Below, piece after piece: positions 1 to 64,000 of a DNA stretch of 64,000 nucleotides. The stretch is from an uncultured Bacteroidales bacterium (lineage in GTDB: Bacteria; Bacteroidota; Bacteroidia; Bacteroidales; G3-4614). Within the stretch, counting starts at the first letter, position 1. Each line of letters starts with the position of its first letter. The notes under the pieces were generated by a model. The model searched no databases, was not told the origin of the DNA, and saw only the letters and a program-made list of their open reading frames with translations. The position numbers and the translations under genes were made by a program. The stretch covers positions 822 to 64,821 of the forward strand of contig CASFRS010000013.1 in the NCBI GenBank assembly GCA_949297125.1. The letters are read 5' to 3'.

Positions 1-869
1 GGTTTGGTAGCATCGCGGAATTTCTTCCACCAGTCAAGCGCACCGCGCTGCGCGGTTGTGGAGCAGTTTGCGTACATCCAGTCCATTCCGTTTTCGGCTA
101 CAAGGGGCATAAGGGACTGCGTGAGTTCCTCGATAGTTTCGTTGAATGCCTCTGACGGGGTGTGGCCGTTCTCGCGGAGGGTGTCGTACTGGGCTGCAAA
201 GATTCCCTGTATCGCACCCATAAGGGTTCCGCGCTCGCCGGTAAGGTCGGAGTAAACTTCGCGTTTGAACGTGGTCTCGAACAGGTAGCCGGAACCTACG
301 CCTATACCGAGAGCTATTACGCGCTCTTTTGCACGGCCGGTAGCATCCTGGAAAATTGCGTAGCTCGAGTTAAGCCCGCGGCCCTGCAGGAACATCCTGC
401 GAAGGCTTGTACCTGAACCTTTGGGTGCTATCATTATCACATCCACATCGGCAGGAGGAACTATGCCTGTCCTTTCTTTGTAGGTTATTGCAAATCCGTG
501 AGAGAAATAAAGGGCCTTTCCGGCGGTGAGTTCGGCTTTTACCGTGGGCCATACGGCTATCTGGGCAGCATCGGAAAGGAGGTATTGTATTATGGTTGCC
601 CTGCGGCATGCCTCCTGTATTTCAAAGAGGGTCTCGCCGGGTACCCAGCCGTCGGCTACCGCCTTGTCCCACGTGGGGGAATCCTTGCGCTGGCCTACTA
701 TTACATTGAATCCGTTGTCGCGAAGGTTAAGGCTCTGACCCGGGCCCTGTACTCCGTAACCTATCACTGCTATAATTTCGTTCTTAAGTACTTCTCTTGC
801 TTTTTCCAATGGAAATTCTTCGCGGGTTACTACATTTTCTTCTACTCCGCCAAAATTCATTATTGCCAT
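1..869 (-). CDS. ilvC: ketol-acid reductoisomerase, partial (C-terminus lies beyond window start)
   Basis: Hand translation from ATG (rc of 867-869) gives MAIMNFGGVEENVVTREEFPLEKAREVLKNEIIAVIGYGVQGPGQSLNLR, an NADPH Rossmann GxGxxG. It is absent from the ORF track because it runs off the window edge. It is the last gene of the ilv operon. Confidence 0.9.
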   Translation of the reverse strand, partial: MAIMNFGGVEENVVTREEFPLEKAREVLKNEIIAVIGYGVQGPGQSLNLRDNGFNVIVGQRKDSPTWDKAVADGWVPGETLFEIQEACRRATIIQYLLSDAAQIAVWPTVKAELTAGKALYFSHGFAITYKERTGIVPPADVDVIMIAPKGSGTSLRRMFLQGRGLNSSYAIFQDATGRAKERVIALGIGVGSGYLFETTFKREVYSDLTGERGTLMGAIQGIFAAQYDTLRENGHTPSEAFNETIEELTQSLMPLVAENGMDWMYANCSTTAQRGALDWWKKFRDATK

Positions 870-908
870 AATCTTTTTGTTTTTAATTAGGGTTGTTTCT
901 ATTTGTTT

Positions 909-1661
909 TCAATCTCTCTCTTTCAGTTCTATTCCGCACCGGCAGATTACAGGCCCCTCACCGGCAGGCCTCAACTCGGCCGTAAAATGTCCGGGAGAGG
1001 TCTCCTCGCTTGCAAGCTGCAGGGTGTCGCCATAGTGCGCTTCGTTCATATAGCTTATTTCAAATCGCTTTACGAAACTTTTATCGAGCTGTTCCATGGT
1101 GAAACAGTTCATTACATGTTCTATCTGCTTGCCGCTGTTGAAATGGCGGTTGAAATCTATATCGCTGAATTCAACCTTGAACTCCGTTCCGGGGGTATTC
1201 CGGGCTATTGGCTTTTGCCGCCCCTGCCGCGCTATGGGACACTCTTTCCCGGCCCGTTTGTCTTTCAAATACCCGAGCGAACTTATATCGAGCGACTTGC
1301 GGGTGGACAGGTCTATTACGAACCATATGCTGCGGGCATAACCGAAACTATCCCCTTCGGGGGTGGAAAAACGGAAATTGCGTTCGGAAAAGTGCGGATT
1401 GAAATCCTCCACCCACGTTTCGGCCACCATTGTGTCGTACGGCTGCGGATACCGCTCCATATCTATGGCCAGACGGGCAAGCACCCAGGCATGATTGCGC
1501 TCGGTTATTGCGTGATACCCTATCCCCCACTCGTCGGCGTGCCGTGTAGCCACATCGAGTATCTTATTGGCCATGAAATACATGGAGACTTCGCGCTGGG
1601 CATTGCAATCGGCAGGCACTATGTTATATCTGCAACTGTATATTTTGTCGGTTTCTGCCAT
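909..1661 (-). CDS. acyl-ACP thioesterase family protein
   Basis: 250 aa ORF with an ATG start. Double hot-dog pattern (…NHAWVLARLAIDMERYP… / …FSDIDFNRHFNSGK…). It sits between ilvN and ilvC, as in other Bacteroidales ilv operons. Confidence 0.75.
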   Translation of the reverse strand: MAETDKIYSCRYNIVPADCNAQREVSMYFMANKILDVATRHADEWGIGYHAITERNHAWVLARLAIDMERYPQPYDTMVAETWVEDFNPHFSERNFRFSTPEGDSFGYARSIWFVIDLSTRKSLDISSLGYLKDKRAGKECPIARQGRQKPIARNTPGTEFKVEFSDIDFNRHFNSGKQIEHVMNCFTMEQLDKSFVKRFEISYMNEAHYGDTLQLASEETSPGHFTAELRPAGEGPVICRCGIELKERD

Positions 1662-1673
1662 ACGGTCGTTTTT

Positions 1674-2219
1674 TTATTCTTGTGCCAGACGGCGTTGCTC
1701 CTGCTTTTCGAGGAAACGGTCCACATGTTCCACCGTGGAACGGGTTATGGATACGCGCCCCGACCGGACGAACTGCAATACGCCGTACATGTTCAATGCC
1801 TCGAACAGCGCCTGCGTCTCTTCGGTATGGCCGGCTTTCTCTATTATCGTATACGTACGGGTTATCTCCAGCACACGGGCATTGTACTTGCGCACAAGCT
1901 TCTCCAGCCCGCCTATTTCAAGCAGGTTTGGCGTGGAAATCTTATACAGCGCGACTTCCTGATATACTATATCTTCGTCGGTATAGTAGAACGCCCGTAT
2001 TACATCTATCCGTTTCTCTATCTGCTTCACCACCTTTATTACGGTCTCTTCGTCGCACATTACCGTGATAACGAACTTGTGAACGCCCTTTATAGCTGAA
2101 GCGGATACGGAAAGCGACTCTATATTCAGTTTCCTCCGCGTGAATATGATGGATATCTGGTTCAACAGTCCTACCTGGTTTTCGGAGTGAACCGTTATGG
2201 TATATAATATAGGCTCCAT
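1674..2219 (-). CDS. ilvN: acetolactate synthase small (regulatory) subunit
   Basis: 181 aa. N-terminal ACT domain (YTITVHSENQVGLLNQISIIFTRRKLNIESLSVS). It abuts the ilvB stop. Confidence 0.9.
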   Translation of the reverse strand: MEPILYTITVHSENQVGLLNQISIIFTRRKLNIESLSVSASAIKGVHKFVITVMCDEETVIKVVKQIEKRIDVIRAFYYTDEDIVYQEVALYKISTPNLLEIGGLEKLVRKYNARVLEITRTYTIIEKAGHTEETQALFEALNMYGVLQFVRSGRVSITRSTVEHVDRFLEKQEQRRLAQE

Positions 2220-3934
2220 TACTTTTTGTATATCTCGTTACGGTTCAACATTATATAATCTACGCTCTGGCCCGTCGGGGTCATCGGGAATACCATCTCC
2301 TCCTTTTCCACATCGGCTTCCAGAATGTATGCCCCGTCGTACTGCATCATCTCTTCCACCGCTTCTTTCAACTCGGAGCGCGAATTTATCCTGCGCCCCT
2401 TTATCCCGTACGCTTCGGCGAGTTTGATAAAGTCGGGGTTGACCAGATCGGTCTCGGAAAAACGTTTCTCGAAGAAGAGCTCCTGCCACTGGCGTACCAT
2501 ACCGAGTACGTTGTTGGAGAGGAGGATTATTTTCACATCCAGCCCGTACGCCTGTATTGTGCCGAGTTCCTGTTCGGTCATCTGCAGCCCACCGTCTCCG
2601 GCAAAGATGCATACCGTGCGGTCGGGAGCGCCGAACTTTGCGCCTATCGCCGCAGGCAGGCCGAAGCCCATCGTCCCGAGGCCGCCCGAGGTAACGAGGC
2701 TGCGCGTACTTTTGTACCCCGAATAGCGTGCCGCCATCATCTGGTTCTGCCCCACATCCGTTACGACTATGGCATTGTTGCCGGCAGCTTCCGATACGCA
2801 ATGCACAACCTCGCCCATGCGCAAAGCCCCGCTTTCGGGAGCAATCTCATCTTTGATTACTTTTTCGTATTCGGCGTTTTCTGCCGCTTCAAAACTCTTT
2901 ATCCATTCGGTCTGCTTGCGGCGGTTTACAAGCTCCGCTACGGCAGGGACCGTCTCTTTTGCATTGCCCAGAACGGCAAGGTCGATTTTTACGTTCTTGT
3001 TGAACTCGGACGGGTCTATGTCGAAGTGTATCTTCCTGGCCTGAGGGGCATATGTGCTTATCTCGCCCGTTACGCGGTCGTCAAAACGCAACCCCACCGC
3101 TATCAGCAAGTCGCACTCGTTTGTCTTTACGTTGGGCGCGATGTTGCCGTGCATGCCTATCATACCCTTGTTGAGCGGATGTCCGGAGGGTATGGCAGAA
3201 AGCCCCAACAGCGTTTCGGCCACGGGTATATCGGCTTTCTCGGCCAAAGCCAGGACTTCGCTTTCGGCATTGCCGAGCTTTACGCCCTGCCCGACCAGCA
3301 TCAGGGGCTTGCGCGCCTCGTTTATCATGCGTGCGGCTTCGCGTATCTGCGTCTCGTCTATTTTCGGGAACGGGTCGTAGCTGCGGATAAACGAACATTT
3401 GCTGTACTGGAACTCGGCAGTTTCCACCTGCGCGTTCTTGGCAAAGTCCAACACCACAGGCCCGGGACGTCCCGATGATGCTATATAAAATGCCCGCGCC
3501 ACAGCCCATGCTATGTCCTCGGCGCGACGTATCTGGTAACTCCATTTTGTTATGGGGAGCGTTATGCCGACCACATCGGTCTCCTGAAATGCGTCCGTCC
3601 CCAGCATGGATGCAGGCATCTGCCCTGCTATGACCACAATTGGGGTGCTGTCCATCATTGCATCGGCTATTCCGGTTATTGCATTGGTTGCACCGGGCCC
3701 GGAGGTAACAATGACCACCCCGGGCTTTCCCGATACGCGTGCATAACCCTGCGCGGCATGGGTAGCTCCCTGCTCGTGGCGCATCAATATGTGGCGGAGT
3801 TTATCGCGATAATCGTACAGACAGTCAAATACCGGCGTTATTGCTCCGCCGGGGTATCCGTATACGACGTCTACTCCCTCTTCCATTAGGCTCCGTATGA
3901 GTATTTCGGAACCAGAAATTCTGTCTTTTGACAT
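2219..3934 (-). CDS. ilvB: acetolactate synthase large subunit (biosynthetic type)
   Basis: ThDP enzyme motifs (GYPGGA, GGLGTMGFGLPAAIGA, GDGGLQM). Start moved to ATG at 3934 (MSKDRISGSEILIRSL…). The 32-codon upstream extension of the tracked ORF is non-homologous-looking. Confidence 0.92.
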   Translation of the reverse strand: MSKDRISGSEILIRSLMEEGVDVVYGYPGGAITPVFDCLYDYRDKLRHILMRHEQGATHAAQGYARVSGKPGVVIVTSGPGATNAITGIADAMMDSTPIVVIAGQMPASMLGTDAFQETDVVGITLPITKWSYQIRRAEDIAWAVARAFYIASSGRPGPVVLDFAKNAQVETAEFQYSKCSFIRSYDPFPKIDETQIREAARMINEARKPLMLVGQGVKLGNAESEVLALAEKADIPVAETLLGLSAIPSGHPLNKGMIGMHGNIAPNVKTNECDLLIAVGLRFDDRVTGEISTYAPQARKIHFDIDPSEFNKNVKIDLAVLGNAKETVPAVAELVNRRKQTEWIKSFEAAENAEYEKVIKDEIAPESGALRMGEVVHCVSEAAGNNAIVVTDVGQNQMMAARYSGYKSTRSLVTSGGLGTMGFGLPAAIGAKFGAPDRTVCIFAGDGGLQMTEQELGTIQAYGLDVKIILLSNNVLGMVRQWQELFFEKRFSETDLVNPDFIKLAEAYGIKGRRINSRSELKEAVEEMMQYDGAYILEADVEKEEMVFPMTPTGQSVDYIMLNRNEIYKK

Positions 3935-4107
3935 ATCCTCTAATATTATATGGTGCAAAGATAGTGCTACCGAATGCATCCCACCTTCGCTATCTGTATG
4001 CAAAGATAATGCAATCAAGGGCAGAAACAAACAGAAAACGAAGTTTTATGGTTTGTCTCTGCCGGACCGCGTCCTGTCTTCGGCCTATTCCTTCCGTGGC
4101 GGCAATT

Positions 4108-5910
4108 CTATTCTACAATGCGGAATGCTCCCTTGTCGGCCGAACTTACCATTGATGCGTACGCCTTGAGGGCTTTCGACACTTCTCTTTTGCGGGTTAC
4201 CGGACGCATCGGGCGCGCGGCCAACTCCTCGTCGCTCAATTTCACGTTTATGCTGCGTTCGGGGATGTTTATCTCTATTATATCCCCATCCTCTACCTTG
4301 CCTATATTGCCGCCGGCTGCAGCTTCGGGCGAAATGTGGCCTATGCTCAGACCGGATGTCCCGCCGCTGAAACGGCCGTCGGTTATCAAGGCGCACTCTT
4401 TCCCGAGGTGGCGCGATTTTATATACGATGTAGGATAGAGCATCTCCTGCATTCCGGGACCGCCTTTAGGTCCTTCATGGGTTATGACTACCACATCGCC
4501 GCTTACAACCTTGCCGGAGAGGATACCTTCGCATGCCGACTCCTGCGAATCGAACACCTTTGCCGGCCCTGAGAAACGCCAGATGCTCTCGTCCACGCCG
4601 GCCGTCTTCACTACACAACCGTCCTTTGCTATGTTGCCGAACAGTACGGCCAACCCGCCGTCCTTGCTGTATGCGTGTTCCACATCGCGGATACACCCGG
4701 CGGTACGGTCGGTATCGAGAGTCCCGTAGGTATTGTCCTGCGTCCCCATACGGTTGCTGAACACCCCGCCCGGCGCACTGGAATAGATACGCTTCGCCTC
4801 GGGGTCTACCTCGGGTTTCATTATGCTGTATTTGGCAATATCCTCTCCCAACGTAGCTCCGTTAACGCGCTTGCATGACGTATCGAGCAGGCCGGCCTTG
4901 TCCAGTTCGCCGAGTATATTGAGGATTCCCCCTGCCCTGTTGCACTCCTGTATGGAGAATTTCTGCGTATTGGGCGCAAGTTTGCAAAGGCATGGTACAT
5001 GGCGGCTCAGACGGTCTATGTCTACCATCTTGAAATCGACGCCCCCTTCATTGGCAACTGCCAGCAGGTGGAGTACGGTATTCGTAGAGCCGCCCATTGC
5101 TATATCGAGCGTCATTGCATTCAGGAACGCCTGACGTGTTGCTATACTGCGCGGCAGTACGCTTTCATCGCCGTCGCGGTAATATTTATAAGTGTTCTCC
5201 ACTATGAGACGGGCTGCGTCCTTGAAGAGTTGCAGCCGGTTTACGTGCGTTGCAAGGATTGTCCCGTTACCGGGGAGCGAAAGCCCTATCGCCTCGGTAA
5301 GGCAGTTCATGGAGTTTGCGGTAAACATTCCGGAACAACTGCCGCAACCGGGGCATGCGCAACTCTCCAGGCGGCTGATCTCTTCGTCGCTTACGGTGGA
5401 GTCGGCAGCCTTTATCATTGCGGTTATAAGGTCGGCGTTTTCACCGTTGTACTTGTGCGCTTCCATGGGACCTCCCGATACGAACACGGCAGGGATGTTC
5501 AACCGCATGGCCGCCATAAGCATACCGGGGGTTATCTTGTCGCAGTTGCTTATGCACACCATTGCATCGGCCTTGTGGGCATTTACCATATACTCCACGC
5601 TGTCGGCTATAAGGTCGCGCGAAGGGAGGGAGTAGAGCATTCCGTCATGTCCCATTGCTATGCCGTCGTCTATGGCTATGGTATTGAACTCGGCGGCAAA
5701 ACACCCCAGTTTTTCTATCTCGGCTTTTACCTGCTGGCCTATTTCATGAAGGTGGACATGCCCCGGCACAAACTGCGTAAACGAGTTTACTATTGCTATG
5801 ACGGGTTTCCCTATCTGCGACTCTTTCATGCCGTTGGCACGCCATAAGGCACGCGCCCCGGCCATTCTCCTGCCTTGCGTGCTCTGCGCGCTGCGAAGTT
5901 CTTTTGCCAT
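4108..5910 (-). CDS. ilvD: dihydroxy-acid dehydratase
   Basis: 600 aa, [27 protein letters not shown]…, with Fe-S Cys motifs ([15 protein letters not shown]). First gene of the ilv operon. Confidence 0.95.
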
Positions 5911-6237
5911 ATCTCTTTTCTCCTTTTTTATTTACCGGCAAGAAGGGGTTCTCCTCGGCATCCGCTTATCCGGTATTGCGTTTGTTCCGGCCTTCTTGTA
6001 CCGTATCCGTTTTTTCAGTCTGCGAAATTACCCCGTTTTAGTTATTATTGCAAATAAAAAACGGTAAATTTTATATCTTGCCGCAGTGCGGTTTTCCAAA
6101 TATTTCAGGTTGTCGCTCAGCCATGTACCTGACGCCCGGCAAAAAGATATTTTTTATGTGAAAGGGAAAAAACTCCTGTACCTTGCTTTAAGGCAGAAGG
6201 CATGCACGGAGGTTTTTACCTTATACTTACCGATAAA

Positions 6238-6269
6238 TTTTGCCGTACCGCCTATTTGACTTAACTTTG
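6238..6269 (+). promoter_or_regulatory. Bacteroidetes sigmaA-type promoter (-33 TTTG / -7 TAACTTTG) for tamL
   Basis: TTTG at 6238-6241 and TAACTTTG at 6262-6269, spaced 20 bp apart. The -7 box lies 69 bp upstream of ATG 6338. Confidence 0.5.
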
Positions 6270-6337
6270 TGTTTAAAGCGCGTTGTTAATTTGATACCGT
6301 AATATTCGGGGTATCAGGTTTTTACTTGGCACCGATA

Positions 6338-8653
6338 ATGAATTTTCGTCTTTTTTCCATATCTGTCCTGCTTGTTTTGACAGTCTGCGGATGCTCCCCA
6401 ACGAAACATGTGCCCGAGGGGGAATATCTTCTGGACAGGGTAAAAATATCGGTGGACGACAAACGGATAAAGTCTTCCGACCTGAAACCGTACCTGCGAC
6501 AGACCCCGAACCACAAGACTTTCGGTATCATAGGCCTGCCGCTGGCCTTTTACAACATGTCGGGAGACAAGGATAACCGCTGGAACAGGTTCATGCGCAA
6601 AATAGGGAGCCCGCCTGTGGTATACGACTCGCTTCTCACGGAAAAATCGGTCAGGGAAATTGAAAGGGCCATGTTCAACAAAGGGTTCATGGAAGCCTCT
6701 GTGGCCGTGGACACGGTAAGCAAGAAACGCAAGTTGAGCGTTACGTACAACGTAAAGAGCGGGGAGCCTTACGTCCTGCGCGGCATATCGTACAATATTC
6801 CGGACGACTCGCTGTCGGCCTACATCATGAGCGACACGGCGTATTCGCTTATAAAAGAGGGGGAACTGTTCGACCATTCCCTTTTGGACCAGGAGAGGCA
6901 GAGAATTACCGCCCGTCTGAAGGACAAGGGGTATTACGCTTTCAACAAGGAGTTCATCACCTTTGCCGCCGATACTACCGTGGGAAACCATACGGTTGAT
7001 CTGGAACTGAACGTGCTTCCAGTTGCCGTTTCCGACACGGCAAACAGCGGCATAGTATATATAGAGCATGAAAAATACCGCATAAGGAACGTTTCGTTCT
7101 TTACCGAATACAACCCCATGAATATCGACCGCCGGCACTTCGTGGCCGACACGGTGCTGTACGACGGCTATACCGTTTACTACGGGGAAAAACAGTACCT
7201 GAGGCCATCGGTCCTGGCAAACAACTGCTTTATCCGACCCGGCCAGATGTACAGCACGCGCGATGTGGACAATACACTGGCGGCTTTCGGTCGATTGCGC
7301 GTACTGAAATATGTAAACATACAATTCATGCCCCTACGGGAGGAAAACGGGGAAATGGTTCTGGACTGCTACATCATGCTGACCGAAGGGAAGACGCAAA
7401 CCATATCGACGGAACTGGAGGGGACCAACTCGGCCGGCGACTTCGGGTTTGCCATAGGGGTCAATTACCAGCACCGCAACATATTCAGGGGATCGCAGAC
7501 TTTCAATACCAAAGTTCGGGCTGCATACGAAAGCATATCGGGAGACGTGGGAGGGCTTATAAGCGACAACTACCTTGAACTGGGGCTGGAAACCGGAATC
7601 TCGTTTCCTAAATACATATTCCCCTTTGCAAAGGAGAAATCGCGGCAACGCCTGCGCCCCACCACCGACCTGACGCTGAACGGTAATTTCCAGCAGCGTC
7701 CCGAATATATCCGTATCATAGCTGGGGCCGGGTGGGGATACAAATGGTTCAGCCGCAGCAACATGTTCAGGCACAAACTGGACCTGATAGACATAAACTA
7801 CATCTACCTGCCTAAAACTACGGCCGAATTCAAGAAGAACATTGATGAAATGTCGGTAGACAACCCCATGCTGCGGTACAGTTACGAAGACCACTTCATA
7901 ATGCGCATGGCATACGCATTCTACATGTCTAACCTGCGCCCGTCGGCAATAAACCAGAGCGGGAACATATACACGCTCAGAACGGTTACGGAGATTGCCG
8001 GCAACCTGCTGTACGGTATTTCAAACCTTACCGACCCCGGCAGGCCGGAAAGCGGGTATTCCATTCTCGGCATCAAGTACGCGCAATATTTCAAACAGGA
8101 CATCGACTATACGTATACGTTCGTTTTCAACGAAAAGAACTCTCTCTCGCTGCATGCGGGAGCAGGTATCGCCATTCCGTACGGTAATTCGGAGATGCTG
8201 CCGTTTGAGAAGAGGTATTTCTCTGGAGGCGCAAACAGCGTCAGGGGCTGGTCGGTGCGCGACCTCGGGCCCGGCAGCTACCAAAGCATGAACCCTACCG
8301 CAGACTTCATGAACCAGTGCGGCGATATAAGGTTGGACCTCAACATAGAATACCGCAGCAAACTTATATGGAAACTGGAACTGGCGGCATTCATTGACGC
8401 GGGGAATATATGGACTATCCGGAGCTACGACTCCCAGCCCGGAGGGGTATTCAAATTCAACACATTCTACAAGCAGCTGGCCATGGCATACGGTTTGGGG
8501 CTGCGCCTGGACTTCAACTATTTTATCCTGCGCCTCGACCTCGGCATGAAACTCTACAACCCTGCCGTAACCGGCAAGAGCAAATGGGTCATCACGTACC
8601 AGAATTTCCAGAGAGACGCCGCCCTGCATTTTGCAATAGGATACCCGTTCTGA
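6338..8653 (+). CDS. tamL: translocation and assembly module lipoprotein TamL (BamA/TamA-family Omp85)
   Basis: ATG at 6338 (the tracked ORF starts at TTG 6326). Lipoprotein-type signal MNFRLFSISVLLVLTVCGC. POTRA-like N-terminal part and a C-terminal Omp85 barrel ending …AALHFAIGYPF. Confidence 0.8.
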   Translation: MNFRLFSISVLLVLTVCGCSPTKHVPEGEYLLDRVKISVDDKRIKSSDLKPYLRQTPNHKTFGIIGLPLAFYNMSGDKDNRWNRFMRKIGSPPVVYDSLLTEKSVREIERAMFNKGFMEASVAVDTVSKKRKLSVTYNVKSGEPYVLRGISYNIPDDSLSAYIMSDTAYSLIKEGELFDHSLLDQERQRITARLKDKGYYAFNKEFITFAADTTVGNHTVDLELNVLPVAVSDTANSGIVYIEHEKYRIRNVSFFTEYNPMNIDRRHFVADTVLYDGYTVYYGEKQYLRPSVLANNCFIRPGQMYSTRDVDNTLAAFGRLRVLKYVNIQFMPLREENGEMVLDCYIMLTEGKTQTISTELEGTNSAGDFGFAIGVNYQHRNIFRGSQTFNTKVRAAYESISGDVGGLISDNYLELGLETGISFPKYIFPFAKEKSRQRLRPTTDLTLNGNFQQRPEYIRIIAGAGWGYKWFSRSNMFRHKLDLIDINYIYLPKTTAEFKKNIDEMSVDNPMLRYSYEDHFIMRMAYAFYMSNLRPSAINQSGNIYTLRTVTEIAGNLLYGISNLTDPGRPESGYSILGIKYAQYFKQDIDYTYTFVFNEKNSLSLHAGAGIAIPYGNSEMLPFEKRYFSGGANSVRGWSVRDLGPGSYQSMNPTADFMNQCGDIRLDLNIEYRSKLIWKLELAAFIDAGNIWTIRSYDSQPGGVFKFNTFYKQLAMAYGLGLRLDFNYFILRLDLGMKLYNPAVTGKSKWVITYQNFQRDAALHFAIGYPF

Positions 8654-8685
8654 TTCCCTGTACGCACCGGCATGCTGCATACATA

Positions 8686-8752
8686 AAAACCGCCCGGGGG
8701 AGGCAGGCTTCACCGGCGTACGCCTGTCCGCTTCCCCGGGCAGATATTTTTC
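8686..8752. terminator. long imperfect GC-rich hairpin between convergent tamL and the efflux OMP gene
   Basis: aaaaaCCGCCCGGGGGAGGCAGGC…GCCTGTCCGCTTCCCCGGGCAGatattttt, flanked by an A-run and a T-run, so possibly bidirectional. Confidence 0.5.
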
Positions 8753-8822
8753 AGAGGTGCCGGCAATTCCCAAAAACGTGTCCGCACACCATTTCCCCTA
8801 TTAAGAAAGGCCGCACTCCCGG

Positions 8823-10007
8823 TTACAAGGCATAGGCGTTCAGTTCGGCAAACGAACGGTAATACTCGAGTTCTTCGGAAAGAATCTGCACCATGGCCTC
8901 GTAATACATGGTGGCTTCAACCTGAAATTCCACGAACGACATGTTTCCGAGTTCAGTGTTCCTTTCAAGGGTTTTTATTCCGGCCAGCCCGGCGTACTCG
9001 CCTTTAAGCATCAGAACGTTCTGTTGCAGGGTCTGCGTCCTGTCGTACAGGTACTTCATATCGTGATAAAGGGTATTGCGCACCTCTTTTTCCCGGCTTT
9101 GTGCGGCCAGCGTGGCGGCTTTGGCCTGCTTTATGCGGTTGTGACCTCCCCACAGCGGCAGACTGATGCCGAGCGCGATACCCTGATACGTGTCGTGCGG
9201 CTCCAACTCGGCTTCGTATCCGGCCGTTATGGTCGGCGCCCATGCCGATTTTCCGAGACGCACCTCATTGTTGCGCAACTGCACGATGCGGGCGGCGTAT
9301 TCCAGTTCGGGATCGGACGCTACGGCCCTGGCATACCAGACATCGAACGGGGGAAGCGGCTCTATCTGCCCGAAGGATGTGTCAGTCAGTGTTACTGCGT
9401 TGCCCCCGTTCAACTTTGCCAACTGGGTAAGGGCTTCGCTGCGGGCTATGCCGTTCTTGCGCAACTCGCCCTTCAACAGTGCTGCCGCAAGGCGCGCACG
9501 GTTGTATTCCAACTGTTCAGTCCCGCCTTCATCCATAACCCGGCCGTAAGCCTCGACAAGTTGCTCCATATTCTTAAGTTGTCTGCCGAGTTCGGCCTCT
9601 ACGGCATTGTGATAAATTACCTGGTAGCAGTATTTCTTCGCTTCCAGAAGTATGGAGCGACGCACCTTGCGGTATTCTATGTCGAGCAGGGCGTTCTGCG
9701 AACGCGCTACCGCGCCCTTGTGCCCGAGCAACGTGGAGAAGTCGAAACTTTGAGTGGCGGAAATCTGCTTTTTGCTGCCGGCATCGGCAGGACTACCCCA
9801 AAGGTAGGAGAAACCCACCTCGGGATCGGGCAGGGTTACTTCGCCCGTATTGGCGTATTTCTGCGATTTGTTCTCGTTCAGCAAAGCCTCGAGCGTAAGG
9901 TTGTTGCTCTCTACCGACTGCAATATCCTGTCAATATCCGTCTGGGCATTCGCAGGGGGCAGCACGGCTGCCGCAGCAAGCAGTATTGTTGCAAGTTTTC
10001 TTTTCAT
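8823..10007 (-). CDS. TolC-family outer membrane efflux protein (CzcC/CusC-like)
   Basis: 394 aa with signal peptide MKRKLATILLAAAAVLPPANAQ. Two-repeat coiled-coil/OEP pattern. It overlaps the RND pump stop by 4 nt. Confidence 0.85.
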   Translation of the reverse strand: MKRKLATILLAAAAVLPPANAQTDIDRILQSVESNNLTLEALLNENKSQKYANTGEVTLPDPEVGFSYLWGSPADAGSKKQISATQSFDFSTLLGHKGAVARSQNALLDIEYRKVRRSILLEAKKYCYQVIYHNAVEAELGRQLKNMEQLVEAYGRVMDEGGTEQLEYNRARLAAALLKGELRKNGIARSEALTQLAKLNGGNAVTLTDTSFGQIEPLPPFDVWYARAVASDPELEYAARIVQLRNNEVRLGKSAWAPTITAGYEAELEPHDTYQGIALGISLPLWGGHNRIKQAKAATLAAQSREKEVRNTLYHDMKYLYDRTQTLQQNVLMLKGEYAGLAGIKTLERNTELGNMSFVEFQVEATMYYEAMVQILSEELEYYRSFAELNAYAL

Positions 10008-13000
10008 ATCGTTTTTTCAGTCGTTTTCCGGTTTTTCTTTTCCGTCAGTATGTAGACTGCCGGAATTATGTATATGTTCAGCAGCGTAGAGGTGAGAAGC
10101 CCCCCGAGTATTACTTTTGCCATTGGACTCTGTATCTCGTTGCCGGGAAGGTCGCCGGCCACCGCAAGGGGTATCAGGGCGAGAGCCGATGTCAGCGCCG
10201 TCATCATTATGGGGTTGAGACGGTCGGCCGAGCCTTGCATTACGGTTTGCCGCAGCGTTCTCCCCCCCTCGGCCTGCAAGTGGTTGTACCTGTCCACCAA
10301 CAGTATGCCGTTGCGGGTGGCTATCCCGAACAGGGATATGAACCCTATTATGGCGGGAATGCTTATAATCCCGTCGAAGAGTTTGAGGGTGAGGACCCCG
10401 CCTATAAGGGCAAGGGGCAGGTTTATCATTACTATTCCAGCCTGGCGCAACGTACCGAACTGCTTGTAAAGGAGCATGAATATTACAAGCATCGATATGA
10501 GCGACATTATGGAAAGACGGCGGCTGGCTTCAGCCTCGCTCTCGAATTGCCCGCCGTACTCAATATGATACCCTTCGGGCAGGAGGATAGAAGACTCTAT
10601 CTTCTCCTTTATCCTGTCCACACCGCTGCTTACTCCCCCTTCGGCTATATTGGCCGAAACGACTATCTTGCGCTCGGCATTTTCGCGGTTTATCGTATTG
10701 GGCCCCGATGCCGACGTAATGTCGGCAACCTCGTACAGGGGAATCTTGCCGTCGGAGGTATCAATCATCATGTTCCTTATGGCGTCCATGCTGTTACGGC
10801 TCGCATCGTCGAGTTTTAGGGTTACGTCGTATGTATTGTTGCCGTCATATACCTGCGATACCGCGACACCTGCCAACAGGACGGTTATGTCGTCGGAAAG
10901 CATACGGGGCGTTATGCCGTAACGCGCCATCATCTCCCTCTTGGGCGTTATCTTGAGTTGCGGCCGCTCTATCTGCTGCTCCACGTTTACGTCAACCACA
11001 CCGGGTATTCCGGATATTTCCCGTTTTATCTTCTGGCCTATTTCATGCATCTTGTTCAGGTTGCTGCCGAAAACCTTTATCGCTATGTTGGATTGGGTCC
11101 CGGACAACATGGCATCGATACGGTGTGATATGGGCTGCCCTATCTCTATGTTTACCCCCGGTATTACGGAGAGTTTCTGACGTACCTCTTTTATGACCTG
11201 GTCCTTGCTGCGGCCGTCGAGTGTAAACGGGGCTTCTATCTCGGAAGTGTTCACCCCGAGGGCATGCTCATCCAGTTCGGCGCGGCCAGTTTTACGGGCT
11301 ACGCTGTTGATTTCGGGAACGGTCATCAGAATCTCTTCGGCCAGCCTCCCTATCTTGTCGCTCTCTTCAAGCGAAAGCCCGGGCAAGGCGCTTATGTTTA
11401 TGGTAAACGAGCCTTCGTTGAACGAGGGCAGGAAATTCCTTCCCATCGTAAAGATTGTAACCACCGATACTGCAAAAAGGAGCACGGCTGCCATTATTAT
11501 GCTTTTGGCATGGTTCAGCGCCCATGTGAGGGAAGTCTTGTACAGGACTGCAAGATGCCTGGAAAAAGGGGGTTCCTTTATATCGGCCACGGAGCCTTCG
11601 CGCTTAAGCAGATAACTGCTCAATACCGGCGTAAGGGTAAGGGCTATTATGGTGGAGGCGAACAGGGAAACGATAAAGGAAGTACCCAGAGGCACAAGCA
11701 TCCTGCCTTCTATGCCGGACAGGAAAAAGAGCGGCAGGAACGACACGACTATTATGAACGTCGAGTTGAGTATGGGCAGGCGTACCTCTTTAGAAGCCTC
11801 GTATATTACCTGCATGTACGGCATTTTCCGCCCTTCGGGCAACACGGCGTTTTTGCGCAGGTGCTTGTATACGTTCTCCACATCCACTATCGCATCGTCT
11901 ACCAGCGAACCTATGGCTATGGCCATTCCTCCTATGCTCATGGTGTTTATGGTAAGCCCCATGAGTTTCAGCACAAGTATGGTGATTATCAGCGACAGGG
12001 GAATGGTTACCAGCGATATGGCCGTTATCCGGATATTCATAAGGAAGAGGAGCAGTATGACGATTACGAAAAAAGCCCCCTCGTACAGAGATTTCTTTAT
12101 ATTGTCGATAGAGTTGTCGATAAAGTCGGACTGCCGGAATATGTCGGTGCGCATTTCTATCCCTGCCGGGAGGTTGTCCTGCATCGCTTCAAGAGTCCGG
12201 TCTATTTTGTCGGTCAGTTCGATTGTGCCGGCTTCGGGCTGCTTGGTTACCGTAAGCAGTACGGCCTGCTTCCCGCAGGTGGAGGCTACGCCGAGTTTCG
12301 GGGACTTTTCCCCCACGCGCACTTCCGATATGTCGGAAAGGTGTATGTGCCCGTCGGAAGTCCGTTTTACCACGGTAGCCGCCAAATCGTCGGGGGAGAG
12401 TGTTGTAATAGCCCCCCGGATTATGTATTCGTTGCCGTACTGGTAAAGGATTCCGCCGTTGGCGTTGTCATTGATGCCCTGCACCTTGTCAAGCACCTCG
12501 GCAAGGGTTATTCCGTAATATTTCAATTTCCACGGGTGCAGCAGTATCTGGTACTCCTTTATGCCGCCCCCTATTACGGAGACCTGCGCTACGCCGCCTA
12601 TCGACATAAGCCGGGGTCGGAGCGTAAAATCGGCTGTTGCGCGAAGTTCGTCGAGCGGTATGGTATCGGACGTAAGGGATATTATCATTATCTCGCCGAG
12701 TATGGAAGTTTGGGGCCCCATTGTGGGTACGCCTGCCGCTTGCGGCAGTTCGCCGGCTACGGCGGAGAGTTTTTCGGAAACTATCTGCCGGGCACGGTAT
12801 ATGTCCTCCCCCCAATCGAACTCCACCCATACTATGGAAAAGCCCGTGGTTGAAGTGGAACGGACACGCCGGACACCCGAAGCTCCGTTTACGGCGGTTT
12901 CTACAGGGAAGGTAATAAGGCGCTCTACTTCCTCGGGAGCGAACCCTGCGGCTTCGGTCATAACCACAACGGTTGGGGCGTTTAGGTCGGGGAATACATC

Positions 13001-13108
13001 AACTTCCATATTGCGGGCGGTATATATGCCGGCAATAAGCAACAACAGGAATCCGAGTATTACGGAGAACCGGTTGTCGAGAGAGAATCGGATTATTTTG
13101 TTAAGCAT
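10004..13108 (-). CDS. CusA/CzcA-family heavy-metal efflux RND transporter
   Basis: 1034 aa, MLNKIIRFSLDNRF…, 12-TM RND layout with HME-type motifs (…AIGSLVDDAIVDVENV…). Confidence 0.92.
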   Translation of the reverse strand: MLNKIIRFSLDNRFSVILGFLLLLIAGIYTARNMEVDVFPDLNAPTVVVMTEAAGFAPEEVERLITFPVETAVNGASGVRRVRSTSTTGFSIVWVEFDWGEDIYRARQIVSEKLSAVAGELPQAAGVPTMGPQTSILGEIMIISLTSDTIPLDELRATADFTLRPRLMSIGGVAQVSVIGGGIKEYQILLHPWKLKYYGITLAEVLDKVQGINDNANGGILYQYGNEYIIRGAITTLSPDDLAATVVKRTSDGHIHLSDISEVRVGEKSPKLGVASTCGKQAVLLTVTKQPEAGTIELTDKIDRTLEAMQDNLPAGIEMRTDIFRQSDFIDNSIDNIKKSLYEGAFFVIVILLLFLMNIRITAISLVTIPLSLIITILVLKLMGLTINTMSIGGMAIAIGSLVDDAIVDVENVYKHLRKNAVLPEGRKMPYMQVIYEASKEVRLPILNSTFIIVVSFLPLFFLSGIEGRMLVPLGTSFIVSLFASTIIALTLTPVLSSYLLKREGSVADIKEPPFSRHLAVLYKTSLTWALNHAKSIIMAAVLLFAVSVVTIFTMGRNFLPSFNEGSFTINISALPGLSLEESDKIGRLAEEILMTVPEINSVARKTGRAELDEHALGVNTSEIEAPFTLDGRSKDQVIKEVRQKLSVIPGVNIEIGQPISHRIDAMLSGTQSNIAIKVFGSNLNKMHEIGQKIKREISGIPGVVDVNVEQQIERPQLKITPKREMMARYGITPRMLSDDITVLLAGVAVSQVYDGNNTYDVTLKLDDASRNSMDAIRNMMIDTSDGKIPLYEVADITSASGPNTINRENAERKIVVSANIAEGGVSSGVDRIKEKIESSILLPEGYHIEYGGQFESEAEASRRLSIMSLISMLVIFMLLYKQFGTLRQAGIVMINLPLALIGGVLTLKLFDGIISIPAIIGFISLFGIATRNGILLVDRYNHLQAEGGRTLRQTVMQGSADRLNPIMMTALTSALALIPLAVAGDLPGNEIQSPMAKVILGGLLTSTLLNIYIIPAVYILTEKKNRKTTEKTI

Positions 13109-13123
13109 GGCGGTAATCTTTGG

Positions 13124-14266
13124 TTAGTGAGAATGCGTATGTCCTTCGGGAATCACGTTGCCATGGGCCGCCTGCTTCAACTGGTGTACGCCGTCGGTTA
13201 CCACCTCGTCGCCGGGCTTTATGCCCGAGAGTATTTCTATGCGCTCCCCGTCGCTGCCACCCGTAGTTACCTGGCTGCGGCAATAGATGTCGTCGTGCCT
13301 GCGCAGATAGAGGTAATATACGCCGCTTTCTTCTACAAGGGCTTTCTCCGGAACGGTTACCGCATCCTTCTTTTCGCCTGTAAGCAGATAGATTTCGGCG
13401 TATGTGCCGGGAAGTATCTCGCCGTTGTTGTCGAAGCGGAATGTTACGGGCAGATAATTGCTTTGCGGCGTGGAAACCCTGCCGTAAGTTGCAAGGCGCC
13501 CGTTCATTTCGGCAAGCTTGTAGGTTGTATCATCGTACGGAATACGGAAATTGGCGCTTTTTACTTTTGAGAGCCTGCGGTAATGGTCTTTTTCAACTTC
13601 GGCCTGCAGGAGGAGCGTCCTGTTCCGGGAGAGGATTGCAAGCGATGCCCCCTCCTGTACGTAACCGCCGTTGGGTACTGTTATGTTTGAAAGATAACCT
13701 GCAACAGGCGCACTTACGGATGCGCCGGAAAGGGTATCGTCCGTAGCATTGCCGCCTACTGCCCCGTATGCGGCTTTTGCGTTACGGTAATTCAGTTCGG
13801 CCTGTTCGTATTCGGCTGCCGTTATAAGTTTTTCGGCCTTAAGCGAGACGGCACGCCGGTACTGCGATTCTGCCGCCTTGTATGCCGCCCGTATCTTGTA
13901 TGCGGCATCGCCGCTGCCTACCGAACTGGAAGAGAGAGTAAAGAGAGGTTCGCCGGCAGAGGCCTTATACCCGTCGGCAAGGAGAGGGTTTTCGTATGTT
14001 ACTATGCCGGTTGCCGGCGCTATTATTTCACATGCATCGTCGGGTGCGGAGATAATGCTGCCGCCGCACTTGATTACTTCCGCAAAAGGTGCAGCGGTTA
14101 CTTTCTCGGTCTTCAACCCTGCATTGGAGGCCTGCTGCGGCGTAAAGCGGATTTCGCCCTCGGCGAGATGGTCGGTATGCGTATCTTTCTGTGTGTGCGG
14201 GGTATGCGAGCATCCTGCCGCAAATACTGATGCTATTATTATTGCTGTATATTTTCCGGTATTCAT
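13124..14266 (-). CDS. efflux RND periplasmic adaptor (CzcB/CusB-like) lipoprotein
   Basis: 380 aa with lipobox SVFAAGC. HlyD/MFP pattern. His-rich N-terminus (HTPHTQKDTHTDH) and C-terminus (HGNVIPEGHTHSH). Confidence 0.88.
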   Translation of the reverse strand: MNTGKYTAIIIASVFAAGCSHTPHTQKDTHTDHLAEGEIRFTPQQASNAGLKTEKVTAAPFAEVIKCGGSIISAPDDACEIIAPATGIVTYENPLLADGYKASAGEPLFTLSSSSVGSGDAAYKIRAAYKAAESQYRRAVSLKAEKLITAAEYEQAELNYRNAKAAYGAVGGNATDDTLSGASVSAPVAGYLSNITVPNGGYVQEGASLAILSRNRTLLLQAEVEKDHYRRLSKVKSANFRIPYDDTTYKLAEMNGRLATYGRVSTPQSNYLPVTFRFDNNGEILPGTYAEIYLLTGEKKDAVTVPEKALVEESGVYYLYLRRHDDIYCRSQVTTGGSDGERIEILSGIKPGDEVVTDGVHQLKQAAHGNVIPEGHTHSH

Positions 14267-14365
14267 GTTACATGTAAGGATTTGGCCGATGTTTCGCGTC
14301 GGCTGTTGTCGGTTTATTGCCTAAACTGTATTTGCGGCATGGCTGGTTGCCGCGACAAAGGTTTG

Positions 14366-14794
14366 TCATGCAACATGCGGCGGTGCACGCAAGAGCGGGA
14401 GGGGTTGCGGATACGGGGCCCTGTACGGCGAACACTCTTGCAAGGCGTCATGTTCTGCCGGCTGTACGCAGGGTTGCGGAATACACGCATCGGGCATGAT
14501 AGCCTCAAGCGGCATTTGCTGGCCGAAGGAGGCTGAATCCTGACGCTGCTGCGCCGAGAGCGTAAGCATCACTGCATTGAAAGAGCAATCCTCCTCCCCT
14601 TCGCCGTGGTGATGCGAAACCGCCCGGTCTTCCTGGCTGCCACCATGCTCCGGATTGTCGCAACAGTCGTGCATTAGCACGGCCTCGAGGCATACAGCCC
14701 CGCCATGGTGATGGTGCACATGCGACAACAGCGACGCCCCTATATAGGCTGTAGCTACGGCAAGGCTGAACAATATGGAAACCAGCTTCTGCAT
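14366..14794 (-). CDS. hypothetical exported His/Cys-rich protein (candidate metal-binding protein)
   Basis: ATG at 14794 gives MQKLVSILFSLAVATAYIGASLLSHVHHHHGG…DCCDNPEHGG…SHHHGEGEEDC. It has a hydrophobic N-terminus and is the first gene of the efflux operon. The tracked start at 14806 is a TTG lying inside the -7 box. Confidence 0.5.
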   Translation of the reverse strand: MQKLVSILFSLAVATAYIGASLLSHVHHHHGGAVCLEAVLMHDCCDNPEHGGSQEDRAVSHHHGEGEEDCSFNAVMLTLSAQQRQDSASFGQQMPLEAIMPDACIPQPCVQPAEHDALQECSPYRAPYPQPLPLLRAPPHVA

Positions 14795-14803
14795 TTGTTC
14801 CGG

Positions 14804-14811
14804 CAAAGTTA
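14804..14811 (-). promoter_or_regulatory. -7 box TAACTTTG for the metal efflux operon
   Basis: rc of caaagtta. It ends 10 nt upstream of ATG 14794, implying a very short 5' UTR. Confidence 0.45.
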
Positions 14812-15506
14812 ATGTTTTTTGAGACTATTTCAAAACAGGGTGTGCCGGTTTTGCCCGGTTCCGCACGCATACGCCGGCAGTGTGAAATGCGGTACGGCCG
14901 GAGCAATACGGGGCAGATACCCACTTTATGGTATGCCGGTGCCTTTTTTACCTATTTCATGGGGTTGCCGGGGGTGCAGGAGGCTTGTATTTTTGCATCG
15001 GTTACAGGTTTCCCGTAGCCGAATTGCTCTTTGTTGTGCTTTTCTTCTTCTTTATTATATTTTGTGTTGCGCAGTTGCAGCTGCGTTTATGTAAATGGAG
15101 CGGTATCGGGGAGTATCTTTTCAGACTTTGCGTGCAAAGGGTGCATTTCCGGGGAAGAGACGGATTGCCACATGTCCGGCTCTTTGCAGGTACTCCCCGA
15201 TGCCGCGACTTTTCTTATGATACGGGCGTGCCTGTCTTGCGAAGGATATTATTCTCGTTTTTACAGTACTAATACACATCTGCTCTCGTTTTGTGAATAA
15301 TGTTTATGCTGCGCGGTTCGGCTTGCGGAGGGTCTCCCCTTCCGGCCGCCGCACGGCATTGCCCGCATATTGCCGCCTCCGACGGCGGAATGTCTGCCGT
15401 TTTCTTTGAAATAAGGTTATTTTTTATTTATATTGTAATCCTCAATAGGCGGTACGCCGTACCGACAGTTTTTTGTTATGGTTTTTATTCAGGAAAGGGG
15501 ATTGTC

Positions 15507-16367
15507 ATGAGTTCTACAAGGTTTAATTTCACGGGGGCGGCAGCTTTCTTTTTCGTGCTGCTGCTTATGCCGCTGGGTCATGCGGCCATGATTCTGATGG
15601 AGCATTTTTTGCAGGGCACTGAACTGAACCTGGCTGCATTCCTGCTCGGCGCAGCCGGTCTCGGGATTGCCGCTGCCGGCTCGAAAATGAAAAAAGACAG
15701 CCGCGCCACCATTTGCGGTTTCATCGGCGGGATTATGGTCTGGACGGGATGGATTGAATTCTGCTACGTCTATTTTGCAAACAGATTCGGCATAGATCCC
15801 GTTATTTATGACGGCGAGGTGGCGACCAAGCCTGAATACCTGCTGCTGATGTCGTCGGCAGGCTTCTGGGGCATTATAACGGCGCTGTACACCTTCCGCC
15901 TTAAAACGGGGTGCAGTTTTTATTCATGGCTTCAGAAGGTGTTGGGAATAAGGTGGGGCGATACGGCAGAACGGAGTATTGTAATGAACAAGTCGTTCAC
16001 CACATTCATGGAGACCAACATGATATTGTGGACGTGCTACCTGCTCCTTATGTTCGCCTATGACGACACGTTTCTCGGCGACAGGCATCCGGTTACAATC
16101 ATAATAGCCTTTGCCTGTCTGGTCTGGTCGATATGGCTGTTCTCGAGACTCGTAAAAATAAGGGAGATGGGATACGCCGTAAGATACGCCATACCTACGG
16201 TTGTCATATTCTGGAACTTCGTGGAGGTTATGGGGCGTATAGGCATTATGGACGAGATATGGACAAACCCTATAGAGTACAGGTTCGAGATGTCGATGAT
16301 GGCTGTTGCTGCTGTCATCCTGCTGGGTGCTATTATTTTTAAACGGAGCAACAGGAAACGGGGATAG
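15507..16367 (+). CDS. hypothetical polytopic membrane protein
   Basis: ATG at 15507 (MSSTRFNFTGAAAFFFVLLLMPLG…). About 7 hydrophobic segments and Trp/Phe-rich. I recognise no family. The upstream part of the tracked ORF (15300-15506) looks non-coding. Confidence 0.6.
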   Translation: MSSTRFNFTGAAAFFFVLLLMPLGHAAMILMEHFLQGTELNLAAFLLGAAGLGIAAAGSKMKKDSRATICGFIGGIMVWTGWIEFCYVYFANRFGIDPVIYDGEVATKPEYLLLMSSAGFWGIITALYTFRLKTGCSFYSWLQKVLGIRWGDTAERSIVMNKSFTTFMETNMILWTCYLLLMFAYDDTFLGDRHPVTIIIAFACLVWSIWLFSRLVKIREMGYAVRYAIPTVVIFWNFVEVMGRIGIMDEIWTNPIEYRFEMSMMAVAAVILLGAIIFKRSNRKRG

Positions 16368-16410
16368 ACACCCTCCCGGACTGTTGCGCATATTGCTTTT
16401 TTGAATTGAC

Positions 16411-17118
16411 ATGTACAGAGTTGGATCTTTTCTGGCCGATGACCTGATGAGCGACCTGATTTGCGCCGATTACCCGATGCTGCTGGTATTGAGCCGCTTC
16501 GGCATCCCTTTGGGATTCGGGGACAAGAGCATCGGCGAAGTATGCGCGATGAACGGTATAGATACCGACACGTTTCTGGCCGTTGTGAACTTGCTGGCAA
16601 CCGACGAGGATGAGACTCCGGATATAAAAAATTCGGGGGATATTTCCGTTCCGGCGATTGTTTCATATTTGAGAAACTCGCACAGTTATTTTCTCGGGTT
16701 CAGGCTTCCGCTTATAAAAAGGAAACTGATTGAAGCCATGGACTACTCGGAAGGGAACGAGATTGCCCAGGTCATTATCCGTTATTTCGACGAGTACGTG
16801 GCCGAAGTGAGGAAACATATGCTGTACGAGGAAGAGACGGTTTTCCCTTATGTGGAGGCCTTGCTGGAAGGCAGGAGCGCGGGGAACGGGTACAATATAG
16901 GTATTTTCGGGAAACAGCACGACAGGGTAGAGTCAAAACTGTCGGAGCTGAAAAATATCATAATAAAGTATTACCCTGCCAAAAGCAGCAACGAACTCAA
17001 TTCGGCTCTTTTCGACATTTTTGCCTGCGCGGACGATCTTGCCTCGCACAACAGAATTGAAGATTGCCTGTTCGTTCCCGTTATCAGGGATATGGAACTT
17101 AATGCAAATATAGGGTAA
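16411..17118 (+). CDS. hemerythrin-domain protein, RIC/ScdA-like di-iron family
   Basis: 235 aa. Contains HMLYEEETVFPYV and HNRIEDCLFVPVI (compare HM.KEE..LFP and H..iE…lfP of the YtfE/ScdA hemerythrin domain). The N-terminal region resembles ScdA_N but lacks the CC motif. Confidence 0.7.
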   Translation: MYRVGSFLADDLMSDLICADYPMLLVLSRFGIPLGFGDKSIGEVCAMNGIDTDTFLAVVNLLATDEDETPDIKNSGDISVPAIVSYLRNSHSYFLGFRLPLIKRKLIEAMDYSEGNEIAQVIIRYFDEYVAEVRKHMLYEEETVFPYVEALLEGRSAGNGYNIGIFGKQHDRVESKLSELKNIIIKYYPAKSSNELNSALFDIFACADDLASHNRIEDCLFVPVIRDMELNANIG

Positions 17119-17732
17119 TGGGAAGAAGGATACATATTGTCATTGCCGAGCCGTCGGTCATTATCCGCTCGGGACTCCTGGCGGTACTGAAAGGGATACA
17201 GTCGTTGAACGCGGATATTGCAGAGGTAGGCTCCGTATCGGCGCTTCCCACCCAACTCAGGAAATACCGCCCGGATATACTTATTGTCAACCCTACGCAA
17301 CTCGGGGCTTTTTCCCTTGCGCAAATAAAGAGCGAGGCCGGGATGCCCGGGCTCAGGGTAATCGCACTGCTGCTGTCGCTTGTAAACACGGATATCCTGA
17401 ACCAATACGACGAGCATTTTTCAGTAAATGACTCGCCCGAGACAATCAGGACGAAACTTTCGGGCATAGTGCACGGAAACGACAGAAAAGAGGTGCGCCA
17501 GGAATTGAGCGCACGCGAAAAGGAGATTATAGGGTGTGTGGTAAGGGGTATGACCAACAAACAGATTGCCGAACTGCTTTGCCTTTCTACGCATACGATT
17601 ATGACGCACCGGCGTAATATTGCCAACAAACTGCAGATTCACAGCTCGGCAGGACTGACAATATACGCAATAGTAAACAAACTTGTAGAGATAAACGATA
17701 TTAAGGATGCCGTCCTTTCGGACGAAACTTGA
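17118..17732 (+). CDS. LuxR/GerE-family transcriptional regulator with degenerate (pseudo-)receiver domain
   Basis: 204 aa. The start overlaps the upstream stop (TAATG). C-terminal GerE HTH (LSAREKEIIGCVVRGMTNKQIAELLCLSTHTIMTHRRNI). The N-terminal CheY-like fold lacks the acidic pair and the phospho-acceptor Asp. Confidence 0.8.
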   Translation: MGRRIHIVIAEPSVIIRSGLLAVLKGIQSLNADIAEVGSVSALPTQLRKYRPDILIVNPTQLGAFSLAQIKSEAGMPGLRVIALLLSLVNTDILNQYDEHFSVNDSPETIRTKLSGIVHGNDRKEVRQELSAREKEIIGCVVRGMTNKQIAELLCLSTHTIMTHRRNIANKLQIHSSAGLTIYAIVNKLVEINDIKDAVLSDET

Positions 17733-17840
17733 TGCGCTACCGACGCATGCATCATCATCGGGTTTACGGGAGTAACTGCTTGTGCGTTACTGTCCATGGG
17801 ACGCAGGAATGCCGAAAATATCCCCCCCGTTATAAGAAAA

Positions 17841-17872
17841 GGACTTTGCCGCTATCTGGCAAAGTCCTTTTT
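17841..17872. terminator. rho-independent terminator (bidirectional)
   Basis: aagaaaaGGACTTTGCCgctatctGGCAAAGTCCttttt: a perfect 10-bp stem flanked by an A-run and a T-run. It sits between the LuxR gene and the 3' end of tRNA-Ser. Confidence 0.8.
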
Positions 17873-17878
17873 CCGTTG

Positions 17879-17965
17879 CGGAAAGAGAGGGATTCGAACC
17901 CTCGGTACCCGTAAGGGTACAACGGTTTTCGAGACCGTCCCAATCGTCCACTCTGGCATCTTTCC
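17879..17965 (-). tRNA. tRNA-Ser (anticodon CGA)
   Basis: rc reads GGAAAGATGCCAGAGTGGACGATTGGGACGGTCTCGAAAACCGTTGTACCCTTACGGGTACCGAGGGTTCGAATCCCTCTCTTTCCG. It has a 7-bp acceptor stem, anticodon loop CT-CGA-AA, a long variable arm and a GGTTCGAATCC T-loop. CCA is not encoded. Confidence 0.93.
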
Positions 17966-18347
17966 TTAATTAATCCCTTGCATATCGCCAACGAGCATTT
18001 TTCCGCCCCTCTATCACTGCCTCTTCAAGACTTCCTCTCCTCTCAAATTGTTTCATGCTCCACGCTTTCGGCTTTCCGGTACGCTTTTAAATATTGTACT
18101 ATCCTACATCTATTTTGGTATCCGGCGTCGCGGGCCGGGATAAACCCTGCCCGAAAGGCTGCACAACTCTTTTCCGTAAAAATAACGGAAGAGGTTTGTC
18201 CGTCTCTCTGTATTATGTCTATGCCCTTGCTCCTCTCGCGGCTTTCATAACCGCTCCTGTCTTCTCCGCCGTGGCTTTTTCATGTACCGGGCCACAGTCT
18301 TGGTTTAAATGTCCACCGACATTCAAGGGATTCTTTTAAAAACGGTG

Positions 18348-18365
18348 CAAAGATAGTCAAAGTTA
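18348..18365 (-). promoter_or_regulatory. two tandem -7-like boxes (TATCTTTG, TAACTTTG) facing tRNA-Ser
   Basis: rc of caaagata (18348-18355) and caaagtta (18358-18365). There is no ORF of 60 aa or more on the minus strand between here and the tRNA. Confidence 0.35.
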
Positions 18366-18518
18366 CAGTAAAAACAAAAACTATCGGATTTTTTTATTCT
18401 GTTTATTTCCCGGCTCTCCTAAAAGCCGTATTTTTTCCGGACAGTGCTGCTTGCATAAGGTGCGGAAATGATTTGCCGGTTTTGTTTTTTGGTTATTTTT
18501 ACTGCAAATTTCAAGGTT

Positions 18519-19088
18519 ATGGTTATTCACGACATTTCATCGGATTTGCTCAGGGCACGCCTTTATCCGGGGACTGTGCCGCCGCTATTAACGGCGGTTT
18601 CGGATATAGGAAAGGGCTCGCAATACAAGGTGTCTTCCCTGTGCGCCGACCTGCATACGGGTACACATATCGATGCTCCGCGGCACTGCATTCCTGACGG
18701 GAAGTGCATCGGGGAGCTTCCTCTTGACCGTTTTCTGGGCAAATGCATTGTAGTGGAACGCAACGGACACGACACACCCTTGCCTGCCCCCGACAATGGG
18801 ACAGGTATAGTACTGTTCAAGAATTGCCGGGAATTCCCGCTTACCGAAACGGAATGCCGCGATATTGTTGCGGCGGGGTTTGTTACGGTAGGATGCGATG
18901 ATATTACAATAGGTGCGGGAGAGTGGGAATACGCCGTTCACCGGACCCTGCTTGCGGCAGGTATTCCCGTTATTGAAGGGCTTTGCCTGAAGGGAATTGC
19001 CGGAGGGGTTTATTTCCTGTCGGCACTGCCCGTCAAAATTGGCACTGCCGAAGCGTCATTCTGCCGGGCCGTACTTGTGGAGCTTTAA
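18519..19088 (+). CDS. cyclase-family protein (kynurenine formamidase-like)
   Basis: ATG at 18519 (MVIHDISS…). Carries the HTGTHIDAPRH metal-binding signature of the cyclase/arylformamidase family. Confidence 0.75.
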   Translation: MVIHDISSDLLRARLYPGTVPPLLTAVSDIGKGSQYKVSSLCADLHTGTHIDAPRHCIPDGKCIGELPLDRFLGKCIVVERNGHDTPLPAPDNGTGIVLFKNCREFPLTETECRDIVAAGFVTVGCDDITIGAGEWEYAVHRTLLAAGIPVIEGLCLKGIAGGVYFLSALPVKIGTAEASFCRAVLVEL

Positions 19089-19151
19089 CACTGCGGCGCA
19101 ACGGCCCCGCCATTGTACCGGGCCGTAAGCGTCCATGTCCCCTCCCTATAT

Positions 19152-19200
19152 AAAAGAAAGACTCCGCGACAGGCGGTTACAATGCCCTTTGTCGCGGAGT
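19152..19200 (-). terminator. terminator of the 2-oxoacid:ferredoxin oxidoreductase operon
   Basis: ACTCCGCGAC…GTCGCGGAGT, a 10-bp stem. On the minus strand it is followed by tctttctttt. Confidence 0.65.
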
Positions 19201-19233
19201 TATGTTCTCAGAGACCCTGCCTGCAGGCCGGAA

Positions 19234-19785
19234 TCATTCTTCTTTCCTTATTATCTCCATTCCCGTAAGGATGGCTTTTTCGTTTGCAGGAAGGAGTTTG
19301 TGCAACCTTTCGGGCAATGACTCCTTCAAACTGTGCATGACGCTTTCTATCTTTACTACCGGACAGACTTTAAGGATTCCGCCGAGCACCAGCATGTTGA
19401 ACACTTTCGAGTTACCGCTTTCCACGGCTGCATCCATGGCGTCTATACGGTATATCCCCACATCCTTGCGCGTGGGCGGGCGGTGTATTCCGTAACCGTC
19501 GTATATTATTATCCCGCCGGGCTTTACCTGGCTCTCGAAGCGTTCGAGCGACGGCTGGTTGAGAATTACGACTACATCGTATGTATTGAGCACGGGCGAA
19601 CTGATGCGGTCATCGCTGAGTATTACCGTTACGTTTGCCGTCCCGCCCCTCTGTTCGGGCCCGTAGGAGGGCATCCACGTTACTTCCTTGCCTTCTATCA
19701 GCCCGGCATGCGCCAGTATTTTTCCAAGGGAGAGAATCCCCTGCCCGCCGAATCCTGCAACTATTATCTCTTTTTCCATTTTCAT
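19234..19785 (-). CDS. 2-oxoacid:ferredoxin oxidoreductase gamma subunit
   Basis: 183 aa, MKMEKEIIVAGFGGQGILSLGKILA… (GxGGQG motif of POR/KOR gamma). Confidence 0.88.
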   Translation of the reverse strand: MKMEKEIIVAGFGGQGILSLGKILAHAGLIEGKEVTWMPSYGPEQRGGTANVTVILSDDRISSPVLNTYDVVVILNQPSLERFESQVKPGGIIIYDGYGIHRPPTRKDVGIYRIDAMDAAVESGNSKVFNMLVLGGILKVCPVVKIESVMHSLKESLPERLHKLLPANEKAILTGMEIIRKEE

Positions 19786-20543
19786 TCGTTTTTTATATCC
19801 CCGAGCGGGTACTTCTTAAACATGTTCTCCACCATCCATTTGTTGGCTTCATCGGGAGTCATTTTCCAGCCGGCGTTACACGTGGAGACTATCTCTACGA
19901 GCGATGTGCCGCGTTTTGCCATGGCGTTCTCTATTGCATGCTTCAATGCAGCCTTGGTCTTCTTTATGGCGGCGGCATTGTGCACGCTCTGACGGGTTAT
20001 GTAGCGCGTCCCGTCGAGCTGCGCCAGGATATCGGATATTTTCAGGGGAAACCCGTTGAGTTCGGGGGTTCGCCCGTAAGGACAGGTGGATGTTTTCATC
20101 CCCAACAGCGTGGTGGGCGCCATCTGCCCCCCAGTCATTCCGTATATGGCGTTGTTTATGAATATGATTACTATATTCTCGCCGCGGTTGCATGCGTGAA
20201 TGGTCTCGGCCGTCCCTATGGCCGCCAAATCGCCGTCGCCCTGGTACGTGAAAACGAACTTGTCGGGGTTAAGGCGTTTTATGGCTGTCGCCACTGCCGG
20301 AGCGCGCCCGTGCGCCGCTTCTATCCAGTCTATATCGAGATAGTTGTACGCAAATACCGCACACCCTACGGGGGCTATGCCTATGGTTTTCTCTTCCAGA
20401 CCCATTTCGTCTACCAGTTCGGCCACCAGTTTGTGCACCACCCCGTGGCTGCATCCGGGGCAGTAGTGCATGGGGTTGTCGTTCATCAACCGGGGTTTGC
20501 TGTAAACGATATTCTCGGGTTTTATTATATCTTCGACATTCAT
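19782..20543 (-). CDS. 2-oxoacid:ferredoxin oxidoreductase beta subunit (ThDP-binding)
   Basis: 253 aa with CPGCSHG and GDGDLAAIG ThDP motifs. 4-nt overlaps with both neighbours. Confidence 0.9.
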   Translation of the reverse strand: MNVEDIIKPENIVYSKPRLMNDNPMHYCPGCSHGVVHKLVAELVDEMGLEEKTIGIAPVGCAVFAYNYLDIDWIEAAHGRAPAVATAIKRLNPDKFVFTYQGDGDLAAIGTAETIHACNRGENIVIIFINNAIYGMTGGQMAPTTLLGMKTSTCPYGRTPELNGFPLKISDILAQLDGTRYITRQSVHNAAAIKKTKAALKHAIENAMAKRGTSLVEIVSTCNAGWKMTPDEANKWMVENMFKKYPLGDIKNE

Positions 20544-21622
20544 TTTACCAACTCTTTTTTTATTACGTCCAATACTTCATCGGGTGTGGGGACTATTCCT
20601 CCCAAACGGCCGTAGAATTTTACGTCTATCGCTCCGTTTACCGCCAGACGTATGTCTTCGACCATTTGTCCGGCATTAAGTTCGACGGATATCATCCCTT
20701 TCGCCTTATGCGCATACTCGGCTATCACCTTGCTCGGGAACGGCCACAACGTTATGGGCCGGATCAATCCCACCTTTATTCCTTCGGCACGCGCCATTTG
20801 CATCGTTTTCAGACAAATGCGGGCAATAGAGCCGAACGCCACTATTATGTAGTCGGCATCGTCGCACCCTACCGTTTCGTACCGGACCTCATTCTTTTCT
20901 ATCTCGCGGTATTTCGCCTGGAAACGAAGATTGTTGTCTTCCATTACGGAAGGCGACAGTTCGAGCGAAGTGAGGATATTGGGTTTGCGCCCTTTGGGTT
21001 TGCCCTGCAACGCCCACGGGCACTGCCGGCGTATCTGCTCTTCCGTCCTGCGGGGGCGGAACGGCGGCAACACCACTTTTTCCATCATCTGCCCGATTAT
21101 TCCGTCGGCGAGTATTATGGCCGGATTACGGTACTTGAAAGCAAGGTCCATTCCGAGACCTACGAAATCGGCCATTTCCTGAACGGACGACGGGGCAAGG
21201 GCTATCAGTTTATAGTCGCCGTGCCCGCCGCCTTTTACCGCCTGGAAATAATCGGCCTGCGAAGGTTGTATGGTCCCCAGCCCGGGACCGCCGCGCATTA
21301 CGTTTACTATAAGCGCCGGCAGTTCAGTACCGGCAAGGTAGGATATGCCTTCCTGTTTAAGGCTTACTCCAGGACTGGAAGAGGAGGTCATTACGGCCTT
21401 GCCCGACCCGGCGCCCCCGTACACCATGTTTATTGCCGCTACTTCGCTTTCGGCCTGCAAAACCACCATGCCTGTAGTTTCCCACGGCTTGAGCATCATG
21501 AATGTTTCCATTATCTCCGACTGGGGAGTTATAGGGTAACCGAAGTATCCGTCAAATCCGTACCGGATTGCGGCATGCGCTATGGCTTCGTTCCCCTTAA
21601 GCAATTTTATCTCTTCTGACAT
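20540..21622 (-). CDS. 2-oxoacid:ferredoxin oxidoreductase alpha subunit (VorB/KorA-like)
   Basis: 360 aa, MSEEIKLLKGNEAIAHAAIRYGFDGYFGYPITPQSEI…. Confidence 0.9.
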   Translation of the reverse strand: MSEEIKLLKGNEAIAHAAIRYGFDGYFGYPITPQSEIMETFMMLKPWETTGMVVLQAESEVAAINMVYGGAGSGKAVMTSSSSPGVSLKQEGISYLAGTELPALIVNVMRGGPGLGTIQPSQADYFQAVKGGGHGDYKLIALAPSSVQEMADFVGLGMDLAFKYRNPAIILADGIIGQMMEKVVLPPFRPRRTEEQIRRQCPWALQGKPKGRKPNILTSLELSPSVMEDNNLRFQAKYREIEKNEVRYETVGCDDADYIIVAFGSIARICLKTMQMARAEGIKVGLIRPITLWPFPSKVIAEYAHKAKGMISVELNAGQMVEDIRLAVNGAIDVKFYGRLGGIVPTPDEVLDVIKKELVK

Positions 21623-21644
21623 AAACTGTTCTTTTGTACGGAAT

Positions 21645-21872
21645 TCAAATCTTTACTTTATAGACGGTTATACATCCGTCGGGGCATACATACCCGCAAC
21701 TGGCGCACCCTATACACTTGTCGGGATTGGCCATGTATGCGTAATGATACCCCTTGTCGTTCACTTCTTTTGCCTGTAGTGCGAGGACTTCTGCAGGGCA
21801 GGCCACAACACAGAGGTTGCACCCTTTGCAGCGTTCGTTGTCCACTACCACGGCTCCTGATATTTTAGCCAT
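21645..21872 (-). CDS. 4Fe-4S dicluster ferredoxin (delta subunit)
   Basis: ATG at 21872 (MAKISGAVVVDNERCKGCNLCVVACP…CIGCASCGYVCP). Two CxxCxxCxxxCP motifs. Confidence 0.88.
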   Translation of the reverse strand: MAKISGAVVVDNERCKGCNLCVVACPAEVLALQAKEVNDKGYHYAYMANPDKCIGCASCGYVCPDGCITVYKVKI

Positions 21873-21897
21873 CGTGTGTACCTGTTTTTTATCGCGG

Positions 21898-21905
21898 CAA
21901 AGGTA
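21898..21905 (-). promoter_or_regulatory. -7 box TACCTTTG for the oxidoreductase operon
   Basis: rc of caaaggta, 26 nt upstream of ATG 21872. This supports the shorter start. Confidence 0.55.
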
Positions 21906-22071
21906 TAACAAAGGTTGCTAAGGACAAAATTTATTTCGCTTTGCCGGTTACCGTTTTTGTTATCTGCGGTTTTGCGTAGCGGTTTGTCGCGCAAGGGATT
22001 CTACAGGTTTGCCCGATGCCGGTTGCCGGAAGACATGTCCGCTCCTTTCCGGCGCGTATACACGCGCATAA

Positions 22072-22121
22072 TGACAGAAAACAGAAGCCGCGCCTCTTTC
22101 TTCAGGCACGGCTTCTGTTTT
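22072..22121 (-). terminator. rho-independent terminator after the DUF975-like gene
   Basis: AAAACAGAAGCCG…CGGCTTCTGTTTT, a perfect 13-bp stem. The minus strand continues ttttctgtc. Confidence 0.7.
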
Positions 22122-22145
22122 CCCGGCTTGTCGGCCCTCCAGCCG

Positions 22146-22793
22146 TCATTCCTTCACGGTATCTGCATTTTCGGGTGTTTCGGGTTCGGACGGGACATCC
22201 TCTGCCATAAGATTACGGTATACTACCGCCATGCAGGAAAGGGAGTACACCGTAACCGCAATGACTGCTATCAACATCATTATAAATATCATTCCGAACG
22301 ATTCGGCAACCGATGTGAAAATCATCTGCAATATCATCAAAAGCACGAACAAGGATATGTTTATTGCGAACAATACCCATTTGTATCCGCTTGTGGCGTT
22401 GTTGCTGCGGACCAATGCCTCTCCCGGCGCCACCCCTTTGTCGACCAGTATATAATATGCGAGGGACCACCCGAGGAGTATTATTATGGCCGGAACTATG
22501 AGAAATGCTAACGCCGGCAGGACCGAAAGGGATATCAACCCCGTAAGGGTGAAATACTCGCCCATGTACTTGCGGTATTTTTCATCGAATATGTAAAGCG
22601 GGGAGATTACCTTGCCTTTACTCAGTTCTATCGGCATGGTCTGCAATGCTATCGTGGTCCCCACGTTTATATACGGGACCCATATTGTCAAGAGCCACAA
22701 CACCACGGCCCCGGCCATGGACAATACATTTTTTACCGCTATCGTCGCCCCTTCGGACATGACGCCCACATACGTAATTTTTTTCGCTGCCAT
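22146..22793 (-). CDS. hypothetical integral membrane protein (DUF975-like pattern)
   Basis: 215 aa with about 4-5 TM segments. YYILVDKGVAPGEALVRSNNATSG resembles the DUF975 loop. Acidic C-terminal tail. It lies 118 bp downstream of the secreted-protein cluster on the same strand. Confidence 0.5.
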   Translation of the reverse strand: MAAKKITYVGVMSEGATIAVKNVLSMAGAVVLWLLTIWVPYINVGTTIALQTMPIELSKGKVISPLYIFDEKYRKYMGEYFTLTGLISLSVLPALAFLIVPAIIILLGWSLAYYILVDKGVAPGEALVRSNNATSGYKWVLFAINISLFVLLMILQMIFTSVAESFGMIFIMMLIAVIAVTVYSLSCMAVVYRNLMAEDVPSEPETPENADTVKE

Positions 22794-22911
22794 ACTTCTG
22801 TTTGCTTTTTATCGGTTTTATTCTGTTTAATGATAGTCAAATGATAGTTATCTGAGGCTACACCTGTTCCGCACTGCCGTTTTAAGGCAAAACAGGCGCC
22901 CAGTTCCCGAA

Positions 22912-23556
22912 TCAATACGGCAATATCGCATCGAGATCCTTCAGGTTCTGCGACGATTTCTCCTTCAGCGATTTCTTTATCTCCTCTTTTGCCTGACTCA
23001 GGGCCTTTTCCCGCGATATGGCCATTACCACGCGCACTTCGGTCTTGCCTTTGCCCAAATCGCGGAAAATCTCCAGCAGATACTCCGTGCCTTTCAGCTG
23101 CATCGTAGACACGCTCTTTGCCGCGCTGGCCACCTCGTAAAGGGCCTCGGCCTGATTGCCGCCCATATCCATGTTGGAAAGTTCCTGCGTCATTTTGGAT
23201 GCGAGCATATCGCTCAGGCTGCGGCATATCTCCAGTTTCGCGTTATTGTCGGCCATCTGCTTGGCTATCGTATAGTTGCCGCCAACCACGCTGGCGCTTC
23301 CCGTTATGAAATAGCTCTCCCCGTCGTCGGTTTTGCGCAGCTGCGCTATCTGGGACTGCTCAAGCTGTTTTTCCAACGGAAGTTTTCCCGGCATTATCTG
23401 CCACCCGTCGCCTTCCAGTTTCTTTGCTTCCTTGCGTATTTCCTTACTGGTTTTGGCCGACAATTCCTTTTTAAGGGCGCTGTTGTCTGCAACGGCCACG
23501 CCGGCCGCAGATACCAACAGGAATATCGCCGTCAATGATAACAATAGCTTTTTCAT
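22912..23556 (-). CDS. secreted hypothetical protein, LPP20/FlgP-like pattern (cluster gene E)
   Basis: 214 aa with SPI signal MKKLLLSLTAIFLLVSAAGVAVA|D. YFITGSASVVGGNYTIAKQMADNNAKLEICRSLSDMLASKM fits the LPP20-family core. K/E-rich ends. Confidence 0.55.
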   Translation of the reverse strand: MKKLLLSLTAIFLLVSAAGVAVADNSALKKELSAKTSKEIRKEAKKLEGDGWQIMPGKLPLEKQLEQSQIAQLRKTDDGESYFITGSASVVGGNYTIAKQMADNNAKLEICRSLSDMLASKMTQELSNMDMGGNQAEALYEVASAAKSVSTMQLKGTEYLLEIFRDLGKGKTEVRVVMAISREKALSQAKEEIKKSLKEKSSQNLKDLDAILPY

Positions 23557-23583
23557 GGTTTAATCGTATTTGCAGTTTTTATT

Positions 23584-24906
23584 TTATTCTTCGTCTTCGT
23601 TTATTATCTCGGTTTTCCTTACCATTATCTTGTAAGGAAGAACGATATTTATGTCCTGCTCTTCTCCGTTACGCTCCACAACAGCTTTTCCCTGCAATAT
23701 GTCGAGTGTGTTGTAGCGTACGTCCGCCCCTATTATGGGAGCTTCGGTGCTGCACTGCAACGTGTACTGCCCGTCGCTGCCGACCTCCTCGTCCACGGCG
23801 TCTATTATCAAGGGCGCCTTTAATGCCGGCACCTTGAGTTCGAGCCTTTTTACCGTATACGGCGCGAACCCTTCGGCCTGGAATGTAATGGATACGGTTA
23901 TGTCGCTTATGGTATTCTCTTCGTCAAGCATTCCGGTTATATATACGTCGCCCTTGGCCCGCAGCGAATCGCTGCGCCGCGGCACTGTAAATGTTATGTT
24001 GCGCTCCAGCCGTTTTCCCGGGAGATTCCACATCAGCATTATCTCGTTGTACGAACCTTTGGGGCACGCATCGTAGGCATACGTGAGCAGGGCGGTATTG
24101 CCCGATGCCGAGTACGAGAGTTCCGTAGCCGTCTGCGAGCGCATTACCGGAACGGCACGCAACATTATCTGCCTGCCGCCCAGATAGAACTTGAATTCAG
24201 CATAACCCAACCCCTGTTCTTCAACCTCAACGTTTATCTGCGTGTAGAGCGCCATGTAATTTTTCTGCAACGCCTCTACCTGATTGCGCCGGTGCGTATC
24301 GAAGAAATAGCTCTTTATTCCGTTGAGGGCATTTACGGCACTCTCTATCTGCTCATATTCGCTTATATCGTCGTAGCCGGCCTTGCACTCCTTGTAGACC
24401 TGCCACATTTCGGCATCGCGCTTCTCGAATTCCGCCACAAGCCCGTCCAGCTCGCTCTTCGGGAAAGCATACTTAACCGAAAGTACGAAATAACGCTCCT
24501 TGGTGCTTTTGTCGTAACGCTCCTCCCAGTATGAATCGATAGCCTTGGCAAGCGTTACCCCTTTTATATACGGGATGTTGGCCGACTGTTTGCGCAACTC
24601 GCTGTTGAACTGGGTGCGGAAATCAATCATCTCGTTCTGCGTGTACTGCGTGGATATTTCGCTGCTGGAGAACTCGATATTCTGCGATATGGCATCGAGC
24701 ATCTGCAGACGGATGTTGTCCAGGCATTTCTGCCGGGCTTCTTCCATGGTGGGGGCTTTGGACGAAACTATTATCATCTGCTGCTCTGTCCCGTTTATCC
24801 ACGAAGGCTCGCTCGATGCGCTGCGGTTCACCACCTTTACCTTGGCCGCCGCCGGGAACGCTATGCCCGCGGACAAGAGCAACAGTATTATTATTCGGGC
24901 TTTCAT
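23584..24906 (-). CDS. secreted hypothetical protein, N-terminal LPP20-like module plus beta-rich C-terminal half (cluster gene D)
   Basis: 440 aa with signal MKARIIILLLLSAGIAFPAAA|K. Contains EPSWING…EEARQKCLDNIRLQMLDAISQNI…YWEERY…YFVLSVKY. The C-terminal ~220 aa are beta-strand-like. Acidic tail EDEE. Confidence 0.55.
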   Translation of the reverse strand: MKARIIILLLLSAGIAFPAAAKVKVVNRSASSEPSWINGTEQQMIIVSSKAPTMEEARQKCLDNIRLQMLDAISQNIEFSSSEISTQYTQNEMIDFRTQFNSELRKQSANIPYIKGVTLAKAIDSYWEERYDKSTKERYFVLSVKYAFPKSELDGLVAEFEKRDAEMWQVYKECKAGYDDISEYEQIESAVNALNGIKSYFFDTHRRNQVEALQKNYMALYTQINVEVEEQGLGYAEFKFYLGGRQIMLRAVPVMRSQTATELSYSASGNTALLTYAYDACPKGSYNEIMLMWNLPGKRLERNITFTVPRRSDSLRAKGDVYITGMLDEENTISDITVSITFQAEGFAPYTVKRLELKVPALKAPLIIDAVDEEVGSDGQYTLQCSTEAPIIGADVRYNTLDILQGKAVVERNGEEQDINIVLPYKIMVRKTEIINEDEE

Positions 24907-24913
24907 AGTCTGT

Positions 24914-25987
24914 TTATTTTAAGAATGTATTTGTAAACCAGGTCTTGAACTCCGTACCGCTTTTTTCGTCATCCATAGCCTGTTCTATTTTCAGGCGTGC
25001 CTGAACATCGGCATATTCTTTTGCCTCGCGCCCCGATATCGCCATTTTCATCAGTTCATGGGCTCTTTCCTTGTCCCGCTCCTGCGCTTCGTATTCCATT
25101 GCCAGCTTCTGCATTTCCGCTTCACGCTCCTCTTTTGCGGCGGCTTTCGCCGCTTCTATTTCACGAATCCGTTCCTCGGCGGCCGCCTTTTCCGCTTCGT
25201 CAATTTTCGTGCGTATATCGGCAATCATCTGCCACGCCTCATCGTAGCGGCTGCACATGGGGTCGATTGTCGCAAGGGTGTCTATTGCGGGGATATACGA
25301 CTTCTTGACAACTAACGCCTTGGCGTTGTTTATCTTGATATCGGCATCCCTGTCGAGCACCTTGGCATACGCCTTGCCCATCAGTTCCGATACCGTAAGA
25401 TAACCGTCCACGCACTCGGGTATGATACTGAGCGTTACCAGGGCATCGTCGTACTCCAACGCCGTCATCTGCCTCTCGGCTTTTGCCAGTACCTGCGGCA
25501 TTATCCTTTCGTAATACTCTATTACCCTCTGCTGGGACTCCGCAATAAACCGGGCTATCTGGGGATTGCTGCCGCGTATGGAATTTATCATTACCCGATA
25601 ACAGTCCTGTTCGCTCTTCCCGCTCCCTTCAAGCGGGAGCACTACCGTTGCGAAAGTGTTGTCATCCATAAGATTCCGGGAAAAGAGCGACAACTCGCCC
25701 CTTACAACATACACGTTGCGCATTCCGGTATTCACGACATCGGAGGTTGTGGTTACAAACTCGGGCCATATTACGAACAGCTGGCTTTGCGCCGTGTTCG
25801 CCCCGGCATTGTTGTACGCCACCGCCTGTTCAATCTTAAGGGTCAGCCTCTTCTGGTTGTCGGCATTCAGAGGGGTCTCGCCTTGAAGCCCCAAAGCCCT
25901 GAACGATATGTTCTCTTTCTCGGTTGCCTGCACCGATACGGCGGCAAATGCCGCCAGCAGCAGGGTTGTCAGTCTCCGTGTTTTCAT
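24914..25987 (-). CDS. secreted hypothetical protein with C-terminal E/A/K coiled coil (cluster gene C)
   Basis: 357 aa with signal MKTRRLTTLLLAAFAAVSVQA|T. Residues ~255-335 read DEAEKAAAEERIREIEAAKAAAKEEREAEMQKLAMEYEAQERDKERAHEL…. Confidence 0.55.
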   Translation of the reverse strand: MKTRRLTTLLLAAFAAVSVQATEKENISFRALGLQGETPLNADNQKRLTLKIEQAVAYNNAGANTAQSQLFVIWPEFVTTTSDVVNTGMRNVYVVRGELSLFSRNLMDDNTFATVVLPLEGSGKSEQDCYRVMINSIRGSNPQIARFIAESQQRVIEYYERIMPQVLAKAERQMTALEYDDALVTLSIIPECVDGYLTVSELMGKAYAKVLDRDADIKINNAKALVVKKSYIPAIDTLATIDPMCSRYDEAWQMIADIRTKIDEAEKAAAEERIREIEAAKAAAKEEREAEMQKLAMEYEAQERDKERAHELMKMAISGREAKEYADVQARLKIEQAMDDEKSGTEFKTWFTNTFLK

Positions 25988-26000
25988 AATATCAGAGTCT

Positions 26001-27251
26001 TTACTGTATTGTCAATTCTATTGTGTTGCCTGTTATTGTACGTTTTACCACCAGGTTCAGCCCGCGCAGGAAACGGTACAATGCAAGCGAAAAATCGTTT
26101 ATGTCGCTGTTGTCGGTATTCTTTATCTGTATCTCATCGAGCGACAGAAGCGTTTCGCTGCGCCCTTGCTGGTGATATTTGCCGTCCTTTGCATTCTCTT
26201 TTACCCAACCTATTATGGCGTCGGACAACGGGGTGTAATCCGTTCCCACTTCCATATCGAAGTTGACGTTGCTCATCGGGTCGATACTGAACTGTATGGC
26301 TATTGTATTGCCTTTGCTTATGCGGTTTGCCATGGAGATCTGTATCTGTTTCAGGAAATCGTCGACCATGGTCTGTATCATGGCTGCCGCTATTACTTCC
26401 ACGGTTGCCTTTTTGCGTCCGGAGACTTCGGATTTCGATGCGATGTTCCTTCCGCTGGCCGCCTCGATAGCCCTGAGCGAAAGCGTTACGCGGTTACCCA
26501 ACTGCTCGTTGCCGTCGTTGCTTATATCGAGGTAGACCGCTACATCCGCCCCGGAATTTATCACAAGGTTGTTTACGAAATCCAGATCGCCTTTCATCGC
26601 CATATAGCGGTCGGCATTCCGCAACATCTGCTCCAGGTCTTTTGTCTCTACGCCTTTTTCTATGAACGCCTCGTTCATCCTGGATATGGCCAGGCGCATA
26701 TACGGATTGGACTCTATTATCTCCTGCGGCATGGTTGAATTATCGCTGTACGGCAGCACCATTATCGACGGGAAGGCTATTGTCTCGGCAACTTCGACAA
26801 ACCCGGTAGGGTGTATTATCTTACTGTTTACAAGATCCTTGTATATCGACTCTATATAAAGTTCAAGGGTTATATACACCTGAAACTGCTTGCCTACCTT
26901 GCGCGTTGCATCGCCATCGACGGTATACCCTTTTACAAACACGTTGTACCTGCCGCTCTCAAGCATATTGTTCATATACGATATTGCCTGCGATGTGGGC
27001 TTTGTGCCAAGCAGCGGCAGACCGCGGTTGAGGCCGTCTATCCCGCTCAGAAGATATGTGTATATGGCCGACTTTACCGCCATTGCCTCGGCATTTTTCT
27101 TCTTGCCGTCAATTCCGGAACACTTCAGTACGGCCACCTTGTCATCCTTGTTTTCAACGAGCATCGCATCGCTGCTGTATCCCTGCGCCCTCAATGCGGC
27201 TACAGGCATCAACATCAAGGCTGCTATTACTGTCATCAACTTCTTTTTCAT
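26001..27251 (-). CDS. secreted hypothetical protein with two alpha/beta modules (cluster gene B; possibly DUF6175-like)
   Basis: 416 aa with signal MKKKLMTVIAALMLMPVAALRA|Q. The central module FPSIMVLPY…RLAISRMNEAFIEKGVETKDLEQ…GADVAVYLDIS…VTLSLRAIEAASGRNIAS has the LpoB/CsgG-like pattern. Confidence 0.5.
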   Translation of the reverse strand: MKKKLMTVIAALMLMPVAALRAQGYSSDAMLVENKDDKVAVLKCSGIDGKKKNAEAMAVKSAIYTYLLSGIDGLNRGLPLLGTKPTSQAISYMNNMLESGRYNVFVKGYTVDGDATRKVGKQFQVYITLELYIESIYKDLVNSKIIHPTGFVEVAETIAFPSIMVLPYSDNSTMPQEIIESNPYMRLAISRMNEAFIEKGVETKDLEQMLRNADRYMAMKGDLDFVNNLVINSGADVAVYLDISNDGNEQLGNRVTLSLRAIEAASGRNIASKSEVSGRKKATVEVIAAAMIQTMVDDFLKQIQISMANRISKGNTIAIQFSIDPMSNVNFDMEVGTDYTPLSDAIIGWVKENAKDGKYHQQGRSETLLSLDEIQIKNTDNSDINDFSLALYRFLRGLNLVVKRTITGNTIELTIQ

Positions 27252-27746
27252 ATTTTTTCCGATTTCTTGATTATACTACTTTCCTGCTGGTCCTTATTTT
27301 ATACCCTTCCTTGCTGTTATAGAGGGATTGTTCGACGTATTTTCTATCACTCCGGTATTTCACACTCGGCGAGAAGCGTTTCTCAGGCAACCGCTTCCGG
27401 CTGCATACGACCTGTTTTTCCTCTGGCTACAGAATTTGTTTTCTTAGTATTCCAATAGGCCCGGGCTCTTTCTGTCCCTTACCCGCCCTATACGCAAAAT
27501 AAAGTCATATTTTCCATATATGCAAATATTTTATAACCTATTTGAAGTAATGCTATCGGTACGCGACCGTCCAAAAAGGGCCGTGCCGTTTCCTGACGAT
27601 GCAGCCGTTTGGCGTATTCCGTTATGCGGGGGTGTACTCCTTGCCGTTTCTTCCGTTTTTACCGGATGATTCCGCGTCCTGATACAGGAGAGTACAAAAA
27701 AAGAGTGTCGGGTCCCTTTGCCGCACGCCGCCGCCGTATATGCAAA

Positions 27747-27787
27747 CAGGAAGCCGCGCCCCTCTGGTGTATGGCCGTGGCTTCCTG
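27747..27787 (-). terminator. hairpin 25 nt downstream of cluster gene A (possible partial terminator)
   Basis: CAGGAAGCCGCG…CGTGGCTTCCTG, a 12-bp stem with one G-U pair. On the minus strand it is followed only by a weak T-tract (tttgcatata). Confidence 0.45.
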
Positions 27788-27811
27788 CGTGGTTGTATTG
27801 TACAAGGCGGG

Positions 27812-28714
27812 TTAGAATCCGAAGAATCCGCTGACTTTCTCGCGGGTATTGCCTGCCGATTCTATTACAAGCTTGTCCTTGCCTTCGTTATTGAATATGT
27901 CGTTTATCTCGTTTCCTCCTTTGGTTACGTTGCACTTGGTAAGCCCGTCCATTACTTCATCGGCCTTGAGCGCACCTATTTCCTGGTTTACCGTCCGCGA
28001 GCCTATCTGTTTTACGTAATACACCTTGAATACCTGTCCTTTTCTTACACCCATTTCGTTTCCGCCTACTATATAGAGTTCCTTCGCTCCTTTCTTCTTG
28101 TCGACGGACTCTATCATCTCTATGGTAGTGGTGAATTTGAAGTAAGCATCCACAAAACTGCGCATCTCTTTCTTCGCATTTTCAACTGCACTCATGTCGG
28201 CCTTTTCCGAACTGTCGGAGTTTACGCCGGTCAGCTGTATGTTCTTCGACGCTACGGTCGAACCGTCCAGGATGTTATACACCGTCAGGGAGAATGATAT
28301 TTTAGAATACCAGCTGTACGAATCGCCCAATACGTCTTTCTCGCGCGTTACGGTGCGGTCGTTACATTTCCCTTTTACAATGTATTTTGCCCCGAGCGAT
28401 TTATATACCACCTCGCTGTCGCTGTTCAATACGTTCGAGGCATCCACGTCATCTTCTGCAACGCGTTTTGCGCTGAGCGCCTTGAGGGCATCGTTGGTAA
28501 GGGCATCTACTACATGGAAACGGCCTTTGGCTACAAACCCTTCTATTACATTGGCGCGGATTCCTTCTGCAATGTACGACGGAACAGCTACGGTTCTCTC
28601 GAATTCATCTACGATTACGGTCTCTTTCTGAGGATCCGCGCTTTCCTGCGCCGACACGTTGCCTGCAAACAGCACTGCTGCCACTACTACTGACGAAATT
28701 GTTTTAAAGTTCAT
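27812..28714 (-). CDS. secreted CsgG/LpoB-like protein with C-terminal small beta domain (cluster gene A)
   Basis: 300 aa with signal MNFKTISSVVVAAVLFAGNVSA|Q. VIVDEFERTV…IRANVIEGFVAKGRFHVVDALTNDAL…LGAKYIVKGKC…SKISFSLTVYNILDGSTVAS matches the CsgG/LpoB alpha/beta pattern. The C-terminal LYIVGGNEMGVRKGQVFKVYYV is SH3/OB-like. Confidence 0.55.
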   Translation of the reverse strand: MNFKTISSVVVAAVLFAGNVSAQESADPQKETVIVDEFERTVAVPSYIAEGIRANVIEGFVAKGRFHVVDALTNDALKALSAKRVAEDDVDASNVLNSDSEVVYKSLGAKYIVKGKCNDRTVTREKDVLGDSYSWYSKISFSLTVYNILDGSTVASKNIQLTGVNSDSSEKADMSAVENAKKEMRSFVDAYFKFTTTIEMIESVDKKKGAKELYIVGGNEMGVRKGQVFKVYYVKQIGSRTVNQEIGALKADEVMDGLTKCNVTKGGNEINDIFNNEGKDKLVIESAGNTREKVSGFFGF

Positions 28715-28772
28715 GATAATTAAAATGTTTTTGTTTATGATTAGTTCTTGTTATTTGCGTATTTCAAGGTTT

Positions 28773-28780
28773 CAAACATA
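28773..28780 (-). promoter_or_regulatory. -7 box TATGTTTG upstream of cluster gene A
   Basis: rc of caaacata, 59 nt upstream of ATG 28714. Confidence 0.4.
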
Positions 28781-29030
28781 CCTCCTTCTTGCAGGTTATT
28801 GTCGGTTAAGGTTTCGTTCCTCCCTGTCATAGTATAGATTTACACTCTTTCCTCTTCCGCCGATGCAAATTAAACATTAATTTTTTTATTCTACAAATTT
28901 TTTTTATCGCTTTTATACACTACTGAAAACGGTTATTCCATAAAAATCTGACTTTGACCTTTTTCGTCCTCCGGTTCTGATTGCAATACTTTATAGAGGG
29001 GATTTGCCGACAATTTATATCATTGCCGGC

Positions 29031-29077
29031 AAAAAAAACGGATACGGGGGAGGGTATTTCCCTGCCCCCGTATCCGT
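29031..29077 (-). terminator. rho-independent terminator of typA
   Basis: ACGGATACGGGGG…CCCCCGTATCCGT, a perfect 13-bp stem. The minus strand continues with T8. Confidence 0.85.
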
Positions 29078-29112
29078 CCGGCCTTTTCCCGCCGTTTTTA
29101 TTTCGCCGCCTG

Positions 29113-30915
29113 TTACGACTTGTTCTGGCGTTTTCTCTCGGTTTCGTCGAGTATTATTTTCCGCAACCTCAGGTGATGCGGGGTTACTTCGACGTATTCG
29201 TCTTCTTTTATATACTCGAGCGCTTCTTCGAGGCTGAATACTACCGGGGGGATCAGTTTTGTCTTTTCATCGGAACCGGAGGCACGCATGTTGGTAAGTT
29301 TCTTCGATTTGGTTACGTTTACCACTATATCGCCCTCCTTGGCGTTCTCGCCTACTACCTGTCCGGCATAGACTTCATCCTGCGGGAAAATAAAGAAACG
29401 TCCGCGATCCTGCAGCTTGTCTATGGCATAAGCGTATGCCGTACCGGCCTCCATTGCTATAAGCGAACCGTTTGTACGGCGTTCTATCTCGCCTTTCCAC
29501 GGCTGGTACTCGAGGAAACGGTGCGCCATTATGGCTTCGCCAGCCGATGCGGTGAGGACATTGTTGCGCAACCCTATTATCCCGCGCGAGGGGATGGTGA
29601 ACTCCATGTGCACCCTGTCGCCCTGCGTCTCCATGGCGTTGAGTTCGCCTTTCCTGCGGGTTACCATATCTATTATCTTGCTGGAGTACTCTTCCGTAAC
29701 GTTTATGGTGAGCTGCTCTACCGGTTCGCACTTCACCCCGTCTATCTCCTTTACTATAACCTGGGGCTGCCCCACCTGCAGTTCGTACCCTTCGCGGCGC
29801 ATCGTCTCTATCAGTATGGACAAGTGGAGGACGCCGCGCCCGTATACCGTCCACACGTCGGCATCGGGGGCTTTTTCCACCCGCAGCGCAAGGTTGCGGT
29901 CGAGCTCGCGGTTGAGACGGTCGGCTATGTGGCGCGAGGTTACATACTTTCCGTCGCGCCCGAAAAACGGGGAATCGTTGTTGGTAAAGGACATCGACAT
30001 TGTAGGCTCGTCGATTGCTATCCGCTTCAACGGTTCGGGATTTGCCGGATCGGATATGGTATCGCCTATCTCGAAGCCGTCTATCCCCACCAGTGCGCAT
30101 ATATCGCCCGACGAGGCTTCGGCCACCTTGTTGCGCCCGAGGCCTTCAAATACGTGCAACTCCTTTATGCGCTGCCTTACTACGCTGCCGTCGCGCTTGC
30201 AGAGGGCCACGTCCATCCCCTCGCGCAGCGTCCCGCGGTGTATGCGGCCCACGGCAATGCGGCCCACGTACGACGAGAAGTCGAGCGACGTTATCAGCAT
30301 CTGCGGCGCACCTTCAAGTTGCGGCGGCGCGGGGATTGTCTCTATTATAGTGTCGAGAAGCACGTTTATGTCGGTCGTAGGCTTGCGCCAGTCAAGCGAC
30401 ATCCAGTTCTGCTTGGCCGAACCGAACACCGTGGGGAAGTCCAGCTGCTCTTCACTGGCATTGAGGTTGAACATCAGGTCGAAGACCATCTCCTGCACCT
30501 CGTCGGGACGGCAGTTGGGCTTGTCCACCTTGTTCACCACCACTATGGGTTTCAACCCCATCTCTATCGCTTTCTGCAAAACGAAACGGGTTTGCGGCAT
30601 GGGCCCTTCAAAGGCATCGACCAGCAGCAGACAACCGTCGGCCATGTTCAGCACCCGCTCGACTTCACCGCCGAAATCGGCGTGCCCCGGAGTATCTATT
30701 ATGTTTATCTTACACCCTTTATAGCGTATGGATACGTTCTTGGAGAGAATGGTTATCCCCCGCTCGCGCTCCAAATCGTTGTTGTCGAGTATCAGCTCTC
30801 CCGAATTCTGGTTGTCCCTGAAAAGTTTGCCGGCCAACAGCATCTTGTCTACAAGCGTGGTCTTCCCGTGGTCTACGTGCGCTATTATGGCTACGTTTCT
30901 TATATCTTGCTGCAT
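29113..30915 (-). CDS. typA: translational GTPase TypA/BipA
   Basis: 600 aa, [26 protein letters not shown]…[14 protein letters not shown]…NKVD. Confidence 0.95.
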
Positions 30916-30938
30916 ATCGTCTTGTTTTTAAGGCGGTG

Positions 30939-30946
30939 CAAAGGTA
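30939..30946 (-). promoter_or_regulatory. -7 box TACCTTTG for typA
   Basis: rc of caaaggta, 24 nt upstream of the ATG. Confidence 0.55.
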
Positions 30947-30982
30947 GTAAATATTTGCTTATGGCGGCATACCGCCATTTCT

Positions 30983-31020
30983 AAAAACAGAAAGTGCCGC
31001 GAAAACATTCCGCAGCACTT
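30983..31020 (-). terminator. terminator of rpsO
   Basis: AAGTGCCGCG…CGCAGCACTT stem with one G-U pair. The minus strand continues tttctgttttt. Confidence 0.6.
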
Positions 31021-31045
31021 TTCCGTAATTCCGTAACCATCAGGC

Positions 31046-31315
31046 TTACTTTCTGATTCCGAGCTCTTTTATTATGGCACGGTAACGTTCTATGTCTATC
31101 TTTGCAAGATAGTCGAGCAGACGGCGACGTTTTCCTACCAACATTCTAAGTGCCCTTTCTGTGCTATAATCCTTGTGATTTGACTTGAGGTGCTCAGTCA
31201 AATGAGATATACGGTATGAGAATAATGCTATCTGGGACTCGGGAGAACCAGTATCAGTATTGGACTTTCCGTACTTCTCAAAGATTTCTCTCTTTTTTTC
31301 AGAAGTTAAATACAT
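31046..31315 (-). CDS. rpsO: 30S ribosomal protein S15
   Basis: 89 aa, MYLTSEKKREIFEKYGKSNTDTGSPESQIALFSYRISHLTEHLK…. Confidence 0.95.
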   Translation of the reverse strand: MYLTSEKKREIFEKYGKSNTDTGSPESQIALFSYRISHLTEHLKSNHKDYSTERALRMLVGKRRRLLDYLAKIDIERYRAIIKELGIRK

Positions 31316-31356
31316 CTTTCTGTACTTTTAAAATTAATTTTTTGTTTTTGCGGTTG

Positions 31357-31364
31357 CAAAGTTA
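31357..31364 (-). promoter_or_regulatory. -7 box TAACTTTG for rpsO
   Basis: rc of caaagtta, 42 nt upstream of the ATG. Confidence 0.5.
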
Positions 31365-31497
31365 CAACTAATTATTTTTCTGTGCAACTGTTTGCATTAT
31401 TAATATTTTTGCCGACACCATTCAGGCCCTCGTGCGTACGGCGGAGGGCTTCCGCCTGCGGGGGCGTGCACGTTTACGGCATGCGGGGTGCCGCTTT

Positions 31498-32001
31498 TTA
31501 CCTCTCCTTCCTGTCGTAAACCACAAAGGCGTACGGATAGGGATTGTCGCCGTCTGCGGGGTTTTCCTGCCGCGAAATTTCCCGCCACCGCCCCAGGTCT
31601 ATCGGCGGGAAGTGTTTGTCGGCATCGGGGAATGTGCCGCCTATTTCTGTTATGTACAGGCGGTCCGCCACATCTATCGTCTGCCTGTATATCTCTTCGC
31701 CCCCTATGATGAATATCTCTTTCTCGGCTAGCAGCTTCTCGGCCGTCAAGGCAACGGAGAGGTCGGGATATGTTACCGTGCCGGGGTAACGGGCGCCGCT
31801 CCGCGTTACCACTATGTTCCTGCGTCCCGGCAACGCCCCCTTGGGCAGGGAAAGGAATGTTTTGCGCCCCATTATTATGGTATGCCCCATTGTAAGGTTC
31901 TTGAAATACTTCATGTCGCCCTTGAGACGGCACAACAGCCCGTTGCCGCGCCCTATCGCCCCGTCGGAGGCCACCGCCGCCACTATCGATATTTCCGTCA
32001 T
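31498..32001 (-). CDS. folA: dihydrofolate reductase
   Basis: 167 aa, …[44 protein letters not shown]… 4-nt overlap with thyA. Confidence 0.92.
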
Positions 32002-32792
32002 ACTGATACCTGCGCTTTTATATGTGGATACGGGTTATAATCTTCAAGGACGAAATCTTCGTACTTGAAACCGAATATGTCCTTTACGTCGGGATTTATA
32101 TTCATCTTCGGGAGCGGACGCGGCTCGCGCGTGAGCTGCAGGCGCGCCTGCTCTATATGGTTGCTGTACAGGTGGGCATCGCCGAAGGTATGTACGAAAT
32201 CCCCCTCCTGAAGGCCCGTTACCTGCGCCATCATCTTCAGCAGCAGCGCATACGAGGCTATGTTGAACGGCACGCCGAGGAATATGTCGGCGCTGCGCTG
32301 GTACAGTTGCAGCGAAAGCTTGCCGTCGGCCACGTAAAACTGGAAAAAGGCATGGCACGGGGGCAGGTTCATGCGCGACAGGTCGGCCACGTTCCACGAA
32401 CTGACTATTATGCGCCGCGAATAGGGGTTGTTTTTTAGGGTATCGACGGCTTCCTGTATCTGGTCTATGTGCCCCCCTTCGTAGTCGGGCCACGAACGCC
32501 ACTGGTATCCGTATATGTGCCCGAGCGAACCGTCGGGGTCGGCCCATTCGTTCCATATCCTGACCCCGTGTTCCTGCAGGTACTTCACGTTGGTGTCGCC
32601 GTTAAGGAACCATAAAAGCTCGTATATTATCGATTTCAGATGCAGTTTCTTCGTGGTGAGCAGAGGAAACCCGTCGGACATGCGGAAACGCATCTGATGC
32701 CCGAACACCGATATTGTTCCGGTACCTGTACGGTCTTCCTTGTGTACGCCTTCGTCCAGGACCCTCTGCAGCAGTTGTAGGTATTGTTTCAT
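31998..32792 (-). CDS. thyA: thymidylate synthase (ThyA type)
   Basis: 264 aa, [31 protein letters not shown]…[12 protein letters not shown]. Confidence 0.96.
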
Positions 32793-32811
32793 TGCCTGTT
32801 TTGTTTTTACG

Positions 32812-33780
32812 TTAGTATCCTGCGCGGTATTTCCCTTGTGTTATGTCGTCGAGGATACTCAGATACGACGCATAGCGGGTCATGCTTATCTCTTGCCGTT
32901 CAATCGCTTCCAGTACTGCGCATCCGGGTTCGTTGCGGTGCGTACAGTCGGCAAAACGGCACTTGCCCGATATGCGGAATATTTCGGGGAAATAGTGGGC
33001 CACCTCTTTTTCGTTGAAATCGATTGTGCCGAACCCCTTTATGCCGGGAGTATCTATTATATACCCTCCGCCGGGCAGCGGGTACATTTCGGAGAATGTA
33101 GTGGTGTGCATCCCTTTGTGGTGTACTGCGGAAATTTCCCCTACCTTCAGTTCCAACCCGGGTATCAGAGCGTTTATAAGGCTCGACTTCCCTACCCCGG
33201 AATTGCCCGAAAGAAGCGTGATTTTATCGGAGAGCAAGGCCCTTACGCAGTCTACGCCCTGCCCGGTTACGGCCGACACTTCAAGTGTTGCATACCCTAT
33301 CTCTTCGTACATGGCCCGGTATGCCATTGCCGTCTCGCGCTCTTCCGGGGTGTAGATGTCGGCCTTGTTGAAGACAAGTACCGCCGGTACGGAGTAGGCT
33401 TCGGCCGTAGCGAGGAAACGGTCCATGAAAACCGCACTCGTTTCGGGTGCGGCTACCGTTACTATCAGCATGGCCTGCGATATGTTGGCCGCCAGTATGT
33501 GCGCCTCTTTCGACAGGTTCGAGGCGCGCCGTATGATATAGTTGGCCCGCGGTTCTATTGCCGTAATGTAGCCTGTCCCGTCGCCGGCCTCGGAGACTTC
33601 GACCCTGTCGCCTACGGCTACGGGGTTTGTGGTGCGTATCCCTTTTAAACGGAAATGCCCCTTTACCTTGCAGTTGACAAGATGCCCGTCGGGCATCTGC
33701 ACCCTGTATCCGCTGCCTGTGTTTTTTATTACGAGTCCTGACAATGGTACGCTGTTCCGTAAAGACGTTTCCCGGGGCAT
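32812..33780 (-). CDS. rsgA: ribosome small-subunit-dependent GTPase A
   Basis: 322 aa. Circularly permuted GTPase (VFNKAD … [10 protein letters not shown]) with a C-terminal Zn-finger ([14 protein letters not shown]). Confidence 0.9.
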
Positions 33781-33836
33781 GCCCTGCGGGGTGATTTTCT
33801 CCCGCAGGTGCCATACTCCGTGAATTCGCCCCTTAT

Positions 33837-34397
33837 TTATACAGTGAGTATCTCTTTTTCCTTTACCGAGAATACTTCGTCTACCTGCTTTATGAATTTG
33901 TCATGCAGTTTCTGTATGCTCTCCTCGCCATCTTTTGCCATATCTTCGGGCATGCCGTTCTTCTGCGCCTTTTTGAGAGCCTCGATTGCATCGCGGCGGG
34001 CGTTGCGTACGGAGACTTTTGCCGTTTCGGCTTCCTGTTTCGCCCGCTTTACAAGGTCGCGGCGGCGGTCTTCCGTTATAGGCGGTATACCCAACCGGAT
34101 ATGCTCGCCGTTGTTTTCGGGAGTTATGCCTATGCTCGAGTTCTGAACGGCCTTCTCTATCTCTTTAAGCATGCTTTTTTCCCACGGCTGTATCATTATG
34201 GTCTTTGCATCGGGTATAACAATGGTCGCTACCTGCGATACGGGTACGGACGACCCGTAGTAATCTACTTTTACCGAATCGAGCAGGCGCGCCGAGGCTT
34301 TGCCCGCGCGTATCGTAGCCAATGCTTCATCGAGGTATGTAACGCTCATCTCCATTTTCTTCTGGGCGGCGTCCATGATTTCTTTTACTTCTGCCAT
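33837..34397 (-). CDS. frr: ribosome recycling factor
   Basis: 186 aa, …[30 protein letters not shown]…. Confidence 0.95.
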
Positions 34398-34435
34398 AGT
34401 TATCGTTTTTTCTGTTTCCGTTTTTTATGATTATC

Positions 34436-35158
34436 CTATTTCCCGGCCATATATACCAGAGTACCTATGTTCTCGCCGGCCAGCACCTTTGCCAGGTTCC
34501 CCGGGGTATCCATGTCGAACACGATTATAGGCAACGAGTTCTCCCGGCACAGCGTCGTTGCCGTCAGGTCCATTATCCGAAGGTTGCGGGCGTATATTTC
34601 GTCGTAGGTTATCCTGTCGAACTTAACGGCGTTCCTGTCCTTTTCCGGGTCGGCCGTATAGATTCCGTCCACGCGCGTGCCTTTGAGCATCACGTCGGCT
34701 TCTATCTCCACACCCCGCAAAGCCGAAGCCGTATCGGTGGTGAAGTAGGGGTTTCCGGTCCCGCCTGCCATTATGGCGACCTTCCCCTCCTTCAACGCCT
34801 GTATGGCTTTATGTTTGCTGTAGTGTTCGCCTATAGGGTACATGTTGACTGCCGTAAAGACCGTTGCCTCTTTTCCTGCTGCCGCAAGCGCCGACTGCAA
34901 GGCAAGGCTGTTTATCACGGTTGCCAGCATCCCCATCTGGTCGCCCCGCACCCGGTCGAACCCCTTGTCCGTCCCGCTGAGGCCGCGGAATATGTTCCCC
35001 CCGCCTATCACTATTCCCACTTCTGTACCGCCGTCGGAAATTTCCTTTATCTGCCGCGCATACGACGCCAGACGGTTTTCGTCTATTCCGAACCCCTTCT
35101 CGCCCATCAGCGACTCTCCGCTGAGTTTCAACAGTATTCTCTTGTATTTGGCATTCAT
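34436..35158 (-). CDS. pyrH: UMP kinase
   Basis: 240 aa, MNAKYKRILLKLSGESLMG…GGGNIFRG…. Confidence 0.95.
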   Translation of the reverse strand: MNAKYKRILLKLSGESLMGEKGFGIDENRLASYARQIKEISDGGTEVGIVIGGGNIFRGLSGTDKGFDRVRGDQMGMLATVINSLALQSALAAAGKEATVFTAVNMYPIGEHYSKHKAIQALKEGKVAIMAGGTGNPYFTTDTASALRGVEIEADVMLKGTRVDGIYTADPEKDRNAVKFDRITYDEIYARNLRIMDLTATTLCRENSLPIIVFDMDTPGNLAKVLAGENIGTLVYMAGK

Positions 35159-35181
35159 TTTGTTCCGTGTTGTTTGTCGCT

Positions 35182-35189
35182 CAAAATTA
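35182..35189 (-). promoter_or_regulatory. -7 box TAATTTTG for pyrH-frr
   Basis: rc of caaaatta, 24 nt upstream of the ATG. Confidence 0.5.
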
Positions 35190-35278
35190 AAATATTTTTA
35201 CCGAAATTCTATATCTGCCGCAACAAAAATCCATAATTCCGGCTCTTTTTTCTTATCTTCGTGCCATAGCTGAATTGT

Positions 35279-36175
35279 ATGACCGCATATATGTACAGAA
35301 CCCTTTTCTTCCTCGCGCTTTCTTTTTTTGCATGGTTCTCCGCGACGGCGCAGGAAGTCAACTCCATTTTGCTGCGCAAGGCCGAGACGCACTTCGACAA
35401 CGGGGAATGGAAGGAAGCCGCGGCCATGTTCAACGTACTGATAAACGAGTCGCCTTCGGTTCTGGGGCTCTATCCCTACGCTGTCGCATCGAATGACCTC
35501 GGGGGAGACAGGGACGGGGTTATGGCGGCCGTGGTACTGTCGGAAAAAAGCGGGATACCGCTCGACTCCCTCTTTACAAGGACAAAGAAGTTCTGTACCC
35601 TGTTCGGCGATAACGGCATTTATGAGAGACTGCTGCTTTCGATAAAAGGCGAACAGCCGTGGTTCAAAAGGATTGTAAACAGATATTTGCTGAGTTTCTA
35701 TATTGAGAGGAAAGAGAATGCCAAGGGGTTGGGCATTGTGGATGAAGCTCTGGAAGCTTATCCGGACAACCCCTCCCTGCTGAAGTCGAAAGCCATGATT
35801 CTTGCCGACTTGGGGAAGTTAGACGCGGCGGCAGACTGCATGGAGAAGGTTCTCCTCCTCAATCCTTCCGCCGATGACGCCAGGCTGTTCCTCGGCAACT
35901 ACTGCTTCATAAAGGGGGAGGAATTCTACGACAGGGCGACAGGCTTTTCCGGCACAGATGTACCCGATTCGGTTTCCGTTGCGGCTTCCGACACGACAGA
36001 TTGCCGCAGCATGGCGCGCATCTTGTTCTTGCGGGCCTCGGAATATCTCAATCCGGACAGCAACGGCACCGTTACGCCCTACGTACGGAACACCGTAAAC
36101 ATTATCAGGGAGAGGCTCGAGGCCCTGACAGACCCGGCACCGGCCGTCCCGAAGCAAACGGCAAGGCCTAAATAA
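35279..36175 (+). CDS. TPR-repeat protein with signal peptide
   Basis: 298 aa, …YRTLFFLALSFFAWFSATAQE, with several TPR-like helical repeats (…EALEAYPDNPSLLKSKAMILADLGKLDAAADCMEKVLLLNP…). Confidence 0.6.
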   Translation: MTAYMYRTLFFLALSFFAWFSATAQEVNSILLRKAETHFDNGEWKEAAAMFNVLINESPSVLGLYPYAVASNDLGGDRDGVMAAVVLSEKSGIPLDSLFTRTKKFCTLFGDNGIYERLLLSIKGEQPWFKRIVNRYLLSFYIERKENAKGLGIVDEALEAYPDNPSLLKSKAMILADLGKLDAAADCMEKVLLLNPSADDARLFLGNYCFIKGEEFYDRATGFSGTDVPDSVSVAASDTTDCRSMARILFLRASEYLNPDSNGTVTPYVRNTVNIIRERLEALTDPAPAVPKQTARPK

Positions 36176-36911
36176 TGAATGCCACTTCCTTGAACCTGTA
36201 GCTGCCTATTGTCCCGTCCGTCTCGCACAGCACCAGTTCCCCGCCCGGAGTTACAGAACATATCATTGCCGTAAATTCCCGTCCGTTGCTGGAATAGGGA
36301 TAGAACCCGCGGGAACGGTACAGAGCCTCCCTGTACTCAGCATCCGCCTTGGCACTCCCGCATGATTCATATTCTTCCATCCCCTGCATCACCCTGCGCG
36401 TTATCTGCCCCATTATGTCCGAGGCCGGACTCTCTTCGCCCGTTATCTGCAGCAACGAAACCGGATTGGGTACGGACGAAGCGAATGCACGCTGGTTCAG
36501 GTTCAGGCCTATACCTACTATGGATGTGTCGATATATTCGCCAGTTATGGAATTTTCGGTTATGAAGCCGCATATTTTCCGGTCTTTCCAGTATATGTCG
36601 TTCGGCCACTTTATGCTGAACCCGGGGGCATACTGTTCGAGAGTCCTGTATATGGCAACGGATACTATCTGCTGGATTGCAAACCCGGCGGCGGCTTTTA
36701 TGCCGCGCGGGCGGAGAAGGATGCTGAACAGCAGGTTCTTCCCGCGCTGCGACTCCCAGCGGTGTCCCCGCTGCCCCCGCCCGGAATGCTGATAGGCCGC
36801 CCTTACCGCGGTATAGGCCGGAGTATCCGGTTCGGCCGCTATCAGGCGCGCAAGGTAACTGTTTGTGGAATCGGTCTCATCCAGATATATGTATGCGGTT
36901 TCATTATCCAT
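36168..36911 (-). CDS. birA: biotin--[acetyl-CoA-carboxylase] ligase (class I, no HTH)
   Basis: 247 aa with GRGQRGHRWES (GRGRxGRxW motif). It overlaps the yraN stop by 8 nt. Confidence 0.88.
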   Translation of the reverse strand: MDNETAYIYLDETDSTNSYLARLIAAEPDTPAYTAVRAAYQHSGRGQRGHRWESQRGKNLLFSILLRPRGIKAAAGFAIQQIVSVAIYRTLEQYAPGFSIKWPNDIYWKDRKICGFITENSITGEYIDTSIVGIGLNLNQRAFASSVPNPVSLLQITGEESPASDIMGQITRRVMQGMEEYESCGSAKADAEYREALYRSRGFYPYSSNGREFTAMICSVTPGGELVLCETDGTIGSYRFKEVAFII

Positions 36912-37296
36912 ATTTGTCCATGTTTTGCGTGTACGGTACGAATGCGTCCTTTATATGCTCTATTTTGTATTCTCCGTCCCGGCCAGACGGAAAGACTACG
37001 GATATTATGTCGAAGCGGACGTCGAACGCATGCGGCAACCGGGCCAGGTATGCATCGGCGGCGCTTGCTACGTTGCGTATCTTCGCCGGGGTTATGAACT
37101 CCTCGGGCTCGCCGTATTCTTCGCTCGTCCGGGTCTTGACCTCCACTATTACTATTTCGAGCGAATCCATGGCGATTATGTCTATTTCCTTTTTACCGCT
37201 GCGCCAGTTCCGCTCGCATATGGCATACCCTTCGGACTTGAGGTGCTCTACGGCAAGGTCTTCCCCCAGCTTTCCTATGTTGTTATGACGCGCCAT
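36904..37296 (-). CDS. yraN: YraN-family (UPF0102) endonuclease-like protein
   Basis: 130 aa, …GEDLAVEHLKSEGYAICERNWRSGKKEIDIIA…VIVEVKTR…. Confidence 0.85.
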   Translation of the reverse strand: MARHNNIGKLGEDLAVEHLKSEGYAICERNWRSGKKEIDIIAMDSLEIVIVEVKTRTSEEYGEPEEFITPAKIRNVASAADAYLARLPHAFDVRFDIISVVFPSGRDGEYKIEHIKDAFVPYTQNMDKYG

Positions 37297-37509
37297 TCCG
37301 ACAGATTATGACATAGTTGCAATATCAATTCGCGAAGTTAATATTTTTACCGTACATGTGTCCCTGTTTCCGCCATATTTATCTCTTCCGACTGTTGTCC
37401 CGGCCATTATGCCGCTCCGGTGTTTTAACAGATTATTATCGGCTTTTATATTGTCATATCGATTTATTGCGCTATCTTCGCCAGTATATTGTTTACTTTA
37501 ATATTAATC

Positions 37510-38217
37510 ATGGATAAGCACAAGACACTTCTTGCCTCGCTGATTCTGGCAGCCGGCATATTTTTCGGGGGACTGTCCATCGGTAATGCGTTGACCAACT
37601 TCAGGAATTCTGACAGGTGCGTTTCCGTAAGGGGCCTTGCGGAACGGGAAGTCAAAGCCGACAACGTAATATGGCCTCTGGTATACAAGGAGACGGGAAA
37701 CAACCTGAATGCCATATACGACAACATAAAGACAAAAAACGGGATAATAACCTCTTTTCTTAAGAAAGAGGGGATTGCCGATGAAGAGATATTCATTTCC
37801 GCACCCGAAATAATAGACCTGGAGGCTGAACGCTACCAGAGCAACACCCCCGGCTACCGGTACAACGTTACTTCGGTAATAACGGTCTCGTCGGGCAAGG
37901 TGGATCTGGTCCGCGAACTGATGACCCGTCAGGTTGAACTGCTCAGAAAGGGGGTGGCCATTACAGGCGGCGACTACCGGTACAATGCGGAGTTTTCTTT
38001 CAACGGGCTGAACAGCATAAAGCCCGAAATGATTGAGGAGGCCACCAAAAACGCCCGCGAAGCTGCAGAAAAATTCGCCATGGATTCGGACAGCAAGCTG
38101 GGTAAAATCAAGAATGCCAGTCAGGGCCTCTTCTCTATTTACGACAGGGACAGCAACACGCCTTACATCAAGAAGGTCAGGGTGGTTACTTCAGTAAATT
38201 ATTTCCTGGAGGATTGA
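37510..38217 (+). CDS. SIMPL (DUF541) domain-containing protein
   Basis: ATG at 37510 (MDKHKTLLASLILAAGIFFGG…). Contains VSVRGLAEREVKADNVIW… The pattern is typical of SIMPL/YggE-like proteins. Confidence 0.65.
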   Translation: MDKHKTLLASLILAAGIFFGGLSIGNALTNFRNSDRCVSVRGLAEREVKADNVIWPLVYKETGNNLNAIYDNIKTKNGIITSFLKKEGIADEEIFISAPEIIDLEAERYQSNTPGYRYNVTSVITVSSGKVDLVRELMTRQVELLRKGVAITGGDYRYNAEFSFNGLNSIKPEMIEEATKNAREAAEKFAMDSDSKLGKIKNASQGLFSIYDRDSNTPYIKKVRVVTSVNYFLED

Positions 38218-38660
38218 TTTTGGAGATTACGGACGATGAACGCTTTATGGCGGCCGCCTTGAAAGAGGCCGAGGAGGCTGCCGGCGACGGAGAGGTACCC
38301 GTAGGTGCTGTTGTAGTATGCAATGGGCGGATAGTGGCCCGGGCGCACAACCTTACGGAAATGCTGAACGACGTTACGGCCCACGCAGAAATGCAGGCCA
38401 TTACTGCAGCCGCAGCGGAGTTGGGAGGGAAATATCTGAACGACTGCACGCTGTATGTTACCCTTGAACCGTGTGTGATGTGTGCAGGGGGTATCGGATG
38501 GGCGCAACTCGGCAGGCTCGTCTATGGGGCGGACGACCCGAAACGGGGGTTTTCCCGTTTCGCCCCGAATGCGCTGCACCCCAAAACGGAAGTATGCAAA
38601 GGGGTTCTGGCGGATAGATGTTCCGAGATTGTCAGGTCTTTTTTCAAACAGAAACGATAA
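38214..38660 (+). CDS. tadA: tRNA adenosine(34) deaminase
   Basis: HAEMQAI and PCVMCAG deaminase Zn motifs. Apparent TTG start overlapping the upstream stop. An ATG at 38247 would remove conserved N-terminal residues. Confidence 0.88.
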   Translation: MILEITDDERFMAAALKEAEEAAGDGEVPVGAVVVCNGRIVARAHNLTEMLNDVTAHAEMQAITAAAAELGGKYLNDCTLYVTLEPCVMCAGGIGWAQLGRLVYGADDPKRGFSRFAPNALHPKTEVCKGVLADRCSEIVRSFFKQKR

Positions 38661-38681
38661 CTATCTACATTTTAACTTAAT

Positions 38682-38960
38682 ATGGAGGGGAAAAAGCTGA
38701 GGGTTGCCCTGGATGTAAAGCCCGATATGGCTCTTCTGCTGGGAATGATTCTGCTGGGGGGCTCTTACGGAATTAGAACGGCCAGCAAACTGCTTACGGC
38801 CAAAAGCATAAAGGACATGCACGATATAGGTTCGTCGATAATGAAACAGGTTGGCGACCAGGTTGACCTCGACAGTTTCGAGGCTGATATTATGGACAAG
38901 CTTTCGGATGAGGAGAAAAAGTTCTTCGCCGAACTGAAAAACGCCGTCCTGTACCGCTGA
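38682..38960 (+). CDS. hypothetical small protein (one hydrophobic segment)
   Basis: 92 aa, MEGKKLRVALDVKPDMALLLGMILLGGSYGI… I recognise no family. Confidence 0.4.
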   Translation: MEGKKLRVALDVKPDMALLLGMILLGGSYGIRTASKLLTAKSIKDMHDIGSSIMKQVGDQVDLDSFEADIMDKLSDEEKKFFAELKNAVLYR

Positions 38961-39010
38961 TTCCTGCCGGCCTCCGACCTGCGCCGGATACGACATTTCC
39001 GCATATCAGG

Positions 39011-39922
39011 TTAAAAGCGGAACTTCATCCCCTCGTATGCAAGCACGGTATCGGGGAATATCGGGCGTGCCTCCTCGAGAAAACGGGATTCATCTTTGTA
39101 CCGGCTGGAATAATGCCCTATTATAAGCGTTCCCGCCGCGGCCTGCCGCGCTATTTCGGCAGCCTGCGCCGCCGTACTGTGATAGCGGCTTTTTGCCTGT
39201 TCGGCATATTCGCCGGTATATGTCGCCTCGTGATACAATACAGTTACCCCTTTTATGTACGGCACTATGCTTTTTGTGTATACCGTGTCGGAGCAGTAGG
39301 CATAGCTTTGCGACGGCGACGGCGGCAGGACAAGTCTTTCATTCGGGACCGTCTCCCCGTCCGGGAGCGTATAGCCGGCACCTTCCTTTATCGCCTGCAA
39401 TTCCTTTAACGGTATCCCATAACGTTCTGCCGCGGATTTGTCGATATGCGGCAACTTTGCTTTTTCATCGAACCGGAACCCGTAAGAAGGGACGCGGTGC
39501 CTTAACGGGAATGACGTAACGGCAAGCGATTTATCCTCGTATATTACCCCACCCTTTACTGGCAGGGGGGCGAACACCACCTTGAACAGGTCGTTGCGGC
39601 AAAAGTAATCGAGCCATGGGGCGAGCAGGGCCTCAAGGTCGCGGTGCGCATGGATTGTCAGTTCGCCCGTTTTTCCCTGCAACACCAATGTGGATATAAA
39701 CCCTATAAGACCGAAACAATGGTCGCCGTGCAAATGGGATATGAATATGTGCCCTACCCTGTTCAGGTTGAATCCGTACCGGAAGAACTCGCGCTGCGCC
39801 CCCTCGCCGCAATCTATCATGAACAGCTTGCCGCGGTACGACAGGATTTGCGACGACGGCAGATGCCTTGCCCATGACCTTGCGGAACCGCACCCCAATA
39901 TAGTCAGTTCAAATTCCCCCAT
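39011..39922 (-). CDS. rnz: ribonuclease Z
   Basis: 303 aa, MGEFELTILGCGSA…FISHLHGDHCFGL (metallo-beta-lactamase HxHxDH). Confidence 0.9.
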   Translation of the reverse strand: MGEFELTILGCGSARSWARHLPSSQILSYRGKLFMIDCGEGAQREFFRYGFNLNRVGHIFISHLHGDHCFGLIGFISTLVLQGKTGELTIHAHRDLEALLAPWLDYFCRNDLFKVVFAPLPVKGGVIYEDKSLAVTSFPLRHRVPSYGFRFDEKAKLPHIDKSAAERYGIPLKELQAIKEGAGYTLPDGETVPNERLVLPPSPSQSYAYCSDTVYTKSIVPYIKGVTVLYHEATYTGEYAEQAKSRYHSTAAQAAEIARQAAAGTLIIGHYSSRYKDESRFLEEARPIFPDTVLAYEGMKFRF

Positions 39923-39983
39923 ATAAGAACCTCCAGCATTTTTGTTTTCTTTTGCTAATATACTGCTTTTATCGCATTATATA

Positions 39984-39991
39984 TATATTTG
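39984..39991 (+). promoter_or_regulatory. -7 box TATATTTG upstream of the 40081 gene
   Basis: 90 nt upstream of ATG 40081. It lies inside the over-long tracked ORF (39952 start), which argues against that start. Confidence 0.35.
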
Positions 39992-40080
39992 CTGCATCGC
40001 TTATCTCTCTCTTGCAGAGATACGCCGATAGAGTAATCCGAAAATCTAAGAGAGTAGGAAGTTTTTTTAATCTTATTTTT

Positions 40081-40581
40081 ATGAAATTCTTATCATCGAT
40101 ATTGCTGGCTGTTTTTATTTGCTCGGCAGGTATTGTTAATGCTCAAACGGATGAGGAGACTCAGGCCTCGAAAAACCGTATTGCGGAATTGCTGAATCTG
40201 AATTTATCGTCAAACAGCGGTATTGAACCGCTCGACAAGTTCGTGAACGCCGTTCAGGATGCATCGGACGAAAGTATTGCCATTTCAAAATCGCTCGATG
40301 AAATGACCCAACGGATGAACGGGGAGACAGACACCCCGTCCGTAACCGAACTTACCGGTTTGAGCACCCGTATCAGCAATCTGGCTTCCTCTACCGCCGA
40401 AGCTTCCAAACTGTCGGTCGATGCCGTCAAAAGCCTGAAAGAGGTAAAAAAGAGCCCCATGAAAATGGTGAGTGCTACCAATTCGCTCAACAACGCAAAG
40501 AAAGCCCTGGAAATAATAACAAAAGAGATCTCATATCAGGTCAAGACCGTTTCGGGAATGATAAAGGCCGTATTGAAATAG
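40081..40581 (+). CDS. hypothetical secreted helical protein
   Basis: ATG at 40081, signal MKFLSSILLAVFICSAGIVNA|Q. Ser/Leu/Lys-rich helical sequence. I recognise no family. Confidence 0.5.
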   Translation: MKFLSSILLAVFICSAGIVNAQTDEETQASKNRIAELLNLNLSSNSGIEPLDKFVNAVQDASDESIAISKSLDEMTQRMNGETDTPSVTELTGLSTRISNLASSTAEASKLSVDAVKSLKEVKKSPMKMVSATNSLNNAKKALEIITKEISYQVKTVSGMIKAVLK

Positions 40582-40604
40582 GGCCTTTCAAACAGCCGCC
40601 CGAT

Positions 40605-41522
40605 TCATGCGCGCGCGGAGAGGTGTTGTTTTTCCGCCTTGCGCTCGTGGTTTATCAACTGCCATGAGTTGATTATATTCTGCCATACTATATATGCGGC
40701 AGGGGCTACCGACGACAACGGGGAGAGATAGGTAAACGCCATCCATATGCAAAGGACCGTGTTTTTCTGTCCCAGCCCCTGCCCGCCGGCTATCCTGTCG
40801 CCGTAACGGGCACCTATTTTCTTGCCTATGTAAAACTGGAACACGCACACTGCCAGTGCGGCAACGGCAAGGACACTCTCGTATGCGGCTTTTTCGCTGC
40901 CGTTACTTACTATATACCCCATTGAACGCCCCAGCACTATTATCAGGGCCAACGCCCACAGGTAGAACGACAGAGACTGGCTTTCATAAAAGAACTTGTG
41001 CGCCCGGGGAAATGCCTTGCGCATTATGAATGCCAGTATCATGGGGGCTACTATGAGAGGGAATATCTGACGGGATATTATCCATACCGATTCGCCGAAC
41101 GGCAACTCGGTATGCGCCCCTATGAATGAAAACAGAATCGGCGACAGGACCGCCACGGTAATGTTGCTCAGCATGCTGTACGATATGACCGACGCTATAC
41201 TGCCTCCGAGCATGGAGGTTATTACCGGCGATGAGGTTGCCGTAGGACAGAACATGCAGATAAAGGCGCCTTCGGCCACTATTTTATTGAAAGGTAACAG
41301 GGCGAAATAGACAGCCAGAGCCACGACGACCTGTATGCCGAGCAGCATGAGGTGCTGCGGCTTTATACGCACGTCCTTTACGGAAAGGCGGCAATACGGG
41401 ACCAGCAGCATGAGGAATATCAGATAGGGCGACAGGAATACGATATATTCTATCTCCTTGTAGAACAACACGCCCGACAACATTGCCAGCGGGAGGATAT
41501 ATATTTTTATATGGTTCTTCAT
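40605..41522 (-). CDS. bile acid:sodium symporter (SBF-like) family transporter
   Basis: ATG at 41522 (MKNHIKIYILPLAML…). About 9-10 TM segments, and …GAFICMFCPTATSSPVITSMLGG… resembles the SBF core. Confidence 0.55.
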   Translation of the reverse strand: MKNHIKIYILPLAMLSGVLFYKEIEYIVFLSPYLIFLMLLVPYCRLSVKDVRIKPQHLMLLGIQVVVALAVYFALLPFNKIVAEGAFICMFCPTATSSPVITSMLGGSIASVISYSMLSNITVAVLSPILFSFIGAHTELPFGESVWIISRQIFPLIVAPMILAFIMRKAFPRAHKFFYESQSLSFYLWALALIIVLGRSMGYIVSNGSEKAAYESVLAVAALAVCVFQFYIGKKIGARYGDRIAGGQGLGQKNTVLCIWMAFTYLSPLSSVAPAAYIVWQNIINSWQLINHERKAEKQHLSARA

Positions 41523-41642
41523 TGCGGGTGCAAATTTCGGCAAAATATCTTTTCGTTATCATCCCCGGATGCAATTTTTACTGTTTACTGCAGGGATATG
41601 CGGTATTTTTCTTTTTCCGGCAATGCGTATCCGCTTTTTTTG

Positions 41643-41650
41643 TAAATTTG
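41643..41650 (+). promoter_or_regulatory. -7 box TAAATTTG upstream of the TM2-DUF2752 pair
   Basis: 106 nt upstream of ATG 41756. Confidence 0.3.
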
Positions 41651-41755
41651 TCTGACGCCGGATGTAGGGACAAAAGGCTTGTAGACCGACGTTTTCAATA
41701 GTCCATGTCCCGGTTTTCCGATATGCTTGAACGTTTTACCATAAAATTACCTGTT

Positions 41756-42091
41756 ATGGATACAGATAAGGCCAGTTTATTTTTAATCGCCAATAACGAC
41801 AAGTTCCCGGAAGAGTATATTGTCCATTTGAAAGAGCGTATCGACAAGTGCGACGAGACAAAACTGAACATGCTCTACATGCTGCAGTTCAAGGACCCGA
41901 CCATAACTTTGGTCCTATCGTTGTTTGTCGGGAGTTTAGGCATAGACCGCTTCTATTTGGGAGATACGGGACTTGGAGTAATTAAATTGCTGACCTGCGG
42001 AGGTCTCGGTATCTGGACCATAGTCGACTGGTTCTTGATAATGGGCATTGCCCGTGAAAAAAATTTCAACAAGGCGATGTCTGTCTTATAA
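41756..42091 (+). CDS. TM2 domain-containing protein
   Basis: MDTDKASLFLIANNDKFPEEY…LSLFVGSLGIDRFYLGDTGLGVIKLLTCGGLGIWTIVDWFLI (TM2 signature). An alternative upstream ATG lies at 41705. Confidence 0.8.
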   Translation: MDTDKASLFLIANNDKFPEEYIVHLKERIDKCDETKLNMLYMLQFKDPTITLVLSLFVGSLGIDRFYLGDTGLGVIKLLTCGGLGIWTIVDWFLIMGIAREKNFNKAMSVL

Positions 42092-42099
42092 CCGGTTCC

Positions 42100-42510
42100 G
42101 TGATTACGGGAAAAAGGTGGACATATATTTTCCTCGTGTCGGCATGCGCCGGAGGTTTTTTATGGCTGAGTTTATCGCAGGCGCCGGTCTCTGACGGATT
42201 CAGCGTATGTGCTTTTAAACGGATGTGGGGCATACCGTGCCCTGCCTGCGGCACAACGCACGGCGTGGCAGAACTGCTTAAAGGGAATATTGCCGGTGCA
42301 TTCGGGTACAACCCCAATTCCTTTATCGTTGCAGCCGGTCTGCTGTTCATTCCGCTTTGTGCCCTGTTCGACCTTATAATGCATAAAGACTTGCTTTACA
42401 GGTCTTACATCTTTTTCTGCCGTATTATCCGCAAGACTGCCGTTATAATTCCGTTCCTGCTTGCCGAAATTTTGATATGGTGCCATGTTTTATGGCGGCA
42501 TTACGGGTAA
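42100..42510 (+). CDS. DUF2752 domain-containing membrane protein
   Basis: 136 aa with CAFKRMWGIPCPACGTTHG (DUF2752 CPxCG motif). Apparent GTG start 8 nt after the TM2 stop. Confidence 0.7.
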   Translation: MITGKRWTYIFLVSACAGGFLWLSLSQAPVSDGFSVCAFKRMWGIPCPACGTTHGVAELLKGNIAGAFGYNPNSFIVAAGLLFIPLCALFDLIMHKDLLYRSYIFFCRIIRKTAVIIPFLLAEILIWCHVLWRHYG

Positions 42511-42525
42511 TGCACGGCGCTTGCG

Positions 42526-44451
42526 CTATTGCACCCCTTTTTCAAGGAACTCTACAAAAGCCTCTATGTCTTCATCGTAACCGTAAGGCGAAGCCAGCGG
42601 CTCGCCCGACGGGGAGAGAAGCAGATAATATGGCTGCGCATTCGCCCCGAACTTGTAGCGCTGGAGGAAACTCCACTTGTCGCCCGTCGTACGCAGGGTC
42701 TTGCTTTTGCCGTTTTCTACTACCTGCACAGGCTCGGGCAGCAGGCGTTTGTCATCGACCATCAGTTTCACGAACACGTAATTGTCGTCCAACAGTTTTT
42801 TTACTCGCGAATCGGTAAATACGGCGGCTTCCATTTTCCGGCAGTTGACGCATCCGTACCCGGAAAAATCGACGAATACCGGTTTGCCCTGACGCTGCGC
42901 ATATGCCATTGCGCGGTCATAATCGTCGAATACGGCTTCTGCCTCTATATCGTGCAGGTTGAAATCCTGCGTGGAGACGGGAGGGAGAAACGCCGATACG
43001 GCTTTCAACGGGGCGCCCCACAACCCGGGGAGCATATACAGGGCAAACGACAACGGCACGATTGCAAGGAAAAGACGCGTTACGGAAAGGTATTGTACCG
43101 GGGCATCATGCCTGAACCTGATTGCGCCGAGAAGATACAGCCCCATCAGCGCAAATATCAATACCCACAGGGTTATGAACGTTTCGCGCGGAAGGATTCC
43201 CCACCCGTACGACAAATCGGCTACGGAGAGGAATTTCAGGGCGAAGGCCAGTTCGAGAAATGCCAGCACAACCTTTACGCTGTTCATCCACGCGCCCGAT
43301 TTTGGCATGGAACGGATTGCAGACGGGAAGATGGCAAACAGCGTGAAAGGCGCGGCCAGGGCCAGCGCAAAAGCAAACATCCCTACTGCCGGGCCCAATG
43401 TTATGCCGGACGTGGCCGCCTCAACCAACAGCGTACCTATAATAGGGCCTGTACAGGAGAATGAGACTAATGCCAGCGTAAAGGCCATAAGGAATATGCC
43501 GAGGAATCCTGTTGCCGCATCGGCCCTTGCATCTATCCTGGTTGTCCACGAAGACGGCAACTCAAGATTGAATGCCCCGAAAAAGGAGATTGCGAATACT
43601 ACAAGCAAAAGGAAGAAGAAGATATTGAAATAGGCATTGGTGGAGAGGTCATTCAGCGTGTTGGCTTCAAACAGTGTGGTTACTATAAGGCCGAGAGCCA
43701 GGTATATGACTATTATGGAAACGCCGAAAAGGGAAGCCTGGCGTATTGCCCGCCCGCGTGCCCCGGACTGCTTTATGAAATAACTTACCGTAAGGGGTAT
43801 CATGGGCCACACGCACGGTGTAAGAAGCGCGATTAGCCCCCCTATGAACCCGGCCGCAAAAATATACCATAACGGACGGCCTGCCGTAGATACGGGATTA
43901 CCGAGTTGCTGTATTTCGGATGTTACCGGTGCCCATGTGGACGGCAGGGCGTTTCCTGCCGACAGGCCTGCCTGCAAAGGTGCGGCACCGCCAGCGGATA
44001 CGGCGCCGGCAAAACGGAACTCTTCGGTTGTAGGGGGAAGGCAGGTCATATCGTTGCACCCCATGTAGCGGATGTTCCCCTCTATCTCGTAATCGGGGGA
44101 TGTTATTCTGGCCTCCTGAGTGAAGGTTACCTCCCCGCTGTACCATGTAAGGAGGAGCTCAAACAGGGGTTCGTATTTTTCCGTACCCTCGCGGTCGGCC
44201 TGCAACGTCCCTTTCAGTTCTACCCCTTCGGCCTTTGTATATGTTACCGTTGTCGGCTGCGGACCTCCGTCGGGTAGCTCCGTTCCGTACAGGTGCCACC
44301 CTGGCTCTATGACTGCCCTGTATTGCAACAGCAGCACGGTATCGTTCTGGGGCGTTTGCGTAAATTCCCATTTTACGGGTGTTACTATCTGCGCTGCGGC
44401 TATTTGCACCATAAAGACCGACAACAGAAACAAGATGCGGTGTAGTTTCAT
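42526..44451 (-). CDS. dsbD: protein-disulfide reductase DsbD-family protein
   Basis: 641 aa with signal peptide. It has an N-terminal DsbD-alpha-like domain, a CcdA-type TM core (LTPCVWPMIPL, FSCTGPIIG) and a C-terminal thioredoxin (GYGCVNCRKME). Confidence 0.85.
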   Translation of the reverse strand: MKLHRILFLLSVFMVQIAAAQIVTPVKWEFTQTPQNDTVLLLQYRAVIEPGWHLYGTELPDGGPQPTTVTYTKAEGVELKGTLQADREGTEKYEPLFELLLTWYSGEVTFTQEARITSPDYEIEGNIRYMGCNDMTCLPPTTEEFRFAGAVSAGGAAPLQAGLSAGNALPSTWAPVTSEIQQLGNPVSTAGRPLWYIFAAGFIGGLIALLTPCVWPMIPLTVSYFIKQSGARGRAIRQASLFGVSIIVIYLALGLIVTTLFEANTLNDLSTNAYFNIFFFLLLVVFAISFFGAFNLELPSSWTTRIDARADAATGFLGIFLMAFTLALVSFSCTGPIIGTLLVEAATSGITLGPAVGMFAFALALAAPFTLFAIFPSAIRSMPKSGAWMNSVKVVLAFLELAFALKFLSVADLSYGWGILPRETFITLWVLIFALMGLYLLGAIRFRHDAPVQYLSVTRLFLAIVPLSFALYMLPGLWGAPLKAVSAFLPPVSTQDFNLHDIEAEAVFDDYDRAMAYAQRQGKPVFVDFSGYGCVNCRKMEAAVFTDSRVKKLLDDNYVFVKLMVDDKRLLPEPVQVVENGKSKTLRTTGDKWSFLQRYKFGANAQPYYLLLSPSGEPLASPYGYDEDIEAFVEFLEKGVQ

Positions 44452-44688
44452 ATTAATGAGTTTTTAATTTACAGGACAAACGGGTTTCGGCTACTGACGT
44501 CCCGCGTATCCCGCGGAGGAGTTTTATGCCGTTTTGCGCAAAGGTAAGGTTTTTAATGCGATTTTGCTTATAGATGCCGTCTATTGCCATATAGATAACA
44601 ACTTCAGACGCATTTGTCCTTTTTACCGGTGCATATTTTCCGCCCCGGCGTCCGGACAGGGCCCGGCGGATGCCCCGCATAAATGCGG

Positions 44689-44731
44689 CAAAGGCGTCTG
44701 CCAGCTTGTATTGCGGCTGCAGACGCCTTTG
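44689..44731 (-). terminator. strong hairpin downstream of nqrF
   Basis: CAAAGGCGTCTGC…GCAGACGCCTTTG, a perfect 13-bp stem 27 nt after the nqrF stop. There is no clear T-tract. Confidence 0.55.
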
Positions 44732-44757
44732 TAAGGTTGTCGGACCGGTTACGGTTT

Positions 44758-46002
44758 TCAAGAACCGAAATCGTCGTACATAAGCATCTCTTTGGGTACA
44801 CCAAGATTCCAAAGCATCTTCTTCACGGCTTCGGCCATCGGGCCAGGACCGCACATGTAGTATTCTATGTCTTCGGGTGTTTCGTGGTCTTTCAGATAGT
44901 TGTCGTAGATTACCTGATGTATGAAACCGGTATATCCCGTCCAGTTGTCTTCCGGCTGGGGATCGGACAAGGCTATGTGGAACGAGAAGTTGGGGAATTC
45001 TTTTTCTATCTGACGGAAATCGTCCTCGTAGAATATCTCTTTTCTGGAACGCGCCCCATACCAGTAGGAGACTTTCCTGTCGGTTGTTTTAAGCGTCTTG
45101 AACAGATGCAGCAACTGCGCGCGCAACGGAGCCATACCTGCCCCGCCGCCTATGTAAAGCATTTCGCGTTTGGTATCGAGTATGTGGAACTCTCCGTAAG
45201 GACCGGATACGGTTACCTTGTCGCCGGGCTTGCGCGAGAAGATGTACGACGAACAGATTCCGGGATTTACCGGCTTCCATGCCCCCGTCGCACGGTCGAA
45301 CGGCGGTGTCGCTATCCTGATATTGAGCATAACGATATCCCCTTCGGCCGGATAATTGGCCATGGAGTAGGCACGATAAGTCTCTTCGTCGTTCTTTGCG
45401 ACCAGCCCCCACATCTTCACTTTGTCCCACTCCGGACGGAAGCGTTCGTCGATATCCATGTCGGAGAACTTTATCGCATCGTACTTGGGTACGTCTATCT
45501 GTATGTAGCTCCCGGGTTTGAAGTTGAGACGCTCGCCTTCGGGGAGTTTTACGACAAACTCCTTTATGAACGTCGACACGTTACGGTTGGAAACTACCTC
45601 GCACTCCCATTTCTTTATTCCGAGAACTTCCTGCGGTATATGTACTTCCATATCGCCCTTTACCTTTACCTGACAGGCAAGACGATAGTTGTCCTTTATC
45701 TGCTTGCGGTTGAAGAAACCTACTTCGGTGGGAAGTATCTCCCCGCCCCCGCTTACTACCTGGCACTTGCACATTCCGCAGTTGCCCTGTCCGCCGCATG
45801 CCGACGGAAGGAATATCTTACTGGACGAGAGGGTATTCAGTAACGAACCTCCGGATTTTGCCGCTATTTCGCGCTCTCCCTCGTTTATATCTACTTTAAC
45901 ATCGCCCGACGGCACCAGTTTGGCTTTTGCAATCAGCAGGACTGCCACCAGCAACAGTGTCATTATCAGGAATGTGGCTACGGCTACATAAATGGTCAGC
46001 AT
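44758..46002 (-). CDS. nqrF: Na+-translocating NADH:quinone reductase subunit F
   Basis: 414 aa with an N-terminal TM, a 2Fe-2S motif (CGGQGNCGMCKC) and a FAD/NADH domain. Confidence 0.95.
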   Translation of the reverse strand: MLTIYVAVATFLIMTLLLVAVLLIAKAKLVPSGDVKVDINEGEREIAAKSGGSLLNTLSSSKIFLPSACGGQGNCGMCKCQVVSGGGEILPTEVGFFNRKQIKDNYRLACQVKVKGDMEVHIPQEVLGIKKWECEVVSNRNVSTFIKEFVVKLPEGERLNFKPGSYIQIDVPKYDAIKFSDMDIDERFRPEWDKVKMWGLVAKNDEETYRAYSMANYPAEGDIVMLNIRIATPPFDRATGAWKPVNPGICSSYIFSRKPGDKVTVSGPYGEFHILDTKREMLYIGGGAGMAPLRAQLLHLFKTLKTTDRKVSYWYGARSRKEIFYEDDFRQIEKEFPNFSFHIALSDPQPEDNWTGYTGFIHQVIYDNYLKDHETPEDIEYYMCGPGPMAEAVKKMLWNLGVPKEMLMYDDFGS

Positions 46003-46033
46003 ATCTTCGATTCTTGTTTTTAATTTTCTATGA

Positions 46034-46648
46034 CTAAAGTTTTATTCCGAGGAAACTCATAAAGGCTATACCCATAAGCCCCGTAACTATAAACGTAATT
46101 CCTACTCCGCGCAACGGCTTGGGAATATTGGAATATGCAAGTTTCTCCCTTATGGCCGCTATGGCGACAATGGCTATCCACCAGCCTATGCCGGAACCGA
46201 TGCCGTACACGGTAGCCTGTCCTACCGACGGGAATTCGCGCTGCTGCATGAAGAGGGCGCCTCCGAGTATCGCACAGTTTACGGCGATAAGGGGGAGGAA
46301 TATCCCGAGAGAGTTATACAGCGAAGGCGAATATTTCTCCACTATCATCTCCACCAGCTGAACTATGGAAGCTATGACGGCAATGAAAAGGATAAGCGAG
46401 AGGAAACTTAAATCGACACTTGCAAAGTCGGCCCCGAGCCACTTCAGCGCCCCGGCCTTGAGGACATAGTTCTCCAGAAGGTAATTGACCGGAATGGTTA
46501 TGGCAAGGACGAACGTTACCGCCGCACCGAGACCTATCGCCGTTTTCACGTTCTTCGATACGGCCAGATACGAACACATACCGAGGAAGTAGGCGAAAAC
46601 CATATTGTCTATGAATATAGACTTTATAAATAAATTGAGAGTCTCCAT
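46034..46648 (-). CDS. nqrE: NQR subunit E
   Basis: 204 aa polytopic protein of the NqrE/RnfA family, in operon position. Confidence 0.92.
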
Positions 46649-46667
46649 TTCCTATCTTGTCTTTTTG

Positions 46668-47294
46668 TTATTTGTCTTGTAAGTCCTTGTTGAACGAACG
46701 GTGAACCCAGATTATGCACCCTACCACTATCAGCGCCATGGGGGGGAGTATCATCAGCCCGTTGTTCTGGTAACCCATATCGTAGAACGACTGGGGTATT
46801 ACATGATAGCCGAAAAGCGTTCCGCTGCCGAGCAGTTCGCGGAAGAATGCTATTATTATAAGGATAAGCCCGTACCCGACGCCGTTGCCTACCCCGTCGA
46901 GGAACGATTCCCACGGCCCGTTGCCCATTGCGTAGGCTTCGAGACGCCCCATAAGTATACAGTTGGTTATTATGAGCCCTACGAATACGGACAACTGTTT
47001 GCTTACGTCATAGACGTAGGCTTTCAGTATCTGGTCGACAATGATAACGAGCGCAGCCACAACCACGAGCTGTACTATTATTCGGATATTGTTGGGGATT
47101 GTATTGCGCAACAGCGATATTATTACGTTGGAGAAGGCTACTACCGCCGTTACCGATACGGCCATGACGAATGCCGGTTCGAGTTTTGCCGTAACGGCGA
47201 GCGCAGAACAGATACCGAGTATCTGCACCACCACCGGATTGTTTTTTGAGAGCGGGCCCAACAGCGCCTCTCTGTTTTTCTTGGACAGGAACAT
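46668..47294 (-). CDS. nqrD: NQR subunit D
   Basis: 208 aa, …[18 protein letters not shown]… (NqrD/RnfE). Confidence 0.92.
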
Positions 47295-47296
47295 GT

Positions 47297-48016
47297 CTAT
47301 TCTGCTATTTGTTGTGTTTGTAACGTTTTCAAAAATGTCTCATACGGTTTCAGCGAGTTGGAGAGCATGGCTTCCACCCCTTTGCTGGTTATTGTACCGC
47401 CGGATATTGCATCGACGTAGTCTGCCCCGTTAAGGGGTTTCTGCCCGACCTTCTGTACGGCTATGGACTTGAACTCGCCCCCTGCGAACAGGTCTTTCCC
47501 TCCGAACTGCTCGTAGAATGCAGGACGGTCTATCTCCGCCCCCAGTCCGGGAGTTTCGCCCTGATGGGCGAAATATGCCCCGTATACGGTTTTTCCGTCG
47601 CTGTTTATGGAGAGGTATCCCCATATGGGACCCCACAGACCCGCACCGTACATGGGAACTATGTATTTGGTGCTGCCGTCATCGACCTTGGCGATGAACA
47701 CGGGCAACTGCCGTTCGTTTTCGGGAAGCTTGACCTGCATGGCCACGTTTATGTTGAAGGCATCGGCCCCGGGTATCTCCTTGCCTGCCGCATCTATCAC
47801 CATGCTGCCGGTGATATACTTCTTGTAGAGTTCCTGCGCATCGGAGGCCGATGAAACTACTTTTACCGAACTCAGTATCTGCGTCATCTTGTCTATCTCT
47901 ATGTTGCGCTGCTGGGGCGCTTTGAGGGAGAGTGCCGCGAATGCGAGTACCGCGGCAACGACAATCACCATTACCGACGAGTATATTATCGTATATACGT
48001 TTGACTGCTTATTCAT
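47297..48016 (-). CDS. nqrC: NQR subunit C
   Basis: 239 aa with a single N-terminal TM and an FMN-attachment motif [12 protein letters not shown]. Confidence 0.9.
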
Positions 48017-49232
48017 TTGCCCGTCCTCCTTGTTTTACGCGTTTAAGCCTGTTTTTTACGTTCGCCTCTACAACGAAGTAGTCGATAAGCGGAGCGAATA
48101 CGTTCATCAGCAGAACGGCAAGCATCGCCCCTTCGGGATATCCGTTATTGTAGAGCCTTATTATGATTGTTATTACACCTATCAAGAACCCGTATATGTA
48201 TTTGCCGAGAGTTGTCCGCGAGGCTGTTACAGGGTCGGTAGCCATAAATACGGCTGCGAATGCAAACCCGCCGAGACAAAGGTGGTCGACCGGTGAAAGC
48301 AGCGAACCGGGATATGCAGGGGTGGCGAAAAGGTGCGCAATCAACGCCATTACGTATCCGCCGGCGAATACCGATACCACTATGCGCCAGTTGGCTACGC
48401 CCGTTGCAAGCAGTATTACCGCACCTATGAGGATTGCCAGTGTCGAGGTTTCGCCTATCGAACCGGGTATCAGGCCGAAGAACATGTCCCATGTCGAGAG
48501 GGTTTGTCCGAGCGTATCGGTCAGCGCCATTTCAGTTCCGGGAACATGCGTGGCAATCTGTCCGAGCGGGGTAGCACCGGAGAACCCTTCCACTACGTTG
48601 CCGGCTCCTATACCGAAAGTATCGGAGGTACGTACGAATACGGCATCGCCCGACATCTTTGAGGGGTATGCAAAGAAGAGGAACGCCCTGGTTATCAACG
48701 CTACGTTGAAGATGTTCATCCCAGTTCCGCCGAATATCTCTTTTGCGAATATTACCGAGAATGCCGTCGCTACGGCTATCATCCACAACGGAGTGTCGAC
48801 CGGCACAATCATCGGAATCAACATCCCGGTTACGAGAAATCCCTCCTGTATTTCGTGCCCGCGTATCTGCGCACTTATGAATTCTATTCCCAACCCTACT
48901 ACGTAGGCCACTATTATTTTGGGGAGTACTGCCAGAAAGCCGTACAGGAACATCATCCAGAACCCTGTTTCCATACCGCCTATAGCAAGGTAGTGCTGGT
49001 AGCCCACGTTATACATGCCGAAAAGCAGCGCAGGCATAAGCGCCAGTACAACCACCGACATCGTACGCTTGCTGTCTATCGAGTCATGTATGTGGACTCC
49101 CGTTTTGGACGTCGTATTGGGTACGAAAAGGAACGACTCGAACCCTTCAAACACCGAGCGCAGTTTGGAATATTTTCCGCCCGGCTCGAAATTCGGTTTT
49201 ATCTTATCGATATATTTCTTTAATCCGTTCAT
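48009..49232 (-). CDS. nqrB: NQR subunit B
   Basis: 407 aa polytopic protein with FSGATPLG FMN motif. Confidence 0.93.
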   Translation of the reverse strand: MNGLKKYIDKIKPNFEPGGKYSKLRSVFEGFESFLFVPNTTSKTGVHIHDSIDSKRTMSVVVLALMPALLFGMYNVGYQHYLAIGGMETGFWMMFLYGFLAVLPKIIVAYVVGLGIEFISAQIRGHEIQEGFLVTGMLIPMIVPVDTPLWMIAVATAFSVIFAKEIFGGTGMNIFNVALITRAFLFFAYPSKMSGDAVFVRTSDTFGIGAGNVVEGFSGATPLGQIATHVPGTEMALTDTLGQTLSTWDMFFGLIPGSIGETSTLAILIGAVILLATGVANWRIVVSVFAGGYVMALIAHLFATPAYPGSLLSPVDHLCLGGFAFAAVFMATDPVTASRTTLGKYIYGFLIGVITIIIRLYNNGYPEGAMLAVLLMNVFAPLIDYFVVEANVKNRLKRVKQGGRANE

Positions 49233-49247
49233 ATTTTGTGTTGTCCG

Positions 49248-50603
49248 TTAGTTCATCTCTTTCATTAATTCGTCCAGCCCGCTGCGGATTATCTGCTGCA
49301 GCGGAAGTTTTGAGGTATCGACAAATTCGCAAAGGGCGAAATCCTCCGGCGCCACTTCGTATATGCCGAGGTTTTCCATCTTGTCTATATCGAATGCTAT
49401 GACCGCCTTTACCAAAAACTCGGGAAGTATATCCATGGGGAATACCTTGTCGTACTCGCCGGACATGATTATGCCGCGTTCGCCGCCCCTTATCCTCGCG
49501 TCTATATCGTACTTGCGTTTCTTTCCTCCGAGCCATGCCGGGAATGTGTGGCTTACGCTGAATTTCCCGAACCCGGGGGCTGCCCACCCCATAAACTCGT
49601 TGCAGTCGTCCCCTTCGGGAATTACCGTTATCTGCGACGAATAGAAACGCAAATACCCTTTTTCGTCTATCCGCGTTCCGGTAAGGACATTTCCGCTTAT
49701 AATGCGCTTGTTGCGCCCGTCTTCTTTCAAGTTGCCCTCAAGCAGGACATCGGCCGATATGCCGACTACGGTATTAAGGTACTCGGGACGTTCCACTTCC
49801 GACCCGGTCAATGCTATTACCCTTGTAAAATCGGGTTTGCCTGTATTGAAAAGGCGTCCTATAAGGAGAAGGTCGAACGCCGATATTGTCCACACCGTCT
49901 CGCCTTTGTTTACGGGGGCTATGGCCGCTATCTGCACTCCGACATTGCCGACCGGGTGTTTTCCCTCGAAACGGACTACTTCGCACCCGGGCACGGAAAC
50001 GGAAACAGGGTCGCCGTTGTCTGTGCCGAGATAGACTTTCCCTTTTGTCAGGCGGGTAAGGACCAGAAGGCCTGTCTTGAGGCTCTCCTCCTCGCGTTTG
50101 AGCACCAGGGAAAACGCGGGCGCAAGCGGAGCGGAGTCGATAGCCGTAACGAATATGTCGCGCGGCGTGTCTTCGGGATTGGCTATTATATCGTAAGGGC
50201 GTTGCTTTATATACGGGAAAAGCCCGCTTTGCAGAAGCAGGTTTTTTATTTCCGTTTCGCTCATAGCCGCCGCATCGGGCTTGCCGAAGTCGACCGCATC
50301 GAACTTGTCGTCAGATTTCAGCGTTATCTCCATTACCTTGCGGCGTTCGCCCCTTACTACTTCTACTACTTCACCGCTTACGGGGGAAACGAAATTGACT
50401 TCGGGACGGTTCTTGTCGCACATGATAGGTGTGCCGACCTTTACCTTATCGCCGCTTTTCACCAGTATTTTAGGTACAACTCCGTGAAAATCGTCCGGGA
50501 CCAACGCATAACGCGAACTTTTGGCCGCATTGATTATGACATTGTCGGCTTCACCTACCAACGGAATGTTCAAACCTTTCTTTATCTTTATAACATTTGC
50601 CAT
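49248..50603 (-). CDS. nqrA: NQR subunit A
   Basis: 451 aa, MANVIKIKKGLNIPLVGEA…. Confidence 0.93.
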   Translation of the reverse strand: MANVIKIKKGLNIPLVGEADNVIINAAKSSRYALVPDDFHGVVPKILVKSGDKVKVGTPIMCDKNRPEVNFVSPVSGEVVEVVRGERRKVMEITLKSDDKFDAVDFGKPDAAAMSETEIKNLLLQSGLFPYIKQRPYDIIANPEDTPRDIFVTAIDSAPLAPAFSLVLKREEESLKTGLLVLTRLTKGKVYLGTDNGDPVSVSVPGCEVVRFEGKHPVGNVGVQIAAIAPVNKGETVWTISAFDLLLIGRLFNTGKPDFTRVIALTGSEVERPEYLNTVVGISADVLLEGNLKEDGRNKRIISGNVLTGTRIDEKGYLRFYSSQITVIPEGDDCNEFMGWAAPGFGKFSVSHTFPAWLGGKKRKYDIDARIRGGERGIIMSGEYDKVFPMDILPEFLVKAVIAFDIDKMENLGIYEVAPEDFALCEFVDTSKLPLQQIIRSGLDELMKEMN

Positions 50604-50628
50604 ATTTTCCTATGGATTTTACCGGATG

Positions 50629-50636
50629 CAAAGGTA
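50629..50636 (-). promoter_or_regulatory. -7 box TACCTTTG for nqrABCDEF
   Basis: rc of caaaggta, 26 nt upstream of the nqrA ATG. Confidence 0.55.
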
Positions 50637-50718
50637 CAATATTTATATTAATTCTACCAAAAATTACAGATTTTTTTCCATAATTGAGCATTCTGTTGGC
50701 GAAACCGCAATATTTGGC

Positions 50719-50726
50719 TATTTTTG
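50719..50726 (+). promoter_or_regulatory. -7 box TATTTTTG for folB
   Basis: It ends 19 nt before ATG 50745 and overlaps the tracked ORF start at 50724, which is therefore unlikely. Confidence 0.5.
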
Positions 50727-50744
50727 TCTCTAAAGAGTACATAT

Positions 50745-51107
50745 ATGGAGATTCTGAACAGCTGTATCGAACTTAAGAAAATCAGGATATACGCTTACCA
50801 CGGGACCGTTGCCCAGGAACGGACCGTAGGGAACGACTACGAGGTAAGCCTTAAGGTCCTTTTCGACATTTCAAGGGCCATGGAAAGCGATGCGATAAAG
50901 GACACGGTCAATTATGCCGATTTGTACGACATAGTGAAGTGCGAAATGATGCGGCCGTCCAACCTGCTGGAGCATGTTGCCGGCAGGATAGTAGCATCCG
51001 TAAGGAAGAATTTTCCCGGAATCACCGGAGGCGAACTGGAGATTGTCAAGGTAAAGCCCCCTATCCCCGGCGACATAATCGGTGCGGCCGTAACTGTAAC
51101 TTTCTAA
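50745..51107 (+). CDS. folB: dihydroneopterin aldolase
   Basis: MEILNSCIELKKIRIYAYHGTVAQERTVGNDYEVSLKV…VNYADLY…. Confidence 0.88.
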   Translation: MEILNSCIELKKIRIYAYHGTVAQERTVGNDYEVSLKVLFDISRAMESDAIKDTVNYADLYDIVKCEMMRPSNLLEHVAGRIVASVRKNFPGITGGELEIVKVKPPIPGDIIGAAVTVTF

Positions 51108-51118
51108 CCGGAACGGAT

Positions 51119-52399
51119 ATGCTTAAATTTATTCTGACAGCCTTCGTCCTGTGCGCCTCCTGCTGTATGGCTAATGCCGGAGACAAAGGCGTATTCTCTT
51201 ACAGGACAGCCGGTGTGGACGACAGGGTACACTCGCTTCAGGTCGAATCGGGCAGAGGTTTCCTGTATCCGCCCGTGATAAACCTCGGGGAAGAGGACTT
51301 TGTTGTCATATCGTTCGACCTGTTCGGCGATGACCAGCAGGACCTGAGCTACAGGATTATCCACTGCAATGCCAACTGGACTCCGTCGCAGCTCTCCACG
51401 CTGGAATATATGGACGGGTTCGACATACAGCCGCTGGACGACTGGGCCTATTCGTTCAATACCCACCGCAGCTATGTGAACTACCGGTTGCAACTGCCCA
51501 ACGACGATGTATCGTTCAAGGTTTCGGGGAACTATGTAGTGGAGGTTTTCCCGCAAAACAGGATGGACGATCCGGTTCTGTACGCCTGCTTTTCGGTATC
51601 GGAAGAAGCCGTGAAGGTGTCGTGCGAAGCCAATTCGCGGACCGACATGGGGTACAGCGGGGAGTTCCAGCAGGTATCGTTCAGAATAGCAAGGGAACGG
51701 TACGACATTGTGAATCCCGCCGGAGACCTTAAGATTTACGTGATGCAGAACAACCGGCTGGACAATATGGCTTTCGTGTCGCGCCCCCAATATTTCAACA
51801 ACAACGAGATTGTTTACGAGCATGACAGGAACCTGATTTTTGAAGCCGGGAACGAATACCGCCGCTTTGAAATGGTGGATACCCGATACAAGGGGATGCA
51901 CGTTGACAGGCTGGCCTATTTCGACCCGTACTACCATGCTATTCTGGAAACGGACCCTGTCCGCAGGGACATGAGTTATTCATACGATGAGACGCAACAC
52001 GGGAAATATTTCATAAGGGAAGCCGATTTTGAGGAGGAGAGCAGCACGCAGGCCGATTACTTTGTCGTGCACTTTACTTTGGATACGCGCGGCATGCTGC
52101 TTCCCGAAGGGGATATCTACATAGACGGCGAACTTGCCGAAAACAGATTCGGCGAACACAACAAGATGCTGCTTAACCCTGCGACCAACATGTATGAAAA
52201 AATAATGATGTTGAAGCAGGGCTCGTACAACTACCAGTACCTGTTTGTCCCCAAAGGGGAACATAAAGGGAGGAGCGGTGTCATAGAGGGAAACAAATAC
52301 CAGACGCGCAACGAATACCGGGTAAATGTCTACCACCGCCGTCAGGGAGAACGGTACGACAGGCTGATCGGTATGGGGCGATGCCTTACGTCGAACTGA
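51119..52399 (+). CDS. secreted DUF5103-like protein (possible T9SS plug-family protein)
   Basis: ATG at 51119, signal MLKFILTAFVLCASCCMANA. VISFDLFGDDQQDLSYRIIHCNANWTPSQLSTLEYMDGF…SFNTHRSYVNYRLQLPNDDVSFKVSGNYVVEV matches my recollection of the DUF5103/T9SS_plug first domain. Not verified. Confidence 0.45.
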   Translation: MLKFILTAFVLCASCCMANAGDKGVFSYRTAGVDDRVHSLQVESGRGFLYPPVINLGEEDFVVISFDLFGDDQQDLSYRIIHCNANWTPSQLSTLEYMDGFDIQPLDDWAYSFNTHRSYVNYRLQLPNDDVSFKVSGNYVVEVFPQNRMDDPVLYACFSVSEEAVKVSCEANSRTDMGYSGEFQQVSFRIARERYDIVNPAGDLKIYVMQNNRLDNMAFVSRPQYFNNNEIVYEHDRNLIFEAGNEYRRFEMVDTRYKGMHVDRLAYFDPYYHAILETDPVRRDMSYSYDETQHGKYFIREADFEEESSTQADYFVVHFTLDTRGMLLPEGDIYIDGELAENRFGEHNKMLLNPATNMYEKIMMLKQGSYNYQYLFVPKGEHKGRSGVIEGNKYQTRNEYRVNVYHRRQGERYDRLIGMGRCLTSN

Positions 52400-52402
52400 C
52401 AA

Positions 52403-52873
52403 TCAGCCCTCACCGTTCAGCTTCTCCCCTATCACCCGCGCCGCAATAGCCACGTACTCCGAACAGGGGCGGCGCTTGTAATATTCCGGCGTACGGTCGG
52501 ACGGTACGGGGTCGTCCTTTTTCTGCGCAAGCCCCAACAGTTCGCGGCATATTATGGAACCGTTGTGCTGACGGAACTTCTCCGCCAGTTCCTGTACTAC
52601 CGTATAATTTTCGGTCTTTGCCGCCTTATCGGCAGGATCGGCAGAAGCGTACTTTAGCCCGGCCAGCATGAACGAACCGCTGACAGCCCCGCATACTTCG
52701 CGCAAGCGTCCCATGCCGCCTCCGAACGAGGCTGAGACACGTGCTGCAAGGGTCTCGTCAAGACCGAAATAATCGGCATACGCCACTACTACCGACTGGG
52801 AACAGTTGTATCCGTTCTTGAACAGCGATACTGCCCGTTCTACACGCTCTTCTATGTTTACCTTCTCTTTCAT
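52403..52873 (-). CDS. C_GCAxxG_C_C family protein
   Basis: 156 aa with GYNCSQSVV…, CGAVSGSF and …CSEYV motifs. Confidence 0.8.
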   Translation of the reverse strand: MKEKVNIEERVERAVSLFKNGYNCSQSVVVAYADYFGLDETLAARVSASFGGGMGRLREVCGAVSGSFMLAGLKYASADPADKAAKTENYTVVQELAEKFRQHNGSIICRELLGLAQKKDDPVPSDRTPEYYKRRPCSEYVAIAARVIGEKLNGEG

Positions 52874-52877
52874 GATA

Positions 52878-53540
52878 TTACCATTTTATTGGGGCAAGCC
52901 CGTGTTGTACGAGATATTCGTTTGCACGGCTGAAGTGTCTGTTTCCGAAAAACCCGCGATGCGCCGACAATGGCGACGGATGCGGCGAGGCAAGGACAAG
53001 GTGCTTGTCGCGGTCGATAAATTCCCCTTTCCGCTGGGCATACGCACCCCACAACATGAAAACGAGATGTTCGCGCTCGTCGTTGAGCAGGTGTATGGCG
53101 CGGTCGGTAAACTCCTCCCACCCCTTTCCCTGGTGCGAACCGGCCTGATGCGCCCTTACCGTAAGCGTGGCATTCAGAAGCAATACGCCTTGCGACGCCC
53201 ACCGCTCGAGGTTTCCGTCGGCAGGTTCGGGTATTGCAAGGTCGTTGCTTATCTCCTTGAAGATATTTTTCAGGGACGGCGGAAACGGCACTCCGGGGTT
53301 TACCGAGAAACATAGCCCGTGTGCCTGTCCCGGTTCATGGTACGGGTCCTGGCCTATTATAACTACCTTCACTTTCTCGAACGGGCACGAATCGAATGCG
53401 TTGAATATCAGTTTTGCCGGAGGATAGACCTTCCCGGCCGAGTATTCTTTACGGACAAAATCGGCAAGGAGTCCGAAATACGGCTTGTCGAACTCCGGCT
53501 GCAACCTTCTGCGCCAACTCTCTTCTATTTTTACATTCAT
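52878..53540 (-). CDS. ung: uracil-DNA glycosylase (family 1)
   Basis: 220 aa with [15 protein letters not shown] and HPSPLSA motifs. Confidence 0.95.
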
Positions 53541-53665
53541 CTTTACCCGTTCTTTTTTACGCTAACCGCAACGCTCCTTTTCCGCATACCGCCCCCTCTC
53601 CTGTTTCTCTTTACGGGGGAGGGGAAAAGACCGTGCTTCAGGATATATCCTGCCTGTTTACGGAA

Positions 53666-53673
53666 CAAAGGTA
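53666..53673 (-). promoter_or_regulatory. -7 box TACCTTTG upstream of ung
   Basis: rc of caaaggta, 126 nt upstream of the ATG. Confidence 0.35.
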
Positions 53674-53774
53674 GCATTTAAGAATTTATCTGCAAATGCA
53701 TTTGTTTTAAAACAGGTATTGCCCGCACGTTTGCTGCCCCTCCGTACAGGAGCTGCGGCATGACTCCTTGCCGC

Positions 53775-53820
53775 AAAAAGAGAGGGGGGCGGCGCATCTT
53801 GCGATGTACCGCCCCTCTCT
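53775..53820 (-). terminator. terminator of the GH85 gene
   Basis: AGAGAGGGG(GG)CGG…CCGCCCCTCTCT stem. The minus strand continues ctttttgc. Confidence 0.65.
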
Positions 53821-53843
53821 TTTGTGTATTTGCCGTTACCGGC

Positions 53844-56800
53844 TTATTTCTTTATTATCGTCATTGTGCGTACGGCAACTTTGTCGGAGTTGAGAATGCG
53901 GACGATGTATTGTCCTGCATCGCCATTGACATCGAGGCGTACTATTTCGTTCTCGTTTACCGACAGGGTCTTGTTCTCTATCACCTTACCGTCTATGGCT
54001 ACTATCTGCACCGTATAGTCGCCGCCCTGGCTGAAGAGAATGTTAACATAATCGGTAAACGGATTGGGATATACTCCGAGCGATTCAGCCACGGTTGCGT
54101 CTTCTATGCCGCTCGGGTCGGTTACGGTTATGAAATCGACGCTCTGCGTATCGCTTCCCCACATGTTCTCAAGCGTAAGGCTCGGCGTATATTGGCCGGT
54201 TACATTGTACGATACTGCGGCTGTCCCGTTTTCCTTGGTACCGCCTGTCGACAGGAGCGTCCCGCTCGGGATATTCCACGACGCTTCGGTGGTAACGTCC
54301 AACGAACCCGAAAGTACGGGTATACCCAACTGGTCGATATTGGGAGCTACGTCAACAAGCCCGTCGTCGTACTTGATGTAACGTGCATCCCATTGCGATG
54401 CGCTACCCAGTGTACCCTTATTGGTGAAATGCCCGTCGTTGTTGAGCTCTTCAAAATCCCAGTAACCTATAAGGCCGCTGGGTGCTTCTCCCTCTACGCC
54501 CATCATATACTGCTTCACCTCATTGTCGTTGAGCACGCGGTCCCATACCTGGAAGTCGTCTATCCATCCGTTCATACCGCTCTTGTAGGTATTCGATCCG
54601 CCTATGTATACGTCGCCTACGCCGCACGATACGTTCTGCCCGCCGTTTTCAATCATTCCGTCGACGGTCTCAGCTACGAGTTTCCCGTTGAAGTACATCT
54701 TTTCGGTATTGTTCGTTTCGAGCGTTACGGCTATGTGCGTCCACTGCCCTACTTCTACTGCATACCCTTTGGACTTCATGTTCTCGTTGGGGTTGTCATG
54801 GGCTTCCCAGCCGAACACGTTGAATGATATTTCGTTGTCGGGACGTATCTGTACCCAGAAATCGCCCCAGTTGTTGTGCGGCCACTGCGAACACCCTTTC
54901 TTGAGTTTGTTTATCAGGTTGGTCCCTTGCGTATCGTGCGATATGGATTCAAGTTTGAACCACATCATATATGTATAGGGACGCTGGGCTATCATGTTGG
55001 GGAAATATACCATGTTCGGGTCATCCACCTTGATTGCCCTCGACACTTTCCCTTCTCCGAGACGGGATGCCACATAGGAGAGGTTCACCGTTTCGTTTAC
55101 GTCCGCCTGGTCCTTGTCGGCCGACAACGACCCTATAACGGGTATTGCCCCGGTCGATTCGGGCGATATCTGTATTATACCGCGCGAGAACGATGTAGAG
55201 CCGTCGCTGTTGGTTATCTTTATATCGTAAAGCCCTACCTCGGACAATGAGGTCTCTACGGAAACCGCATCATTCTCGGTCTTTACCACTTCGCCCGTCG
55301 TAGCATTTATAATCTCCCATTTTGCCGAAGCGTGGAACGGGTCGGCATATTTGGCGGTAAACGTTTCGCCGGGCTTGATTATGGACTTGTCTATCTCTAT
55401 ACCTTCTACTATTTCAGGCTCGGGCAGGTCTTTCCAGTCGCTCCATATGGGGGCCGATTCGGATTTGCCGTCCATGCTTACGGCCGACACGCCGATACGT
55501 ACCTTGCCGCCTTTTTCAAGATCGTATGGCGCCCCTACCACATAGGAGGCCCACGATGTGGTTGCCGTACACATGACGGCATCCATCTCTTCCTGCTGTA
55601 TGTATATCTTAAAGAACCATGTGTCTACGTCGGAGTTATATACTGGCGCCTGCTTGGTTGTAGGCATATTGAATATGACCTTGAAATCTATCCCCTTGTA
55701 GCTGCGGCCGAGTATCCTGCTGACCGTAATTTCGGGTGTGTCGGGCGTAGGGGAGGTTCCGCGCGTAAGCGATATTTCGCCTATCAGCACCTTGAAGTTA
55801 TTGGTCGTATTGGAGAACTTGAGCCCTATGAGCGCCAACGTAGAGTTATGCACTTTCAAATCGCTTCGGCCGGAACCTATGTTGATTGTCTTTTCAACCC
55901 AACCGTCGGAGGTCTCTGCGTTTGTGGCAATGGTTGCCTTAACCTCGGTCTTGGGCGCAGCTTCGGTAGAGCATGCCCATTCCATCTTTCCGCTTCCGGA
56001 AAGGACCTTGTAACGGATAGTCAGTTTGTCGCCTGTACGTGCGGTCTGGTATTTCGTCTTGAAAAGCTGGAGGTAGGCCGCAGTGGTCTCGCCCGAAATC
56101 TGGAGGCAGGAACCGCCGAACCACGCATCGGTCCAGTTGAATTCGGCTGTCATGTCGGTGGTAGCATCGCTCGGGTTCTTACCCATGAAGGTGCTTGTCC
56201 ACCACCAGCGCCATGTAGGCAGATAATCCTGCATTCCTATATTGTACCAGTCGCCGGTAAACTGGCGTTCGCCTTCTACGTTGTAGAACTGGCCGTTACC
56301 CATATTGAAGTATGTTACAAAGGGATCATCGGAAAGGTCGTCGCAGGTAAGGGCGCTGCGAGCGGTGATGAAACTGGAGAACCCGTGGAAATCGGTCTCT
56401 TTCGACGTATGCGCCAACAAGTTGGATATTGCAGGGGTATTTACCGGGTTGTACGATGAACCGGTGAATACGTTCTCGCTGACCAACTGGTAGGTTGCCT
56501 GTTTCTGCAACGGTGTCGAGCCGTTCTCTCCCTGCTGTATCAGGAGCATGTTGGTGTTGTGTGCGCCCCAAAGCCCGAACGATATGTTGTAATTCTGCAA
56601 ATCGAGCCATGCAGCCGTCGAACGGCCCTGGAAATCCATTCCTGCGAACACGTCGAACGAGGAACGTCCCTGAAAACCGTTGGCCGTATTCTGGGAGAGC
56701 GAAAGCTGGTACGAGCCCCAGTTATAGTTCAGGAAATATACCGACGATACCGTCTTGCCGTTATAATGGAACCAGTCGGAACAGCCGCTGTCCAGGTAGC

Positions 56801-57545
56801 TGTAATCGCCTGTCCCTCCGCTGTTGCTGGTGAAGGAGTACCATGCGTTGTTGAACAGGGGAACGCCATATGCTTCGGCATTTGCATAACAGTCGCCCAT
56901 AAGGTTGCGGAACTTGTTCATGTCCAGATTATACCAGCTGAACTCGGAGTTCCACCCCACTCCGTCTACGCCGTAATAACGCAGATACCTCAAAAGCTTG
57001 TCATATCCGCCGTTGTAGAGCGCGGCTATGGTGGAACCGTGCCCTCCGTCAGACGGCGACGGAGATGCCCCGTAAGGCACCGACGCTACCACACCCGATG
57101 CTACTCCGTTCTTGTGGCAGGCATCGAGGAATGCGGCCGGAGCCTGAATCATCGGCGCTGTCCAGTTGCCGTATATATCCACATAGCTCCACATGGAAAA
57201 TGCCTCGCCGTTGAAAAAATACGACGGAAGGGCATTCCAACCCGACTCGTTGATCGGACACCACCACAAGAGTTTGCGTGCGGGGTTCAGATTCTCCTTC
57301 ACCTGCGTTTGGGTAAAGGTAAACCTTTCGCGGGGTTTCACACGGGAGATGAAAAAGTTTTCATTCTCTGCTGCTTCTGCATCGTTACGGTATAAAGGCT
57401 GTCCTTCTGTCCAGTTCTGGTACGCCTCATACCAACTTTGCGTTTCGCTCCCCACCTTCACATATTTTTCATGCGAAGGGGTAGTCTGCGCTGATGCCCA
57501 TGCGGAAGCGAAAGCAATTAAACATAATAATGCCAGTCTCTTCAT
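53844..57545 (-). CDS. T9SS-sorted endo-beta-N-acetylglucosaminidase (GH85-like) with LamG and PKD-like domains
   Basis: 1233 aa with signal MKRLALLCLIAFASAWASA|Q. GH85-like DGVGWNSEF (N-x-E) and FNMGNGQFYNVEG…WYNIGMQDYLPTWRWWW. LamG-like …WTHIAVTLE…IDDFQVWDRVL. C-terminal 78 aa LGVYPNPFTDYVNILF…RTMTIIKK form a T9SS type-A CTD. Confidence 0.7.
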   Translation of the reverse strand: MKRLALLCLIAFASAWASAQTTPSHEKYVKVGSETQSWYEAYQNWTEGQPLYRNDAEAAENENFFISRVKPRERFTFTQTQVKENLNPARKLLWWCPINESGWNALPSYFFNGEAFSMWSYVDIYGNWTAPMIQAPAAFLDACHKNGVASGVVASVPYGASPSPSDGGHGSTIAALYNGGYDKLLRYLRYYGVDGVGWNSEFSWYNLDMNKFRNLMGDCYANAEAYGVPLFNNAWYSFTSNSGGTGDYSYLDSGCSDWFHYNGKTVSSVYFLNYNWGSYQLSLSQNTANGFQGRSSFDVFAGMDFQGRSTAAWLDLQNYNISFGLWGAHNTNMLLIQQGENGSTPLQKQATYQLVSENVFTGSSYNPVNTPAISNLLAHTSKETDFHGFSSFITARSALTCDDLSDDPFVTYFNMGNGQFYNVEGERQFTGDWYNIGMQDYLPTWRWWWTSTFMGKNPSDATTDMTAEFNWTDAWFGGSCLQISGETTAAYLQLFKTKYQTARTGDKLTIRYKVLSGSGKMEWACSTEAAPKTEVKATIATNAETSDGWVEKTINIGSGRSDLKVHNSTLALIGLKFSNTTNNFKVLIGEISLTRGTSPTPDTPEITVSRILGRSYKGIDFKVIFNMPTTKQAPVYNSDVDTWFFKIYIQQEEMDAVMCTATTSWASYVVGAPYDLEKGGKVRIGVSAVSMDGKSESAPIWSDWKDLPEPEIVEGIEIDKSIIKPGETFTAKYADPFHASAKWEIINATTGEVVKTENDAVSVETSLSEVGLYDIKITNSDGSTSFSRGIIQISPESTGAIPVIGSLSADKDQADVNETVNLSYVASRLGEGKVSRAIKVDDPNMVYFPNMIAQRPYTYMMWFKLESISHDTQGTNLINKLKKGCSQWPHNNWGDFWVQIRPDNEISFNVFGWEAHDNPNENMKSKGYAVEVGQWTHIAVTLETNNTEKMYFNGKLVAETVDGMIENGGQNVSCGVGDVYIGGSNTYKSGMNGWIDDFQVWDRVLNDNEVKQYMMGVEGEAPSGLIGYWDFEELNNDGHFTNKGTLGSASQWDARYIKYDDGLVDVAPNIDQLGIPVLSGSLDVTTEASWNIPSGTLLSTGGTKENGTAAVSYNVTGQYTPSLTLENMWGSDTQSVDFITVTDPSGIEDATVAESLGVYPNPFTDYVNILFSQGGDYTVQIVAIDGKVIENKTLSVNENEIVRLDVNGDAGQYIVRILNSDKVAVRTMTIIKK

Positions 57546-57740
57546 TTTGTTGTGTTTTGTTATTGAATTATATATGCTGATTTTTCAACTAATGTCTTCA
57601 AGACTCCCCCTCCTGCTCCAGTTCTTCTGTTCCGTACGACGGACAGATTGCAGCCCGACATCTACCTCCGAGCGGGTAAAGATAATACATTCTTTGCTAT
57701 TACGGAAACTCTGCAGCCTTTATCTTTTAAAGGCCGCAGG

Positions 57741-57787
57741 AATAAACAAAACGGACTCCGGAAGAGGAAAACTTCCGGAGTCCGTTT
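57741..57787 (-). terminator. rho-independent terminator of tkt
   Basis: AAACGGACTCCGGAAG…CTTCCGGAGTCCGTTT, a perfect 16-bp stem. The minus strand continues ttttgtttatt. Confidence 0.85.
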
Positions 57788-57836
57788 CAATCCATTATGC
57801 CGAGGGAGCCCCCCTTCTTCATATCCAAACGGGGCT

Positions 57837-59873
57837 TCAACGCCCGAGCATCTTTTTCACCTGTTTCAGGACGTTTTCCGCCGAGAACCCGAATTTGTCG
57901 TCGAGCACTTTGTAGGGTGCCGAGTATCCGAAATGGTCGAGACCCCATACCACGCCGTTTATGCCGACCAGACGGGCCATTGCCGAGGGAAGTCCTGCTG
58001 TAAGGCCGAATATGGGCTTGTCGAGCGGAATTATGCTGTTGCGGTATTCGGGTGTCTGATCGAAGAAAAGGCCCGTCGAGGGAGCAGACACCACGCGGAC
58101 TTTTATCCCTTCGCCATGCAGCAGGGGTACAGCCGCCATGAGCGTGGAGACTTCAGAACCGCTCGCCACCATTATCACATCGGGGTCCTCGTCCTTGTAT
58201 ACTATATATGCCCCTTTTTCCATTTGCAGCGCTTCTTCGTAACGGTCGCCGCCCATTGCCGGAATATCGTTCACGTTCTGCCGCGACAGGATGAGCGCCG
58301 TAGGGGAATCGGTGTTCTCCATTGCCAGTTTCCATGCTATAACTGTTTCCGCACTGTCGGCCGGACGCAGTACAAGCATGCTGTTTTTACCCTTGTGATT
58401 CTTGAGTTCTTCCAACAGCCTTATCTGCGCCTCCTGTTCTACGGGCTGGTGCGTGGGTCCGTCCTCGCCGACGCGGAAGGCATCGTGCGTCCAGACATAT
58501 TTGACCGGCAGACGCATCAAAGCCGACATACGGGCCACAGGTTTTATATAGTCGGAGAAGACGAAGAACGTTCCGCTTGCGGCTATCATTCCGCCGTGCA
58601 ACACCATTCCGTTCATTATGGCAGCCATTGTTATTTCGCTGACTCCGGCGTGCAGGAACGCTCCGGTAAAGTCATACGGTTTGAAAGGATGCGTATGTTT
58701 CAGGAATCCGTCCGTCTTGTCGGAGTTCGCCAAGTCGGCCGAAGAGACTACCATATTCCCCACTTTCTCGCTCAGAACGGAGAGAACCGCCGATGATGCG
58801 ACACGGGTCGCCACTCCCGGCTTCACCTGTATGGAGCGGTAGTCAATCTCCGGCATATCACCGGAGAAATACTTTTTAAGCAACTCGGCTTTTTCGGGAT
58901 TGGCCTTCTCCCACTCGGCCTGCTCGGCCTTGCGCTGAGCAACTATCTTGCGCAACTCTTCCTTGCGCTCTTCATATAGCTGTACAGATTCGGGGAACAG
59001 GGCAAACGGCTCGTCGGGGTTGCCGCCGAGATTCAGTATCGTTTTCTCTACCGATGCTCCCGCCGCGCTTATGGGCTGTCCGTGCGTTGAGCACTCGCCT
59101 TCAAAACTGCTGCCGTCTTCCTTTACAATTCCTTTACCCATAACGGTATGCCCTATTATGAGGGTGGGACGGCGCGTCTCTCCCTGTGCAGCGACAAGGG
59201 CGTCGTATATCTGCTGCGAGTCGTTCCCGTCTATCTCTATCACGTTCCAGTTCCACGAACGGTATTTTGCCGCGGTATCTTCGGATGTTACGTCGTCGAC
59301 ACTCGTGGAGAGCTGTATGTTGTTGCTGTCGAAGAACATTATCAGGTTGCTCAGCCCGAAGTACCCGGCCATACGTCCTGCACCCTGCGAAATCTCTTCC
59401 TGTATTCCTCCGTCGGAAATGAAGGCATATGTTTTGTGGGCCATCCACTCGCCGAAGCGGGCAACCATGAACCTTTCGGCCATTGCCGCCCCGACGGCCA
59501 TTGCATGGCCCTGCCCGAGCGGACCGGATGTATTCTCTATTCCGCGCTCGAAATTCAACTCGGGATGCCCCGGGGTTACGCACCCCCACTGACGGAAATC
59601 CTTTATTTCTTCCATCGTGTATTTGCCCAGCATGGCCAATACGGAATAAAGCATGGGAGACATATGCCCGGGGTCGAGGAAGAACCTGTCGCGGTTAATC
59701 CACAATGCGTCATCGGGGTCGAAAACCATGACTTTTGAATAGAGGGTATTTATGAAATCAGCCCCGCCCATTGCCCCTCCGGGATGCCCGGATTTGGCCT
59801 TTTCAACCATCGCTACTGTAAGAACCCGAATATTGTCGGCTACTCTTTCCTGTATTTTCTTATCTATCGACAT
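57837..59873 (-). CDS. tkt: transketolase
   Basis: 678 aa, …KAKSGHPGGAMGGADF…, with the ThDP motif GDGGIQEEISQGA. Confidence 0.96.
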   Translation of the reverse strand: MSIDKKIQERVADNIRVLTVAMVEKAKSGHPGGAMGGADFINTLYSKVMVFDPDDALWINRDRFFLDPGHMSPMLYSVLAMLGKYTMEEIKDFRQWGCVTPGHPELNFERGIENTSGPLGQGHAMAVGAAMAERFMVARFGEWMAHKTYAFISDGGIQEEISQGAGRMAGYFGLSNLIMFFDSNNIQLSTSVDDVTSEDTAAKYRSWNWNVIEIDGNDSQQIYDALVAAQGETRRPTLIIGHTVMGKGIVKEDGSSFEGECSTHGQPISAAGASVEKTILNLGGNPDEPFALFPESVQLYEERKEELRKIVAQRKAEQAEWEKANPEKAELLKKYFSGDMPEIDYRSIQVKPGVATRVASSAVLSVLSEKVGNMVVSSADLANSDKTDGFLKHTHPFKPYDFTGAFLHAGVSEITMAAIMNGMVLHGGMIAASGTFFVFSDYIKPVARMSALMRLPVKYVWTHDAFRVGEDGPTHQPVEQEAQIRLLEELKNHKGKNSMLVLRPADSAETVIAWKLAMENTDSPTALILSRQNVNDIPAMGGDRYEEALQMEKGAYIVYKDEDPDVIMVASGSEVSTLMAAVPLLHGEGIKVRVVSAPSTGLFFDQTPEYRNSIIPLDKPIFGLTAGLPSAMARLVGINGVVWGLDHFGYSAPYKVLDDKFGFSAENVLKQVKKMLGR

Positions 59874-59896
59874 ATCTCACCAATGCTTTTGTGCCG

Positions 59897-59904
59897 CAAA
59901 AGTA
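59897..59904 (-). promoter_or_regulatory. -7 box TACTTTTG for tkt
   Basis: rc of caaaagta, 24 nt upstream of the ATG. Confidence 0.5.
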
Positions 59905-59986
59905 GTATTTATTCTCTAATTTATAAAATTGAGGTGCGTATAATTTTTTATCTTGCCTTTCCGCCTTTAAGGGTTCCCATACGGAA

Positions 59987-60033
59987 GAAGCAGGCACGGA
60001 TTCCGGCAAAAAATTGCCCTCCGTGCCTGCTTC
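59987..60033 (-). terminator. hairpin downstream of galK
   Basis: GAAGCAGGCACGGA…TCCGTGCCTGCTTC, a perfect 14-bp stem 25 nt after the galK stop. Confidence 0.6.
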
Positions 60034-60057
60034 CGTGCTATGCGTACCGGCGAACTG

Positions 60058-61209
60058 CTATTCGGCCAGTTTCCTCGAGCCGTCCCCTATGTTTACGGGG
60101 TATACCTTGGGCTCCTTACCGAAACGTTCGGCGAATCTGGCTTTTGCCGTAGCGATAAAGTTGTCGTATTTCTCGTCTTTTACAAGGTTTATCGTACATC
60201 CGCCGAATCCGCCTCCCATTACGCGCGAGCCGGTTACTCCGCACTCGGCTGCTATGTCGTTGAGATAGTCGAGTTCTTCGCAACTTACTTCGTAGAGTTT
60301 GCTCATACCGTGGTGCGTACCGTACATCTTCTGCCCTACGGTCTCGTAATCGCCCTGCTTGAGGGCCTCGCAGGCATCGAGCAGACGCTGTACCTCTTCT
60401 ATGACGTATTCTGCACGCATGTAGTCCTCGGCCGAAACTTCTGACGACACCTCTTTGAGCATGTCCATGGAGGCATCACGCAGATACTCCACTTCGGGAT
60501 GACGTTTGCGGATTGCCTTTACCACGGCTTCGCACGACTCGCGGCGTTTGTTGTAGGCCGACGATGCCAGTTCGTGCTTTACGCAGGTGTCGATAAGCAC
60601 CAGCCTGTACCCTACCGGGTTGAACGGTACGTATTCATACTCCAGCGAACGGCAGTCGAGGCGTATAAGGTGGCCGGCTTTCCCGAATACGGATGCGAAC
60701 TGGTCCATTATTCCGCATTTCACGCCGCAGTAGTTATGCTCGGTGGACTGCCCGATTTTTGCCAGTTCGAATTTGGGAAGTGCGTTATCGAACATTTCAT
60801 TGAGGGCATAGGCGAATGCGCTTTCCAACGCTGCCGACGATGAAAGCCCCGCTCCGAGGGGAACATCGCCGGAGAATACGGTATCGAACCCGGAAACCTT
60901 GCCGCCGCGCTTGATTATCTCGCGTACGACGCCGAATATGTAGCGCGCCCAGCTTTGTGACGGTGCGTCTTCCTCGTTCGTACCGAACTCGGCATATTCG
61001 TCGAGGTCGAGCGCGAAGGCCCTTATCTTGTCTGTTCCGTTTTTCTTTATTTCGGCCAACATCCCTTTGTCTATCGCTCCGGGCAATACAAAGCCGCCGT
61101 TATAGTCGGTATGTTCGCCTATGAGGTTTATTCTCCCGGGAGAAAAATACAAGTCGCCCGCCGTCCCGAAAAGGGATGCGAATTTGGCTCTCAATGCTTT
61201 GCTATCCAT
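60058..61209 (-). CDS. galK: galactokinase
   Basis: 383 aa with GRINLIGEHTDYNGG and GAGLSSSAALE (GHMP kinase). Confidence 0.96.
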   Translation of the reverse strand: MDSKALRAKFASLFGTAGDLYFSPGRINLIGEHTDYNGGFVLPGAIDKGMLAEIKKNGTDKIRAFALDLDEYAEFGTNEEDAPSQSWARYIFGVVREIIKRGGKVSGFDTVFSGDVPLGAGLSSSAALESAFAYALNEMFDNALPKFELAKIGQSTEHNYCGVKCGIMDQFASVFGKAGHLIRLDCRSLEYEYVPFNPVGYRLVLIDTCVKHELASSAYNKRRESCEAVVKAIRKRHPEVEYLRDASMDMLKEVSSEVSAEDYMRAEYVIEEVQRLLDACEALKQGDYETVGQKMYGTHHGMSKLYEVSCEELDYLNDIAAECGVTGSRVMGGGFGGCTINLVKDEKYDNFIATAKARFAERFGKEPKVYPVNIGDGSRKLAE

Positions 61210-61221
61210 ATTGTTCAGTTT

Positions 61222-62715
61222 TTAATCGTTTACGGGAATATTCTTGTTTACATTCTTGCACCCTACCAGTCCGTAATAGAGCAGGTATGCCAGCATAGCC
61301 ACTATCAGCCAGTAACTTGCCATATATCCTACGGAGTCGGATATGAACTGCTGCAACAGCGGCAATATGCCTCCGCCCACAACCATCATCATGAAGATTC
61401 CGGATGCCTGAGCAGTGTACTTGCCGAGACCTTCTACCGCAAGGTTGAAGATTCCGCCCCACATGAGCGACGTACAGAGACCGCACAACACGAGGAAAAG
61501 CGCACTGAGCGGCACTTTGGGGGTATCGAGCGACTTGATTACGTTTTCGGGGGTTATCTCCTCCTCGGCCAGCGCCTCCGTGTACGAGACGAGCTTGTCC
61601 TGGCTCGGTTCGGCGATGAAGGCCGCTATCTCATCGGCAGGCATCCCGGCATTTGTAAGGGTCGATGTAGTTGTCTCTATAGGGTCGTAAACTATCGTGG
61701 GAAGGTTTATCCCCTTTTCCTTAGGGGTGAAGATTGCTATTATTACAAAGATTATGGCTACCGACGATACGGTTATCAACTGTGCACGCGTGGAGACTTT
61801 GCCGCTTATCACGCTGCTGGTAAGACGGCCTACCAGCATCAGCAGCCAGTATATGGCAGCCACTGCCCCGCCTATTGCAGCCCCGTTCACCAGTATGCCT
61901 GCGCCTTTGGATGTCGAGTCGGCAAGGTAAAACAGAAGCGTGCCGGGTATGCCTATCTCTATTCCCACATATATGAAGATTCCTATTACTCCCAATACGG
62001 TATGGCGGAAACTCCACGGGCTGTACTCGAACTTCTCTTTCTTTACCTTGCCTTTCTGCAGGTGCGGCTCCGGTATTTTCACGAACGATATTACGATGAA
62101 CGTGAATGCGAATACGCCCATTGCCATAAAGAGCAGAGGCTCCACATCGGTCATTGTGGTATTTTTATTGACTGTACCTATAAGTACGCCCACAAAGAGC
62201 GGGGTGAGGGTCCCTGCAAGCGAGTTCAACGCGCCGCCAGCCTGTATCAGCTGGTTGCCTTTGTTGCCGCCGCCGCCGAGGAGGTTGAGCATGGGGTTTA
62301 CTACCGTATTGAGCATACATACGCAAAGACCGCAGATGAAAGCTCCGAGCAGGTAGATTATGAAGTTGAATTTTATTACGTATCCGCCCAGGGTGAATAC
62401 TTCTACGCCTGCCCCCGTTATACTGGAAAGGTACTGCAGGAAAAGGCCTATTACACCTACGGCCGTAGCTATAAGCGCCGTCTTTTTATACCCTATGCGC
62501 ACCAGCATGTTGCCGGCAGGGATTCCCATAAAGAGGTAGGCGAGAAAGTTCATCATGTTTCCCATCATGCCGAGGGTGTTGGCTCCGGCATATTGGTTTT
62601 TCCATATTGTCCCTACTGGGGCGGCGAGATTGGTTACGAACGAAATCATCGCGAAAAGGAAAAACATCGTGATAATCGCTATGATGTTGCGATTTTGTTT
62701 TGTTTGTTGCTCCAT
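61222..62715 (-). CDS. gluP: sugar MFS transporter (glucose/galactose, FucP/GluP family)
   Basis: 497 aa, 12-TM MFS. It sits between galM and galK as in other Bacteroidales. It carries an extra ~70-aa acidic loop. Confidence 0.8.
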   Translation of the reverse strand: MEQQTKQNRNIIAIITMFFLFAMISFVTNLAAPVGTIWKNQYAGANTLGMMGNMMNFLAYLFMGIPAGNMLVRIGYKKTALIATAVGVIGLFLQYLSSITGAGVEVFTLGGYVIKFNFIIYLLGAFICGLCVCMLNTVVNPMLNLLGGGGNKGNQLIQAGGALNSLAGTLTPLFVGVLIGTVNKNTTMTDVEPLLFMAMGVFAFTFIVISFVKIPEPHLQKGKVKKEKFEYSPWSFRHTVLGVIGIFIYVGIEIGIPGTLLFYLADSTSKGAGILVNGAAIGGAVAAIYWLLMLVGRLTSSVISGKVSTRAQLITVSSVAIIFVIIAIFTPKEKGINLPTIVYDPIETTTSTLTNAGMPADEIAAFIAEPSQDKLVSYTEALAEEEITPENVIKSLDTPKVPLSALFLVLCGLCTSLMWGGIFNLAVEGLGKYTAQASGIFMMMVVGGGILPLLQQFISDSVGYMASYWLIVAMLAYLLYYGLVGCKNVNKNIPVND

Positions 62716-62757
62716 TTTTCTTTGATTATAAGTTGTTATTGTTTTTTGTTGATGTTC

Positions 62758-63822
62758 TTATTCGCCTGCCGTAAACGTATAGACGCATTTCTGCGTGTAC
62801 CGCTCGCCCGGCCGCAGGAGGGTGGACGGGAAATGCGGCTTGTTGGGGGAATCGGGGAAATGCTGCGTTTCAAAGCATATCGCCGTACGCTCGGTGTACT
62901 TCCGACCGTGTTTCCCTTCAAACCCGTTCAGCCAGTTGCCCGTATACAGCTGCACACCCGGCTCGGTGGTCTCTACCGTCATGCCTATCCCGCTCAGGGG
63001 CGAATATGCCCTGGCCGCCAACGCGTACTCCCCGGGATACCTTTTTGTCAGGACATAGTTATGGTCGTAACCGCGCCCGTATACCAGCTGCCTGTATTTG
63101 TCATCAATCCTTGCACCCACTTCATACGGCTTGCGGAAGTCCATGGGGGTGCCCGATACGGAGAGTATCTCTCCGGTAGGTACCGACTTGTCGTCCATGG
63201 GGGTGAAGTATTTTGCGTTTATCGTTACTATATGGTTGGTTATCTCCCCGCATCCGTCGCCGTTGAGGTTGAAGAACGAATGGTGCGTGAGGTTTACGGT
63301 TGTAGGGGCATCGGTGTATGCTTCGTAGGCAATGCTCATCGCATTTTTTTCGGTAAGCCTGTATTCGACCTTTACGAACAGGTTCCCGGGGAAGCCCGAT
63401 TCCCCGTCGGGTGAAAGGTAGGTCAGTTCGAGTGTCGAGGCATCAACCTGCCGTGCATTCCACACGACGCTGTTGTACCCCGTTTTCCCGCCGTGCAGCG
63501 CGCAGTCGGGGTTGGACGAGTCTACCCGGTAGTTCTTTCCGTCGATATTGAACCTGCACTTGCCTATGCGGTTGCCGTACCGTCCTATAAGTGCCCCCAG
63601 ATACGGTTCGGGCGAATTGAGGTATTCGGCTATGCTGTTGTGCCCGAGTACCACGTCGCGCATCTCTCCGTTTGCATCGGGGACCATAAGCGACACAACT
63701 ATGCCGCCGTAATTGGTGATGCATATTTCCGCCCCGTTTTTATTGGTCAGGACGTAAAGCGCTACTTTTTTCCCTGCAACTTCGGCATCGAATGCCGATT
63801 CCTGTAATCCAGAAAGTGTCAT
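62758..63822 (-). CDS. galM: aldose 1-epimerase (galactose mutarotase)
   Basis: ATG at 63822 (MTLSGLQESAFDAEV…). Contains NLTHHSFFNL and …FETQHFPDSPN. The longer tracked start at 63861 abuts the -7 box. Confidence 0.9.
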   Translation of the reverse strand: MTLSGLQESAFDAEVAGKKVALYVLTNKNGAEICITNYGGIVVSLMVPDANGEMRDVVLGHNSIAEYLNSPEPYLGALIGRYGNRIGKCRFNIDGKNYRVDSSNPDCALHGGKTGYNSVVWNARQVDASTLELTYLSPDGESGFPGNLFVKVEYRLTEKNAMSIAYEAYTDAPTTVNLTHHSFFNLNGDGCGEITNHIVTINAKYFTPMDDKSVPTGEILSVSGTPMDFRKPYEVGARIDDKYRQLVYGRGYDHNYVLTKRYPGEYALAARAYSPLSGIGMTVETTEPGVQLYTGNWLNGFEGKHGRKYTERTAICFETQHFPDSPNKPHFPSTLLRPGERYTQKCVYTFTAGE

Positions 63823-63866
63823 ATCCTTATAGTTTTTCTGCCCCCTGCCAACAGAAAGCATTGTTA

Positions 63867-63874
63867 CAAATTTA
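63867..63874 (-). promoter_or_regulatory. -7 box TAAATTTG for galM-gluP-galK
   Basis: rc of caaattta, 45 nt upstream of ATG 63822. Confidence 0.5.
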
Positions 63875-64000
63875 GTTCTATTTTACATCCGTTATCAACC
63901 CTTGCAACATGTTTTAAAACATATCGCAACTTCACGCCGTCCTTTTCCCGCGGCATCAGAGCCCGGTTCAATATTCGCGTTCGCCGAATATGGTCGTACC

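Follow-up and report, generated by a model that had tools for sequence, protein, structure and literature searches.

Layout of the cluster

The locus consists of five neighbouring open reading frames on the minus strand of a 64,000-nucleotide stretch of DNA from an uncultured gut Bacteroidales bacterium (the window), which we call genes A to E. Their number, strand and lengths are as claimed in an earlier note on this DNA. The five genes, together with two candidate regulatory features, are:

22912 to 23556, minus strand: gene E, 214 aa, predicted secreted, putatively LPP20-like (open reading frame, AlphaFold, hhalign)
23584 to 24906, minus strand: gene D, 440 aa, predicted secreted, putative LPP20/SHS2-like N-domain (about residues 30-160), helical linker and beta-rich C-terminal part (open reading frame, family-wide matches)
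24914 to 25987, minus strand: gene C, 357 aa, predicted secreted, alpha/beta N-domain, TPR-like region and coiled coil (open reading frame, Pfam matches of relatives)
26001 to 27251, minus strand: gene B, 416 aa, predicted secreted, N-terminal domain (about 23-150) followed by DUF6175 (161-415) (open reading frame, Pfam)
27489 to 27545, minus strand: 57-nt island in the A-B spacer, near-identical to a Ca. Caccoplasma merdipullorum locus
27812 to 28714, minus strand: gene A, 300 aa, predicted secreted, FlgT-like two-domain protein as judged from its model (open reading frame, AlphaFold, Foldseek)
28773 to 28780, minus strand: candidate promoter of A, TATGTTTG, an exact TAnnTTTG match 66 nt upstream of the A start codon

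Housekeeping genes surround the cluster, and the gene calls for A-E are identical on independent metagenome scaffolds. Within the species, pN/pS for the five genes is 0.00-0.19, comparable to the neighbouring housekeeping genes; purifying selection acts on A-E. The B-C, C-D and D-E spacers measure 13, 7 and 27 bp, identical to the spacing first described, and spacers this short fit co-translation of B-E. Genes A and B are 560 bp apart.

This longer gap holds no Rfam family. The -7 promoter consensus of Bacteroides is TAnnTTTG, and TATGTTTG is its sole exact match on the minus strand across positions 22000-29200; scored against that consensus, it is a candidate promoter of A. When the A-B spacer is aligned with its counterpart in Ca. 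Caccoplasma merdipullorum, the two have diverged everywhere outside the 57-nt island, which includes TTTG…TTATTTTG and may act on B-E as a promoter or a regulatory site. Given the 560-bp gap and a separate promoter-like island, A may be transcribed separately from B-E.

Export signals

All five proteins begin with a predicted type-I signal peptide, in agreement with the earlier claim: one to three K/R among residues 1-6, a hydrophobic core with a 10-residue Kyte-Doolittle mean of 2.5-2.9, and small -3/-1 residues at the predicted cleavage sites (written with a slash, VSA/Q, LRA/Q, VQA/T, AAA/K and AVA/D for A to E). No Cys occurs within the first 30 residues of any of them, a lipobox is missing throughout, and none has an internal membrane-helix-like window; with no membrane anchor in the source genome, A-E could be soluble periplasmic proteins. 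Searches with Pfam and NCBIfam profiles find no T9SS C-terminal sorting domain (Por_Secre_tail/TIGR04183) at E<=1. That lipobox and sorting domain would both be absent had been anticipated. A third, that of a beta-barrel terminal Phe, needs correcting in its letter, since A does end in Phe (…GFFGF), but A is not a beta-barrel. The same profile searches return no enzyme family for A-E and no CsgG or LPP20 match even at E<=1; four of the five proteins have no Pfam family, B being the exception. The cluster is unnamed in the literature searched and in the source annotation.

Gene A and the FlgT fold

The AlphaFold model of A (pLDDT 78.9, residues 1-27 unstructured) has two domains, an alpha/beta one at the N-terminus (about residues 30-190) and a small one of beta type at the C-terminal side (about 198-286), and ends in a disordered tail of Gly and aromatic residues, which we compared with the tails of relatives for conservation. 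Foldseek aligns the model over 292-295 columns with two structures at probability 1.00: 8z5n_0 (E 1.1e-15) and FlgT of the Vibrio polar flagellar motor H-ring (PDB 3w1e, E 2.5e-15). Chain 0 of 8z5n, an LPHT ring structure, we take to be FlgT as well from its length and near-identical score. A shares with FlgT the succession of an alpha/beta and a beta domain and would, again like FlgT, be periplasmic and exported with a cleaved signal peptide; global TM-scores against the two structures reach just 0.32-0.38 (sequence identity 12-14%), so the orientation of the domains differs. A long beta-hairpin in the model (strands 109-126 and 133-147) lies in broadly the same position as the ring-forming insert described for this family (PMC12222027).

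The N-domain of A by itself also matches CsgG, HpaA, TolB, PelC and GNA1162 (DUF799), with template-normalised TM-scores of 0.55-0.68 and an rmsd of 4-5 A for PelC. At the level of Pfam profiles, A has no match to FlgT_N, FlgT_M or FlgT_C at E<=1 and none to CsgG (PF03783), and no FlgT model reaches threshold in the A family. The commonest weak match among its relatives is LpoB (PF13036), in 7 of 27 (best 1.7e-4, all below cut-off), followed by FlgT_M in 5 of 27 (best 0.021) and CsgG in 4 of 27 (best 0.003). The relatives, of which there are only 29 among 5.8 billion proteins, share with A the absence of a lipobox (no Cys in the first 30 residues). The CsgG/LpoB/TolB-N/FlgT-like signature and the terminal FlgT_C-like beta domain proposed for A from its letters are both recovered, the former in the fold matches and sub-threshold scores, the latter in the model and the full-length FlgT match. 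Judged from its model, A resembles FlgT from end to end, its N-domain being CsgG/TolB-N/PelC-like and its C-domain small and of beta type, and the calls made from the letters were largely right.

Genes B and C

Gene B is a clear member of Pfam DUF6175 (PF19672), which it matches at E 1.4e-44 with 152.9 bits (cut-off 23) over profile positions 3-292 of 293, and all ten of ten relatives of B match it too. DUF6175 is a family without assigned function or structure and finds no mention in the papers searched. B differs from it by an additional N-terminal domain, which is encoded as a separate gene in locus L107. It is also the most conserved member of the cluster, with 71% identity to locus L010 versus 42-58% for A, C, D and E.

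Gene C joins a small alpha/beta N-domain to TPR-like helical repeats (about residues 160-250), an E/A/K/R coiled coil of about 80 aa and an aromatic tail (FKTWFTNTFLK). The coiled coil had been predicted and is evident in the composition, E/A/K/R making up 64% of residues 260-340; relatives of C match TPR_19, TPR_14 and ARM_TT21, one match being above cut-off.

Do B and C share the fold of the A N-domain, as had been suggested for the middle of B and the N-terminal part of C? The evidence is marginal (hhalign P ~0.01), though secondary-structure elements align in order. For the first half of DUF6175 in B, which hhalign pairs across 122 columns with the N-domain of A (P=0.012), a TolB-N/CsgG/FlgT-type fold is probable; for the N-domain of C, where the assignment rests on P ~0.01, it is possible.

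Genes D and E and the LPP20 family

The families of D and E are sizeable, with 422 representatives of D at E<=1e-3 and 217 relatives of E. Among the relatives of D is a size class of about 310 aa in which the final ~120 aa are absent. In Alistipes, E is replaced by a paralogue type, E2, that is a lipoprotein. The two types align well (hhalign 96.4%, E 1e-9), and D aligns with both (4.6e-4 against E; 1.4e-3 against E2, over 120 columns). Neither E nor D matches Pfam LPP20 (PF02169) at E<=1; E2 members come down to 2.4e-5 (25.1 bits, below the cut-off of 25.9), relatives of E match in 5 of 66 cases (best 0.0074), and in the D family LPP20 is the only recurrent Pfam match (16 of 91 members, best 4.5e-5). 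The chain from E to LPP20 via E2 is transitive, with its last link below the Pfam threshold.

The AlphaFold model of E (pLDDT 84, residues 1-24 unstructured) has a three-stranded sheet packed on long helices, a layout that resembles the three-stranded sheet and helices of Lpp20 (PMC11756786). Foldseek retrieves only weak matches for it, the best PDB entry being 4qvr (E 0.017); the proteins matched include FTT1539c, HP1454 (0.19) and Tip-alpha (0.3-0.6), and Lpp20 and FlgP themselves are not retrieved. Tip-alpha is known to be structurally homologous to Lpp20 (Vallese 2017, cited in PMC12222027). FlgP, Lpp20 and FlgT have a common SHS2-like fold, and within the FlgP/FlgT family the formation of rings goes together with a beta-hairpin insert (PMC12222027); the E model is without this insert, a point against the oligomeric ring that had been proposed.

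Set against the LPP20 family (H. pylori Lpp20/HP1456 with HP1454 and HP1457 from its operon; FlgP of the flagellar basal disk), E and the D N-domain would share the beta-alpha…beta-beta core, but E has two extra long helices and no lipoprotein anchor, D fuses the module to about 280 more residues without assigned fold, and no protein of the window passes the Pfam cut-off. All E2 members carry a lipobox, whereas E has a signal-peptidase-I-type signal, a switch that parallels FlgP homologues, in which both forms occur (PMC11756786). The LPP20-like cores that the earlier note saw in D and E are in this way partly supported, by transitive and family-wide matches, while no Pfam threshold is passed and the fold match of E is weak.

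Conservation and neighbours

The earlier note had held that its proposal would fail if the five genes never occurred together elsewhere. We find them together at about 95 loci, and wherever such a locus is long enough the order A-B-C-(Zn)-D-E/E2 is preserved, in Ca. Caccoplasma, Alistipes, Rikenellaceae and unclassified Bacteroidales, while the flanking genes vary among several unrelated contexts. The range is narrow: B patterns match 12 of 185,579 species genomes. That A-E are unrelated secreted proteins adjacent by chance, as the missing Pfam family for four of the five might suggest, is hardly credible given an order and composition conserved at about 95 loci with differing flanks, the tight B-E spacers and the fold types common to several members.

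The earlier view that the context gives no hint of function holds for the source genome but not for its relatives. In Alistipes the cluster additionally has a zinc-ribbon membrane protein (Zn), a transglutaminase-like protein (G) and a C25-like peptidase that has a zinc ribbon but neither a signal peptide nor a membrane helix, and the full set is seen in 38 of the loci. SPFH/GYF proteins are inserted in the clusters of L016 and L107. Of five distant E homologues sampled, all adjoin Peptidase_C14 (caspase-like) genes and an LPP20+DUF4384 protein, and four adjoin WD40 and/or G genes. At least four lineages stably retain a short form that lacks any protease, and the 64-kb window contains no homologue of G or C25.

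Interpretation

We consider it about an even bet that A-E are a conserved unit encoding a non-enzymatic periplasmic multi-protein assembly, whose likeliest place is against the inner side of the outer membrane; the physical complex, the outer-membrane location and the scaffold role are what we infer here. The products would leave the cytoplasm through Sec and lose their signal peptides to signal peptidase I, and would be built from two related small fold types, TolB-N/CsgG/FlgT (A, probably B in the first half of its DUF6175, possibly C in its N-domain) and LPP20/SHS2 (E and the D N-domain). If FlgT, FlgP and Lpp20 are a guide, these modules might pack mutually into a scaffold under the outer membrane. 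C, with its TPR region and its coiled coil of ~80 residues, might serve there as a strut or adaptor that extends into the periplasm, and A and C might dock through their short Gly/aromatic C-terminal tails. In Alistipes, the lipidated E-type protein and the zinc-ribbon inner-membrane protein could tie this core to the membranes, and the lipobox in all E2 members points to a membrane-proximal assembly in the relatives.

A similar design is known: Proteobacteria carry uncharacterised CsgG-like/LPP20/DUF799 triads, for which our literature search found nothing usable, and which likewise bring CsgG/TolB-N-type and LPP20-type proteins together in one operon. These triads comprise three genes versus five to eight here and have no counterpart of B (DUF6175) or C (TPR and coiled coil). 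Their proteins, like the CsgG, PelC, GNA1162 and TolB-N proteins that have the same fold as the A N-domain, are lipoproteins, which A-E are not, and there is no sequence-level membership.

The protease-like, transglutaminase-like and cytoplasmic zinc-ribbon genes of related clusters suit a system for signalling or processing no less well than they do a passive scaffold. A-E could then be the periplasmic sensor or platform of an envelope-to-cytoplasm signalling or conflict system whose output is caspase-fold (clan CD) proteolysis, the source genome having kept the periplasmic core alone, with its effector lost or encoded elsewhere. The Alistipes additions, the Peptidase_C14 neighbours of the distant E homologues, the SPFH/GYF insertions and weak EAD11 matches in the TPR region of C relatives all speak for it. 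We nevertheless judge it unlikely: the EAD11 matches are sub-threshold and located on TPR-like repeats, no PADLOC 2.0 anti-phage model matches A-F, Zn, G, the C25-like protein or H at E<=0.1, the window has neither G nor C25, and the protease-free form is stable in its several lineages under purifying selection.

A bolder and doubtful proposal is that the cluster is a non-flagellar relative of the H-ring or basal disk, a periplasmic ring or lattice beneath the outer membrane made of FlgT-like and LPP20-like subunits; in Alistipes, the zinc-ribbon inner-membrane protein would connect it with a caspase-fold peptidase in the cytoplasm. Bacteroidales are non-flagellated, and no flagellar Pfam family occurs within +/-10 kb of any cluster version. 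If it were true, the Alistipes version would be an envelope-integrity sensor with proteolytic output, and the cluster would show a role of flagellar disk proteins before motor recruitment.

It is rather improbable that A-E act in the periplasm as regulators of, or adaptors for, the synthesis of the cell wall or the constriction of the outer membrane, in the manner of LpoB or TolB of Proteobacteria, whose role has, to our knowledge, no equivalents in Bacteroidota. The LpoB matches of the A family, the TolB N-domains among its fold matches and the housekeeping surroundings in the source genome lean this way, but A is not a lipoprotein and stays below the LpoB threshold, so narrow a taxonomic range would be odd for a core cell-wall function, and the flanks vary between genomes with no PBP or Tol-Pal gene adjacent.

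Still harder to sustain is a role as accessory to polymer export (amyloid, polysaccharide or similar), in which A or B would sit below a pore in the outer membrane as a funnel of the CsgG or PelC kind. The N-domain of A does match the folds of CsgG and PelC strongly, yet A has no lipobox and over its full length best matches FlgT, not CsgG; no cluster version contains or adjoins a glycosyltransferase, a curli subunit, a CsgE/F-like gene or an outer-membrane barrel, and the neighbours include no Pfam matches to the curli partners CsgE/F/A/B.

Significance

Alistipes and related Bacteroidales are abundant in the gut, and their cell envelope is poorly understood; as far as we know they are without Lpp, LpoA/B and many further proteobacterial envelope organisers. 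As a conserved set of five to eight genes for exported structural proteins, the cluster makes a concrete candidate, open to testing, for a new envelope structure. It also provides a first context for DUF6175 and for three sizeable families without a Pfam model, those of D, E and the transglutaminase-like G. Finally, FlgT-like and LPP20-like proteins are now placed in a non-flagellated lineage, and the cluster bears on the suggestion that the flagellar disk proteins were recruited from a wider, pre-existing family (PMC12222027).

Gene calls, export signals and constraint

The cluster consists of five neighbouring minus-strand genes whose products are predicted to be exported:

27812-28714, minus: A, open reading frame of 300 aa
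26001-27251, minus: B, open reading frame of 416 aa
24914-25987, minus: C, open reading frame of 357 aa
23584-24906, minus: D, open reading frame of 440 aa
22912-23556, minus: E, open reading frame of 214 aa

A and B are 560 bp apart, and the other spacers measure 13 bp (B-C), 7 bp (C-D) and 27 bp (D-E), so that the last four genes are as tightly packed as an earlier note had described them. We find identical A-E gene calls, and identical neighbours, in many ENA and Logan metagenome scaffolds; in the window these neighbours are typA/bipA, rpsO, DHFR and thymidylate synthase upstream, with a DUF975-like membrane protein (F) and a 2-oxoacid:ferredoxin oxidoreductase downstream. The base composition of the A-E region is unremarkable. 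All five N-termini open with K/R and show a highly hydrophobic segment, with small residues in positions -3 and -1, there is no Cys within the first 30 residues, and none of the proteins has an internal membrane-helix-like window. Inspection of the residues thus bears out the earlier note's type-I-like signal peptides without a lipobox Cys; its further statement that none of the five has a beta-barrel terminal Phe motif needs correcting for A, which terminates in Phe (GFFGF), although it is not a beta-barrel. The predicted mature N-terminus of both A and B is Gln, at a position invariant in their alignments, and an N-terminal Gln after cleavage is common among signal-peptidase-I substrates of Bacteroidota.

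Across seven within-species copies, pN/pS for A-E is 0.00-0.19, similar to thyA, DHFR and korA, and we therefore take A-E to be real genes under constraint. Diversifying selection on C and D, suspected from their larger number of allelic variants, is ruled out by their pN/pS of 0.04-0.19. Source annotations name none of the five proteins, Pfam and NCBIfam scans of them return no match besides DUF6175, and neither A, B and D nor the alignments of A, B, C and E find anything meaningful when searched against PDB sequences (by sequence and profile).

Gene order in relatives

Relatives' loci come from three sources: contigs encoding relatives of A, E and D; a scan of the B alignment against 185,579 species genomes, whose pattern reaches fairly close relatives only and which yields 12 loci (from Ca. 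Caccoplasma merdipullorum, whose B protein is 89% identical, and from Alistipes spp., Rikenellaceae and Bacteroidales); and a metagenome scan yielding 80 loci. The sample is skewed to a few human-gut Alistipes species. The arrangements are as follows, where E2 is a lipoprotein type that replaces E, Zn a zinc-ribbon membrane protein, G a transglutaminase-like protein and C25 a C25-like peptidase:

A-B-C-D-E: the window, L015 (Ca. Caccoplasma merdipullorum), L010 and L018
A-B-C-D-E2: L092
E2-A-B-C-D: L017
A-B-C-Zn-D-E2-G-C25: 38 complete Alistipes loci, and truncated versions at contig ends

Genes common to these loci keep their mutual order, with no scrambling in any mapped locus, and on this comparison A-E are best read as one unit. 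The genes flanking the cluster vary by lineage, which argues that it moves as a cassette. The co-occurrence outside this genome that the earlier note had looked to is found, with the A-E order recurring in L015, L010 and L018. The DNA of the window probably comes from a species of Ca. Caccoplasma, a genus listed in NCBI taxonomy under Bacteroidaceae incertae sedis.

We also considered the next gene downstream as a sixth member:

22146-22793, minus: F, 215-aa multi-pass membrane protein with a weak DUF975 match, 118 bp downstream of E

Because F takes this place after E within the genus alone (L015), and L010 and L018 lack it there, it is rejected as a member and probably belongs outside the cluster.

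Peptidases and other neighbours

Two layouts extend the core:

L008, 13217-20888: Alistipes long form, shared by L019, L021-L025 and about 38 metagenome loci
L107, 987-8651: B in two genes, then C, Zn, SPFH/GYF proteins, D and E

In the Alistipes form, Zn (~312 aa), between C and D, combines membrane segments with a zinc ribbon at its N-terminus. E2 is followed by the secreted ~480-aa family G, with weak Transglut_core matches (0.02-0.04) and a Cys…His…Asp arrangement read by eye from the sequences, by C25, which joins a zinc ribbon at the N-terminus to a Peptidase_C25-like domain (9.4e-8) and has neither a signal peptide nor a membrane helix, and by a double-zinc-ribbon protein. Between Zn and D, L107 has additional genes for a protein with SPFH (Band_7_1) and GYF_2 domains and for small membrane proteins; L016 (4781-6445) and L026 carry this insert too.

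All five sampled loci of distant E homologues (L012, L013, L014, L108 and L109, from Muribaculaceae, Bacteroides sp., Cyclobacteriaceae and others) adjoin Peptidase_C14 genes and genes of H, a family of ~290-aa proteins that match LPP20 and DUF4384 weakly, and in 4/5 WD40 and/or G genes are adjacent. This C14/H/WD40/G neighbourhood is recurrent and undescribed. As judged from domain matches, LPP20-type members recur beside caspase-fold peptidases and a transglutaminase-like protein. The earlier note's statement that no enzymes are attached stands for this window, where we recognise none among the five proteins and no G or C25 homologue within the 64 kb, and does not extend to the Alistipes long form with G and C25 or to the distant E homologues with C14; the window genome holds the bare structural core of the cluster. 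PADLOC defence models match none of the cluster components, which rules out a known defence system.

Proteins D and E

The E family comprises 217 matches (Muribaculaceae, Bacteroides, Paramuribaculum, Duncaniella, Cyclobacteriaceae), none with a Pfam domain. In the AlphaFold model of E (pLDDT 84), long helices support a three-stranded sheet, a layout that fits the description of Lpp20 (PMC11756786). Foldseek finds zero PDB matches to it at E<=0.001 and weak ones to FTT1539c (0.017), HP1454 (0.19) and Tip-alpha (0.3-0.6), the last described as a structural homologue of Lpp20 in Vallese 2017, as cited in PMC12222027. The lipoprotein E2, which occupies E's position in Alistipes, is homologous to E (hhalign 96.4%, E 1e-9), and 6/10 E2 members match Pfam LPP20, the best with 2.4e-5 and 25.1 bits, where the cut-off is 25.9.

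Exhaustive HMMER recovers 422 cluster representatives related to D, in size classes of ~430 and ~310 aa, whereas a word-indexed search had returned a misleading 7; given this rise, our count of 29 relatives of A may likewise be a large underestimate. LPP20 is the sole recurrent Pfam match in the D family (16/91 members, best 4.5e-5), and alignment of the deep D profile gives E 4.6e-4 with protein E and, over 120 columns, E 1.4e-3 with E2, so the N-domain of D is probably LPP20/SHS2-like; some 280 residues beyond it have no assigned fold. The LPP20-like cores that the earlier note saw in D and E are thus supported through E2 and the D relatives at a level that never reaches the cut-off, and LPP20 membership of both appears near-threshold and transitive.

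Proteins A, B and C

The AlphaFold model of A, built from 27 relatives (pLDDT 78.9), matches chain 0 of 8z5n, the Vibrio LPHT ring (Foldseek E 1.1e-15), and Vibrio FlgT 3w1e (E 2.5e-15) over 292-295 columns. The next matches of its N-domain are CsgG, HpaA, TolB-N, PelC, GNA1162, CT253 and Cj1090c, and the relatives scanned singly give sub-threshold Pfam matches to LpoB (7/27), FlgT_M (5/27) and CsgG (4/27). We read A, on its model, as a FlgT-like two-domain protein at fold level, with no apparent sequence-level membership in FlgT, LpoB, CsgG or the other matched families. The model includes a long beta-hairpin (strands 109-126 and 133-147).

B is a DUF6175 member (152.9 bits, Pfam), by these searches the only family-level membership among the five, and is also the best conserved, at 71% identity to L010 versus 42-58% for the others. 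The motifs NSGADV, GKYHxQGR and PLSD are invariant in B. Its N-terminal ~130 residues are an independent module, since in L107 separate genes encode the N-domain (172 aa) and the DUF6175 part (319 aa). The A N-domain aligns with the first half of DUF6175 in B over 122 columns (profile-profile P 0.012), with the order of secondary-structure elements preserved, and the small alpha/beta N-domain of C is marginally similar to A (P 0.014); the CsgG-like signature previously proposed for the middle of B and the N-terminal part of C is therefore marginal only. FlgP, Lpp20 and FlgT have an SHS2-like core in common (PMC12222027), so all five proteins may draw on one broad module class.

TPR-like repeats, seen in relatives of C, are followed in C by a coiled coil of ~80 residues (64% E/A/K/R), in agreement with the E/A/K coiled-coil end noted earlier. 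Residues ~162-231 of the relatives in L019, L021 and L024 give EAD11 matches (E 3e-4 to 5e-3, below cut-off), which on the TPR-like region of periplasmic proteins are probably repeat noise; EAD11 is effector-associated domain 11 of conflict systems and is noteworthy given the caspase-fold peptidases nearby.

A and C both end in a Gly-rich linker and an aromatic/hydrophobic terminus:

27812-27850, minus: A tail, ending GFFGF
24914-24950, minus: C tail, ending FKTWFTNTFLK

With the relatives in L008-L026 included, the family tails are GFFGF, GFLGVK and DIFK; GEWLFGL and FKTWFTNTFLK. The A tail is disordered in the AlphaFold model, and the two families may share in these tails a peptide for docking or for association with a membrane.

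Candidate transcription signals

28773-28780, minus: TATGTTTG, exact Bacteroides-type -7 motif, 66 nt upstream of A
27489-27545, minus: 57-nt island in the A-B spacer, 237 nt upstream of the B start

The A-B spacer is long in the Caccoplasma lineage only (560 bp in the window and 642 bp in L015, versus 84 bp in L008 and 75 bp in L010). The island, which carries TTTG and TTATTTTG motifs, is nearly identical in L015 while the remaining spacer has diverged, and is probably a promoter or regulatory site for B-E. Rfam gives nothing above threshold in the spacer or the rest of the region, and a sigma-70 promoter and terminator scan, which is unsuited to Bacteroidota, gives counts no higher than in shuffled sequence. 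Between typA and A, at 29013-29083, a tpke11 Rfam match on both strands (E 0.08, below threshold) suggests a palindromic hairpin such as a terminator.

Discussion

Export signals, strict synteny, purifying selection and a lack of recognisable enzymes are established for A-E, and fold types at the strengths given above; we give roughly even odds (about 0.5) that the five proteins form a co-functioning periplasmic scaffold. Their assembly would be periplasmic and close to the outer membrane, a placement suggested by the lipidation of E2 in relatives and by the position of FlgT, FlgP and Lpp20 at the outer membrane's periplasmic face. C would provide a TPR adaptor and a coiled-coil spacer, and the tails of A and C resemble docking peptides. 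As to possible rings, the A model has the long beta-hairpin given above, and the hairpin insert that correlates with ring formation (PMC12222027) is absent from the E model.

The peptidases found beside the cluster and beside distant E homologues bring in a different reading, in which A-E make up the periplasmic side of a signalling or conflict system linked to a protease; we consider this unlikely. Smaller weight than either goes to LpoB/TolB-like regulators, whose namesakes appear among the matches of A, and to polymer-export accessories.

The published literature that we searched contains no mention of DUF6175 and no description of the A-E cluster. The proposed scaffold uses building blocks that are already known. 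What has no description so far is a system of five to eight genes restricted to non-flagellated Bacteroidales, and its association with clan-CD peptidases. For genetic work on a putative new envelope structure of abundant gut bacteria, the cluster offers a ready entry point.
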